A program made the translations under genes and the position numbers. 64,000 bases of DNA, taken from contig OZ024742.1 of the NCBI GenBank assembly GCA_964016885.1, forward strand, positions 303,738,001 through 303,802,000. The letters run 5' to 3'. The DNA is from Eledone cirrhosa. Lineage: Eukaryota. The notes under the pieces are model-generated. The model searched no databases. It was not told the origin of the DNA and was given only the letters and a program-made list of their open reading frames with translations. Shown one piece after another: positions 1 to 64,000 of this stretch (positions are counted from its first letter, which is position 1; the number at the start of each line of letters is the position of its first letter).

Positions 1-94
1 TCAATTAAACTGAGTAGTTAGAAACTGTTTGGAGCCCATCGAATGTACTGTACTTGTAATTCAAAAGGTTAGCCTTATCACTCTGAATCTCGCT

Positions 95-330
95 GAAAAC
101 TATGTTAAAGTTAGACATATTTGTGGAATGGCCAGACCCATATATGTTAAGTTCATGACCAGACTGGACTGTTCCATTCCACAATACGCTTTCTCTAGCC
201 ACATACAGATTTTCTCCTGTTTTCTTCACTCAAAAGAATCTTTTTGTATCACACTTACTCTAGATTTGCTCTAGCTAGCATTTGATTTCTCAGACTGTAA
301 GAGACATTGGTCTCCAACAGACCAATGTCT
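95..330 (-). pseudogene. Degraded Tc1/mariner-like transposase fragment
   Basis: Minus-strand frames give KILLSEENRRK then VARESVLW...LNIYGSG, resembling Tc1 KPLLSxxNxxKRLxFAxxHxxW...KFNxFGSDG; stops and frameshifts present. Confidence 0.35.
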
Positions 331-478
331 GTCCTTAGGGCATCAACATATGGTAACTTCGGTCTTCCCCTTTCAGTGTGTCCATGTGTGTGTGTGAGTG
401 TGTAGATATATATATGTGAGTGTGTGTGTAGATATATATATATGTTGTGTGTGTGTATGTGTGTGTTTGTTTGTCTGT

Positions 479-697
479 GTGGATTGGCAGAATCAGTAGA
501 GCGTAGAGAAAATGCTTTGTAGTATTTAGTTAGATCCCTTTTACATTCTGAGCTCAGATACAGTCGACGTTAACTTAGCCTTTCATCGTTACGGGGTCAA
601 TAAAATGAAGTACCAGTAATACACTAGAGTAGATGTAATCGAATTTCTCCCACAAAAAAATGTTGGCCGTCTAACTGAATCAGAAACGATTATTATT
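479..697 (+). mobile_element. tRNA-derived SINE, family A (Meta-domain-like core), diverged copy
   Basis: GGATTGGCAG head, AGCCTTTCATCGTTACGGGGTCAATAAAATGAAGTACCAG core and (ATT)n tail; matches copies at 34695 and 54095. Confidence 0.7.
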
Positions 698-793
698 GGC
701 ATCCATCGATCTCGATAGGCCATGAATTGGCACCTGAAGAATTTTGTGTCAGGTGCTGATGGCGATGTAGTGTCCGCTGTGACTGTACAGGTC
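690..793 (-). mobile_element. 3' end of an RTE-clade LINE (zinc-finger tail and 3'UTR)
   Basis: Minus strand reads DLYSHSGHYIAIST* (stop 749-751), then CATGGCCTATCGAGATCGATGGATGCC and an (AAT)n tail, like RTE 3' ends. Confidence 0.55.
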
Positions 794-3700
794 TGCAGTG
801 GAGTGACAGTACTACTGTGACTGTAGAGGTCTACAGTGGAGTGACAGTACTACTGTGACTGTAGAGGTCTACAGTGGAGTGACAGTTCTACTGTGACTGT
901 AGAGGTCTACAGTGGAGTGACAGTACTACTGTGGCTGTAAAGGTCTACAGGCGAGTGAGAGTACTACTGTGGCTGTACAGGTCTACAGTGGAGTGACAGT
1001 ACTACTGTGACTGTACAGGTCTGCAGTGGAGTGACAGTACTACTGTGGCTGTACAGGTCTACAGTGGAGTGACAGTACTACTGTGGCTGTACAGGTCTAC
1101 AGTGGAGTGACAGTACTACTGTGGCTGTACAGGTCTACAGTGGAGTGAGAGTACTACTGTGACTGTACAGGTCTACAGTAGAGTGACAGTACTACTGTGA
1201 CTGTACAGGTCTACAGTGGAGTGAGAGTACTACTGTGACTGTACAGGTCTGCAGTGGAGTGACAGTACTACTGTGACTGTACAGGCCTACAGTGGAGTGA
1301 CAGTACTACTGTGACTGTACAGGTCTGCAGTGGAGTGACAGTACTACTGTGACTGTACAGGTCTACAGTGGAGTGACAGTACTACTGTGGCTGTACAGGT
1401 CTACAGTGGAGTGACAGTACTACTGTGGCTGTACAGGTCTGCAGTGGAGTGACAGTACTACTGTGACTGTACAGGCCTACAGTGGAGTGACAGTACTACT
1501 GTGACTGTACAGGTCTGCAGTGGAGTGACAGTACTACTGTGACTGTACAGGTCTACAGTGGAGTGACAGTACTACTGTGGCTGTACAGGTCTACAGTGGA
1601 GTGACAGTACTACTGTGACTGTACAGGTCTACAGTGGAGTGAGAGTACTACTGTGGCTGTACAGGTCTACAGTGGAGTGACAGTACTACTGTGGCTGTAC
1701 AGGTCTACAGTGGAGTGACAGTACTACTGTGACTGTACAGGTCTGCAGTGGAGTGAGAGTACTACTGTGACTGTACAGGTCTACAGTAGAGTGACAGTAC
1801 TACTGTGACTGTACAGGTCTACAGTGGAGTGACAGTACTACTGTGACTGTAGAGGTCTACAGTGGAGTGACAGTACTACTGTGGCTGTAAAGGTCTACAG
1901 GCGAGTGAGAGTACTACTGTGGCTGTACAGGTCTACAGTGGAGTGACAGTACTACTGTGACTGTACAGGTCTACAGTGGAGTGACAGTACTACTGTGACT
2001 GTACAGGTCTGCAGTGGAGTGACAGTACTACTGTGGCTGTACAGGTCTACAGTGGAGTGACAGTACTACTGTGGCTGTACAGGTCTACAGTGGAGTGACA
2101 GTACTACCGTGGCTGTACAGGTCTACAGTGGAGTGAGAGTACTACTGTGACTGTACAGGTCTACAGTAGAGTGACAGTACTACTGTGACTGTACAGGTCT
2201 GCAGTGGAGTGACAGTACTACTGTGACTGTACAGGTCTACAGTGGAGTGACAGTACTACTGTGACTGTACAGGTCTGCAGTGGAGTGACAGTACTACTGT
2301 GACTGTACAGGTCTACAGTGGAGTGACAGTACTACTGTGGCTGTACAGGTCTACAGTGGAGTGACAGTACTACTGTGACTGTACAGGTCTACAGTGGAGT
2401 GAGAGTACTACTGTGGCTGTACAGGTCTACAGTGGAGTGACAGTACTACTGTGGCTGTACAGGTCTACAGTGGAGTGAGAGTACTACTGTGGCTGTACAG
2501 GTCTACAGTGGAGTGACAGTACTACTGTGGCTGTACAGGTCTACAGTGGAGTGACAGTACTACTGTGACTGTACAGGTCTACAGTGGAGTGAGAGTACTA
2601 CTGTGACTGTACAGGTCTACAGTAGAGTGACAGTACTACTGTGACTGTACAGGTCTACAGTGGAGTGACAGTACTACTGTGACTGTACAGGTCTGCAGTG
2701 GAGTGACAGTACTACTGTGACTGTACAGGTCTACAGTGGAGTGACAGTACTACTGTGGCTGTACAGGTCTTCAGTGGAGTGACAGTACTACTGTGGCTGT
2801 ACAGGTCTACAGTGGAGTGACAGTACTACTGTGACTGTACAGGTCTACAGTGGAGTGAGAGTACTACTGTGACTGTACAGGTCTACAGTAGAGTGACAGT
2901 ACTACTGTGACTGTACAGGTCTGCAGTGGAGTGACAGTACTACTGTCACTGTACAGGTCTACAGTGGAGTGACAGTACTACTGTGACTGTACAGGTCTGC
3001 AGTGGAATGACAGTACTACTGTGACTGTACAGGTCTACAGTAGAGTGACAGTACTACTGTGACTGTACAGGTCTGCAGTGGAGTGACAGTACTACTGTGA
3101 CTGTACAGGTCTACAGTGGAGTGACAGTACTACTGTGGCTGTACAGGTCTACACTTGAGTGACAGTACTACTGTGACTGTACAGGTCTACAGGGGAGTGA
3201 CAGTACTACTGTGACTGTACAGGTCTACAGTGGAGTGACAGTACTACTGTGACTGTACAGGTCTACAGTGGAGTGACAGTACTACTGTGGCTGTACAGGT
3301 CTACAGTGGAGTGAGAGTACTACTGTGACTGTACAGGTCTACACTTGAGTGACAGTACTACTGTGACTGTACAGGTCTACAGTGGAGTGACAGTACTACT
3401 GTGACTGTACAGGTCTGCAGTGGAGTGACAGTACTACTGTGACTGTACAGGTCTACAGTGGAGTGACAGTACTACTGTGGCTGTACAGGTCTACAGTGGA
3501 GTGACAGTACTACTGTGGCTGTACAGGTCTACAGTGGAGTGACAGGAATAATGTGGCTGTACAGGTCTACAGTGGAGTGACAGTACTACTGTGACTGGAC
3601 AGGTCTACAGTGGAGTGAGAGTACTACTGTGACTGTACAGGTCTACAGTAGAGTGACAGTACTACTGTGACTGTACAGGTCTACAGTGGAGTGACAGTAC

Positions 3701-6700
3701 TACTGTGACTGTACAGGTCTGCAGTGGAGTGACAGTACTACTGTGACTGTACAGGTCTACAGTGGAGTGACAGTACTACTGTGACTGTACAGGTCTGCAG
3801 TGGAGTGACAGTACTACTGTGACTGTACAGGTCTACAGTGGAGTGACAGTACTACTGTGGCTGTACAGGTCTACAGTGGAGTGACAGTACTACTGTGGCT
3901 GTACAGGTCTACAGTGGAGTGACAGTACTACTGTGACTGTACAGGTCTACAGTGGAGTGAGAGTACTACTGTGACTGTACAGGTCTACAGTAGAGTGACA
4001 GTACTACTGTGACTGTACAGGTCTACAGTGGAGTGACAGTACTACTGTGACTGTACAGGTCTACAGTGGAGTGACAGTACTACTGTGACTGTACAGGTCT
4101 GCAGTGGAGTGACAGTACTACTGTGACTGTACAGGTCTACAGTGGAGTGACAGTACTACTGTGGCTGTACAGGTCTACAGTGGAGTGACAGTACTACTGT
4201 GGCTGTACAGGTCTACAGTGGAGTGACAGTACTACTGTGACTGTACAGGTCTACAGTCGAGTGAGATTACTACTGTGACTGTACAGGTCTACAGTAGAGT
4301 GACAGTACTACTGTGACTGTACAGGTCTACAGTGGAGTGACAGTACTACTGTGACTGTACAGGTCTGCAGTGGAGTGACAGTACTACTGTGACTGTACAG
4401 GTCTACAGTGGAGTGACAGTACTACTGTGGCTGTACAGGTCTACAGTGGAGTGACAGTACTACTGTGGCTGTACAGGTCTACAGTGGAGTGACAGTACTA
4501 CTGTGACTGTACAGGTCTACAGTGGAGTGAGAGTACTACTGTGACTGTACAGGTCTACAGTAGAGTGACAGTACTACTGTGACTGTACAGGTCTGCAGTG
4601 GAGTGACAGTACTACTGTCACTGTACAGGTCTACAGTGGAGTGACAGTACTACTGTGACTGTACAGGTCTGCAGTGGAATGACAGTACTACTGTGACTGT
4701 ACAGGTCTACAGTAGAGTGACAGTACTACTGTGACTGTACAGGTCTGCAGTGGAGTGACAGTACTACTGTGACTGTACAGGTCTACAGTGGAGTGACAGT
4801 ACTACTGTGGCTGTACAGGTCTACACTTGAGTGACAGTACTACTGTGACTGTACAGGTCTACAGGGGAGTGACAGTACTACTGTGACTGTACAGGTCTAC
4901 AGTGGAGTGACAGTACTACTGTGACTGTACAGGTCTACAGTGGAGTGACAGTACTACTGTGGCTGTACAGGTCTACAGTGGAGTGAGAGTACTACTGTGA
5001 CTGTACAGGTCTACACTTGAGTGACAGTACTACTGTGACTGTACAGGTCTACAGTGGAGTGACAGTACTACTGTGACTGTACAGGTCTGCAGTGGAGTGA
5101 CAGTACTACTGTGACTGTACAGGTCTACAGTGGAGTGACAGTACTACTGTGGCTGTACAGGTCTACAGTGGAGTGACAGTACTACTGTGGCTGTACAGGT
5201 CTACAGTGGAGTGACAGTACTACTGTGACTGTACAGGTCTACAGTGGAGTGAGAGTACTACTGTGACTGTACAGGTCTACAGTAGAGTGACAGTACTACT
5301 GTGACTGTACAGGTCTACAGTGGAGTGACAGTACTACTGTGACTGTACAGGTCTGCAGTGGAGTGACAGTACTACTGTGACTGTACAGGTCTACAGTGGA
5401 GTGACAGTACTACTGTGACTGTACAGGTCTGCAGTGGAGTGACAGTACTACTGTGACTGTACAGGTCTACAGTGGAGTGACAGTACTACTGTGGCTGTAC
5501 AGGTCTACAGTGGAGTGACAGTACTACTGTGGCTGTACAGGTCTACAGTGGAGTGACAGTACTACTGTGACTGTACAGGTCTACAGTGGAGTGAGAGTAC
5601 TACTGTGACTGTACAGGTCTACAGTAGAGTGACAGTACTACTGTGACTGTACAGGTCTACAGTGGAGTGACAGTACTACTGTGACTGTACAGGTCTGCAG
5701 TGGAGTGACAGTACTACTGTGACTGTACAGGTCTACAGTGGAGTGACAGTACTACTGTGGCTGTACAGGTCTACAGTGGAGTGACAGTACTACTGTGGCT
5801 GTACAGGTCTACAGTGGAGTGACAGTACTACTGTGACTGTACAGGTCTACAGTGGAGTGAGAGTACTACTGTGACTGTACAGGTCTACAGTAGAGTGACA
5901 GTACTACTGTCACAGTACAGGTCTACAGTGGAGTGACAGTACTACTGTGACTGGACAGGTCTGCAGTGGAATGACAGTACTACTGTGACTGTACAGGTCT
6001 ACAGTAGAGTGACAGTACTACTGTGACTGTACAGGTCTGCAGTGGAGTGACAGTACTACTGTGACTGTACAGGTCTACAGTGGAGTGACAGTACTACTGT
6101 GACTGTACAGGTCTACACTTGAGTGACAGTACTACTGTGACTGTACAGGTCTACACTTGAGTGACAGTACTACTGTGACTGTACAGGTCTACAGGGGAGT
6201 GACAGTACTACTGTGACTGTACAGGTCTGCAGTGGAGTGACAGTACTACTGTGACTGTACAGGTCTACAGGGGAGTGACAGTACTACTGTGACTGTACAG
6301 GTCTACAGTAGAGTGACAGTACTACTGTGACTGTACAGGTCTGCAGTGGAGTGACAGTACTACTGTGACTGTACAGGTCTACAGTGGAGTGACAGTACTA
6401 CTGTGACTGTACAGGTCTACAGGGGAGTGACAGTACTACTGTGACTGTACAGGTCTACAGTGGAGTGACAGTACTACTGTGACTGTACAGGTCTACAGTG
6501 GAGTGACAGTACTACTGTGGCTGTACAGGTCTACAGGGGAGTGAGAGTACTACTGTGACTGTACAGGTCTACACTTGAGTGACAGTACTACTGTGACTGT
6601 ACAGGTCTACAGGGGAGTGAGAGTACTACTGTGACTGTACAGGTCTACAGGGGAGTGAGAGTACTACTGTGACTGACAGTACTACTGTGACTGTACAGGC

Positions 6701-6853
6701 TACAGTAGAGTGACAGTACTACTGTGGCTGTACAGGTCTACAGTAGAGTGACAATACTACTGTGAGTGTACAGGTCTACAGTGGAGTGACAATAATACTG
6801 TGGCTGTACAGGTCTACAGTGGAGTGACAGTACTACTGTGACTGTACAGGTCT
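777..6853. repeat. 38-bp minisatellite, ~160 copies, with higher-order repeats
   Basis: Unit CTGTGACTGTACAGGTCTACAGTGGAGTGACAGTACTA; rare variants recur at 950 bp (25 units) and 1672 bp (44 units). Confidence 0.97.
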
Positions 6854-7120
6854 TCAGTCTGAGATCTCAGTCTTCAAAAACAATTTTCTAATTGTTTCCT
6901 ACTGGAATGAAGCTATCTACACATACCTTTAGACATGTTCTTACCTCACAGCAATTTAACTTATTTTAATTTCCTCTTAGTTACTATTGCTGAGACACAC
7001 CTCAAGTGGTCTCTTCGAATTTTAATGATTACGTAATCATATGCATTGATGCATGTGACACATATGGACGCATACATACATGCTTACACACACACATGCG
7101 CGCATATATATATAATGAAC

Positions 7121-7170
<50 letters not shown>

Positions 7171-7173
<3 letters not shown>

Positions 7174-7802
7174 TAAAAATCGACCGAGAAACAAGAATGT
7201 CCGTCATCAGTAGCCTGCTGTTTATCAATTGGTATTTCTTCGCATTAAAGACTAGACACCTAAAATCAGTGCGAGCGATAACTAAATTAAGTTATCGGGA
7301 CAGAGGAAAAACAGAGGAAAGGAAAACAACAACATGGTTGTAATGCAACGCAAAGAGAGGAAAAGAGAGACAAGTCAATGAATATTGTGGGCTTAAGTCC
7401 GAAAAATGAAATGACGAGAACAGACGCGTCCGAGCCTCGAGAAAAGTGAGAGAGGAAAGAATAATTCACGCAGGTCAGGCGGGTGGAAGTGAGAGAGGAG
7501 GAGTAGCAGAGAGTGAGTGAGTGAAAGTGTGAGGAAGGGGCCAGCCGAGAGTGAGTGACCAGCAGCGGGAGTGGAGGAAAGCAAGAGGTGAAGGAGAGAG
7601 AAGGGGGAGAGAGAAAGAGGAGAGCAGTAAGGTGACAGAAAAAATACGAACCACAGCGAAGGGAAAAAATATATGTGAATGAAAAATGGTGTGCTGCGTT
7701 GTTGCGAATATGAACATATGAATAAAAATAGACCGAGAAACAAGAATGTCCGTCATCAGTAGTCTGCTGATTATCATTGGTATTTCTTCGCATTAAAGAC
7801 TA
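7171..7802. mobile_element. Non-coding element with ~84-bp terminal direct repeats, inserted in (TA)n (pseudo-LTR-like)
   Basis: 7171-7254 matches 7720-7802; (TA)n on both sides. Confidence 0.6.
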
Positions 7803-7818
7803 TATACATATATATACA

Positions 7819-7919
<101 letters not shown>

Positions 7920-8137
7920 GACGGCGATGAATTTGTTTTGCGAGGTTTTTGATATGAAATCGTGTGTCGAAACAAATATTGTTATACTTGTAGAGGGTCA
8001 TGTTTTAATAATATTGCCAGAAATAATAACAGAACACACTCACTGTTTGGTTGGTTTTCGCTTCTGTATCTTTTATATCTCCACAGTTAATTCATTCGAT
8101 CCTCAATGTTTACCATTGACTAACCAACGGTCAAAAA

Positions 8138-8175
8138 TGTTCTTTCGTTGCACATCTGCAACATCAGCAGTGTTA
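8138..8175 (-). ncRNA. Degenerate type I hammerhead motif in PLE 3' repeat
   Basis: TAACA CTGCTGA T GTTGCA GATG TGCAAC GAAAGAAC; A6 mutated and 3' strand of stem I deleted. Confidence 0.5.
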
Positions 8176-8594
8176 CTATTATGTTCCTCCTGTTGTATTG
8201 TATATCTACGCCATCTTTATTTTATCTGTTTATTTATTTATTTTTGTCTTCTCTGCGCATGCGTTTGCGTGTGTGTATAATGTTTGGTGTGTGTTCGCCT
8301 TTGGGTGACACCGTTTTGATTATTGTATTCTATCTTAGTTTATTAGTGTGTGTTTATATGTGTTTGTTGTTATTGTGCTTGTGTATATATTTATTTATTT
8401 ATTTATTTATTTATATTTCTTTTAAGTCAGTATTGTTTATTTGGGTGTTGTTATTCCATTCATTTTTTATGTTTAGCTTTGGCCTTCTAAGCTATATTTC
8501 GCTTGCCTCTCTGATTTAGCTATCTGCTGGGTCATTTCTATGTTTAGATATTATTTTAATTTCTATGTTGTCTATGTTACCGTCATGGTGTTGT

Positions 8595-9930
8595 CTAGCG
8601 TGTTCGTGTAGTACTGAACCGTTTTTTCGACCTTTTAATTTCCCCACAGTTTTGGCCTATCCTTTCTACTATGCTACGAGCTGTCTCGCCTATGTATGTT
8701 GTTGTCATATTTCTGCAAGTACACTCTGTACATCTTATGCTATAGACTACATTTCTAGTTTTACAGTTTATCCGGGGTTTTACAATACATATAATACCTT
8801 TCCTATTAGTACAGTGGGTTTTCTTAAAAGGGTATGTTGTGCTGATCGGGGATTTTATGGTAGTTCCTGGCTTTTCTACCACTTTAATCTTTAAGTGGGT
8901 CTTTCTCGGTGCCTTTCTACACTGGTTAGCTAATTTCCCTCCAGGGGTAGCGTCCAAGAACATGACACTCTGGTATCTCTGGTTGTCGTACCATGAGGTG
9001 GCTTTCCCTATCTCATGTTTAGTCCTATCTAAGCTATTTCATGATTTGCTCCTGTATAATGGGCAAATTCCTTTCATGTCCAGTTCTATTAGGGTCTTAT
9101 ACTTCTCCGAGGCTCCTTCGTACACTCTGATTCTGTCTCTTTGGTTGTAGCCAGAGAACTGCATGCGCTTGATGAAGTGTTGGATGTGTCTTTCCATTTC
9201 TGTTGGGTCGCATATGCGGGACACGTTCTTCATCACTCCTACCAAGTCTGCGATCAGAATATTAAACTTAGCACTACTGGACAATGCTGAGTTTTTGAGT
9301 ATCAGGTATTTGGAGGCCATGGATTTAGCGTAGTGTGATTGGAGAATTTGGGCCCTCTCGTGTAGAGTGTTAATCCAGAGTTCCGTGTCTAATACAGGTA
9401 GTCTAGTTTGGAAGGGTAGTCGATAGTTACAGTTATACTCTGGTGTATGGAATTAGCTATCTGCTGGATGCTTTCCATTGTGCTACATTCTAAATCAAAC
9501 TTGTTAGTACTCTCTTGTGGGGGTGGCCTTATTACTATATTAATATCGTCTAAATAACGAGAGTACATAATGCGATCTATGGAGCTCTCATCAAGGAGAT
9601 CTTTGAGTCTCCTTTCCCACCATACCATAAAAAGGTTGGCAACGTCACCAACTATGCTGACGCCAATGGCTGCTCCCTCATTTTGGGTGTAGATCTTCTC
9701 GTTGAATTTGAATGTGTGGCCCTTTAGGGTAGTTTTAATACTAGCTCCTATTGCATGCGCGACCATTTTTCTTACCTGATCATTGTTTTGGGGTGTCCGT
9801 ATGGCTTTGTTCCACCCGATCCACCTTCCCATGGGAGTCTTTTTTGCCATTGAGGTTATGGTGGGAGGGGGGGGGTTCTACCTCTTATGGGTCTACTGGG
9901 GCTAAGGCCATGGCTGTCTAGGTAGTCGGT
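8595..9930 (-). pseudogene. Penelope-like RT plus C-terminal GIY-YIG endonuclease, disrupted (possibly Nematis-type)
   Basis: YTQNEGAAIG..VANLFMVWW, RYLDD, LPVLD and NVVYSIRC..C...YIGETARS..ER motifs; frameshift near 9400; in-frame TGA at 9039-9041. Confidence 0.88.
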
Positions 9931-10012
9931 TCATAAGTAAGTCTAAGTAAATAAATAAACAGATAAAATAAAGATGGCGTAGATATACAATACAACAGGA
10001 GGAACATAATAG

Positions 10013-10056
10013 TACCACTGATGATGTTGCAGATGTGCAACGAGAGAACTTTGTTA
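10013..10056 (+). ncRNA. Type I hammerhead motif in the inverted PLE repeat, one core mutation
   Basis: TACCA CTGATGA T GTTGCA GATG TGCAAC GAGAG AA CT T TGTTA. Confidence 0.6.
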
Positions 10057-10297
10057 AACTATATATATGTGTTTATATCTATATTATATCTGTATTTTTG
10101 ACCGTTGGTCAGTCGATGGTAAACATTGAGGACCGAATGAATTAACTGTAGAGATATAAAAGATACAGAAGCGAAAACCAACCAAACAGTCAGTGTGTTC
10201 TGTTATTAATTCTGGCATTATTTTTACAACAATATGACCCTCCCCAAGTATAACAATATATATATATATATGTTGCTACCAAAGCCATCTTTATCTT

Positions 10298-10337
<40 letters not shown>

Positions 10338-11500
10338 ATAAGAAAGACGCCTTCGGTTCTAGCATACTCATTGCAAAACACAACCACATAAACTGCACAT
10401 TTCGCATATAAATCTACATTGCACGCCATTTATCCCTCGGACACTCTGCTTCTCCACGCCTCCCCACACAGCATAACCCATCTATTACTGCCGACAAGTG
10501 CAAAAACTCTGATTACTCTAATTGAAACAGTCAGACCCCAAACCGTCTTTTCCTATACCTTCAAACATTTTCCCAGGAATTCTCTCTCTCTTTCTCTCTC
10601 TCAATGCCTTTTTCTCTCTCTCAATATCTTTCTCTCTCTCGTTCTCCCTCTTCACTCTCTCTCGCTCTCTTTCTCTCCATGGGACCTAGATAGAGTTTGA
10701 TTTGGGAAAGATACTGTAGTTACGCCTAGAATGGTGATCAATCACGTAGAGTATCCTGAATTTTTAGTAGATCCATTTATTGTGTTAAAACTCTTCGCAT
10801 GAAATATATATTCTGAACCTCACTTTATCTCTAGATGCATATACTTTTGTAGTCACGTGATAGCGGTCCTGTTCTTGAGAAAGGAAACATATTTGACTTT
10901 GCAAACTACCACAATGACACCCCACTTATAACATTTCAAAAGAAATGAAATCGGTCAAATATTATCAGCTCCTTAATTGAAATGTCGAGTTGGAAATATA
11001 AACTATAATAAAGGAAGGTCTGCGGGACTGCGTAGGGTTTATAGTTTTTTATCCCGTTAGTAAATAAGTTGGATTACTTTGAATAAATAATGAATGAATG
11101 TTACATAATTTATCTACTAAATTTCGTAAACAAAAATAATTTCGTAAAAATAAATAATTTAAAATTGACTTCTTTTCAAAGTTGCACTTCCGGTATAACG
11201 TTGCCACCACCACCACTTCGACTACCATATATATAGAAAGAGAGAGTGTGTGATGTCAACACTTCCGGTGGCGATCACTTAAATAAATATACTAATTTTC
11301 TGTCACTAATTTTCTCCTAATGCAGTTTATATATAATATCGTCTTTTTTTAATGTATCATGGATTACGTTACTGATTACATATGACAGTGTAACAACGTC
11401 TTCGTTCAATTTCTGTTTATATTGTCAATTACGATTTTATTTGATGTATCATATCTACATGTATATATACTTGCGTATATCAATATACACACTACACATG

Positions 11501-11538
11501 CTAGCAGAAAACCACCCGAAGGGTGGTTTTTCTGCTAG
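11501..11538. repeat. Short near-perfect hairpin
   Basis: CTAGCAGAAAACCACCC GAA GGGTGGTTTTTCTGCTAG. Confidence 0.8.
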
Positions 11539-12127
11539 TTACCATAATACATTTCTTAAATCACACTCTGCTGTCTAAAAAAAAGAAAGAAAACGCCTTC
11601 GATAATATATTTTGTTGAAAGGAGGAAAGTCACCATAGGATCAACTTTCATGATGTCTACTCTATCAGGATTAAACAACAATATAAACAGCTGGTTCTCA
11701 CAGTGCCTTCACGAAACAGATGTAATTCTTCCGTAGAAACCCATCGATCGGTTAGTTTCTCTTTCGTCGTCCCAACTATTGGCCTCAAACAGTTAAATGA
11801 TTGTATGTAAGTAACTCAGTTTCCCTTGTTATGTGACGGATAAGCATGGAATATATGTTTCTTACGGTGGGCAACGTCTAGTAATGTTGCACAGATGAAA
11901 ATAATTAAATATTTTTAATTTTTCAAATGTCAAAGCGTTTATACAAAATGAATTAATGTATACTAATTTTGAAACCCGTACCTTCTGATTGAGTCGTACG
12001 GCCTCTTAGTATCATACTTATGCACTTTCTGAACCTGTTGGTTCACATCACCTCTCAAGATCTGAACACAGCCAATTTTATCTAGAGAAAGCGAGAGAAA
12101 ATGAAAGGAGAAACGACTGCAGATCAG

Positions 12128-12269
12128 AAATGGTACTTTATATGGAGCACGAAAGGATGGAACGCAAAGTTGACATCAGTGGATTTTGAACAAAGTGCCT
12201 AGAGAGCTGTAACATTTGCTGCAAAGAATTCTGTACCATGTTCTAGCGCCTTTGCTAATTTGCCGCCTG
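12128..12269 (-). mobile_element. SINE family A, diverged
   Basis: GGTACTTTA...AAGGATGGAACGCAAAGTTGAC...TTTGAAC, antisense to the family core. Confidence 0.55.
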
Positions 12270-12451
12270 AAATTCTATAAATATTTTCCTATATTCGTTT
12301 GCTTGTTTCAAGTGTAATGAATGTTCGTGCTCGGGAATAACCTGAATTTAACAGTACTTAATTTATTGGTATTTTTGTCGAACCACTAATTTAGGGATTA
12401 TATATACATGGGAGTCACAAACATGCACACAACCCAATACACACATACACA

Positions 12452-12741
12452 CGGGGGCCTTGTTTAACGGGGGCACCAGGGGACAAGTCCCCCAACCCCA
12501 CTTTTTCAGGAACAGGGACAAACCATCTTTTCTTTTTTGGTTATTTGATATAGCAAATTCTTTGAAAGCTTATTTTGTTATATCTGAACTTCATTTGAAT
12601 ATATAAAATTTAATTAGCGTAACATTTTATTTATGTGATAGGGTCCGGGAAAGGCACCATAAGCAATACTAACATGCTCCTTTAAGAATGAATAAATGTT
12701 GGTTTGCCTCCCTCATATTTTTAAGACAAACGAGCACCCTG
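12452..12741. mobile_element. Possible MITE with imperfect terminal inverted repeats
   Basis: Ends CGGGGGCCTTGTTT and AAACGAGCACCCTG are imperfectly complementary; inserted in (CA)n. Confidence 0.35.
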
Positions 12742-13059
12742 CACACACATATATATAAGTATATACACCACTGTTTTTGCGGTTTCCGTTGGACAAATTC
12801 CAATCAAAGAGTTTTAGTATAGCAGAGGGTAAGGACATTTGTCCAATGTACTCTGCAACGGGACTGAACCATGAAGTACCAACTACAAAACAAACTCTTC
12901 AACTTTCAAGGAAAATTTTATATCGTGCAAATGTTATAAATATTTGCTCTTAATTCTTAAATTACGCTATGTACCGGTGTTTCCACATGTCTGTACGGGG
13001 AGTGTGTGAGGGAGAGAAAAGGAGGGACGGTGGAGATAGATTCATAAAGCGAAAACTAT

Positions 13060-13311
13060 CTGTGTGTATGTGTGTGTATGTCTTCGTGTGTGTGTGTGTG
13101 TGTGTGTGTGTATGTCTTCGTGTGTGTGTTTGTTCGTGCGTGTGTGTGTTCGTGTGTGTGTGTGTGTGTGTGTGTCTGTGTATGTCTTCGTGTGTGTGTA
13201 TGTGTATGTCTTCGTGTGTGTGTGTGTGTGTGTGTCTTCGTGTGTGTGTGTGTATGTCTTCGTGTGTGTGTGTGTCTGTGTGTATGTCTTCGTGTGTGTG
13301 TGGGAATGTCT

Positions 13312-13347
<36 letters not shown>

Positions 13348-13572
13348 CTTCGTGTATGTGTGTGTATGTCTTCGTGTGTGTGTGTCTTAGTGTGTGTGTG
13401 TATGTATGTCTTCGTGTGTGTGTGTGTGTCTTAGTGTGTGTGTGTATGTATGTCTTCGTGTGTGTGTGTGTGTGTATGTCTTCGTGTGTGTGTGTGTGTC
13501 TTAGTGTGTATGTGTGTGTCTGTGCGTCTTAGTGTGTGTGTGTGTGTCTTCGTGTGTGTGTGTGCGTGTGTG
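13060..13572. repeat. (TG)n-based compound repeat punctuated by ATGTCTTCG
   Basis: Recurrent TATGTCTTCGTGTG units with variable (TG)n. Confidence 0.9.
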
Positions 13573-14209
13573 CATGATATCAATTCGTTATTTAATACAG
13601 TTAAAATATTTTTAGCGTTCAAGAGGAGACGGACAGAGATTACACGTTGAAATTTATATTAATAGAAGTGAGTGTGTATGTGTGTGTGTATGTGTGTGTT
13701 TGTGTGTCTCTGTCTGTGTGTGTATCTCTGCCTGTGTGTGTGTATCTGTCTGTTTATGCTAGTGTGTATGTGTTGTGAAACGGAAACTTATGAAAGATTA
13801 AAGATCATCGAATTGAAAGAATGAGCAGACAAATAAGGAAATGTTAAACGGAAGAATTGAAAAAAAAAAAACGAATATAGACAGCCAAGGAGAGACAGCG
13901 ACATAGAAATAGTGAAAGTCCACGTGGAGGAGAGTAAAGGGAGATAAACTTGAAAGAAGGAATGAGAACATGAATGATGAAAGAATAAGGAAATGAATAG
14001 TGTTACATTGAATGAAATAAGAAAAAAAAAATAAACGCAAGAATTTTATAAAGGAATAAAGGCAATGTTGAATGTTGAGGTGAATGAAGGTCTGAAAGAA
14101 AGAATAATAGAAGAAAATAAAGAATAGAAAGATTTATGAAAGTAAAAAGGAAAAGGACGAGTATTCAGAAATAACAGATTTGAATAATGACGGAAATATC
14201 ATGTGCAAA

Positions 14210-14248
<39 letters not shown>

Positions 14249-14269
14249 ATGTATAATAAACAATACCGA

Positions 14270-14464
14270 AAATTGAAAAAGTCAAAGGAATGAAGAGTGC
14301 TCTATGTAAGTTACAGAGCTAAATATGTAATGCATAATAAACAATACAAAATTGAAAAAGTCAAATGAATGAAGTCAGAGGAATGTATTGTTTATTATAC
14401 ATTAAATATTTGGCTCTGTAACTTACATAGAGCACTCTTTATTCCTCTGACATTTTCAATTTTC
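14270..14464. repeat. ~78-bp inverted repeat overlapping a partial tandem duplication
   Basis: 14270-14347 is the reverse complement of 14384-14464. Confidence 0.8.
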
Positions 14465-14852
14465 AACGGAAACTTCAATACTTATATATATATATATATA
14501 TATACACTCATGCACACACACATGCGCGCGCGCACACACACGCAACACACACACACACACACATACACACAGACATATCTATATATATAAAATTAAAAGT
14601 ATGATGATGCATGTATATAAAATAAACACATCAAAGAGTTACAGGGGATAATTTTATATATATATATATATATATAAATAAATACAATATCGGAGAGAGC
14701 TTTTTAGCGATACTCCGGCCAAATTCCAACTGACTCAAACATTAGGAAATAAGTGATTATATTCCTAATTAAGCGTTTGGGGGGCTAACTAAAAGTATTG
14801 CGTGGAAAATTGGCTGTATTATTTCATATGAGACATATCGAATATATCTCTT

Positions 14853-14979
14853 CCCAGACGGACGTCTCGTTTCATTATAGGATTCCTACAATTTGGATGA
14901 AATTATACCAATTTATGTAGGAGCTTGTATACCATCAATAGATATATATTCAAGTGGGCTCCTATAATTCATCAGTGGG
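14853..14979 (-). ncRNA. Type I hammerhead ribozyme with large branched stem II
   Basis: CCCA CTGATGA ATTATAGGA [77 nt] TCCTATAAT GAA ACG AGACGTC CGT C TGGG; all core nucleotides canonical, GUC site. Confidence 0.8.
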
Positions 14980-15317
14980 TGCCCCAATAATATTTATATT
15001 GATAATCTAACCAACATCAGTATTTAGCGATAATCATCATCAGTGCCTGAGGTATCTGTCAGGTTGCTAGTCCAGCACTTCTAAAGAAATGCTCAAGCTG
15101 ATTCAAAAATATATAATCAACTCCGACAGCGGTTTATGCAGATACTTAAGTTTCATTGGGTTATTCTAACAACTCATTCAGTCTACCAACAGTGTTAGAG
15201 TGCTCTTAGGCAGATGTGATAATATATGATATATATATATAAGACAGTCGATTGACTTTCGTCAAATCGGAGCGGGGAAACAATGTTTCCGTTGGTCTTT
15301 CCAATTGTTAATACTCT

Positions 15318-15464
15318 CTATCGGTCGCAACTCCAAGTAAAAGGCGCAATGTGAAATAAAGTGTCTTGCTCTAGGACATAACGCATCGTCCGGTCCACGA
15401 ATCGAACTGATAACCTCACGATTGCGAATCCAATTCTCTTACCACTCAGCCATAACACGCGCCT
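15318..15464 (-). mobile_element. tRNA-derived CORE-like SINE (family B)
   Basis: A box TGGCTGAGTGG, B box GTTCGATTC, then TGTCCTAGAGCAAGACACTT. Confidence 0.7.
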
Positions 15465-15730
15465 ATAACAATTTATAAATTTCTCCTTCTCTCTATATAT
15501 AATGTTTTTGTGTGTACCTGTGTGCGACAGTATGTGTGTCTGTGTATGTGTGCATGTGTATATGAGTGCGTATGTGTGTTCCATTTTCATTTATTTCTGT
15601 CTATTTGCTTCATTTCGACCCCAAAATGTTCCCGTCTAACCTAAACTTCAGGATGTATTTTCTGATACGATATCTTGTAGGATATGTTTTCTATCCACTC
15701 CTCTGCCTCTCTTTCCTTCATCCCATCACA

Positions 15731-15811
<81 letters not shown>

Positions 15812-15843
15812 CACACACTACACACACTACACACACACACACA

Positions 15844-15878
<35 letters not shown>

Positions 15879-16122
15879 CTCTCTCTCTCGCTCTCTCTGT
15901 CCTTCTCTTTCTCTTTTCCCCTTCTACCACCCCCTGCCGCCATAAATGTGAATATGTTTGCATAATTTTATTTCTCTATTCTTTCAATATTTCTATCAAA
16001 TTATCTCGAATTCTCTGTTATTAAAGTTTATATCTGTAAATATATATATTTTTTCCTGAATAATGTGTGCTTTATATATATATACAAAATAATATGTCTT
16101 CCTCAAACGATATATTTTCTTT

Positions 16123-16188
<66 letters not shown>

Positions 16189-16297
16189 ACAAATATATTT
16201 AAATTTAATTATTGATGCTCTGGAAGAGGTCAATTGAACTTTTTTTTATTGAGAAACATAATCATCATACATATATGTGTTATGGTACATTAATATA

Positions 16298-16366
<69 letters not shown>

Positions 16367-16517
16367 TTGAAATATGTATAATGAAATAAATATGGTTTTA
16401 TAAATAGAGTTTCCATTTGTTAATATATTGTATATTTATATATATATATATTTAAGTTGAGACAGTAAACAGAAACATGTGGAAGCGAAGTGGCAGTACA
16501 AATGTTATTATTAGTTC

Positions 16518-16654
16518 GTTCGGATCTAGCTGTCGAAACGGCCGGAGCTCAGCCGTCGGGGTCCTGACTCTTTTCCTATTATCAACTCTAATACCCTAAG
16601 TATTGAGTACTCTGGTGCGTTATGGTCCACCTGGTATCTTCCGACATCTTCTTT

Positions 16655-16657
<3 letters not shown>
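16518..16657 (+). mobile_element. Hairpin-head element family, copy lacking the inverted arm
   Basis: GGATCTAGCTGTCGAAACGGCCGGAGCTCAGCCGTCGGGG...TGGTGCGTTATGGTCCACCTGG shared with copies at 25474, 28373 and 47219. Confidence 0.8.
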
Positions 16658-16718
<61 letters not shown>

Positions 16719-16844
16719 GAGTATTTACGTATCGAGAGAGAGAAACAAAGAGGGATAGGTGATACATGTAGTTGTTTGCCAAATAGCGTATGCAGAAGGT
16801 GCTCAATACTAGTGCCGGAAGTGTTAGATGTTAGAGGTGTTAAT

Positions 16845-17530
16845 ATCTAGTCGCTCGCGGACTACATCACATCATTAAAAGACTTAAACATCAGCTTCTC
16901 CACGCACTGGGATATTGTCGGCAGGGCTGCACCGTACAACTTCAAGAGGAAGTGCGATCTTTGCCTCATGGAGCTCTACTACATTATAACGGCACCCCAC
17001 GAGGTCATCAACAGCAGAGCTGAAACGACGATAAGCTGTACACATCGCTTAAATATATCCTTCTTCGGTGGGATAAGGATGAGGAGTGAAACCGTATACC
17101 GGGTCTCCCTGCAACAAGCTTTAACACCCTGGCGGGCAGGCGCTGCAAAAAACATCCGGAAACTAACCATGCATAACAGACCCAGCTTCAAATGACCCGG
17201 GTGGGCAGGTATAAAAACAAACGTCTCAAAACAAACGTTGCTTACCTGACCCTGTGCGTATCGACAATGATAAGGTTGTAACGGATAAACAATTTGTCCG
17301 GGAAAGACTGCCCTAACACCGGCCAGAGTTACCTCCCTTGACCTACTGCAAAATCAAAACACGCTTTTTGCGAAGAATAACTCTGACGTGAACTTACCTC
17401 CAAAAACACTTTCCGGGCCATGTAAGGAACACTTTTTATTTATTTATGCCCTTGAGAATCCCATCCGGGAGAAACGTACGTAGGTACTGTTTTAAATAAA
17501 CATGTATTAACGGTCTGTTCTCCTATTTCT
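16845..17530 (+). mobile_element. PLE 3' fragment (GIY-YIG C-terminus and 3'UTR)
   Basis: SLADYITSLKDLNISFSTHWDIVGRAAPYNFKRKCDLCLMELYYII...INSRAE...CTHR; hammerhead-like motif downstream. Confidence 0.75.
17447..17486 (+). ncRNA. Hammerhead-like motif with non-canonical 5' core
   Basis: TGCC CTTGAGA A TCCC ATCC GGGA GAAAC GTAC GT A GGTA; palindromic stem III ACGTACGT. Confidence 0.55.
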
Positions 17531-17588
17531 TACTTTTCCATATATATATATATATATATTCATATTTGTTTACACACACACACACATA

Positions 17589-17679
<91 letters not shown>

Positions 17680-17730
17680 ACACACACACACACACACATA
17701 CACACACACATACACACATACACACACACA

Positions 17731-18965
17731 CACTGCTTCAAGACGAGATACAACTCGCACCTCCATTCTTTCAAAAAACACAATCTAGCCAACTCCACTT
17801 CTTCATCTAGCTACATACACCCTCTGAAAACTAGGAATAGACCATATACACTCAATGGGAAGTAGTAGGTAAGGCCACATCGTATATACCACCGAATAAA
17901 TTGTGTAACCTCTGTCTTCTAGAGACCCGTACTATAATCTTTTCGAAACTAGACCTCCTAAATAGAAAATCCGAGATCTTTTCCTCATGCCAGCACCACT
18001 ACCGACACTCGTTCCATAACCTTAAACCTAGCTGCTAGTATATAACAATGTCAGATTTGAATTCCTTACCACCATTAACACTTCACCTCTAGGACTTATC
18101 AGCCCCCACAGCAACACACTCTTTGATCTGCTCTTTCCTCTACACAACTCCTATTTAGCTCTAACCTTATACTCTACAATAACTATTAGAAATAAACATA
18201 TAGTTACCATAATATAACTACTATAGCGTACTTCTATTATATACAGTAATGGATATATAATATGTAGAGACATTTAATGTAATATGTAATAATAAATTAT
18301 ATTTACATTTATAATTAAATATATAAATTAATAGCATTGTATATAAGGGATTAACTTTTAACACAATATAATGTATATTATTACACAAATGATTTAACTA
18401 ATTGGACATTTAAACAGCTATACATTTTACCATAACTTATATCTTGTCCAGTAATGGATAGATAACAATCTAATGGGACCTTTAATGTATCATAGGAAAG
18501 TAGACTGTATTTAAAATTAAGTATAAATATATAACATTATGTAAAAAAGATTCACTTGTATCACAATATAATGTGTATTAGAGCAAAGAATTTAAATATT
18601 TGATACTTTCCTATATAATTTAATTTAATTTAATTAGCTAGTTACCTCCCCTTACGCGTTAGCGTCCCTTAATCTTGGATCTCATACTTCCGGAAATTAA
18701 ACCGTTAGAAAAACTACTTGTTGAACAACTCTAATCCATGAATGGGAAGACAGTAAGACCAATTTAAAATCCATTGCTGTAACTAACTAAAAACATTCAA
18801 TATAAACATTAACTAAAATATAATTTAAAATATGTAATGGAAAAGACAATAACTTTGAGATTCTCTACACACACAAATTTGAACACTATCATCACATTAC
18901 ATCCTCCATAAATTTTTAATACACTAACACATTTTCTTGGTATTTTATGTGATGCCATACAGTAT

Positions 18966-19024
<59 letters not shown>

Positions 19025-19400
19025 CCTTGGCTTGCTTCCTTATCATATATATGACTAACGCATGTGCACTTTCTACACGCTTGCATATGTACTGCTAGTG
19101 TCCTCATTTTTTCTCAATGCCTTTTGTATAATCTGTCGCATGTATTCCACTCTGTGCTTTTAATTTTAATTTTTGTACAATTCTCGTATAACAAATGTCG
19201 CATCCATTACACCCTGTAAATACGAAGCTGTTATTCACAAAATCAATATATATGTATCTATATGATTGTTCAGTTGAATAGGAGGTTAATTATATGTACA
19301 AACATTGATAATGCTCCGATGACTCCAAACGAAAGTTTAGAAGAAACGATTGTCAGCTATTAAATGATTTGAACATAACGTTGATAATTGTGTAATTTTA
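17731..19400 (+). mobile_element. PLE 3' fragment (GIY-YIG C-terminus and long AT-rich 3'UTR)
   Basis: FKTRYNSHLHSFKK...STS.SSYIH.LK then, after a frameshift, WEVVGKATSY..PNKLCNLCLLE; hammerhead motif at the 3' end. Confidence 0.7.
19313..19357 (+). ncRNA. Type I hammerhead motif (U4C)
   Basis: GCT CCGATGA C TCCAAAC GAAA GTTTAGA A GAAAC GATT GT C AGC. Confidence 0.6.
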
Positions 19401-19409
19401 TACATATAT

Positions 19410-19972
19410 GGGGAGGGTCATATTGTTGTAATACTATTGCCAGAAATAATAACAGAACACACTCACTCTTTGGTTGGTTTTCTTTTTCGCTTCTGCATCT
19501 TTTATATCTCCATAGTTAATTCATTCGGCCGTCAAGGCTTATCATTGACTGACCAACGGTTAAAAATACAGATATAAATATGTATATATATATTCTAACA
19601 AAGTTCTTTCGTTGCACATTTTCAACATCATCAGTGGTACTATTATCATGTTTCCTCTTACTGTATTGTATTGTAATGTTTACGCCATTTTTATTTTATC
19701 TATTTATTTATTTATTTATTTTTGTCTCCGTCTCTGCGCATGCGTTTGCGTGTGTGTATAGTGTTTGGTGTGTGTGTTCGCGTTTGTGGGTATGTGTTTT
19801 GGTTTTTGTATTCTCTCTTTGTTTACGAGTGTGTATTTATATTTGTTTGTTGCTATTGTGTTTGTGGATATATTTATTTATTTAATCATTTATATTTCTC
19901 TTAAGTCACTATTGTTTGTTTGGGTATGGCTGTTTTTGTTATTCCATTCATTTTTTCTGTTTAGCTTTGGCT
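19410..19972 (-). mobile_element. Solo 3'UTR copy of the PLE at 7919-10259
   Basis: Colinear similarity to 7990-8483. Confidence 0.85.
19596..19639 (-). ncRNA. Type I hammerhead motif, intact core
   Basis: TACCA CTGATGA T GTTG AAAATGTG CAAC GAAAG AA CT T TGTTA. Confidence 0.65.
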
Positions 19973-20305
19973 ATATATGGGAATGGTTATAATAGCCAAA
20001 CCATATTATTAAGTATCCGCGAAGGTATTATATCGATATAATACCATGCCAAATACATAATATATATATAGACATATACACATTCGTAAAGAAAAAATAT
20101 GTCCCAACGTATCCGTCGTTATTAATTTAAACAGGAGTGCATTGGCGTAGTATAAGGTCATGGTTGGGCATAGTGTGGACATTCAAATGATGCACTTAAT
20201 GAAGTAGAGGGGAATTGTGCGTTTAATGCGTGGTACAGAGGATATGTTTCATTGAAACTGAAGTTTTGGAGTTTCTTCACATAGTAGATATATTCGGGAT
20301 ATTAT

Positions 20306-20410
20306 TCGAGGTTAACTTTGCTTTTCATCCTTACGGGGTCGAAAAATAAAGTACCAGTAATACACTGGGATAATTGCTGGCCTTGTGCCAAAAGTAGAAA
20401 CAATTATTAT
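20306..20410 (+). mobile_element. SINE family A, 3' half
   Basis: GAGGTTAACTTTGCTTTTCATCCTTACGGGGTCGA...GGCCTTGTGCCAAAAGTAGAAACAATTATT. Confidence 0.75.
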
Positions 20411-20944
20411 ATAGAATGGCGTGGCTAATAAAACTATTCCCACATTTTTCAGAAGTATTTTATTTAATGCATAATTCCAGTTTCAAAAAGGTAGTTAGTG
20501 ATCAGGTGAAATTTTACAACTATATTTGAAAGGCCTAGGATATATGTTAGAACATATAATAAATGTTGCATTTGCAAATTCTCTGATGGTTTACTATTTC
20601 ACTCCTTCGTCTCGATGTTATATATCTCTCTATATCTTTTCAGAGTATATTATCCTGGACAAATTTTCTAAAATTATTTATCTGTATAACTTCCTCCTGG
20701 CAAATTCAGCAGTTGTTATGTATCTGCTGGTTTATTACATAATCGCCTCCTTTCTGTTAAGCCCTGTCGTGTTTTGTGAGAGTTGCTTATGTGCTTATCG
20801 CTTATGCATTGTTTGGTTCAGTAGTTGCCCCCTATCTGTCACATGGTATTGTTTCTTACTCGAGTATTCCGTGCGGGTGCAATTCGCATGTAGCAATTAT
20901 GTTCGTACACGTTGATATTCTAGAATCCACATATACGGAAATGC

Positions 20945-20990
<46 letters not shown>

Positions 20991-21228
20991 ATATACACGC
21001 ATGACCACATAAATACACACTCTCTCTACCTCCACATACACACACTTCCTCTCTTTCATACACAAATACACACACACACTCTTTCTCTCTCTCTTTTACT
21101 CTCTCGCTTTCTCAAAAACTCTCCCACACGCACGCAATCTATTTTAACCATATATATATATGTGTGTGTGTGTGCGTGTGTGAGTGCATGCTTATTCCTC
21201 TTTCTCTCTCTCTCTCACTCGCTTTCTG

Positions 21229-21259
<31 letters not shown>

Positions 21260-21499
21260 TTCTGTCTCTCTCTCACTCTCTCTCACTCTCTCTCTCTCTT
21301 CCTCTCTCTGTCTGTCTGTCTCTTTCTCTCATTCATATCCCCTCTTTCACTTTCTATTCCATCTTTTTTTTATTCTCCGCTCTTTTATCACACAGCTTAT
21401 TACGCTCCTTCATTCGTTTCTGACTCATTGAATTCTTCCTCTTCAATGTCTCTCTTTATATCTCTACTTCTTATTCTAACTCTCTGACTTTCTCCCTCT

Positions 21500-22251
<752 letters not shown>

Positions 22252-22667
22252 TCCTTCTATTCCAAATCTTTTCCGAACTATCAATGTTTCGTCCCTTGAT
22301 AATTTCCCATACTTCTCTATCACCCTATCCCACTGTCCAATCTTTATTTATTTATTTTGTTTTGTTTTGGGGTCTTTCGTTGTTGTTCTAGTTTATTTCT
22401 CTATTCTTTTTTTATTCTTATCGGAACGAATTCTTACGTGTGATGTTACCCACCAATTCTCTTTTATCTTTGCTGCCACATTCTACCAGTCACACCAAGG
22501 CTTTCAATCCCTCTCTTTCTAAATCACCCCCTCTATCTCGCTCTTTTAATCTCGCTATTTCTCATTTCTCTATTCCATCCCCTCACACTCTCAATCTCTA
22601 TCTCTCTATCTCTTCTTCTTATTTTCTTAATCTTTCTATCTCTGTACCTAATCATTTCACCCTCTCT

Positions 22668-22735
<68 letters not shown>

Positions 22736-22818
22736 CTTTTTATCACCCCCTCACTTTTATGTATTTAAATATATGTATCGCTCTCTCTCTCTTATCCCTC
22801 TTTCTTTCTTACTCACAC

Positions 22819-22859
<41 letters not shown>

Positions 22860-23832
22860 AACTCAAACAGAATCGCTTAAATACATGAAACACTGAAAAA
22901 CAACACAGACACACTCAAGCACACATAAACGCTAACAAATAAAGAGAAATATCGACAACAACACACACATATACACAGATACATACATTGACACAGCAAC
23001 TGTACTAACACAAATATACACATACACACTTCAACTACCTCAAACCTTTCAACACCTCTTCCTGATCCTCACATCATAGCCTACAGACCCCCCTCCCTGT
23101 ATTCATGTTCATCCTGCAACACCCCTTATCTCCCTACTTCACTAACAACAAACTTAACTGATAGACAGATTATAGATTCCATGGATATTGATGAAAGGCA
23201 AAGATGGATCAGTCATACAGCTATGCTAGAGGGTGGGGGATCTTATATTTATAGAGTATGTACTCATCGATATATACCTGTGATGATAGTAATGGTGTAT
23301 ATACGGATGCATATGTGTGTGTGCATGTATTATGTGTTTATTATCCATGTAGACATGTGTGTATGTATTATGTGTATATTATGTATTAGGCATGTATGTA
23401 TTGTATAACATCATCATCATTGCGACAACATTCGAACATACCTGGCAAATCCTCACCATAATTTCCGATTTTCCATTGTTTCGGGCAACTGCTCTCTGCT
23501 GAGGTTTGTATCTTCCTCGACTGCGTCCTCCTTGAGTTGGTTCTCACAATAGTAGATTGTGTATAAGTTTCTGCTTAATTCTCAAGCAATGCCCTGAAAA
23601 TCGTAACTGCCTTTGAGCAATTGTAGTTGTTATTTTGGGCAAGTTTCCGTATAAACCATCATTTGTAATGCGTTGAGGCATGTTTATGTTTTATACATCG
23701 ATAAGAATGTTAGTGTATGCACCATCTAGTTTCTTTTGTCAGAGGTTATACACCTGTTCCTTACAATCACTCTGACACGACATATGCTCTCAAGCCAGAA
23801 TCAAGACCTCTACAGCAACACTGTAACTTTAA

Positions 23833-23934
<102 letters not shown>

Positions 23935-23960
23935 TGTATGTATGTATGTATGTATGTATG

Positions 23961-23991
<31 letters not shown>

Positions 23992-24963
23992 GTAAATGCA
24001 ACGTGGCCGAATGATTAAGCAATTCGTTTCACATTCATTAGGTCACCACTGCGATCCCACTCCGTGGCACCTTGAATAATTACCATTTACCATATCTTAC
24101 GAATGAAATTGACAATTACGTTATGGATACACGTATTAATGGAATGCTCTGCCACGTTAATTTCCTAATCAGGCTGTTCAATTAATAAAATCACTGGAAC
24201 ATTCGTCGTCGGAAATCTTAGCGGCTTAACTTGAACATTCTAACATAGCGGAGCCCCTGTTACTCTGGATTTCATCATAGTTGATTTCTGACAAAGAAAG
24301 ATGGCGGTGCGGGAGACAGAGAAAGGGAAAGAGACAGCAAAAGAGATGGAGAAAGAGAGTGAAAGATAGATAGATAGATAGATAGAAAGATAGATAGATA
24401 GATAGAGGGAGGGAGCGAGAGTGTAATGGGGGAAGATGAAAGAGAGAGGGAAAGAGACAGCGAAATAGATGGAGAAAGAGAGGGAAAGAAAGATAAGGGA
24501 ATGAGAGATAGAGAGAGTGAGAGAGAATATATGTGGGATGAGTAGAGAGAAAGAGAGAGGGAGACAGAGAATTAAAAGTAAAATTAACCTGAACAGTATT
24601 TAAATTCATAGCTCAGAAACCGGAACGACTTCTGTGAAGGCTTCTATCCAATGTTCCAATAATTCCGCCATTTCTCCGCCTTCGATAGTCATTATTAGTG
24701 TATCTTTCATTTTGAAACTGATATTCCAAGACAATACCAATTGATCGAAACATTCGATCTATTCAGTAATTGTGTTTACTATATATTTGACAAACATAAT
24801 AGAATTCACACTCTTCAAACAAATAAGTAGCAATTTTGTGGTGAAAAGAAAATCAGTGCAAACGCAATACAAATAAACACAGAGACACACAAACACACGC
24901 ACTCCTTCTCTCTCACATACACAAACACAAGCTACACACACACACACACACACACACATACAT

Positions 24964-25045
<82 letters not shown>

Positions 25046-25229
25046 ATAATTTTCTTAGATAGATAGATAAATAGATAGATAGATAGATATATGTGTGTGC
25101 GTGTGTACAAATGTTAAGTGATTCAGTAGATTCGTGGTTTACTGAGGAACGTATCAAAAGCAGCCCTATATACTATAGCAGAGTGTATATATATATATTA
25201 GATGGGATTTTGGTTTTACTTGATTAACA

Positions 25230-25307
25230 AGTCTGATGAGCAGATCGGGGAGGAGTCGGGTCTCTTACATGGATCCTGAGCCACCCATCTGTGAAACAGT
25301 CGTAACT
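25230..25307 (+). ncRNA. Type I hammerhead ribozyme with extended stem II
   Basis: AGT CTGATGA GCAGAT [41 nt] ATCTGT GAAAC AGTC GT A ACT, followed by AATAAA. Confidence 0.72.
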
Positions 25308-25473
25308 GAATATAATCAATAAACCCCTTAATGTGAAACTTCGTTTTGTTCTTAATGTATTCACACACACCCACACACACACACACACACACAGAGAAAT
25401 ACACAAACACACACACACACACACACACACATAAATACACACACACACACGCATATATATATATATATATATA

Positions 25474-25675
25474 TAGGAAAAGAGTCAGTACCCCGACGGC
25501 TAAGTTCCGGCCGTTTCAACAGCTAGATCTGAACAGCTAGTTCGGATCTAACTGAAACGACCGGAGCTCAGCCGTCGGTGTCCTGACTCTTTTCCTATTA
25601 CCCACTCTACTACACTAAGTATTGAGTACTCTGGTGCGTTATGGTCCACCTGGTTTCTTACCACACTTTCTTTCT
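25474..25675 (+). mobile_element. Hairpin-head element (inverted repeat 25474-25597 plus tail) next to (TA)n
   Basis: Imperfect ~55-bp arms; tail shared with the other copies. Confidence 0.85.
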
Positions 25676-25684
25676 TATATATAA

Positions 25685-25719
<35 letters not shown>

Positions 25720-26128
25720 TAGGTAGGTGTGCGTGTGGGTGTGTGGGTGGGTGTGTCTGCGTGGTTGTGTTTGCGTGGTTGTGTGTGAGTGTGTGTGTAT
25801 GTGCGTAGCGACTAAGCTAAAGGAGAGGAGGGTGAAATGGGCGTGCCATGGATAGCATTGCAAATCTGGCAGAAAGTACTACATTTCACAGGTTATTTAT
25901 TTACGAAATGGTCCTACACATTTCAAACTGTACTGACGATACTGCTGCTCCATTTGGCATCACATTGTATAACAAAGTCGTTAAAAGAAGTACTGAAGTA
26001 TCTTACGCAATGAAAACCAAACGAAAAGCAAAATAGAACTTACGCAAAATTACATGGTAAGAACAGAATATGTATATAGATGTTGTTCTTGTTGCCGAAA
26101 TATACATGCATATATATCTATACATATA

Positions 26129-26175
<47 letters not shown>

Positions 26176-26917
26176 GGATTCTTGGTGTCTTTCTTTGCCT
26201 CTCACTCGAATCTTTATTTTTTTAATTTCTTTTATTATATATATATAAGAGTGTATTCAGAAAGAGAGAGTGTGCTATACAATAGCTAAATAGATAGAAG
26301 AATAACGGAAAGCATTTAATAGTCTTGTTCGTTCTACCTGCCTGCAGGAAAAAAGTAACCAAACTTCCTCAGATCCCACGACTACACTCGTAGACGGTAA
26401 GGGACACATTGAATAATTTGTTTCTTGATGTACTCTGCCTTACAAGACGAAATAATAGCGGCTGCTCTTCAAAATCAATCAGGTTTTATATAGGGCGAAG
26501 CAAAATCTGAAGAAAACTCTCTCAATATCTCAGTATATAGTCATACCCACACTTACTCCTTACAGCCCCCAACACACATTCCCCTTCAAACAGCTACTCT
26601 CTGTCTCTCTTACACATACGCACACACTTTTACCCACACATTCACGTTCAAACAGTGTATTACAGACACACAGATACTCACAATCAAACAATCAATTTCT
26701 GACACACAGACATACACAATCCTGCACACACTCATACACACAAGTGCATTCACACAATGATTCATAACAAGATACACACACCATATTAAAACTCTACCTT
26801 AAATTATCACAGACTTAACATTACAGCATGACACATTTTTTATTTTAGAAATTACTTAATGTTTATGAAATTTAAGAGTGAATAAAATCAAATCTGAACA
26901 ATATAGATGGCAGTGTA

Positions 26918-27238
<321 letters not shown>

Positions 27239-27347
27239 GGGAATATTTTTAAACCTGACGAAATTCATCGCCTCTCCAGCTCTGAATACAACAGATTTCT
27301 TCCAGAGAAGGATAAAGAATGAGACTCAAAGTTATAAAGAGATATAG

Positions 27348-27480
27348 ACTGGTATTTTGTTATCGACCTCGAACGGATGAAAGGCAAAGTTGACTTCAAT
27401 GGGATTTGAACAGATAGAGCAGAGAGCCGGAACGAATACCGTAAATTATTCTATCCGACGTTCTAACGACTCTGCCAGAT
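27348..27480 (-). mobile_element. SINE family A
   Basis: ACTGGTA...TATCGACC..GGATGAAAGGCAAAGTTGAC...GGGATTTGAAC...CTGCCA. Confidence 0.7.
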
Positions 27481-27800
27481 TGTATGCGTATATATATACA
27501 TATCTTTATATTTATACACACACATGCACACAGATATCTAGACATACTCACACTTACGTACACACACCAAGGACATATATAGACATAAGGAGGATAAGAT
27601 ATTTTATTCTATTACAATTATCCCGTTTATGTATATATATATATTTGTTTTTTATAATTATTTTGTTATTTTATTTATTTATTTCATATATACTATAATA
27701 TATAGTGTATTTATCTTCTTCTGTCACTTTACTCCTACTCCTTAGCTCTTTCTATAATTGATTCTCTCCTTTCAATATCATTTTCTCCCAATACCATCTC

Positions 27801-27871
<71 letters not shown>

Positions 27872-28327
27872 TGTAACACACTCAGTGTGTCTGACAATCT
27901 TTCTGTCGTTTGCGCCATTGTTTCTCCCCCCTCTCTCCTCATATATACCTACCTATCAATCTGTATATATGTATGTGTATATGTATGTATGTATGTATAC
28001 ATACATATATATCCCCCCCCCCTCTCTCTCTCCACATATATACCTACCTATCAATCTGTATATACCTATGTGTATATGTATGTATGTATACATACATACA
28101 CGCTTACATACATATATACATACATACATGCATGCATACATACATGCATACATACATATGTATATACATACATACATATATACATACATATATACAGATA
28201 TACATTCCTCAATATGCAATACATATCTTTCTTCTTAATTTCTACCTCTTAATTCCATCATTTTTCTCTGTTCTCTCAAATTATTAACTCGCTCACTCCA
28301 TCTCCCACTGAACTCTCTCTCTCTGTC

Positions 28328-28372
<45 letters not shown>

Positions 28373-28374
<2 letters not shown>

Positions 28375-28570
28375 GAACAAGTATGACCCCGACGGCAGAG
28401 CTCAAGCCGTTTCGACGGCTATTTCTGGACGACTCAGAAATAGCCGTCGAAACGGCTTGAGCTCTGCCGTCGGGGTCATACTTGTTCTTATTACCCACTC
28501 AACTACCCTAAGTATTGAGTAATTTGGTGCGTTATGGTCCATCTGGTTCCTTACCACAATTCCTTCGTTA
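28373..28570 (+). mobile_element. Hairpin-head element with a perfect 53-bp inverted repeat plus tail
   Basis: 28375-28427 is the exact reverse complement of 28435-28487; 7-nt loop. Confidence 0.9.
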
Positions 28571-28594
28571 TATATATATATACATATATATATA

Positions 28595-29024
28595 AATGTA
28601 TATATTGTGTATTTAGTAATACACTGTATGCTTAATTAAAAGCATTTTGAAGACCTTACGTTATTGTTTTAAAGTAGTGACTATGTCACTTACTTCTTTT
28701 TTCAACAAACAAAGGGTGATAAAGCTCACTGATCCCGGTTTCATACTGTTGGTATTCCTCAGAGCTTAGCACTCCCTTTGTTTGTTGAAAATTATGAATG
28801 TTGGATTCTTATAGAATTCCAGTAATATTCAGGAACTGATTATACAGAGCGGTTGCCGGTCCAGCACAAATTGAAAATTAAAATTGGTGCTCTGAAATAG
28901 CAATATATATATGAATGTATATATAGTGTATTTGGTAATATACTGTATGCTTAATTAAAATCATTTTGAAGACCGCACGCTATTGTTTTAAAGTAGAGAC
29001 TGTATCAATTACTTCTTTTTTTTT

Positions 29025-29025
<1 letters not shown>
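28595..29025 (-). mobile_element. Non-coding unit with ~110-bp direct repeats enclosing a hammerhead motif
   Basis: 28595-28703 resembles 28914-29025; (TA)n flanks. Confidence 0.65.
28699..28791 (-). ncRNA. Type I hammerhead motif with long stem I and GUG site
   Basis: TTTTCAACAAACAAAGGGAGTGCTAAGCT CTGAGGA ATAC CAACA GTAT GAAAC CGGGATCA GT G AGCTTTATCACCCTTTGTTTGTTGAAAA. Confidence 0.7.
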
Positions 29026-29084
<59 letters not shown>

Positions 29085-29085
29085 G

Positions 29086-29156
<71 letters not shown>

Positions 29157-29247
29157 TTATATATAGCAATAATAATTGTTTCTACTTTTGGCACAAGGCC
29201 AGCAATTAACCAGAAAGCACCGATTCTTTGGTTAAAATTTAATGTTA

Positions 29248-29285
<38 letters not shown>

Positions 29286-29300
29286 CATAAGTCACTATCC

Positions 29301-29372
<72 letters not shown>

Positions 29373-29378
29373 ATCTAT

Positions 29379-29437
<59 letters not shown>

Positions 29438-29878
29438 TGCCCCAGCATGGCCTCAGCCGGATGGCTGAAACAGGTAAAAGAGTAAAAGAGTATATATATA
29501 TATAACTCACTTTCTATCTATCTATTCCTTTCTTTCAAAACCAGATACTTCTTTTCCTTGATTTCTTTTCATTTATCCCAAATCGTTTTCTTTGGTCTTT
29601 CTTTCCTTTCCCTGCCTTTCTCCTCTGTCTTTGCATCTTTCTTTCATTTTTCTTTCCGTTTTTCTTTTCTATCTCTTTACATTCAATCAGTAAATTTTCA
29701 TTTTATCTCTCCTTGTTTGATTCTGCCGGAAGTGGTCACGCAGTGCCGGGACATTTTCTCTTCAATATTATTACCGGAGAGAACAGAGGCAGAAGTTGTG
29801 AGGAATGGAAACGCAAAGGGGTAAAGCGATAGAGTAGAGATAAATAGATAGATAGATAGACAGATAGATAGATAGAGA

Positions 29879-30004
<126 letters not shown>

Positions 30005-30008
30005 AGGG

Positions 30009-30059
<51 letters not shown>

Positions 30060-30252
30060 GGGAGTTTGTGTGTGTCTGTATGGGTGCGTGGAGAGGGGGA
30101 GAGAGAGCCTCGCAGAAAGGAGGATAAAAACGTGATAGAAAAAAGAGAGTTATAATTGTGGAGAGGATGATAGCCATAAATAGAGGAGAGGGTGAGGGTT
30201 TTATATCATCACAACTTCTTTTATCTCTTTCTCTCCCTATCCAGACATCCAT

Positions 30253-30365
<113 letters not shown>

Positions 30366-30388
30366 GCATATGTATGCACAGGTACACG

Positions 30389-30419
<31 letters not shown>

Positions 30420-30438
30420 GTGTGTGTGTGTGTGCGTG

Positions 30439-30477
<39 letters not shown>

Positions 30478-30734
30478 GTTATGGAGAAAGATGTATGAAT
30501 AATGTCGGTAGCATAATATATAACTAAATGCTGAGAGAGAGAGAGAGAGAGGTAGAGAGAGGGGGTAAGAGAAAGAGTAAGGGAAATGTATATGTGATGA
30601 GAGAGAATTATTCCCTAATATATTAAGAGGGTTAAAAAAATAGTTTTAGTGTTCAAACACGCTGTACAAACCAGCGCCGCTAGGGTCTTCTTTGTCAGGA
30701 AACACTATCATTTCTGTAACATCTTTCTCCAACG

Positions 30735-31990
30735 TTAGCACCACTACCATCCCTACCACTAGTACCACCACCAACACCGACACCATCAGGATCACTAACG
30801 TCCCCACCAACGTCAGCAAAACTACAACCAACACTACCTCCAACACAGCCACCAACACCAACACCATCAGGATCACTAACATCCCCACCAACATGAGCAA
30901 CACTACGATCACCACCACTACCACTTCTGCTAGCACTAAACAAACCATCAACCACGCCACCACCAACATCAGCAAAACTACTACCACCACTACCACTTCT
31001 GCTAGCACTAAACAAACCATCAACCACGCCACCACCAACATCAGCAAAACTACTACCACCACTACCACTTCTGCTAGCACTAAACTAACCATCAACCACG
31101 CCACCACCAACATCAGCAAAACTACTACCACCACTACCACTTCAGCCGACACTAGAAGAACCACCAACCACACCACCACCAACATCAGCAAAACTACTAC
31201 CACCACTACCACTTCAGCCGACACTAGAAGAACCACCAACCACACCACCACCACCAACACAACCACCAACACAGCCACCACCACCACCAACACAGCCACC
31301 ACCACCACCACCACCATCACTACCACCAACAACACCATCAGGTTCACTAACATCTCTGCCAACATCAGCAAAACTACTACCACCACTACCACTTCGGCCG
31401 ACACTAGAAGAACCACCACCACCACCACCACCAACACTACCACCAACATAACCACTACCACCACCACCACCACCAGCACTACCACCAACACAGCCACCAC
31501 CACCACCACCACCACCACCAACACTACCACCAACACAGCCACTACCACCACCACCACCAGCACTACCACCAACAACACCATCAGGATCACTAACATCCCC
31601 GCCAACATCAGCAAAACTACTACCACCACTACCACTTCAGCCGACACTAGAAGAACCACTAACTACACCACCACCACCAACACTACCACCAATACAGCCA
31701 CCACCACCACCACCACCACCACCAACAACACTACCACCAATACAGCCACCACCGAAATCACCATCATCATCATCACAAACTTCACCACCATAACAAGCAA
31801 ATCCACCATCATCATCACCATCGCTATTAACGCTATCAGCACTACAACTACAAACACCACCGCCATCCCAATCACCCAAATCCCCAACACTGCCACCATA
31901 ATTACCAACAATGTAATCACCGCCAACATCATAATCAACATTCCTATCACACACCAGCCCACCCCACCTCATCCTCACCAACATCCCCAC
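30735..31990. repeat. (ACC)-derived low-complexity array with ~66-bp subrepeats
   Basis: Repeated ACCAACATCAGCAAAACTACTACCACC blocks. Confidence 0.88.
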
Positions 31991-32109
31991 CCCCAATTCT
32001 AAGGCAGCAACCTCAGAAATCGTTGTCATTACTATCACCTTCACTCCGCACCACTACACCCATTGTCATTCTTATCATCATCAATACTGCGAACACCCTT
32101 ACCCCCCAC

Positions 32110-33772
32110 CTTCACCACCACCACCAACACCTCCATCAATACCACCAACAACACTACCACTAACACCACCATCATTACCACCACCACTAACACCACCACC
32201 AATACCACCACCAATACCACCACTAACACCACCAACAGCACCACCATCAATACCACTACTAACACCACCATCAATACCACCACCAACACCACCGCCACTA
32301 ACACCTCCACCAATACCACCACCAATACCACCACTAACACCACAAACAGCACCACAACTAACACCACCACCAACACCACCACTAACAACTCCACCAATAC
32401 CACCAACAATACCACCACTAACACCACCAACAACACTACCACTAACACTACCATCAATACCACCACTAACACCTCCACCAATACCACCAACAACACCACC
32501 ACTAACACCACCATCAACACCACCACTAACACCTCCACCAATACCACCAACAACACCACCACTAACACCTCCATCAATACCACCACTAACACCTCCACCA
32601 ATACCACCAACAACACTACCACTAACACCTCCATCAATACCACCACTAACACCTCCACCAATAGCACCAACAACACCACCACTAACACCACCATCAACAC
32701 CACCACTAACACCTCCACCAATACCACCAACAACACCACCACTAACACCTCCATCAATACCACCACTAACACCTCCACCAATACCACCAACAACACCACC
32801 ACTAACACCACCATCAATACCACCACTAACACCTCCACCAATACCACCAACAACACCACCACTAACACCACCATCAATACCACCACTAACACCACCATCA
32901 ACACCACCACTAACACCACCACTAACACCACCATCAATACCACCACTAACACCACCATCAATACCACCACTAACACCTCCACCAATACCACCAACAACAC
33001 CACCACTAACACCTCCATCAATACCACCACTAACACCTCCACCAATACCACCAACAACACTACCACTAACACCTCCATCAATACCACCACTAACACCTCC
33101 ACCAATAGCACCAACAACACCACCACTAACACCACCATCAACACCACCACTAACACCTCCACCAATACCACCAACAACACCACCACTAACACCTCCATCA
33201 ATACCACCACTAACACCTCCACCAATACCACCAACAACACCACCACTAACACCACCATCAATACCACCACTAACACCTCCACCAATACCACCAACAACAC
33301 CACCACTAACACCACCATCAATACCACCACTAACACCACCATCAACACCACCACTAACACCACCACTAACACCACCATCAATACCACCACTAACACCACC
33401 ATCAATACCACCACTAACACCTCCACCAATACCACCAACAACACCACCACTAACACCACCATCAATACCACCACTAACACCACCATCAATACCACATCTA
33501 ACACCACCACTAACACCACCATCAATAGCACCACTAACACCTCCACCAATACCACCACTAACACCTCCACCAATACCACCATCAATACCACCACTAACAC
33601 CACCATCAATACCACCACTAACACCTCCACCAATACCACCAACAACACCACCACTAACACCACCATCAATACCACCACTAACACCTCCACCAATACCACC
33701 AACAACACCACCACTAACACCACCATCAATACCACCACTAACACCACCATCAATACCACATCTAACACCACC
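32110..33772. repeat. ACC/AAC-derived minisatellite with 12/24/60-bp periodicity
   Basis: 60-bp period visible over 32461-32880; variant ATAGC recurs 444 bp apart. Confidence 0.92.
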
Positions 33773-34196
33773 TTATTTATTGCAATTGCTAGAATAACCA
33801 TAAGAATTATTACCGCCCAAGCATCACCATCATTACTATCAACCTAAATATCAACAACACTGACCTTCCTGGCTGTCATGCAACCTGTGAGAAATAATAG
33901 CGACATCTCCCTCAAATCTCATATGACCGCGTTGAAAAGAGATAAATTATACGACGATTTCGATATAGAAAATAAATTAAACATCCTCATCTTTGAAACA
34001 CCTAGCCCGTGGAACTACATAAACATTTTCTTGAATTGTGTATCACTTGATGACTGTATTAAAATGGACCTCGGTCGGTTTCGACGATGTGTGTTCCAGT
34101 TGTTCAATCATGAAATTAATGTGTTAAGCGGTTGAGCATTCCACAAACTCGTTAACCCCTAATGTAATTCTCAGTAATTCACTGTGTCGCAGTGTA

Positions 34197-34359
34197 TTAT
34201 AATTGTTTCTACTTTTCGTACAAGGCCAGCAATTACCCTAGTGCATTACTGGTACGTCATTTTATCGGCCCTACGAGGATGAAACGCAAAGTTAACCTCG
34301 GCGTGATTTGAACTCAGAACGTAAAGGGCCATAACTTTTTACGTTCTGAGTTCAAATCA
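34197..34359 (-). mobile_element. SINE family A copy with inverted (foldback) 5' end
   Basis: Antisense family core; 22-bp inverted repeat 34304-34325/34338-34359. Confidence 0.75.
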
Positions 34360-34694
34360 GTGTATTATAATGGACTGCAGTCGGTTTCGACGATGTGTGT
34401 TCCAGTTGTTCAATCATGAATTTAAAGGGTTAAGTGGTTGAGCATTCTACAAACACGTTAACTCAGTGTATGACAAGGCTGATTCTTTGAATGACAAGTA
34501 TAGTCCATTCTACAGGCCTCCAAACAATATCCGTCTATTCAATTTCATGCACAATGCATGGATCGACTTGAAACTAGGTAAATGATATTTGTTCAGGATT
34601 TCACGGAGTAAGATTGAACCCGGGAAATAATGATTGGGAAGAGAACTCGATAACCGTTGGCCTATGTTGCGTCGACATTATTACCTACATGATC

Positions 34695-34882
34695 GGTGGA
34701 TTGGCAGTAACGGTAGAGAATCGGACGCCATGCCTTCCAGCATAGTTACGTCCCTTTATGGTCTGAGTTCAAATCCCGCCGAGGTTAACTTTGCCTTTCA
34801 TCCTTACGGGGTCGATGAAATAAAGTACTAGTAATGTACTGGGCAATTGATGGCCTTGTGCCAAAAGGAGAAACGATTATTA
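34695..34882 (+). mobile_element. SINE family A, full length
   Basis: A box TGGCAGTAACGG, B box GAGTTCAAATCCC, core CTTTGCCTTTCATCCTTACGGGGTCGAT, ATT tail. Confidence 0.85.
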
Positions 34883-35419
34883 CCTACATGATCATCGCTA
34901 TCACTACAATTATATCAAAACCACCACTGCCATCACCTTCACCGAACACCAACAATACAAGATCCATCACAAGTACCACATACACCTCTACTACATCATC
35001 ATGTAGACCTTCAAGAAGTAGTAACCAATTCACCATCAAATCATAACTAATACGTCTTACAGTGCCTTATTATATAATATACTCCTTCGTTCTGTGTATA
35101 AAGGAAGAGTTTGGGATGGTCATGTTTAAAAATTATTTGATTATAGGCATGTTCAGTCATGACTGTCCTGGGGTTACAAAAATATAAACAACACCAACAA
35201 TAGTACTGTTGCTACCATTTCAACTAATAACACAACGGAACCCCCCCGAAAAAAAACATTCTCCACGATAACTACTAACACAACATAAACCACCACGCAC
35301 ATTCCTACTACCATCAGCACCACCAAAAGCAACTCCTACCATAATCATTGTTAAAACTAATACAACTACGACTAGTCTTCCTAAGATAAGTATTCCAGTT
35401 AATTCAATCAACGGAAGAG

Positions 35420-35672
35420 CTTAGTGAAATTAAAGCGCAAATGGATGAGCCTACCTCGGACACGTATATTGTTAACGTAGTTCTCAGGGAGATGCAGCGT
35501 GGCATTGTGTGTGAGAAGCCTGCACCTTTGGATTACAGTTACAACCCATTTTGTTAGTTGTGTGGACTGGAGCAAAGTGAAATGAAGTGTATTGCTTAAG
35601 GACACAGCGTGCCGCCAGAAATCGTGTGCACGGCCTTACGATCGTGAGCCGGACACATTAACCATTAAGCTA
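35420..35672 (-). mobile_element. CORE-like SINE (family B)
   Basis: Minus strand TAGCTTAATGGTTAA...TGTGTCCTTAAGCAATACACTTCATTTCAC. Confidence 0.6.
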
Positions 35673-36108
35673 GGAATCTTCAGTGAAATTATCTAATCAT
35701 TTAATGTACAGCAAAGTCATTATCACAGTCACCAACCTGTCATCAATATTACTGTCATAACCAAGGGATTTGTACCAGACTAACTACACGTCTTGTTACT
35801 GATAACCAGATGAAAGAGGTGAGAGTCTGGGGAGATTGGAATATCTATATATGCACAAATCTACATACAGTTCACAGTGAAGTTTGATTATAGAGTGTAA
35901 ACTGGACAGTAGAAATGGACTGTTGATAAGGAGGGAGAGATATCTATCTTGGAGCATATTATTATATAGGCTTTACTTGATAATTGATGACGTATAGAAT
36001 GTAGTTCTTATCGGGGAAAGAGAGGGGTGCATGGAGAGAGTATGCGGGAGAGAATCAGGGGCATGCAGATATTGACAGACGTTATTGATTTCAGGAAGCA
36101 AGAAATCC

Positions 36109-36144
<36 letters not shown>

Positions 36145-36355
36145 CTTTATTTACCATAAAGGCATAAAAAGAAGGGACAAATACAAAGGGGGAGTTTACA
36201 TACAATCGTGTAAAAAGGGTATAAAATGAAAATAATCGAAAATAATCTCAAAAGGGAGGGGACGTGATGGGGTTGCACACACCCCCGAAAAAGTGTGCAA
36301 TCCTTTGCCCGGGGAGCACATGGAGAAGGTGCTCCCCTCTCCTTTACTTCTTTAC

Positions 36356-39300
36356 CTACAGGATGGTATACAGAGAAGGCCCATTTACACGAGCCATTCT
36401 CGCCACTATCACCCATCTTTCATAAAACTGCCTGTGGCCAAGCACCTCTCTCTCCATTCTTATCCTTCTTCCGAAGTGATATCGGAAGAAGTAGACCAGA
36501 CTATGGCCAGAGAGGAAGTTGCCTGACCTCAGACCTTTCAATCGTGTCCACCAAACAACCTCTTTCAACATGGCTATTACGCACAGAAAAACCGCCTTTG
36601 CTTCCTTTGTGAAGAGGGGAGGCGGTTTGATTGTCATCACGGACTCGGCGGTCAATTGAATCGTAGCCACCCGCGACAGCAGTCGTTCGGCGTAGCCCCA
36701 CAGATCAGTCACGCTCGGACATTGCACCAATGCGTGCGCAACGGTTTCTTCGTGACGCACGCATCTAGGGCAAATCTTTTTTGAGGGATCCCTGCCCGGT
36801 CGCCCGTGTCTGTAGAGCCTCTCTCGAACGGGTAGAGCCCCCCGGTAGCACTGCCAGGCTAGTGACTTCTGGAAGTTGTCCATTGGTCCCGGGCCGAAAG
36901 TCCTACCGAACAGGCTGGCCAGTTCGTCCTCTTCCATGTCCAGCGATCTCTCCAAGGGTGTCATCGCCCCTGCTAGCCACCAGCCCTCTATAGAATGATG
37001 AGGTGGATTCTCCACCGACGGCCTGGCCCGCTTGCCAGAGAGCCCTGAGCGCCTGAGCACACTCAGTGTGCCAGTCTCCCAGTTTTCCGGATCTTTGCTT
37101 GACCCAGGACTGCAGCTCGGTGAGCGAGACGAGTCTCGGAAAGGCTCGTTTCACGAACGGAGCCCACACCGGTTGACCAGTGAGGAATACCTGTAGGTGC
37201 CGTAGCCTTAATGCGTGCCTACGCATCATCAACCACGGCATCCCCAGCCCTCCTTTCGAAGGTTGTTGGCAGCAGATGGATCTTCTCACCATAGGAGGGC
37301 GCTTCTTCCAAAGAAATTGTAAGAGCATGCGTTCCATGGTGGTGAGTGTTTCCTTAGGGCAAGGCACGACAGTCAGGCGGTAGTAAGTGACGGACGCTAT
37401 GTAAATGTTCGCCACCTCCGCGCGCCCTTTTAGGGACAGCTTACACTTGGCCCATTTCTGGGTTAGTGCAAACACCTTGTTCGTAACCTCGTTCCAGTTC
37501 TTTTCCACCTGGAGGTCCGGTCCAAACCAGACCCCAAGCAACTTTACCGGGCTCTCCGTCCAGTGTCCGACGACACCGTCGGGAGGCATCGGTCTGCCTC
37601 TCCACGTTCCTAGTTGCAGCCCGATGGATTTTTCCCGGTTCAGTTTCGCTCCTGACAACCTTTCGTAATCCTCCAGTAAGGTACCGATCGCCTCGATCTC
37701 GGTCGATACCATTACTGTTACGTCATCGGCGTAGGCCGACACCGCTTTGCTCAATCCTGGTTCCAGGGGGATACCCTGCAACAACTCCAACTTCCTCAGT
37801 AAAGGCTCGAGAGTCAATACGTACAGAAGGGAGGAGAGAGGGCAGCCCTGTCGAATGGATCGTGTGATTTCGAACGGCTTCGAAAGGTAGCCGTTCACCT
37901 TGATCCTAGAACAGATGTGGTTGCTATGTAAGGCAGTGATCCAGCCTCTGAAAACAGGACCGAACCCAGCCGCCGCTAGCACCGCATCCAGGTAACCATG
38001 GTCGACCCTATCGAAGGCCTTAGACTGATCCAAGTTGATCAGGGCCCCACCGAAGCCGGGTTTGTTGCCAACCCTCTCTATGATGTATCGCATGAGGTGG
38101 AGGTTATCGTGAATGGACCTGGATGGGATAGCATATGTCTGCGCATCTCCCACCAGGCCACCCACGACAAGCGCCAACCTCTTTGCTAACACCTTGGCCA
38201 AAATCTTTAACTCTGTGTTTAGCAGGGTTATGGGCCGAAAATTATTTTTACTACCTCCCTTGTTCTCGTCCTTCCTCACCAGCGTGACTACGCCCTTGCC
38301 TACAGAACAAGGAATTCTCCTGTTCTGCTGCCAATTGCAGTAGACCGCTTCGAGGAGTTCAGAGAAGAAGACCGGCATTGCTAAATAAAGTTCGTAAGGT
38401 ATACCATCGAGACCTGGAGATTTGCGTCTGCTGCATCGGCTCAGCGCATCTCCGATCTCATCAGCCGAGATTGGTCCCTCGCAGGACTCTGCCTCTTCGC
38501 TCGAGAGACGCGGCAGGCCATCGAGGTATGGACCGAAATCCACGCCCCAGCCCGAACCCTCGCCTCCCTCGAACAATCGGGCAAAGTGCCTTTGAAAGGA
38601 CTCGCACATCTGCTTAGGCTCCCGGATCACCCGTCCATCTTCGTCTTGCAACGACCGGATGGTGGATCGATTTCCACTCTTAGCTTCTGTCACGCGGGCC
38701 CAGCCAACGGCTTTGGCCCCCTCATTATCTAGAGCACGTATTTTACTTCGAATGACGCAGCCTTCGTGCTTTGCATCGAAAAACTGGTTCAAGGCCGTCC
38801 TCGATGCCAGCACTCTGGCCACATCTTCGCTCTTGATTGCCTCTTCTAATTTACCTGTTAATTCTTTCTCGTTTCTATTCCTATCGGCAGCTAACATCTT
38901 GCTATAACTTATTGATTCTGTTCTAATCTCTTTTGAGAGATGCCCACCATCGGTTGTTGACGATTGCACCCGTCAACCTCTCCTTAACTAATCTGCTAAT
39001 CCGGTTTCTGTTAGTCTCTTTTGCCAGTAAAGACAAATTAAGTTTCCAGTAACCGGGACCCTGTTTATGTGTTTTCTCGAGATTGACTACGCAGGTCACT
39101 AATTTGTGATCCGTGTAGCCAACCGTGCGCATTTCTGGACAGCTTAATATGTCCCTATCCTTAATTCTAACTAAGAATCTATCTAAGTACGATCTAGATT
39201 GACCACTGTGGTTTCTCCAAGTCCAGGTAGGCACAGTTGGAAAATCTAGTCGATATCTATCGACCAAGTTAAAACGGTCGAGTAACCCCTTGAAGCTGTT

Positions 39301-39763
39301 ACACCCCCCTCTATTAGGACATGCTCCTGCATAGTCCCAACGTGCATCCAGGATGTCATTCCAATCCCCCGCTAGAAGCAGGGAACGCGACGTTCCCAGA
39401 AAAGTCTCCAAACGCTGGAAGAATTCGGGCCGTTCAGCTCCCTAAAGGGGAGTAGACGGCGACCAGTCTCAAGGCCGCACCTTCACTACTGCCAACGTCT
39501 AGCACCAACAAACGACCCTCCGGGTCCGAGTGCACAACCTGTACGGCAAGACCCAGGTGTTTTTGCAGCAGTACGACAACCCCACCCCCACCTCCAGGTT
39601 GACAGAGAGATGCATGCACCTCAAAGTCATCGAAAGTGATTCGAGTCTCACAGATAACCATTACATTTATACCACATGACCTGAGGTCATTTAGAAGCTT
39701 TGCTTGCTTCCAAGTTGAGCCCAGGCCACGTGCATTCAAACATCCTACTCTTAACACATCCAT
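36356..39763 (-). pseudogene. Tx1/L1 ORF2: APE endonuclease, reverse transcriptase and C-terminal cysteine motif, split by three frameshifts
   Basis: LNARGL, AGDWN, SYLDR, YTDH; FRPITLLN, LDQSKAFDRVDH, IRQGCPLS, AYADD; CPRC..HEETVAHALVQC. Confidence 0.93.
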
Positions 39764-39789
39764 GTGGGTGGCAGAGCCAAAGGAGAGTG

Positions 39790-41529
39790 TAGAGACCTAC
39801 CTTTCCGCTTCCCGGGGTTCGGGTCGCACGACTTCCATGGGGTCGGGGGTGTTGGGTGAAGTGGTGTCTTGTGGTGGTGTGGGGTCGTCAGTGTGTGGTG
39901 GGGTTGGGGTGTTTGGAGTTGTGTTGGGGAGGGGAAGAGGAGGGGAAAAGCTTTTTAGTAGGACGCAGTTTATGGGTTTGACAGAGGGTGGTCCTACGTC
40001 CTCCTTAAAATCCTTTTTTAGTTTTTGGTAGAGGTTCCTTGGGATCTTTATTAATTTTAAATGTGGGTAGTTTTCTGAAGAAACAAAGGTTACACCTTCG
40101 GTTTGTACCGAAGGATTATTGTATATGAGTTCATTTAATTTATTATTGTTTCTGTTGATTTAAGTATAGTGTAATGTCTTTTTTTCGGATGGGGTGAGTG
40201 TTTCGAAGAGGGGAGGGGCAGGTTTGGTTTTGTTTGTTGCTGGAGGGGTGTTTTCTGTTTTGTTGGATTGTGTTGAGATTTGGATGGGGGTTGTTTGGCC
40301 TTGTGTGTTTTGCACATGTTTTCTTTTTTTCCTTTTAATCTGTCTGAAGGACTCCGTTTCTTCCTCTGAATTCGTTGGGTTATCTTCAGTGTTGGAGGGA
40401 AGAGGTATGTTTGCTGGTAATGTTTCCGTGTTGGTTTTCTTTGTGGGGGAGGTGGATGTCACTATGTTAGACTGTGTTGTGTGTTGTGTCTGCGGTGGTT
40501 GTGTTGTTTTATTGAGTGAGGGGTTGGGTGGGCCTGTATTTTGTTTTGGGGTAATGTGTTGTGACTGTTTGTGTTGTGGTGGTGGTGTAGTTTTACTGAG
40601 GGACGGGTTGGGTGGGACTGAGTTTTGTTGTTTGTTTATCTGTTGTGGTGGTGGTGGTGGAGCTGGTGTTGGTAGCAGGGTTTTCTTTTTGTTGAGTTGG
40701 GGACAAGCGGCCTTCAGGTGCCCTCTGCCCGCACAGATATGACAGGACGGCCTTCTCCCCTCCACGCTAATGTTTATATACCAGTGGCCCTCTAATAGGA
40801 TTCTGTCGGGTATTTGGGCGATGCGTTCAGGCTTCATTTGCACTACCAGCTCTATACCTGTTCCACTGAACGCATTGCCTGTGGTTTTCCCAATGGAAAT
40901 CACGTTGTCATTCACTGATTCGATGAAGCCAGCTATGAGCCAGCAGTAGTCCACATCTGGCGCATTGCATCCAGCAATATGCGTTGAGTTCTTTTACCCA
41001 TATAAGATGGATAAAAGGTAAAATTTTTCGAACGAATCGGTGACAAAGCACATTTTTATGCAGCCGATTCGTTCTTCATAATAATTGCTAGGCTTCCATA
41101 CAGTCTGTCTTTTCTTATGAAAGTGGTTTCATTAAGTACTTCTGTGAGTACTGTTTTGATATCTGCCTGAGTTGGCTGTTCAGGTTTTTTTGAACTGTTG
41201 TTGATGGTGCGGAACACGACCGTTCGACTTTCAATGTCTTTGGTGAGTTCTTGATGCATTTTTACCGATAAAATACCATTCTCTCCTTCACTTATGTATT
41301 GTTTGGCGTCTATGATTCTTCGTGCCACATCTGAAATATTTTCAGGTATATATGTCAAAGATTTCTTTGTTGTTTGTGCAAACGAAATCTTGTTGACTTT
41401 GTCGTCTGGTTTGCTTTCTGTTATGGTGTTATTTTCAAATGTTATTTTTGTGTTTGTTGTGTCTTTGTTTGTGGTATTAGTATTGTCATGCAATTTTTCA
41501 AATTTTTTTTTTTCGTTGTTGGAATCCAT
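39790..41529 (-). pseudogene. Tx1/L1 ORF1 with CCHC zinc knuckle, disrupted
   Basis: ISFAQ N-terminal motif, CHICAGRGHLKAAC knuckle, Pro/Thr-rich tail; stop at 41056 plus frameshifts. Confidence 0.8.
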
Positions 41530-42179
41530 GTCCAGATTTGTGTTTTCGTCATTTTTCTCCGCAGATTCGTCTGTTTTTATTTTATTTTTTCCTTCCTTCT
41601 CTATGACGTTAGTTGGGAAGGAAGGAGGGGACTAAAGCGTGCGAGCTTACAACTCTGACCGCTGTCCCCCCACCACTATTTTCGTTCGCTTCGTTTAACA
41701 TTTCTGTCATAAAATTAACGAAGATCGCTTGTATTAATTCAACGGTCCCCGGCCAGTGTCTAGCTCACTGAATGAATATGCTGAATTGCAGTAATGCAGT
41801 TGCAATCAGAGTGTACACATTTAGATATTAGCAGATGCAGAGGCGGTGTTTAGGTAGAGAGTAAGATGAAATTCTCATTCCTTGGTTGATATCGTTTCTG
41901 TGCAACATATCTTCACAAATGCAGATATAGATCCTCAATATTCAGAAAATCATGTTTTATGTGCAGACATTTACGCAACCGGGCTGTTACACTCATCAGC
42001 GAGGATTCCCAAGTCATACTATAGTTCCATAGAATGTGTGTTAGCCATTGCCCCAGGATATGGAATCCAGTAGTCCTAGCTAATTTTATACCCTGCCTCT
42101 AAAGAAACTTATCCCAGACTAAAACACGTCATTTGGCAGCTGAATTCAAACATAGGAATTCGTGCCAAGTAAAGAACCC

Positions 42180-42516
42180 AACATACATACATATAAACAT
42201 AACATTTATGCATATATGTATATATGCAAGCAAAAATGATCTGATTGATGATTGTATATATATATATGTATATATATATAAAAACAAGATGGCGTAGGAC
42301 AGAACAAAGGAGAATGCACAAAAACAAAGAAATGAATCTCCAGTCACTTAAGAGGTCACAGAATGTATGACGAAAGAACTTTGACAATATATGAACAACC
42401 GTCCGGTTGTGGAACCAACGAACCAACCGGAAATTTATAAATTTAATTTATAATAAATTGGAGTGAAAGCAACTGGTGCGTGTGTTTCTTATTGGCAACA
42501 TAACCCTCCCAAAGGT

Positions 42517-42522
<6 letters not shown>
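42180..42522 (+). mobile_element. Distant relative of the PLE 3'UTR at 9948-10259
   Basis: Shared landmarks AAGATGGCGTAG, CGAAAGAACTTTG and ACCCTCCC...AACAATAT-(AT)n. Confidence 0.6.
42343..42385 (+). ncRNA. Degenerate type I hammerhead motif (G5U)
   Basis: GTCA CTTAAGA G GTCA cagaatgta TGAC GAAAG AA CT T TGAC. Confidence 0.55.
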
Positions 42523-42552
<30 letters not shown>

Positions 42553-42661
42553 GGAAACAAAGAAACCGTGTTGCATTATACTATTGATATTCTGCTCCCC
42601 AAGAGCATCGAGTGTTCATTCAGCATACCACCCATGAACGCAATTAATTTGCACCTTAGCA

Positions 42662-42698
<37 letters not shown>

Positions 42699-42794
42699 GA
42701 AGAAGCGTGTGTGTGTGTGTGTGTGTGTGTGAGTGTGTGTGTGCGAGCGTCTGTGTGCGTGTGATGCAGCCTGCATGTAAGTGGAGTTCTACTG

Positions 42795-43330
42795 AAGCAG
42801 ATGTAGAATATCAAGTAGCTCGCAGCCCTTTTTTTACGAGTGATGGAAGGCAGGAGTTTGAATTAAATGCAAGAATTACAAAAGCTGGAACAGTTTCAGC
42901 AGACATCAGAAGAATGGGGTAGGTGTAACACCCAAACTCGCTATCATAAATTTGATGTTCGTGGCTATCCTTAATAATGTTCATGAATCTTGGATAATGA
43001 CCGAAAGAATACGATCACGAATACAAACGGCCGAAATGGGGTTCCTCCGTAGGGGTTTTCAGTAAAGATACTTGATAGATAGTCGCTTCAGGTAGAGCCT
43101 GTACATATCTGAATAGTGTGATTACACTTCCAGTACTAGATACATGTTTCTAAGCAAACTATGGCTGGACAGATTTAACGAGCAAAGCTAACCAGAGATC
43201 GCCCACCAACACGATGAACTCGTTTGGTCTCGCTTAGAGATACACCTGGATCATTTAGAGATCATTAGAGCTCTGGAATGGCGTGTCTATGGATTCTGGC
43301 CCAATGGCAGAAGGTGCAGAAAAAGACGAG
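42795..43330 (+). mobile_element. RTE-clade (Expander/Rex3-like) LINE 3' fragment followed by (GAA)n(CAA)n
   Basis: FTSDGRQEFELNARITKAG and HESWIMTERIRSRIQTAEMGFLRR. Confidence 0.8.
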
Positions 43331-43414
43331 AAGAAGAAGAAGAAGAAGAAGAAGAAGAAGAAGAAGAAGAAGAAGAAGAAGAAGAAGAAGAAGAAGAAGA
43401 AGAAGAAGAAGAAG

Positions 43415-43446
<32 letters not shown>

Positions 43447-43856
43447 GAATAGTGGGTTGTTTAGACGTAGTTGAATGTGGTTCAAGACAGCGGTATGTAA
43501 GCAATAGGGGGGCGATACAGAGCTGAAGTGAGGCAAGAAAAATAGAATTGAGTGGAAGTGGAATGTGAGAGTTATAATGAAATAGGTTGGAATGGTGGGG
43601 GGAAGAAATGTAGTGGGATAACTAAAATCAGAATTAAAATCAGAAGCAATTGAATTACTGTAAGGTATTTTTATTTTTTGGCTCAAAACCACGATATTTT
43701 GACTTAAAATATTTATACCACTTGTTTATCTATAGGTCAACTATGATTATGCTGACTCATGACGAACACCTTCCAATCAAAATAGCCCCACATTTTATAT
43801 TCTTAAATGTATGCTTCCACATAACAGTACATATGTATATATGTATGTATATAATC

Positions 43857-44422
43857 CCGTTTCGCGGACCATTTTGCTGAACATTTGAGGGACGTACGAC
43901 TCGGTATGGATACTCCCGTCGTCCGTTATTTCCATTCCCCAGGTCACTCTTCCCTACATGTCTCAGTCCTTGGTGTCCTTTTACATCATCGATCACAGGC
44001 ATCGCGCACCAGAACTGAGCAGAGTCTGATTTTCCGCCTTGGGTCCTGTTTCCTCGTATATTCACCCCTACATTCCTATGGCTCTCTTATGGTCAGAAAC
44101 GTATACTCATACAGCTGATACAGACCAACAAAATACGCACAGACACCTCTACATTTCCTTTCACTGCTCTATATACAAACAAACACATAACCACTCCCTT
44201 ATATTAACATGGCAACATGAATGTACCTGTTATTTTTCTCTAAATCATTTTCCCCTATTCCGCCCTACCTGTCCCTTCAATCTTTCTAATTTCCACTTCT
44301 ATCATCTGATGAAGGGCTAGCGGCCGAAACTTTAAGACACTCTTCTTGCTATTTCAAGCGTTAAACTAATATATTATTTCCATATACTGTACCGATTGTG
44401 TTGTCATTTCTGTTTACCTCTT
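43857..44422 (+). mobile_element. PLE 3' fragment (Penelope/Neptune-type GIY-YIG end and 3' repeat)
   Basis: RFADHFAEHLRDVR...PVVRYFHSPGHS...SVLG...EQSLIFRLG; hammerhead in the 3'UTR. Confidence 0.82.
44302..44337 (+). ncRNA. Minimal type I hammerhead motif
   Basis: CTGATGA AG GGC TAGCG GCC GAAAC TTT A AGA; stems I and III weak. Confidence 0.6.
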
Positions 44423-44449
44423 TACACACACGCACACACATTTTTGTAA

Positions 44450-44501
<52 letters not shown>

Positions 44502-44578
44502 TTACAAAAATGGGGGAGGTCATTGCTGGAAAACTTTTCATCATATTTTTGTTCAAACGAGAATAATTCTGTGCTAAA

Positions 44579-44662
44579 TATTGGGTCGTCAAGTATGAAA
44601 TTTGCAGAAATTTCTCAAAGAACAAACAAATTTTTACAAATTCCATACTTGACGAACCAATA
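44579..44662. repeat. 35-bp imperfect inverted repeat, 14-nt loop
   Basis: TATTGGGTCGTCAAGTATGAAATTTGCAGAAATTT / AAATTTTTACAAATTCCATACTTGACGAACCAATA. Confidence 0.8.
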
Positions 44663-44870
44663 GTAAGTAAGCTCCTCCGCCGCCCCAAATAACCACGACC
44701 AATCAATCAAAAAAAAAAAAACACCGAATTCTACTACTATTACTACTACTACTACTACAACAACTACTACTACTTCTACTACTACTACTCCCCTTATATT
44801 ACCGAATTGTCTCATCAGCACCATTTATCTAGAAGGTAATGCATCGCATTATATATATATATATATACAT

Positions 44871-44945
<75 letters not shown>

Positions 44946-45243
44946 TATAAATATAAATTCAGCGAGAATCGCATTTCGGCGGGTAGTAAAAGCGAAACGT
45001 AACCCAAATTCCGAGTCATGCTGGCAAGCGCTCCATGGACTAAAGAGACCAGAGCAATAAACATAGGTTATAAAGGCCATACAAACTGAGAAGGCGGTCA
45101 AGATTCCATTAACCACCTAAGCCCCCCAAAAAAGAGTCTAGCTAAACGGGTCAGACAAAATAAATAACATATTCACTCGGACCCCTGGAATTGATGGTAT
45201 AATCCAGTACAGGGTTTCTGCGACACCTAAATCAATAATACTG

Positions 45244-45314
<71 letters not shown>

Positions 45315-45359
45315 GAAAATAAAACAAAGAAGCCTTCAATACATCAAAAGTCTTTGTTA

Positions 45360-45397
45360 GCCAACGATGTTTCGTCCTATTAAGGACTCATCAGGGC
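45360..45397 (-). ncRNA. Minimal type I hammerhead ribozyme
   Basis: GCC CTGATGA GTCC TTAATA GGAC GAAAC ATC GT T GGC. Confidence 0.82.
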
Positions 45398-46645
45398 AAT
45401 CAAAACCACAAGAAGCACTATCGGCCAATACAAGCCGAAAACTCCGAAGAATATGGAGTGTACATACACTAAAGTATTGGAAGATTATGGGTAAAAATAT
45501 ATAATAAAAATCACTAAGGAGGTGGATAACATTTTTGCCTTATTAGGTATTTTAAATATTTTCAATATTAATTTATCAAATAGGGTTTTCTAGTCATTTA
45601 TCCGGGTTGTTTCCTAAGTTTTTGCTTAACTGCATGTGAGACCTAAGTAAATACTTTTGTTTTTGTTTTTTGATTTCCGGTCGATTTTATTTATTTATTT
45701 ATTAATACTACTGTGCATAGTATTTTCTGTCTGGCCCTTATTCACTCTTTCACATATGTGTCTGTTTACCAACCTTGTAATTATAAGTAATTATATATTA
45801 TATTATGTTCATTATTTTATATTGAAGTTGTTATTCAACTCTTTGTAAATGTACTATTTATCCTTATTACTTACCGATGATTTTATGTACCATTATGAAA
45901 TGTTAAATTTTATATATCATGTAAGATTTTTGTACCATCATAATTTTGGGTATTGTACAATTTATTTTTTTTCTCACCTACTCTGTAACTCTATATTAAT
46001 TGATTTGTTAACTTACATGCCATTATATATTATATATTATTATATTATTATTATAGTGTTATTGTGACATCTATATTGTTTGTGTAAATTAACCGGAGAT
46101 TATCTATTATATTATATTATATATTATATAATTATATAGTTTATTATATATTATATGTGTTACTTTTAATCATTTCATTACTTCATGTTATACTGTATAT
46201 TAGATATACGTATTATTTTTATTTTTATTCCTATTATGCTTATTTATATTTAAACTCTTAATAAGGTTTAATTTGTGCTGTTAATGATGGAAATGTGTAT
46301 TGATGTATATGTATATGTGCGTACGTGTGCGTATATATATACATATGTATATTGTGCCTTTTAATTTTAATTTTAATTTTAATATTGTTACAAGTATATT
46401 ATATTATATTATATTGTATTACATATAGTACTATAATTCCCGCTCTATATAACCACCTTTGTTTAGCACTAGTTTTTTTGCTTTGGACTATATTTGTAAT
46501 ATGGTTCAAAATGTTATCCACCTCCTTAGGGATTTTTATTATATATTTTTACCCACAATCTTCCAATACTTTAGTGTATGTACACTCCATATTCTTCGGA
46601 GTTTTCGGCTTGTATTGGCCGATAGTGCTTCTTGTGGTTTTGATT

Positions 46646-46683
46646 TCCCTGATGAGTCCTTAATAGGACGAAACATTGTTGGC
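46646..46683 (+). ncRNA. Minimal type I hammerhead ribozyme
   Basis: TCC CTGATGA GTCC TTAATA GGAC GAAAC ATT GT T GGC. Confidence 0.8.
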
Positions 46684-46830
46684 TAATAAACACTTTTGAT
46701 GTATTGAAGGCTTCTTTGTTTTATTTTCATAATTTTTCGGCTCTGTTTAATTACATTGAGCTATACCTTTTACTGTCATTTCTATAGCACGAAGAGGGTG
46801 TTTAACTCCAACACACTCCAGTATTTTAAT

Positions 46831-46892
<62 letters not shown>

Positions 46893-46898
<6 letters not shown>

Positions 46899-47207
46899 AA
46901 ATATTTTGTATCTCCAAAGAAATACAGTTTTAGGAAGCCGTAGCTATGCAAACACCTGGGGGATAACGCCCTCTGGTGATATCCAGCAGAAGCAAGGGGG
47001 ACAACCGTCAGCAGTTGCAAGCGGTGGGAGGGACCGTCCTGACTGAAGGCCAGTTAAGCCTGAAATGCATAGACGGTTGTCCCCCTTGCTTCTGCTGGAC
47101 AACACCAGAAGGTGTTTGCATAGCTACGGCTTCCTAAAACTGTATTTCTTTCGAGATACAAAATATTTATACATATTGTATAAAGCTATGCTAGAAGCGA
47201 AATCCTA
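46893..47207 (+). mobile_element. Foldback element: inverted arm, hammerhead, arm and tail, in (TA)n
   Basis: 46893-47009 is the reverse complement of 47072-47173, with one indel of about 15 nt. Confidence 0.85.
47033..47077 (+). ncRNA. Type I hammerhead with 8-nt core variant CUGACUGA
   Basis: ACCGTC CTGACTGA AGGC CAGTTAA GCCT GAA ATGCAT A GACGGT; palindromic stem III. Confidence 0.72.
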
Positions 47208-47218
47208 TATATATATAA

Positions 47219-47417
47219 CAAAGATTGTGTTGTAAGAAACCAAGTGGGCCATAACGTACCAGAGTACTCGTTACTTAGGGTAGTAGATTGGATAATAGGA
47301 AAATAGTCAGGACCCCGACGGCTGAGCTCCGGCTGTTTCGACAGCTAGATCGGAATTGCCCGGATCTAGCTGTCGAATCGGCCGGAGCTCAGCCGTCGGG
47401 GTCCTGCCTCTTTTCCT
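47219..47417 (-). mobile_element. Hairpin-head element (inverted repeat 47297-47417 plus tail)
   Basis: Antisense copy of the 25474/28373 family. Confidence 0.85.
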
Positions 47418-47547
47418 GTATATATATATATATATTATGTGTGTGTATGTGTGTGAGTGTGTGAGTGTGTGTGCGTGTGTGTGTCTGTGTGTATGGGTCT
47501 GTGTGTACATATGTATATATATATATATATCCACACGAAGATACTAA

Positions 47548-48298
47548 GCACCATCACTATCATCACCAAGACCAACAACAACTACAACAACAACATCATG
47601 ACCATCATCTTCAACATTATAATCAGAACCACCACGCCCACCACCACCCATACCATCATCATCATCATCATCATCACTGTCATTATCATATACAACCTGT
47701 CCACCATCACCATCATAACGAACATTATCGTCATCATCATCACCATCATCACCACTATCACTGTCATTATCATCTGTCATCATCACCATCGTCATCACCA
47801 CAGATATTATCATTATCGTCAACACCATCATAACTATCATCATCATCATTATCATCATCACTATCATTACTCCCATCATCATCATCATCATCATTACTCC
47901 CATCATCATCATCATCACCATCATCATCAATATCATTGCTCTCAACATCATCACCATCATCATCACCACCAACATCACCATCATCATTATCACCATCGTC
48001 ATCAACATCACCACCGCCACCACCAACATCACACACCATCACCACCAACACCACCACCACCACCATCACCACCATCACCACCAACACCACCAACATCACA
48101 CAACACCACCACCAACACCACCAACACCACCAACATCACCAACACAACCAACACCACCACCACCACCAACATCACCACCAACACCACCAACATCACCACC
48201 ACCACCAACACCACCAACATGACCACCACCACCAACACCACCACCATCACCATCACCAACATCACCACCACCACCACCAACACCACCACCACCACCAT
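47548..48298. repeat. (CAT)/(CAC)/(CAA) trinucleotide low-complexity tract
   Basis: Seen directly. Confidence 0.9.
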
Positions 48299-48373
48299 TT
48301 TGATTCTCATAATCTGCAAAAGAAAAAAAAACAATTATTAACAAATAGGTTTGTTTCTGCTCTTATTTTATCT

Positions 48374-51140
48374 ATTGTTGTTGTTGCCACTGTTGGTGCT
48401 GCTGTTGTTGGTGCTGCTGCTGTTGCTGCTGCTGTTGCTACTGCTGTTGCTGCTGCTGTTGCTGCTGCTGTTGGTGCTGCTGTTGATGGTGGTGCTGCTG
48501 TTGCTGCTGCTGTTGGTGCTGCTGCTGTTGGTGCTGCTGCTGTTGGTGCTGCTGCTGTTGCTGCTGCTGTTGGTGGTGCTGCTGTTGCTGCTGCTGTTGG
48601 TGCTGCTGCTGTTGGTGCTGCTGTTGGTGCTGCTGTTGTTGGTGCTGCTGCTGTTGCTGCTGTTGTTGCTGCTGCTGCTGTTGGTGCTGCTGCTGTTGGT
48701 GCTGCTGCTGTTGCTGCTGCTGTTGGTGGTGCTGCTGTTGCTGCTGCTGTTGCTGCTGCTGTTGCTGCTGCTGTTGTTGCTGCTGCTGTTGGTGCTGCTG
48801 TTGTTGGTGCTGCTGTTGGTGCTGCTGTTGTTGCTGCTGCTGTTGGTGCTGCTGTAGGTGCTGCTGTTGGTGCTGTTGCTGTTGGTGCTGCTGTTGGCGC
48901 TGATGTTGGTGCTGCTTTTGGTGCTGCTGCTGGTGCTGCTGCTGCTGGTGCTGTTGGTGGTGCTGCTGTTGGTGGTGCAGCTGTTGGTGCTGCTGTTGTT
49001 GCTGCTGCTGTTGGTGCTGCTGTAGGTGCTGCTGTTGGTGCTGCTGCTGTTCGTGCTGTTGCTGCTGTTGGTGTTGGTGATGTTGCTGTTGGTGGTGCTG
49101 CTATTGGTGGTGCTGCTGTTGGTGGTGCTGCTGTTCGTGGTGCTGCTGTTGGTGGTGCTGCAGTTGGTGGTGCTGCTGTGGTATTGCTGCTTTCGGTGCT
49201 CTTGTTGGTGCTGCTGCTGATGCTGCTGCTATTGGTGCAGCTGTTGGTGCTGCCACTGTTGGTGCTGCTGCTGTTGGTGCTGCTGCTGTTGCAGCTGTTG
49301 CTGCTGCAGCTGTTTCTGGTGCTGCTGTTGCTGCTGCTTTTGGTGTTGCAACTTTTGGTGATGCTGCTGTTGGTGGTGCTGCTGGTGGTTCTGTTGGTGG
49401 TGCTGCTGTTGGTGCTGTTAGTGGTGCTGCTGTCTGTGGTGCTGCTGGTGGTGGTGCTGTTGTTGCTGCTGTTGGTGGTGCTGCTGTTAGTGCTGCCGTT
49501 GGTGGAGCTGCTGTTGGTGCTGTTGGTGGTGCTGCTGTTGGTGGTGGTGCTGCTGTTGGTGCTGCCGTTGGTGGTGCTGCTTTTGGTGGTGCTGCTGGTG
49601 GTGCTGATGCTGGTGGTGCTGCTGGTGGTGCTGCTGTTGGTGCTGCTGCTGTTGGTGCTGCTGTAGGTGCTGCCACTGTTGGTGCTGCTGCTGTTGGGGC
49701 TGCCACTCTTGGTGCTGCTGCTGTTGGTGGTGCTGCTGTTGGTGGTACTGCTGTTGGTGCTGCTGCTGTTGTTGGTGGTGCTGCTGCTGCTGCTGTTGTG
49801 CTGCCACTGTTGGAGCTGCTGCTGTTGCTGCTTCTGCTGCTGCTGCTGTTGTTGTTGTTGCTGTTGTAGTTGTTGTTGTTGTTGTTGCTGCTGCTGCTGT
49901 TGCTACTGCTGTTGGTGCTGCCACTGTTGGTGCTCCTGCTTTGCTGCTGCTGTTGATGTTTTTGTCACTGTTGGTGCTGCTGCTGTTAGTGCTGCTGCTG
50001 TTGGTACTTCTGCTAATGCTGCTGCTGTTGTGTTGTTGCCACTGATGGATGGTGCTGCTGCTATTGCTGCTGCTGTTGATATTGTTGCTACTTTTGGTGC
50101 TGCTGCTGTGGGTGCTGCTGCTTTCCTGCTGCTCTTGATGTTGTTGACACTGTTGGAGCTGCTGCTGTTGCTGTTGCTGCTGTTGGTGCTGCTGTTGTTG
50201 GTGCTGCTGTTGATGTAGTTGCCACTGTTGGTGCTGCTGCTGTTGGTGCTGCTGATGTCGTTGCTCCTGATATTGCTGCTGCTGTTGATGTTGTTGACAC
50301 TGTTGGTGCTGCTGTTGTTGTGCTGCTGCTTTTGCTGCTGCTATTGATGTTGCTACTGTTGTTGCTGTTTTCTTTTATGTTATTGCCGCTGTTAGTGCTG
50401 CCTCTGTTCTTGCTGCTGCTGTTGCTGCTGATGTTGCTGCTGCTGTTGCTGCTGCTGTTGATGATGTTGCTACTGTTGTTGCTGTTGTGTTTTTTGTTGT
50501 TGCCGATGTTAGTGCTGCTGTTGTTCTTGTAGTTGCTGCTGTTGTTGTTGTTGCTACAGTTGTAGTTGCTGTTATCTTGGCTGTTGTTGTTGCTGTTGTT
50601 GGTGCTGCTGCTGTGATTGCCGGTGTTGTTGCTGCTGTTGTCTTTGTGTTGTTGTTGCTATTGTTGCTACTGTTGTTGTTGCTATTGTTGCTACTGTTGT
50701 TGTTGCTATTGTTGCTACTGTTGTTGTTGCTATTGTTGCTACTGTTGTTGTTGCTATTGTTGCTACTGTTATTGTTGCTATTGTTGCTACTGTTGTTGTT
50801 GCTATTGTTGCTACTGTTATTGTCACTATTGTTGCTACTGTTGTTGTTGCTATTGTTGCTACTGTTATTGTTGCTATTGTTGCTACTGTTATTGTTGCTA
50901 TTGTTGCTACTGTTGTTGTTGCTATTGTTGCTACTGTTATTGTTGCTATTGTTGCTACTGTTGTTGTTGCTATTGTTGCTACTGTTGTTGCTACTGTTGT
51001 TGCTACTGTTGTTGTTGTTGCCACTGTTGTTGTTGTTGCTGCTGTTGTTGCTACTGTTGTTGCTGCTGCTGCTGTTGTTGCTACTGTTGTTGTTGTTGCT
51101 GCTGTTGTTGCTACTGTTGTTGTTGCTGTTGTTATTACTG
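48374..51140. repeat. (GCT)/(GTT)/(GGT) trinucleotide array, with a 24-bp unit at 50650-50980
   Basis: Seen directly; frame slips occur within it. Confidence 0.92.
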
Positions 51141-51382
51141 TATCATTGCTGATAATGTTCCTGCTGTTTCTACCTATGCTGTTTTCCATCACACTTTCGA
51201 AGACGACATCTGCTTCATTCCATGATCCGTCTAGACAACATACAGCCATTAATCACTTGAACATTCCCCTCCACATCATCTACTCCAACAGGAACATCAA
51301 CAATATATGACAACCTTCCTTGAACACTACCGTAATGATAATAAGAATGCCAACAACAACATCATACAACAACAACATCGGC

Positions 51383-51602
51383 AATAATAATTGTTTCTTC
51401 TATTGGCACAAGGCCAGCAATTTAGGGAGAGGGAAAGTCGATTAAATCGATCCCAGTGCATTACTGGTACTTTATTTTATCGACCCCGTAAGGAAGAAAG
51501 AGAAAACTAACCTCTACGGGATTTGAACTCAGAACGTAAAAGGGGCATAACTCTATTTTACGAAGCATAGTGTCCGACGCTCTACCGATATATTATCAAT
51601 CC
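51383..51602 (-). mobile_element. SINE family A
   Basis: GGCACAAGGCCAGCAA...ACTGGTACTTTATTTTATCGACCCCGTAAGGA...GGGATTTGAACTC. Confidence 0.8.
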
Positions 51603-51610
51603 ACACACAC

Positions 51611-51722
<112 letters not shown>

Positions 51723-51772
51723 GCACATATATATTTACATATATATATATATTTACATATATATATGTATAT

Positions 51773-52321
51773 ATGGTGGCTGCCAACTCGTTTTCGAGTA
51801 CGGCCACTACTTTACATCCATGTAGGATAACCCCTACCGAAGCGCTGAACGAGTGTGACTTTTTAGTCCAGCCAGCGACTTGAAACCTCTGGTACAAACA
51901 CTACACCTGTGACAATCATTGACACATAGTGCTAGGCCCATGGTAGGACAATTATTGACACATAGTGCTGGGCCCATGTGAGGACAAGTGCAGAGAGATC
52001 TCCAGATATAAAGCAATGCCTGTGCCGTGAAGCTTTTATAGTGAGCAAAGGCACTGCACAAAGCCAGTCCCACTCTCTTAACCAAGATGCTATTTACCAA
52101 AAAGAAGAACAAGTCAACATCATTGGATACCATCAGGGTTGCAGGTGTTATATCAGAGTTTTCCTTCTCCTAGAATTCTGCCTTGACTAAGGCTAAAGGG
52201 GTCATCTCTCCCGGTGATTTTGGATGGCCATTGACTCTTAAGAGCTCCTTTGCCCTTTGACAGGTTTTGTTTTTAGTCCTGCAGGATGTCCAAAGTCACC
52301 CTCCTCACCAAGAAACCTTGG
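51773..52321 (-). mobile_element. Internally deleted RTE-derived element (5'UTR-like part fused to zinc-finger 3' end)
   Basis: 5' motif GGCAGAATTCTAGGAGAAGGAAAACTCTG; [19 protein letters not shown]; 3' stem-loop CTCGAAAACGAG; 36-bp tandem duplication at 51911-51982. Confidence 0.62.
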
Positions 52322-52356
52322 TATGTATATATACATGTATACATACATACATACAT

Positions 52357-52430
<74 letters not shown>

Positions 52431-52613
52431 GATGGATTAGGAAGAGGGGTAAGTGGTGAATTAGAATGAGATTAGAGGCGATAGGGAACAGCCATCAGAT
52501 AAAAGGATGATAACTGTAAGACAAAGTGACGGGACAGTGTGTGAAGAGAAGTCAGATGTAGGGACAGACAGATAGGCAGTTAGAGTCATAGATAGATAGG
52601 GTAAGACATAGAT

Positions 52614-52655
52614 AGAGAGAGATGGAAATATATAGAGATACAGTACTAGAGACAT

Positions 52656-52747
<92 letters not shown>

Positions 52748-52807
52748 CGAGGGAGAGACAGAGACAGAGAGAAAGATGAAAATATATAGAGATACAGTAC
52801 TAGAGAC

Positions 52808-52849
<42 letters not shown>

Positions 52850-52926
52850 CGAGGGAGAGAGCGAGAGAGAGACAGAGACAGAGAGAAAGATGAAAATATA
52901 TAGAGATACAGTACTAGAGACATAGA
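52614..52926. repeat. Three tandem units AATATATAGAGATACAGTACTAGAGACATAGA separated by (GA)n
   Basis: Seen directly. Confidence 0.8.
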
Positions 52927-53017
52927 CAGATATATATATATATACACACAGATAGATTGATAGATTGATAGATAGATACATTAATTCATAGATAGGCAAA
53001 TAGATAGATATATAGAC

Positions 53018-53078
<61 letters not shown>

Positions 53079-53182
53079 TAGATTGATAGATTGATAGATA
53101 TATTGATTCATAGATAGGTAGATAGATATGTTTCTTTATTAGCCACAGGGGCACTAAAGAAGGGGACAATAGATATATAGAC

Positions 53183-53267
<85 letters not shown>

Positions 53268-53752
53268 TGAATAGGTAAATGAATAGGTAGATAGATAGAT
53301 AGGACATTATGAGTTATGGATGGGCGTGTTGAATGAAGGAAAAATCAGATAAAAAGTGAGAAAAAGTTGTAAAACAGATGACAGCCGATAGAATGATAGG
53401 CGAGAAAAGTGAGTGATGAAAAAGATCTTGATCAAAGGGAGAAAATGAGATGAAACAAAAACATTACCAATGAAAAAACAAAATAAATATATAAGGTGAT
53501 ATGCAGGAAATGGTCTCAATGTACGAAAAGAGAAACGAAAGACATTAAAATAAAGTAAAGAGTATGGAAGCTGAAGTTGGTCGAGAGGAAGTCGTGAAAA
53601 ATAGATAGAAAGAAGAGGAAAATAGAAGGGATTTTATGAATGAGTACTTGTGTGTTTGTGTGTGTGTGCATGTGGGAGAGAGAGTGTGTTTGTGCGTTTG
53701 TGTGTGTGTGAGAGAGAGTGTTTGTGCGTGTGTGTGTGTGTGTGTATGTGTG

Positions 53753-53820
<68 letters not shown>

Positions 53821-54094
53821 TGTGTGTTTGTGCGTGTGCGTGTGAGTGTGAGTGTATGTATGTATGTGTGAGCGAAAATGGTGTGAATAAAAAAAATGAA
53901 TAGTTGTATGAGAAATAAATAGAAAGAAAGTAAATAGTTACAACTAAGGAATGAGAGAAAACGTACAGAAAAAAAATTGGTGGAGAGAAAAATATGAACA
54001 TGGAAATGTTGTTTGAAACAAAAAAATTAATATAGAATAATAAGCAGAGGGTGGTGGGATGGGTGGTTTGATGAGCGTGTAAACAAGAGGCATT

Positions 54095-54283
54095 AGGTGG
54101 ATTGGCAGTATCAGTAGAGGGTCGGACGCCATGCTTTCCAGCATAGTTACGTCCCTTTATGATCTGAGTTCAAATCCCGCCGAGGTTGACTTTGCCTTTC
54201 ATCCTTACGGGGTCGATAAAATAAAGTACCAGTAATGCACTGGTTAATTGCTGGCCTTGTGCCTAAAGTAGAAACAATTATTA
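54095..54283 (+). mobile_element. SINE family A, full length
   Basis: A and B boxes, core and tail as at 34695. Confidence 0.85.
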
Positions 54284-54469
54284 ACTTTAAATCTAGCAAT
54301 GTAGATGAGTGGTATTAAATTCATACTTGTTTGTAACATGTTGGTAAACTAACGTAACCATTATATTAAAATCAGTCATTAATATTTATATAAAAAATCT
54401 AAAATTATGATCTAAAACCTGATTTACTTAATACTTGAAACGAAACTGGATAAACAAAAAAAAAAAAAA

Positions 54470-54646
54470 GCAGAATCGGTACCGCGTCAGACATGATGCT
54501 TTGTAGCTAGTTACATCCCTTTACGTTCTGCGTTCAAATCCTGTCCATGTTAACTTTGCCTTTCATTCTTACGGGGTCGATAAAGTAAAGTACCAGTAAT
54601 GCACTGGATAATTGCTGGCCTTGTGCCAAAATTAGAAACAATTATT
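54470..54646 (+). mobile_element. SINE family A
   Basis: GTTCAAATCC...CTTTGCCTTTCATTCTTACGGGGTCGATAAAG...GGCCTTGTGCC. Confidence 0.8.
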
Positions 54647-56631
54647 TATCTCATATACTTCGGAAAACATCATATGGATTTTGCCTGATGTTTCCAGCGG
54701 AGAGAGAGTATTAAATATGTCACATTGACGAGACATCACCGCCCCGAACACAGAATGCCGAAATATGGTTATAAGAATAAAATATTATATTAAATGTAAG
54801 CTCAAATTGAATTCCTATACTTCACATGAAATCACTATTTTCGTCTCGGGAGACAAAGAAATTATTGAAGCCAGAAAGAAAACTGTAGATCTAACATAGT
54901 ATCTGTCCTATATCTCTATCATGTCTCAAGAGACCTTGCTATGGTGCCACGTCGGCCCCACTCTCATAATATTAACGGTTGCTTACAATTCTTTTCCACT
55001 TAGATAGAACGACCCTTATAACACACATTTCTTGCAAAGCCTTAGAGAAACACACAATCATTTTCCTCTTTGCCATCTACACAACTTCCAATGAGTCCTC
55101 AAATTGGTATTTCGATTACCTAGCAATTGAACCCAAGTCTTCCGCAAATCACATCTTAAAATCTTAAAGAAAAGTAATGGCACCTTGAATAATGCATTGC
55201 GCAATACAGTATCTCCCATCCCACCCCTAAAAAATCGATGGTCTTCACTGGATAACTTTTGGTCAATCAAAGCCTACTTGCGGTGAATCAACAAAAGAAC
55301 ATAAGTTTCAAATATTTTCAGTTATCTGTTTCATCGTTCAGTTTGTTGTGTGATGTTAGAAGAGTCTTTTCATACATAATCAGTGTTCTCTAATGTTTCC
55401 TTTCAAATTCACTTAGCAAATATAATTTACCGTCGCTTTCGTTTGTACGCCAACTTATTTTAAAATTAGCTGTCATTTCCCGCTAAATCACCTTAATATA
55501 AATTCTAATTATTACTGTCAACTACACTATAACTATTCAACATAATACATGATCTCCAAACTTTCCCTGTTAGTCGACAATGATATTCGTTTAACGAATT
55601 TCGGCTTTCTATTTACAACAATTGTTATCATTCTATGTATTATATCTACACGAATTCATTGCAAATGAACCAATGTATTTGTTCGAGATTCTTTAAAATT
55701 AAATGACTTATATCTGACAAATCACACCATGCATTTCTAGAATAAGATGTACACATTGCAAGATGTAATCTAATATGAAGCATGTTAGAAGGAAAGAAGA
55801 GATGATATTGTTTGTAACAACCTTTGTCATATTTCTGCTTGATCAGGACTGGCCAATGGTTACTACTGTTACACCTTTAGCCTGTAAACACCCGGCAGCT
55901 TTGTTAGGAATCTTTTTATGGATTATATTTCTAGGTACCTAACACTTTGGTCGAGGCAATCTTTCTGGAAAATGTGTATATTCATCATATGCAAGGGTGT
56001 GGGTATTGATGGCATGCAAAATATTAACTCAACCTTATCTCATACACTTAAAAAACTATTACATTCTTGCCGCTTTTTGTTGTTGTTACTTAAGTCTTTC
56101 GTTTTACTATTTCTGTTTGTTCATATTTGTTCAATGTTGAAAGCAATCAATTAACGGAGACGTCTAATGTTTGTAGAAAAATTACTTTATCTTTGCTGCT
56201 CAATATGTCATTCAAGGAAGAAAATAAGTATTAATGAAAAAAGTAAGAAGGATTTTGAAGTAGAAACGCATTCGTTCAGCACAGCCATGTAAGAGTAAAC
56301 AAAAGGAATATGGCTTCTTTCTACTGAAAGACTTCTTTAAGTTTTGAGAACACCGAGGAACGAATTTGATGCCAAAACCGGTGAGACTGTATGTTTAACA
56401 TATTTAGATTTGATGTTTAGAGTTCTGAGATTGAATTCAACATTGGCTACTTTATTCACTTGAAGGGAGCAATCAAGATCGACTGTGTATCATCGTCTAA
56501 TTAAATTGAATATTGTGAAGAGTTGAAACGAATCAGAGAGATCGTTGTCGACTAGCAAAGGTAAATACAGATCGTCATACACATATTGATGGTGCTTGGG
56601 TAACATATGATGTCGTATATACATATATAGA

Positions 56632-56935
56632 AATAGGATTTCGCTTCAAGCATAGCTTTATATAGATAAGGCCTTCATCATTACGGTCCCTCCCACCGCT
56701 TTCAACTGCTGGACTTGAAAACTGTCGAGAATATATAGTTTTCTCGTCTGTGTAAATAAGGTGATTAATCTCATTTGTATATGAAGCTGCATAAGTTGCC
56801 TCAACTTATAATAAAATAGAAATGGGATCTCACTTCAAGCATAGCTTTATACAGATAAGTATAGAAATTTCATATTTCTAAAGAAACACGGTATGTTTAC
56901 AGGAAACATTTAGGAAGCTGTAGCTATGCAAACAC
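56632..56935 (-). mobile_element. Deleted tandem relatives of the 46893-47207 element
   Basis: Antisense matches to AGCAGTTG.AAGCGGTGGGAGGGACCGT, to the tail TATAAAGCTATGCT.GAAG (twice) and to GTGTTTGCATAGCTAC.GCTTCCTAAA. Confidence 0.7.
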
Positions 56936-57832
56936 GCTGCATGGTGCAACGGTATCCTAAGGGCAACAACCACCAACTCCCTCTGACACCAAAGACCAGC
57001 CAACCCAGGCTGGAGATAGAACGTGTAGCAATGGGGGGGGGGCAGCATGGCCTCAGCCGGATGGCTGGAACAGGTAAAAGAGTGAAAGAGTATATATATA
57101 TATATATATTTATAATTCTATCCAGCAAATGCTTTGTTGGTTCACAGAGATCACAAATGAATCTCAGTGTTATAGCTTATTAGTTTCTGCTGCGTTATTT
57201 GTTTTCTGAAGCAGACTGGAAGACAAAACTATAACCCTTGCACGCATAACTTTAACACCCCCCAGACACAATGAAAGCAACCACACACACACACACACAC
57301 ACACATGATAGAAAATCAGACTGTAAATACATACACATAGACACACTCTCACAAATATTTCCACATATTCACACGACAAAGGTGTGTTCCATAATTAAAC
57401 ACCAAATCATGAAATATCCGTTCATTTTTATAAATGAATCGCAAACCTCTGGACAGTTAAGCGTTATATTATTGATGTCGGCCATAAATATCTGGAAAAC
57501 TATAGCAGACTCCCAAATTTATTAATTATTATTAACAGAAATTGAGTTCTCACGGCCAGCTATGTATTTATTTATTTGCAATCACCAAATATCTCTTTAT
57601 AGAACTAAACACAAACACACGCTCAGACTAACATACACACACACACTTACACACACAAACACGTTACACATACTCATACTAACACACTTTACACACAAAC
57701 AAGCATACAGACTACACACACCCTCCCCCCACACACAGATACATACACGCACACGCTACTTGAAATAAAATGGTCAAACCATAACAACTCCAGAAAAAAG
57801 AACAATGACAACAGTAACAACATCAAGAGCAA

Positions 57833-57916
57833 AAACTACTACTACTACTACTACTACTACTATGACTACTACTGCTGCTGCTGCTCTGCTACTACTACTA
57901 CAGCAACAACAACTAT

Positions 57917-57947
<31 letters not shown>

Positions 57948-58121
57948 GCAACAACAACAACTACTACTACAACAACAACAACAACAACAATAACAACAGC
58001 TACAACTACAACAACAACTACTACTACTACTAATACTACTACTACCACTATAACTACAACAACTACTACTACAACAACAACAACTACTACTACTACTATT
58101 ACTACAACAGCAACAACAACA

Positions 58122-58177
<56 letters not shown>
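57833..58177. repeat. (CTA)n/(CAA)n microsatellite
   Basis: Seen directly. Confidence 0.9.
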
Positions 58178-58179
<2 letters not shown>

Positions 58180-58654
58180 GTGGCGGCGTTTGTGCTGCTG
58201 CTGTTAAAAAACAAAACAAAATCTAACAACAATGGTGACAACAAACCCTGAATATGAAGAATAGATACATGAAACAACAGTTATGATGTTAACAACAGAC
58301 ATGAGAGAATGAGAAGTAAGGAAGTGGCAGAGAGAGAGAGAGAGAGAGAGAGACGGAGAGAAATATAAAGAGGATAAGAGAGAGAGAGAAATAAAAAGAG
58401 GATAAGAGAGAGAGAGATAGTGCGAGAGAAAGAAAGGATAAGAGAGAGCGAGAGACGGAGAGAAATATAAAGAGGATAAGAGAGAGAAAGAGCGAGAGAG
58501 AGAGAAATAAAAAGTGGATAAGGGAGATAGAGACACAGAGGGAGAGAGAGGATAGAAATAAAAAGAGGATGAGAGTGAGTGTGTGTGTGTCTGTGTGAGA
58601 GAGTGAGATAGATAGATAGATATAGAGAGGGAGAAATTCGGAGGTGGGGTGTTA

Positions 58655-59022
58655 CAGCAATTATAACGGTATATTACTGGTGCTTTATGTTATCGACCCT
58701 GGTAGGGATGGAAGGCAAAATTAACCTCGGCGGGATTTGAACTTAGACCGTAAAGGGCTGAAACTCTGTGCTGCAAAGCATGGCGTCCGACCCTCTACCG
58801 ATACTGCCAATCCACCGCACTCTAATAACTGTTTCTACTTTTGGCACAAGGCCAGCAATTACACCAGTGTATTACTGGTACTTTATTTTATCGACCCCAT
58901 AAGGATGAAAGGCAAAATTAACCTCGGCGGGATTTGAACTCAGACCATAAAGGGCCGTAACTCTTTGCTGCAAAGCATGGTGTCCGACCCTCTACCGATA
59001 CTGCCAATCCACCGCCCTCTAA
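58655..59022 (-). mobile_element. Head-to-tail dimer of SINE family A
   Basis: Two consecutive antisense copies, each ending GATACTGCCAATCCACCGC. Confidence 0.85.
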
Positions 59023-59267
59023 TAACGAGGACAGAACATGGCTGAATGGTAAATGAATTCGCTTCGGTTCCGGGTCCCACCGAACTTCAAGACACCTTTG
59101 AATAGTATATGTGTTATCACTATGTATATTTTGCTGTGTACAGTAATCTAAAGATGTTTTATTTCTGATAGTATTATGTATAAATGGATCTTCATATTTT
59201 TTCACCAGGTCGGGACTGATTGTGTGAAGCTGTAGCTGAAGAATTTTAGGTATGATCGTAGACCATC

Positions 59268-59570
59268 AGTGTAGCCAAATGGTTAAGAAATTTGCCTGGC
59301 AATCATGAGTTCGTGGGTCCGATTTCACTATATAGTATCTCGGGGTGTTGTATTTATCATATGCTGCTGTTGATTATTGCTTTTTGGGTGAAATCTGAAA
59401 GATAGAAACAGCTAGGATACCTATCGAATGGACTGTACCTGTAATACAATGGCCCAGCTTTGTCAGAAAATGTGTCGGACTGAATCCGCTTCAGATCTAA
59501 GTTACGGGTGTACGTGTCTTTGGAATGTTCAGAAACACTTTATTTCCATGAGTAATATGTTCCGTTGATC
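59268..59570 (+). mobile_element. Diverged CORE-like SINE (family B)
   Basis: TAGCCAAATGGTTAAG head; 3' part similar to 35420-35560. Confidence 0.45.
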
Positions 59571-59720
59571 GAACAGGGAGGTAGAAAAGAAAAACTATCG
59601 TCTAAAGCGACTGAGTTCATTAAATGGTATCCAAGCACAAAAGAAAATGAGTAGGGACAATGAGGTAAAGGAGCTGAATGAAGAGAGGGAGGGGGGAGAT
59701 GTTTGAGTGTACGTATGTGA

Positions 59721-59756
<36 letters not shown>

Positions 59757-60089
59757 TGGAGGTAGGAACGGGGTGGAATAAATCATTTTATATTATTATT
59801 TTAAATATTTATGGTGTACAAACAACGTTATTAGTTTAGTCTGTCGTATTAAAATTTGAAATTTATAACAAGAGCCACGGTTGACAAACAATAGAACAAG
59901 AAATAAGAAATATATTCATATTAAACCATTTAGTAAAATACATAAACATAAACACTTTAACATAATAAAGAGCAAAGCTTGCTGTCTGAATGAGTTTATA
60001 TCTTGTAATTGATATTGTTGTTGTCGTCGTTTGTGTAATTAGTGTTGAGGGTGGAAGAGACGTAAAAAAAGGATTTATGGAATATTGTG

Positions 60090-60377
<288 letters not shown>

Positions 60378-60467
60378 TCACTCAATATGCAAATTAGGCT
60401 GCTCAGCCGTTAATTTTCATAAGGAAAGTATATACTTTCGAACGTTCAACTATCTGGCAGATGGGTA

Positions 60468-60512
60468 AACGGTGCTGATGATAGCTAACAAGCTTGAAAC
60501 TAGTACATCGTT
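60468..60512 (+). ncRNA. Type I hammerhead ribozyme
   Basis: AACGGTG CTGATGA T AGC TAACAA GCT T GAA ACTAGT A CATCGTT; 7-bp stem I, palindromic stem III. Confidence 0.8.
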
Positions 60513-61158
60513 CCTGTGTCAGTGTTGAACAAAAAGGTGACGTGGTTGCCTTAACACCGTATGGCATAAATTCAGGCTGTTCAGTTTGTTGACAAACGAA
60601 CAAAGCGGCGTTATAATAAGCGTCCGCTAAACTGATGCGTGCATATATGTATGTGTACCTGTATGTATATATGTATATATATATATATATATGCATGCTA
60701 CTGTACGTCCGTATACATATATGTATGTACGTATACATACATACTTACATTTAAGTAAGTGCCATACTAAGAGTGAGAAATGAAATTTCGTTTTCATTTT
60801 TTTCAACTTATATATATATATATATAATGGTAAGGTGGTGTGTGTGTTTATGTGTATGTAATATATATATACAGTATATATATATATATACAATGTTGTA
60901 TGTATACAATATATATATATACAATATTGTATGTATACAATATAGGTAGGTGTTGTATATATATATATTATATTATAAATAGAAGAAGCAATTATATTAT
61001 AAATATTATACATTACATATATTAATATTTATAATATAGATATATTTACACACACATATATGTGTATATACATATACACACATATGTATATATACATACA
61101 TATATATTCATATATATATATATATATGAATATATATATATATATACATATATATACC

Positions 61159-61198
<40 letters not shown>

Positions 61199-61212
61199 CA
61201 TATATATACCTA

Positions 61213-61243
<31 letters not shown>

Positions 61244-61429
61244 GTAGAAAGCGAGAGAGAGAGGGAGAGAGAGAGAGCGGGCTGAAATTGCTACATTATA
61301 ATATTGTGATGACTTTTACTGCCCTTTGCTTTCAAAGTATTCTTTGTTTTTTTAAATGATGTGTCATATTGATGTTTAACATCAGTAGAGAACATAAAGT
61401 AGTAAAAGTAACAACAGCAACAGCAGCGG

Positions 61430-61506
61430 CAGTAGGATTGGTGGTAGTAGTAATAGTAGTAGCGGCAGTAGTAGTAGTAATGATGGTGGTTGTGGTGGGG
61501 GTGGCC

Positions 61507-61581
<75 letters not shown>

Positions 61582-61596
61582 CTGGTAGTAGTGGTG

Positions 61597-61652
<56 letters not shown>

Positions 61653-61665
61653 CGTGGTGGTCGTG

Positions 61666-61712
<47 letters not shown>
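61430..61712. repeat. (GTA)n/(GTG)n microsatellite
   Basis: Seen directly. Confidence 0.9.
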
Positions 61713-61713
<1 letters not shown>

Positions 61714-64000
61714 TATCAGTTCAAATATGATGGATCAGGGAAAGGTGTCCCAGCCAGTACCATCTTATATTTTTAGTGATATGTAACACCTCATTCTGTA
61801 TAACATTTTCTTTTTACATTTCTGCCCCTTATTACAAGTTTGATTGATTCGAGGAAAACTGTGGGTGCTAATTCTTGCGCCTGCATCTATCATTTATTTA
61901 ATCTAGGCGTTGTCTTTTACCTGAATGTTGTCGATTATGTCATAAATTGTATGTTGTTCCTTTATGAAACATGACTGAATAATTCCCAGTATTTTGTAGG
62001 TCGATCTATTAAGTCTACCATACGCCCCTCTCAATGTGCTTTATTAAAGAAAAGCCGCAGGAAAGGTTAGGAACTTTCCAGTCTGGTGGCTATGGCGAAA
62101 GAGGTAACATGATGGATGCAGCTGAAAGGACTAAAGACAGATAATTTCGTCTTCGGCTAAGCCCTCATTGAAGTTTTTCAAGTTCCACGTGGATAAGATA
62201 GTAAAGTGATGCATATCTTCCACTCCTTCAGTACATTTGATAAAAGTTCAGTGTATGTAGCGAGGATGGCCCGAATGAAAGGGCCTATTCTGAGTATGCG
62301 TCTGTAGGCTGGAGAGTTGAGGGTGGATCACCTGGCAATTCAGTTTACATCTGTAGAGTTCCTAAATTACCTTGGATATTGCTTCCCGTTTTGTTGAATT
62401 CTGTTTTAAATTTACTATTATTTTGTTATCTGTTTTGTTACCTGTTTTTTTACCTGTTTTGTTACCTTTTTTGAACAAAATAAGAACAAAAAACAGAAAA
62501 AAATGAACATGTGTGTATGTTTGTGTGCATGTATATATATATATATATATACATACATCTCTGTGTGTGTATGTGTGTGTGTACGTGTATATGTCTATAT
62601 ATGTGCGTGAGTATATGTGTGTATGTGTATGTATGTATTTGTCTGTGTCTGTGTGTCTTTGGGATTATTTGTGTGTGTATGTTTATGTCGGGGCTCTGCA
62701 TAATTTGTGCCTTCGACATTTCACTTACAAGTCATTCTTCAGCTTGAAAATACATTAGAATAAAACCAATGTGCTGCAGATTGGGGATTGAACTTGTAGT
62801 GACGTGGTTGTAAATCGAATTACTTAATCACACTGAGTATGCCTGCTCGTGATCAATCTTCGAGTGGATGTTTTATCTCCTACGCCAAAACCAGAGCTTA
62901 TTAACATATTCCAATATTTCCTCGTTAAATATTTTATGTTTATAGCTCCACTCGCGTATCTGTGTCAGATGAAAGGGACAGATAAAAGCTGATCTTATTG
63001 ATTAGACGCACTTCATATGTTACGGTTGCCTATATTCTATGGAACTTTTATGAAACTTCTAAAATCTCGGATACTGGACTTTCATGAGCCTTCTAGTTGT
63101 TGTCCGACCTGCTAGAAATCAAAGGAATCTAATCTAACTCAAATTACACCCTATCAGCGGTAAAAGAGTTAGACGCATTTTAATTTAGTACTTGTGTAGA
63201 TCAAAACTCTCAGCTCAAATTATACTCTACATTCGTTAAAAGAGAGTTAGATTTTGTTTAATATAGTACTAGATAAGCACTAAACCCTGAGAGAATGATT
63301 AAATCACCATAGCGGGAGCGCTATTGAAATAAACCTGCTTAGTAAAGCCTGATCAGAGTATAAACAATGAAATAGTAACTCCTAAAAAGGGTTAATAGAA
63401 GGCGGGTAAGCGTTAGATTGTATATATAACATTGCATGAGTTCACACACTAAAGGGAGAGAGAAGAATACGCTTATCTCAAAAATAACAGATTTAACTAG
63501 GATATAAACTGATTCGTTGTCATGGTTTATAGGCCTCTAACTATATTCTATATTCTAACTATAGTCTTTGAGTACTACGATTTCTGGTTCATTGAAAGTA
63601 ACATCGGATGCAGTAATGACTGAATAACTATGAAATTTGCTTTAGGTGAGTGCATGTCCAACATTCAACAACAATCTACGGTAATTTTTTCACGTTTTCT
63701 AACGTAGTCGGGCTTAGAAGACAAGTACAAGAAAAACCAAATCAGAAGCACACTTGAAATAGTTTTAGCACAAAATACACAACAGAAGTGATAGAGTTTA
63801 ACCGTTGGCTGACGAAAGTCCCTCTGTGGAAAGCATTTGGGCCAGGTCTCCAATCCAAACATAACTTATTCTATTTCTTTCACAACTTTGTTAGTATAGG
63901 TATGATGTGGTGTTTAAGGTTAGTTTAGGCGATTAATTAACCATGTTACAGTTGTGTTACGTAGCTAGAAAACTATATTTCCTCAGCATACGGGTTTACT

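Follow-up and report, generated by a model that had tools for sequence, protein, structure and literature searches.

The question raised by this locus is whether a fold-back repeat, whose inverted arm stops exactly at the predicted cleavage site of a ribozyme, preserves a record of cleavage in vivo. The locus lies in a window of 64,000 nucleotides from Eledone cirrhosa (the whole stretch of DNA that was analysed), to which all coordinates refer. Here, a 315-bp fold-back is embedded between (TA)n runs, and its arms at 46893-47009 and 47072-47173 are reverse-complementary, as had been described in a first-pass annotation of the same sequence. The arms are 91-99% complementary and pair with 3 mismatches, leaving a 14-nt piece that is present in the left arm alone, and the folding energy of the unit is -196.6 kcal/mol (z-score -21.9). 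The type I hammerhead that had been placed between the arms was recovered by motif scan with its core at 47039; it lies at 47033-47077 and is predicted to be cut after AUA, at 47071/47072. Positions within the repeat are numbered from this predicted cut, with +1 being the G after the cut (47072 in the window) and -1 the base before it. The left arm does stop at the complement of 47072 (+1), and pairing is broken at the next base, which is the coincidence that had been taken as the trace of a cleaved RNA end.

The unit can be read as two copies of one monomer that face each other. The left (TA)n run (46834-46893) is the target and likely the primer of the left arm, judging from the sequence, in that the arm starts in register with an AT-rich site of the family near +118. 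The left arm itself (46893-47009, minus strand) is an inverted, 5'-truncated monomer copy that runs from +118 to +1 (or +2), matches a natural monomer at 92%, and keeps a 14-nt hairpin tip that the arm alignment shows to be absent from the right arm. The two copies meet head-to-head at 47009/47010 and share one base, and the sense copy then extends over 47010-47207 (plus strand), from about -62 to +150, crossing the cut site and matching a natural monomer at 88%. It is followed by the right (TA)n run (47206-47217), the other side of the target and likely the primer of the right arm. The C at 47009 is also the next base of the family upstream of the right arm; it fits both arms, so that the breakpoint can be placed at +1 or +2 with 1 nt shared, and in the family as a whole, junctions with 1-2 nt of overlap are the most frequent (34 of 118). 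The 34-nt unpaired tail at 47174-47207 (plus strand) is ordinary monomer sequence, +119 to +150, and is present because the two arms differ in their 3' ends (+118 on the left, +150 on the right). Microhomology of ACCGTC with the 5' strand of stem I, which the first-pass annotation had named as an alternative origin of the junction, does not account for it, as the point of joining lies about 24 nt upstream of this strand. A search for open reading frames of at least 120 aa found none overlapping the unit.

The hammerhead of the window copy comprises stem I (ACCGTC/GACGGT), stem II (AGGC/GCCT), the GAAA element and a palindromic stem III (ATGCAT), and its stem I is extended by imperfect pairing of 47010-47038 with 47072-47096. 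Its core carries an extra T at 47044 (CTGACTGA) relative to the CTGAYGA of the family, and a genome search with this variant (CUGACUGA) returned a single match, the window copy itself, so that a source variant with this core was rejected. Rfam gave no match anywhere in the window at gathering score, and none to 47033-47077 even at E values up to 1, whereas two neighbouring hammerheads were matched.

The fold-back belongs to a 322-nt ribozyme-bearing mobile repeat, likely a non-LTR retrozyme, of which the genome contains about two thousand dispersed copies. A search of the 3.0-Gb genome with the window unit yielded 2175 candidates, and a 16-mer anchor at +6 to +21 has 1879 exact matches. The monomer measures 322 nt from cut to cut (natural monomers, 309-341 nt), and other copies run past the 3' end of the window unit and loop back into its 5' part; exact dimers were matched 35 times, the longest run comprises about 4 units, and no long array was seen. 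The family has features of non-LTR retrozymes, namely a type I hammerhead with a short palindromic helix III, a tandem monomer within 150-450 nt, and non-coding sequence with a GC content below 50% (0.45 in one natural monomer), and LTR-like ends are not apparent in the architectures of its copies. Among 247 distinct copies in register, drawn from 427 anchors, each letter of the hammerhead core is conserved in 234-245 copies, and the whole core is intact in 177. Paired changes between subfamilies occur in stem I (C-G in 189 copies, T-A in 21) and at three positions of stem II (A-T 180/G-C 15; G-C 212/A-T 12; G-C 204/A-T 24), although the copies are related, so that these counts stand for only a few independent events. 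The helix III palindrome reads ATGCAT, or ATGCGCAT in an older subfamily, and such a palindromic form has been described as needing a dimer (PMC4209133). Folding predictions show stem I with its long extension, as well as stem II, in both the monomer and the circle. A further piece, of the older subfamily, lies in the window at 56629-56932 on the minus strand; it spans about +55 to -20, includes a short duplication and lacks the cut site. Elsewhere, six or seven identical copies are spaced about 55-110 kb apart (G000:C1:143.35-143.80 Mb), likely reflecting a segmental tandem duplication that slightly inflates the counts.

Across this family, the ends of the arms are scattered over the whole monomer relative to the cut, the very outcome that the first-pass annotation had set against its own interpretation. 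The 5' ends of 100 unselected arms range from +6 to -320, and 95 of these arms extend past -11; of the remainder, four end at +6 to +2, and the fifth represents a deletion inside the copy, at the cut. All 30 rows from dimer loci (30 fetched out of 35 matches) read through both cuts, and a pile-up of ends at the second cut of exact dimers was therefore rejected (0/30). Since these dimer arms cross two cuts, a linear monomer running from cut to cut cannot be their template. Two genome-wide filters, which require two mismatches upstream and recover the majority of arms with a break close to the cut, gave 44 and 58 matches, respectively, all of which were fetched and scored by eye on script output, with small indels, subfamily variants and same-strand deletions dropped from the counts. 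The second filter yielded 24 ends at +1 to +6 (4, 5, 4, 7, 2 and 2 by position) and 3 at -1, corresponding to 0.42% per nt, also at +1 alone (measured pass rate 0.51), and the first yielded 17-20 ends at +1 to +6 (0.34% per nt for 17) and 5-8 at -7 to -1 (0.14% for 8). A control window at +19 to +32 gave about 0.43% per nt (82 matches beside 1169 intact copies), a rate that uses an estimated denominator of about 1400 and scales the 21 true ends among 30 fetched loci to the 82 matches, and the rate at -12 to -60 is 0.46% per nt, rising with length. At +1, 4 ends were seen where 4.1 are expected, and a peak at the cut is absent with two independent filters as well as in the unselected sample. 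The proposal that the end of the left arm records cleavage in vivo is thus not supported at the level of the family, the rate at +1 being that of the control. Chance alone should give about eight copies in the genome that end at +1, and the window copy is one such; its stop at the predicted cut is likely due to chance, and that its junction records cleavage is unlikely. The element type is already known and the fold-back is real, but this single junction is not evidence of cleavage in vivo.

What the family does reveal is a regular architecture of insertion. The 91 unselected loci, which contain the first 100 anchor matches of contig 1, comprise 53 head-to-head loci, 37 of a single orientation and 1 mixed locus. 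The 3' ends of the arms fall into two classes, one near +118 and the other near +150 to +165. Where both ends of a head-to-head locus belong to these classes (30 loci), a short end is combined with a long one in 26 (P 3e-5), a rule that the window unit follows with its left arm from +118 and its right arm to +150. Of the 25 top copies that end at the matched 3' end, 23 continue into a TA repeat (scored by eye; genomic background not computed). Rare variants are common to the two arms of one insertion about 9 times more often than in shuffled pairs (32 shared variants; 25 of 88 pairs), and tandem units share them about 7 times more often than shuffled ones (11 of 82), which could also reflect gene conversion or a homogeneous multimeric transcript. 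The window arms carry no rare variant usable for this comparison. At many loci, each arm also holds sequence that the other arm is without. In some insertions (L108, and G000:C18:19934804 with 19935043), the same unusual insertion or deletion is found in both units, and hence was likely already in the RNA template. The family shares with Penelope-like elements (PLEs) an inverted 5'-truncated copy at the 5' end, a one-sided tail of 30-40 bp and a bias towards microsatellite targets, and the unit is without the open reading frame for reverse transcriptase (RT) and GIY-YIG endonuclease that marks an autonomous PLE.

We therefore favour, with a probability of roughly 70%, the reading that the unit is a head-to-head retrozyme copy, reverse-transcribed from circular RNA by a Penelope-like enzyme, with primers supplied by the two sides of a (TA)n break, and that its stop at the cut site arose by chance. 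Transcripts with two hammerheads would self-cleave as dimers and would then be ligated into 322-nt circles, self-cleavage and circularisation having been demonstrated in retrozymes of other animals (PMC7229834). The (TA)n target would be cut by a Penelope-like RT/GIY-YIG protein, and each DNA end would anneal to an AU-rich site of the RNA, one near +118 and one near +150 to +165, so that both could prime. The two cDNAs would stop at variable points, and their 3' ends would then be joined to each other with the help of 0-3 nt of homology. With a circle as the proposed template, it would be expected that nearly all arms cross the cut, as they do, some of them two or more times. Much of the earlier model is retained in this reading, namely a small retroelement that is non-coding and carries a type I hammerhead, a Penelope-like inverted 5' copy and two cDNAs of opposite polarity, whereas the end of the arm as a record of cleavage is given up.

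The alternative that survives best applies to this copy only and is rather unlikely. It holds that the template was linear, cleaved at an upstream hammerhead with the internal one dead, so that the left cDNA ran off the cleaved 5' end whereas the right cDNA continued through the dead ribozyme; templates of this kind would be outnumbered by circles. In its favour, the left arm of this copy stops at +1/+2, and the core inside the copy is damaged by the unique extra T, as a linear template would need, but this T may postdate the insertion. Candidates for further arms of this type are among those longer than one monomer, as four of the nine caught by the filters end at +1 (L090, L194, L239 and L172, the latter possibly at -1), where about one is expected (rough P 0.02, or 0.08 without L172; a post hoc group with an estimated expectation). 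Three of these four have a damaged internal core or triplet, compared with 70 of 247 copies generally. However, no excess at +1 is seen over all arms, and short arms like that of the window supply two of the four ends at +1. Immediately 3' of the cut, arm ends are also about 2.5 times as frequent as immediately 5' of it, a point in favour of run-off, but this step is due to ends being scarce at -7 to -1 (at most 8 seen versus 25 expected, P about 1e-4), roughly threefold rarer than on either side, a scarcity that the favoured reading does not account for and that counts against it. As the rate at +1 to +6 equals those at +19 to +32 and at -12 to -60, the step across the cut is an upstream dip rather than a peak.

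Deletions around the cut provide a weak lead for cleavage, not a result. Within -11 to +5, 10 deletions of at least 2 nt were found in about 1001 copies (12 matches minus two slips of 1 nt), and the 3' edge can be placed at +1 in 7 of these, two of them with added bases (naive P <1e-4; post hoc). In a wider window, the 3' edge falls at the cut in 5 of 19 deletions, compared with 1.3 expected (P 0.008), but the excess was not replicated among new cases in the wider window (1 of 14), and the edge lies at the cut in none of 2 deletions in old subfamilies and none of 4 large deletions. Moreover, most of the cut-edge deletions are equally placeable at the end of the palindrome. The cut region as a deletion hot spot was rejected, its frequency being unexceptional (10 in about 1001 copies versus 2 in 648, and 13 in a third window of unmeasured denominator). 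It is a tentative idea, and on balance rather unlikely, that rare copies keep a fossil record of the ribozyme, in which the cut-edge deletions (some with added bases such as TTT) would be scars of cleavage, 3' trimming and re-ligation of the circle, and a minority of arms, perhaps including that of the window, would be run-off products of linear RNAs with a dead internal ribozyme. If the deletions were such ligation scars, they would constitute genomic evidence that retrozyme circles, and not their precursors, serve as template.

Formation of the inverted arm at the DNA level, during or after insertion, by fold-back synthesis or by conversion from the right arm, in a MITE-like manner without a second reverse transcription, would agree with the high complementarity of the arms and with the rare variants they have in common, but is highly improbable given the 14 nt of family sequence that the left arm holds and the right arm is missing, the arm-specific sequence at many loci and the different fixed 3' ends, as well as the dimers and the covarying hammerhead, which point to an RNA template.

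The family can be compared with several described systems. Like the metazoan non-LTR retrozymes, it has a type I hammerhead, a monomer of ~300 nt, a GC content below 50%, non-coding sequence and tandem partial dimers, and for those retrozymes a circular RNA template and mobilisation by PLEs have been proposed (PMC7229834). In contrast to them, the copies described here are dispersed, comprise mostly 1 to 1.5 units, lie in (TA)n, are often head-to-head, and are known from genomic sequence; the word 'inverted' is absent from the main text of that study (PMC7229834). Insertions of endonuclease-bearing PLEs likewise are truncated at the 5' end or form partial tandems, carry an inverted and 5'-truncated copy next to their 5' end as well as a tail of 30-40 bp on one side, and lie in microsatellites, often (TA)n (PMC8557442), whereas here there is no open reading frame, the ribozyme-bearing monomer stands alone, the tail measures about 32-47 nt, and no homology to PLE ends was found in 48 loci. 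Retrozymes of Xenopus and other vertebrates also occur as dispersed monomers and dimers with type I hammerheads, alongside autonomous PLEs, but 24 of 57 vertebrate families matched annotated elements, 21 of which were PLEs, compared with none in the 48 loci here (bioRxiv 10.64898/2026.07.22.740005). The same preprint argues for an origin of retrozymes from PLEs (PLE pseudo-LTRs), and reports that 8 of 9 tested dimers did not cleave in vitro (bioRxiv 10.64898/2026.07.22.740005). Within the journals that it covered, our literature search turned up no work that maps breakpoints or deletions with respect to the cut site of a retrozyme, and no retrozyme for which the rule of one short and one long end is described. 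In L1 twin priming, two target-primed cDNAs give rise to an inverted 5' part that is joined head-to-head through short microhomology. The junctions described here resemble this arrangement, yet both arms start at fixed internal sites of the RNA and usually hold the same sequence, whereas the two L1 parts are adjacent stretches of one linear RNA.

Insertion by a Penelope-type retrotransposon is likely. RT + GIY-YIG elements that end in (TA)n are present in the genome, with frames of up to 1096 aa that contain RT motifs, and the Pfam RT domain scored above cut-off in one of two proteins scanned from these candidates. The survey of GIY-YIG elements scored 150 matches out of 10596 candidates, and 48 loci were compared with the monomer, among which no DNA similarity to it was detected, a negative that counts against the favoured reading. 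One RT/GIY-YIG family (L390, L391, L395, L398, L399 and L401) has long open frames and near-identical 3' ends that run into (CA)n(TA)n; it has no hammerhead core in its 3' end and is possibly recently active.

Other elements of the window are also associated with (TA)n or with hammerheads. Adjacent to the unit, a second head-to-head element of another family lies between (TA)n runs at 45310-46834, with arms at 45310-45535 and 46508-46733 that are 97% alike. It contains hammerheads at 45357-45400 (minus strand) and 46643-46687 (plus strand), with Rfam matches below gathering score, and has a tail of about 100 nt. The element resembles the 3' end of a PLE, and the junction between its arms is far from its hammerhead and not at the cut. 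A 121-nt fold-back with 55-nt arms at 47297-47417, before a TA run, represents another (TA)n-associated family, with related copies at 25475-25596, 16519-16577 and 28385-28477, and at 36 fetched loci. A further hammerhead-like motif (CTGATGA ... GAAA) was noted by eye at 44300-44345, near the 3' end of another repeat. The minus strand of 36356-39441 carries a frameshifted LINE-type element with endonuclease, RT and zf-RVT matches, which was rejected as a relative of the unit, being unrelated by any test made.

The way in which PLEs form tandem and inverted insertions with a one-sided tail has been called unresolved (PMC8557442). A short passenger present in about 2000 copies, in which two fixed priming sites are used once each per insertion and the arms share variants of the template, constrains the mechanism of PLE integration, and the retrozyme family offers a small substrate for an in vitro integration assay. 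Under the tentative reading of rare copies as a fossil record of the ribozyme, the about 2000 copies, together with the strict pairing of a short and a long 3' end in each insertion, would provide a base-level map of the Penelope-type integration of a circular RNA.
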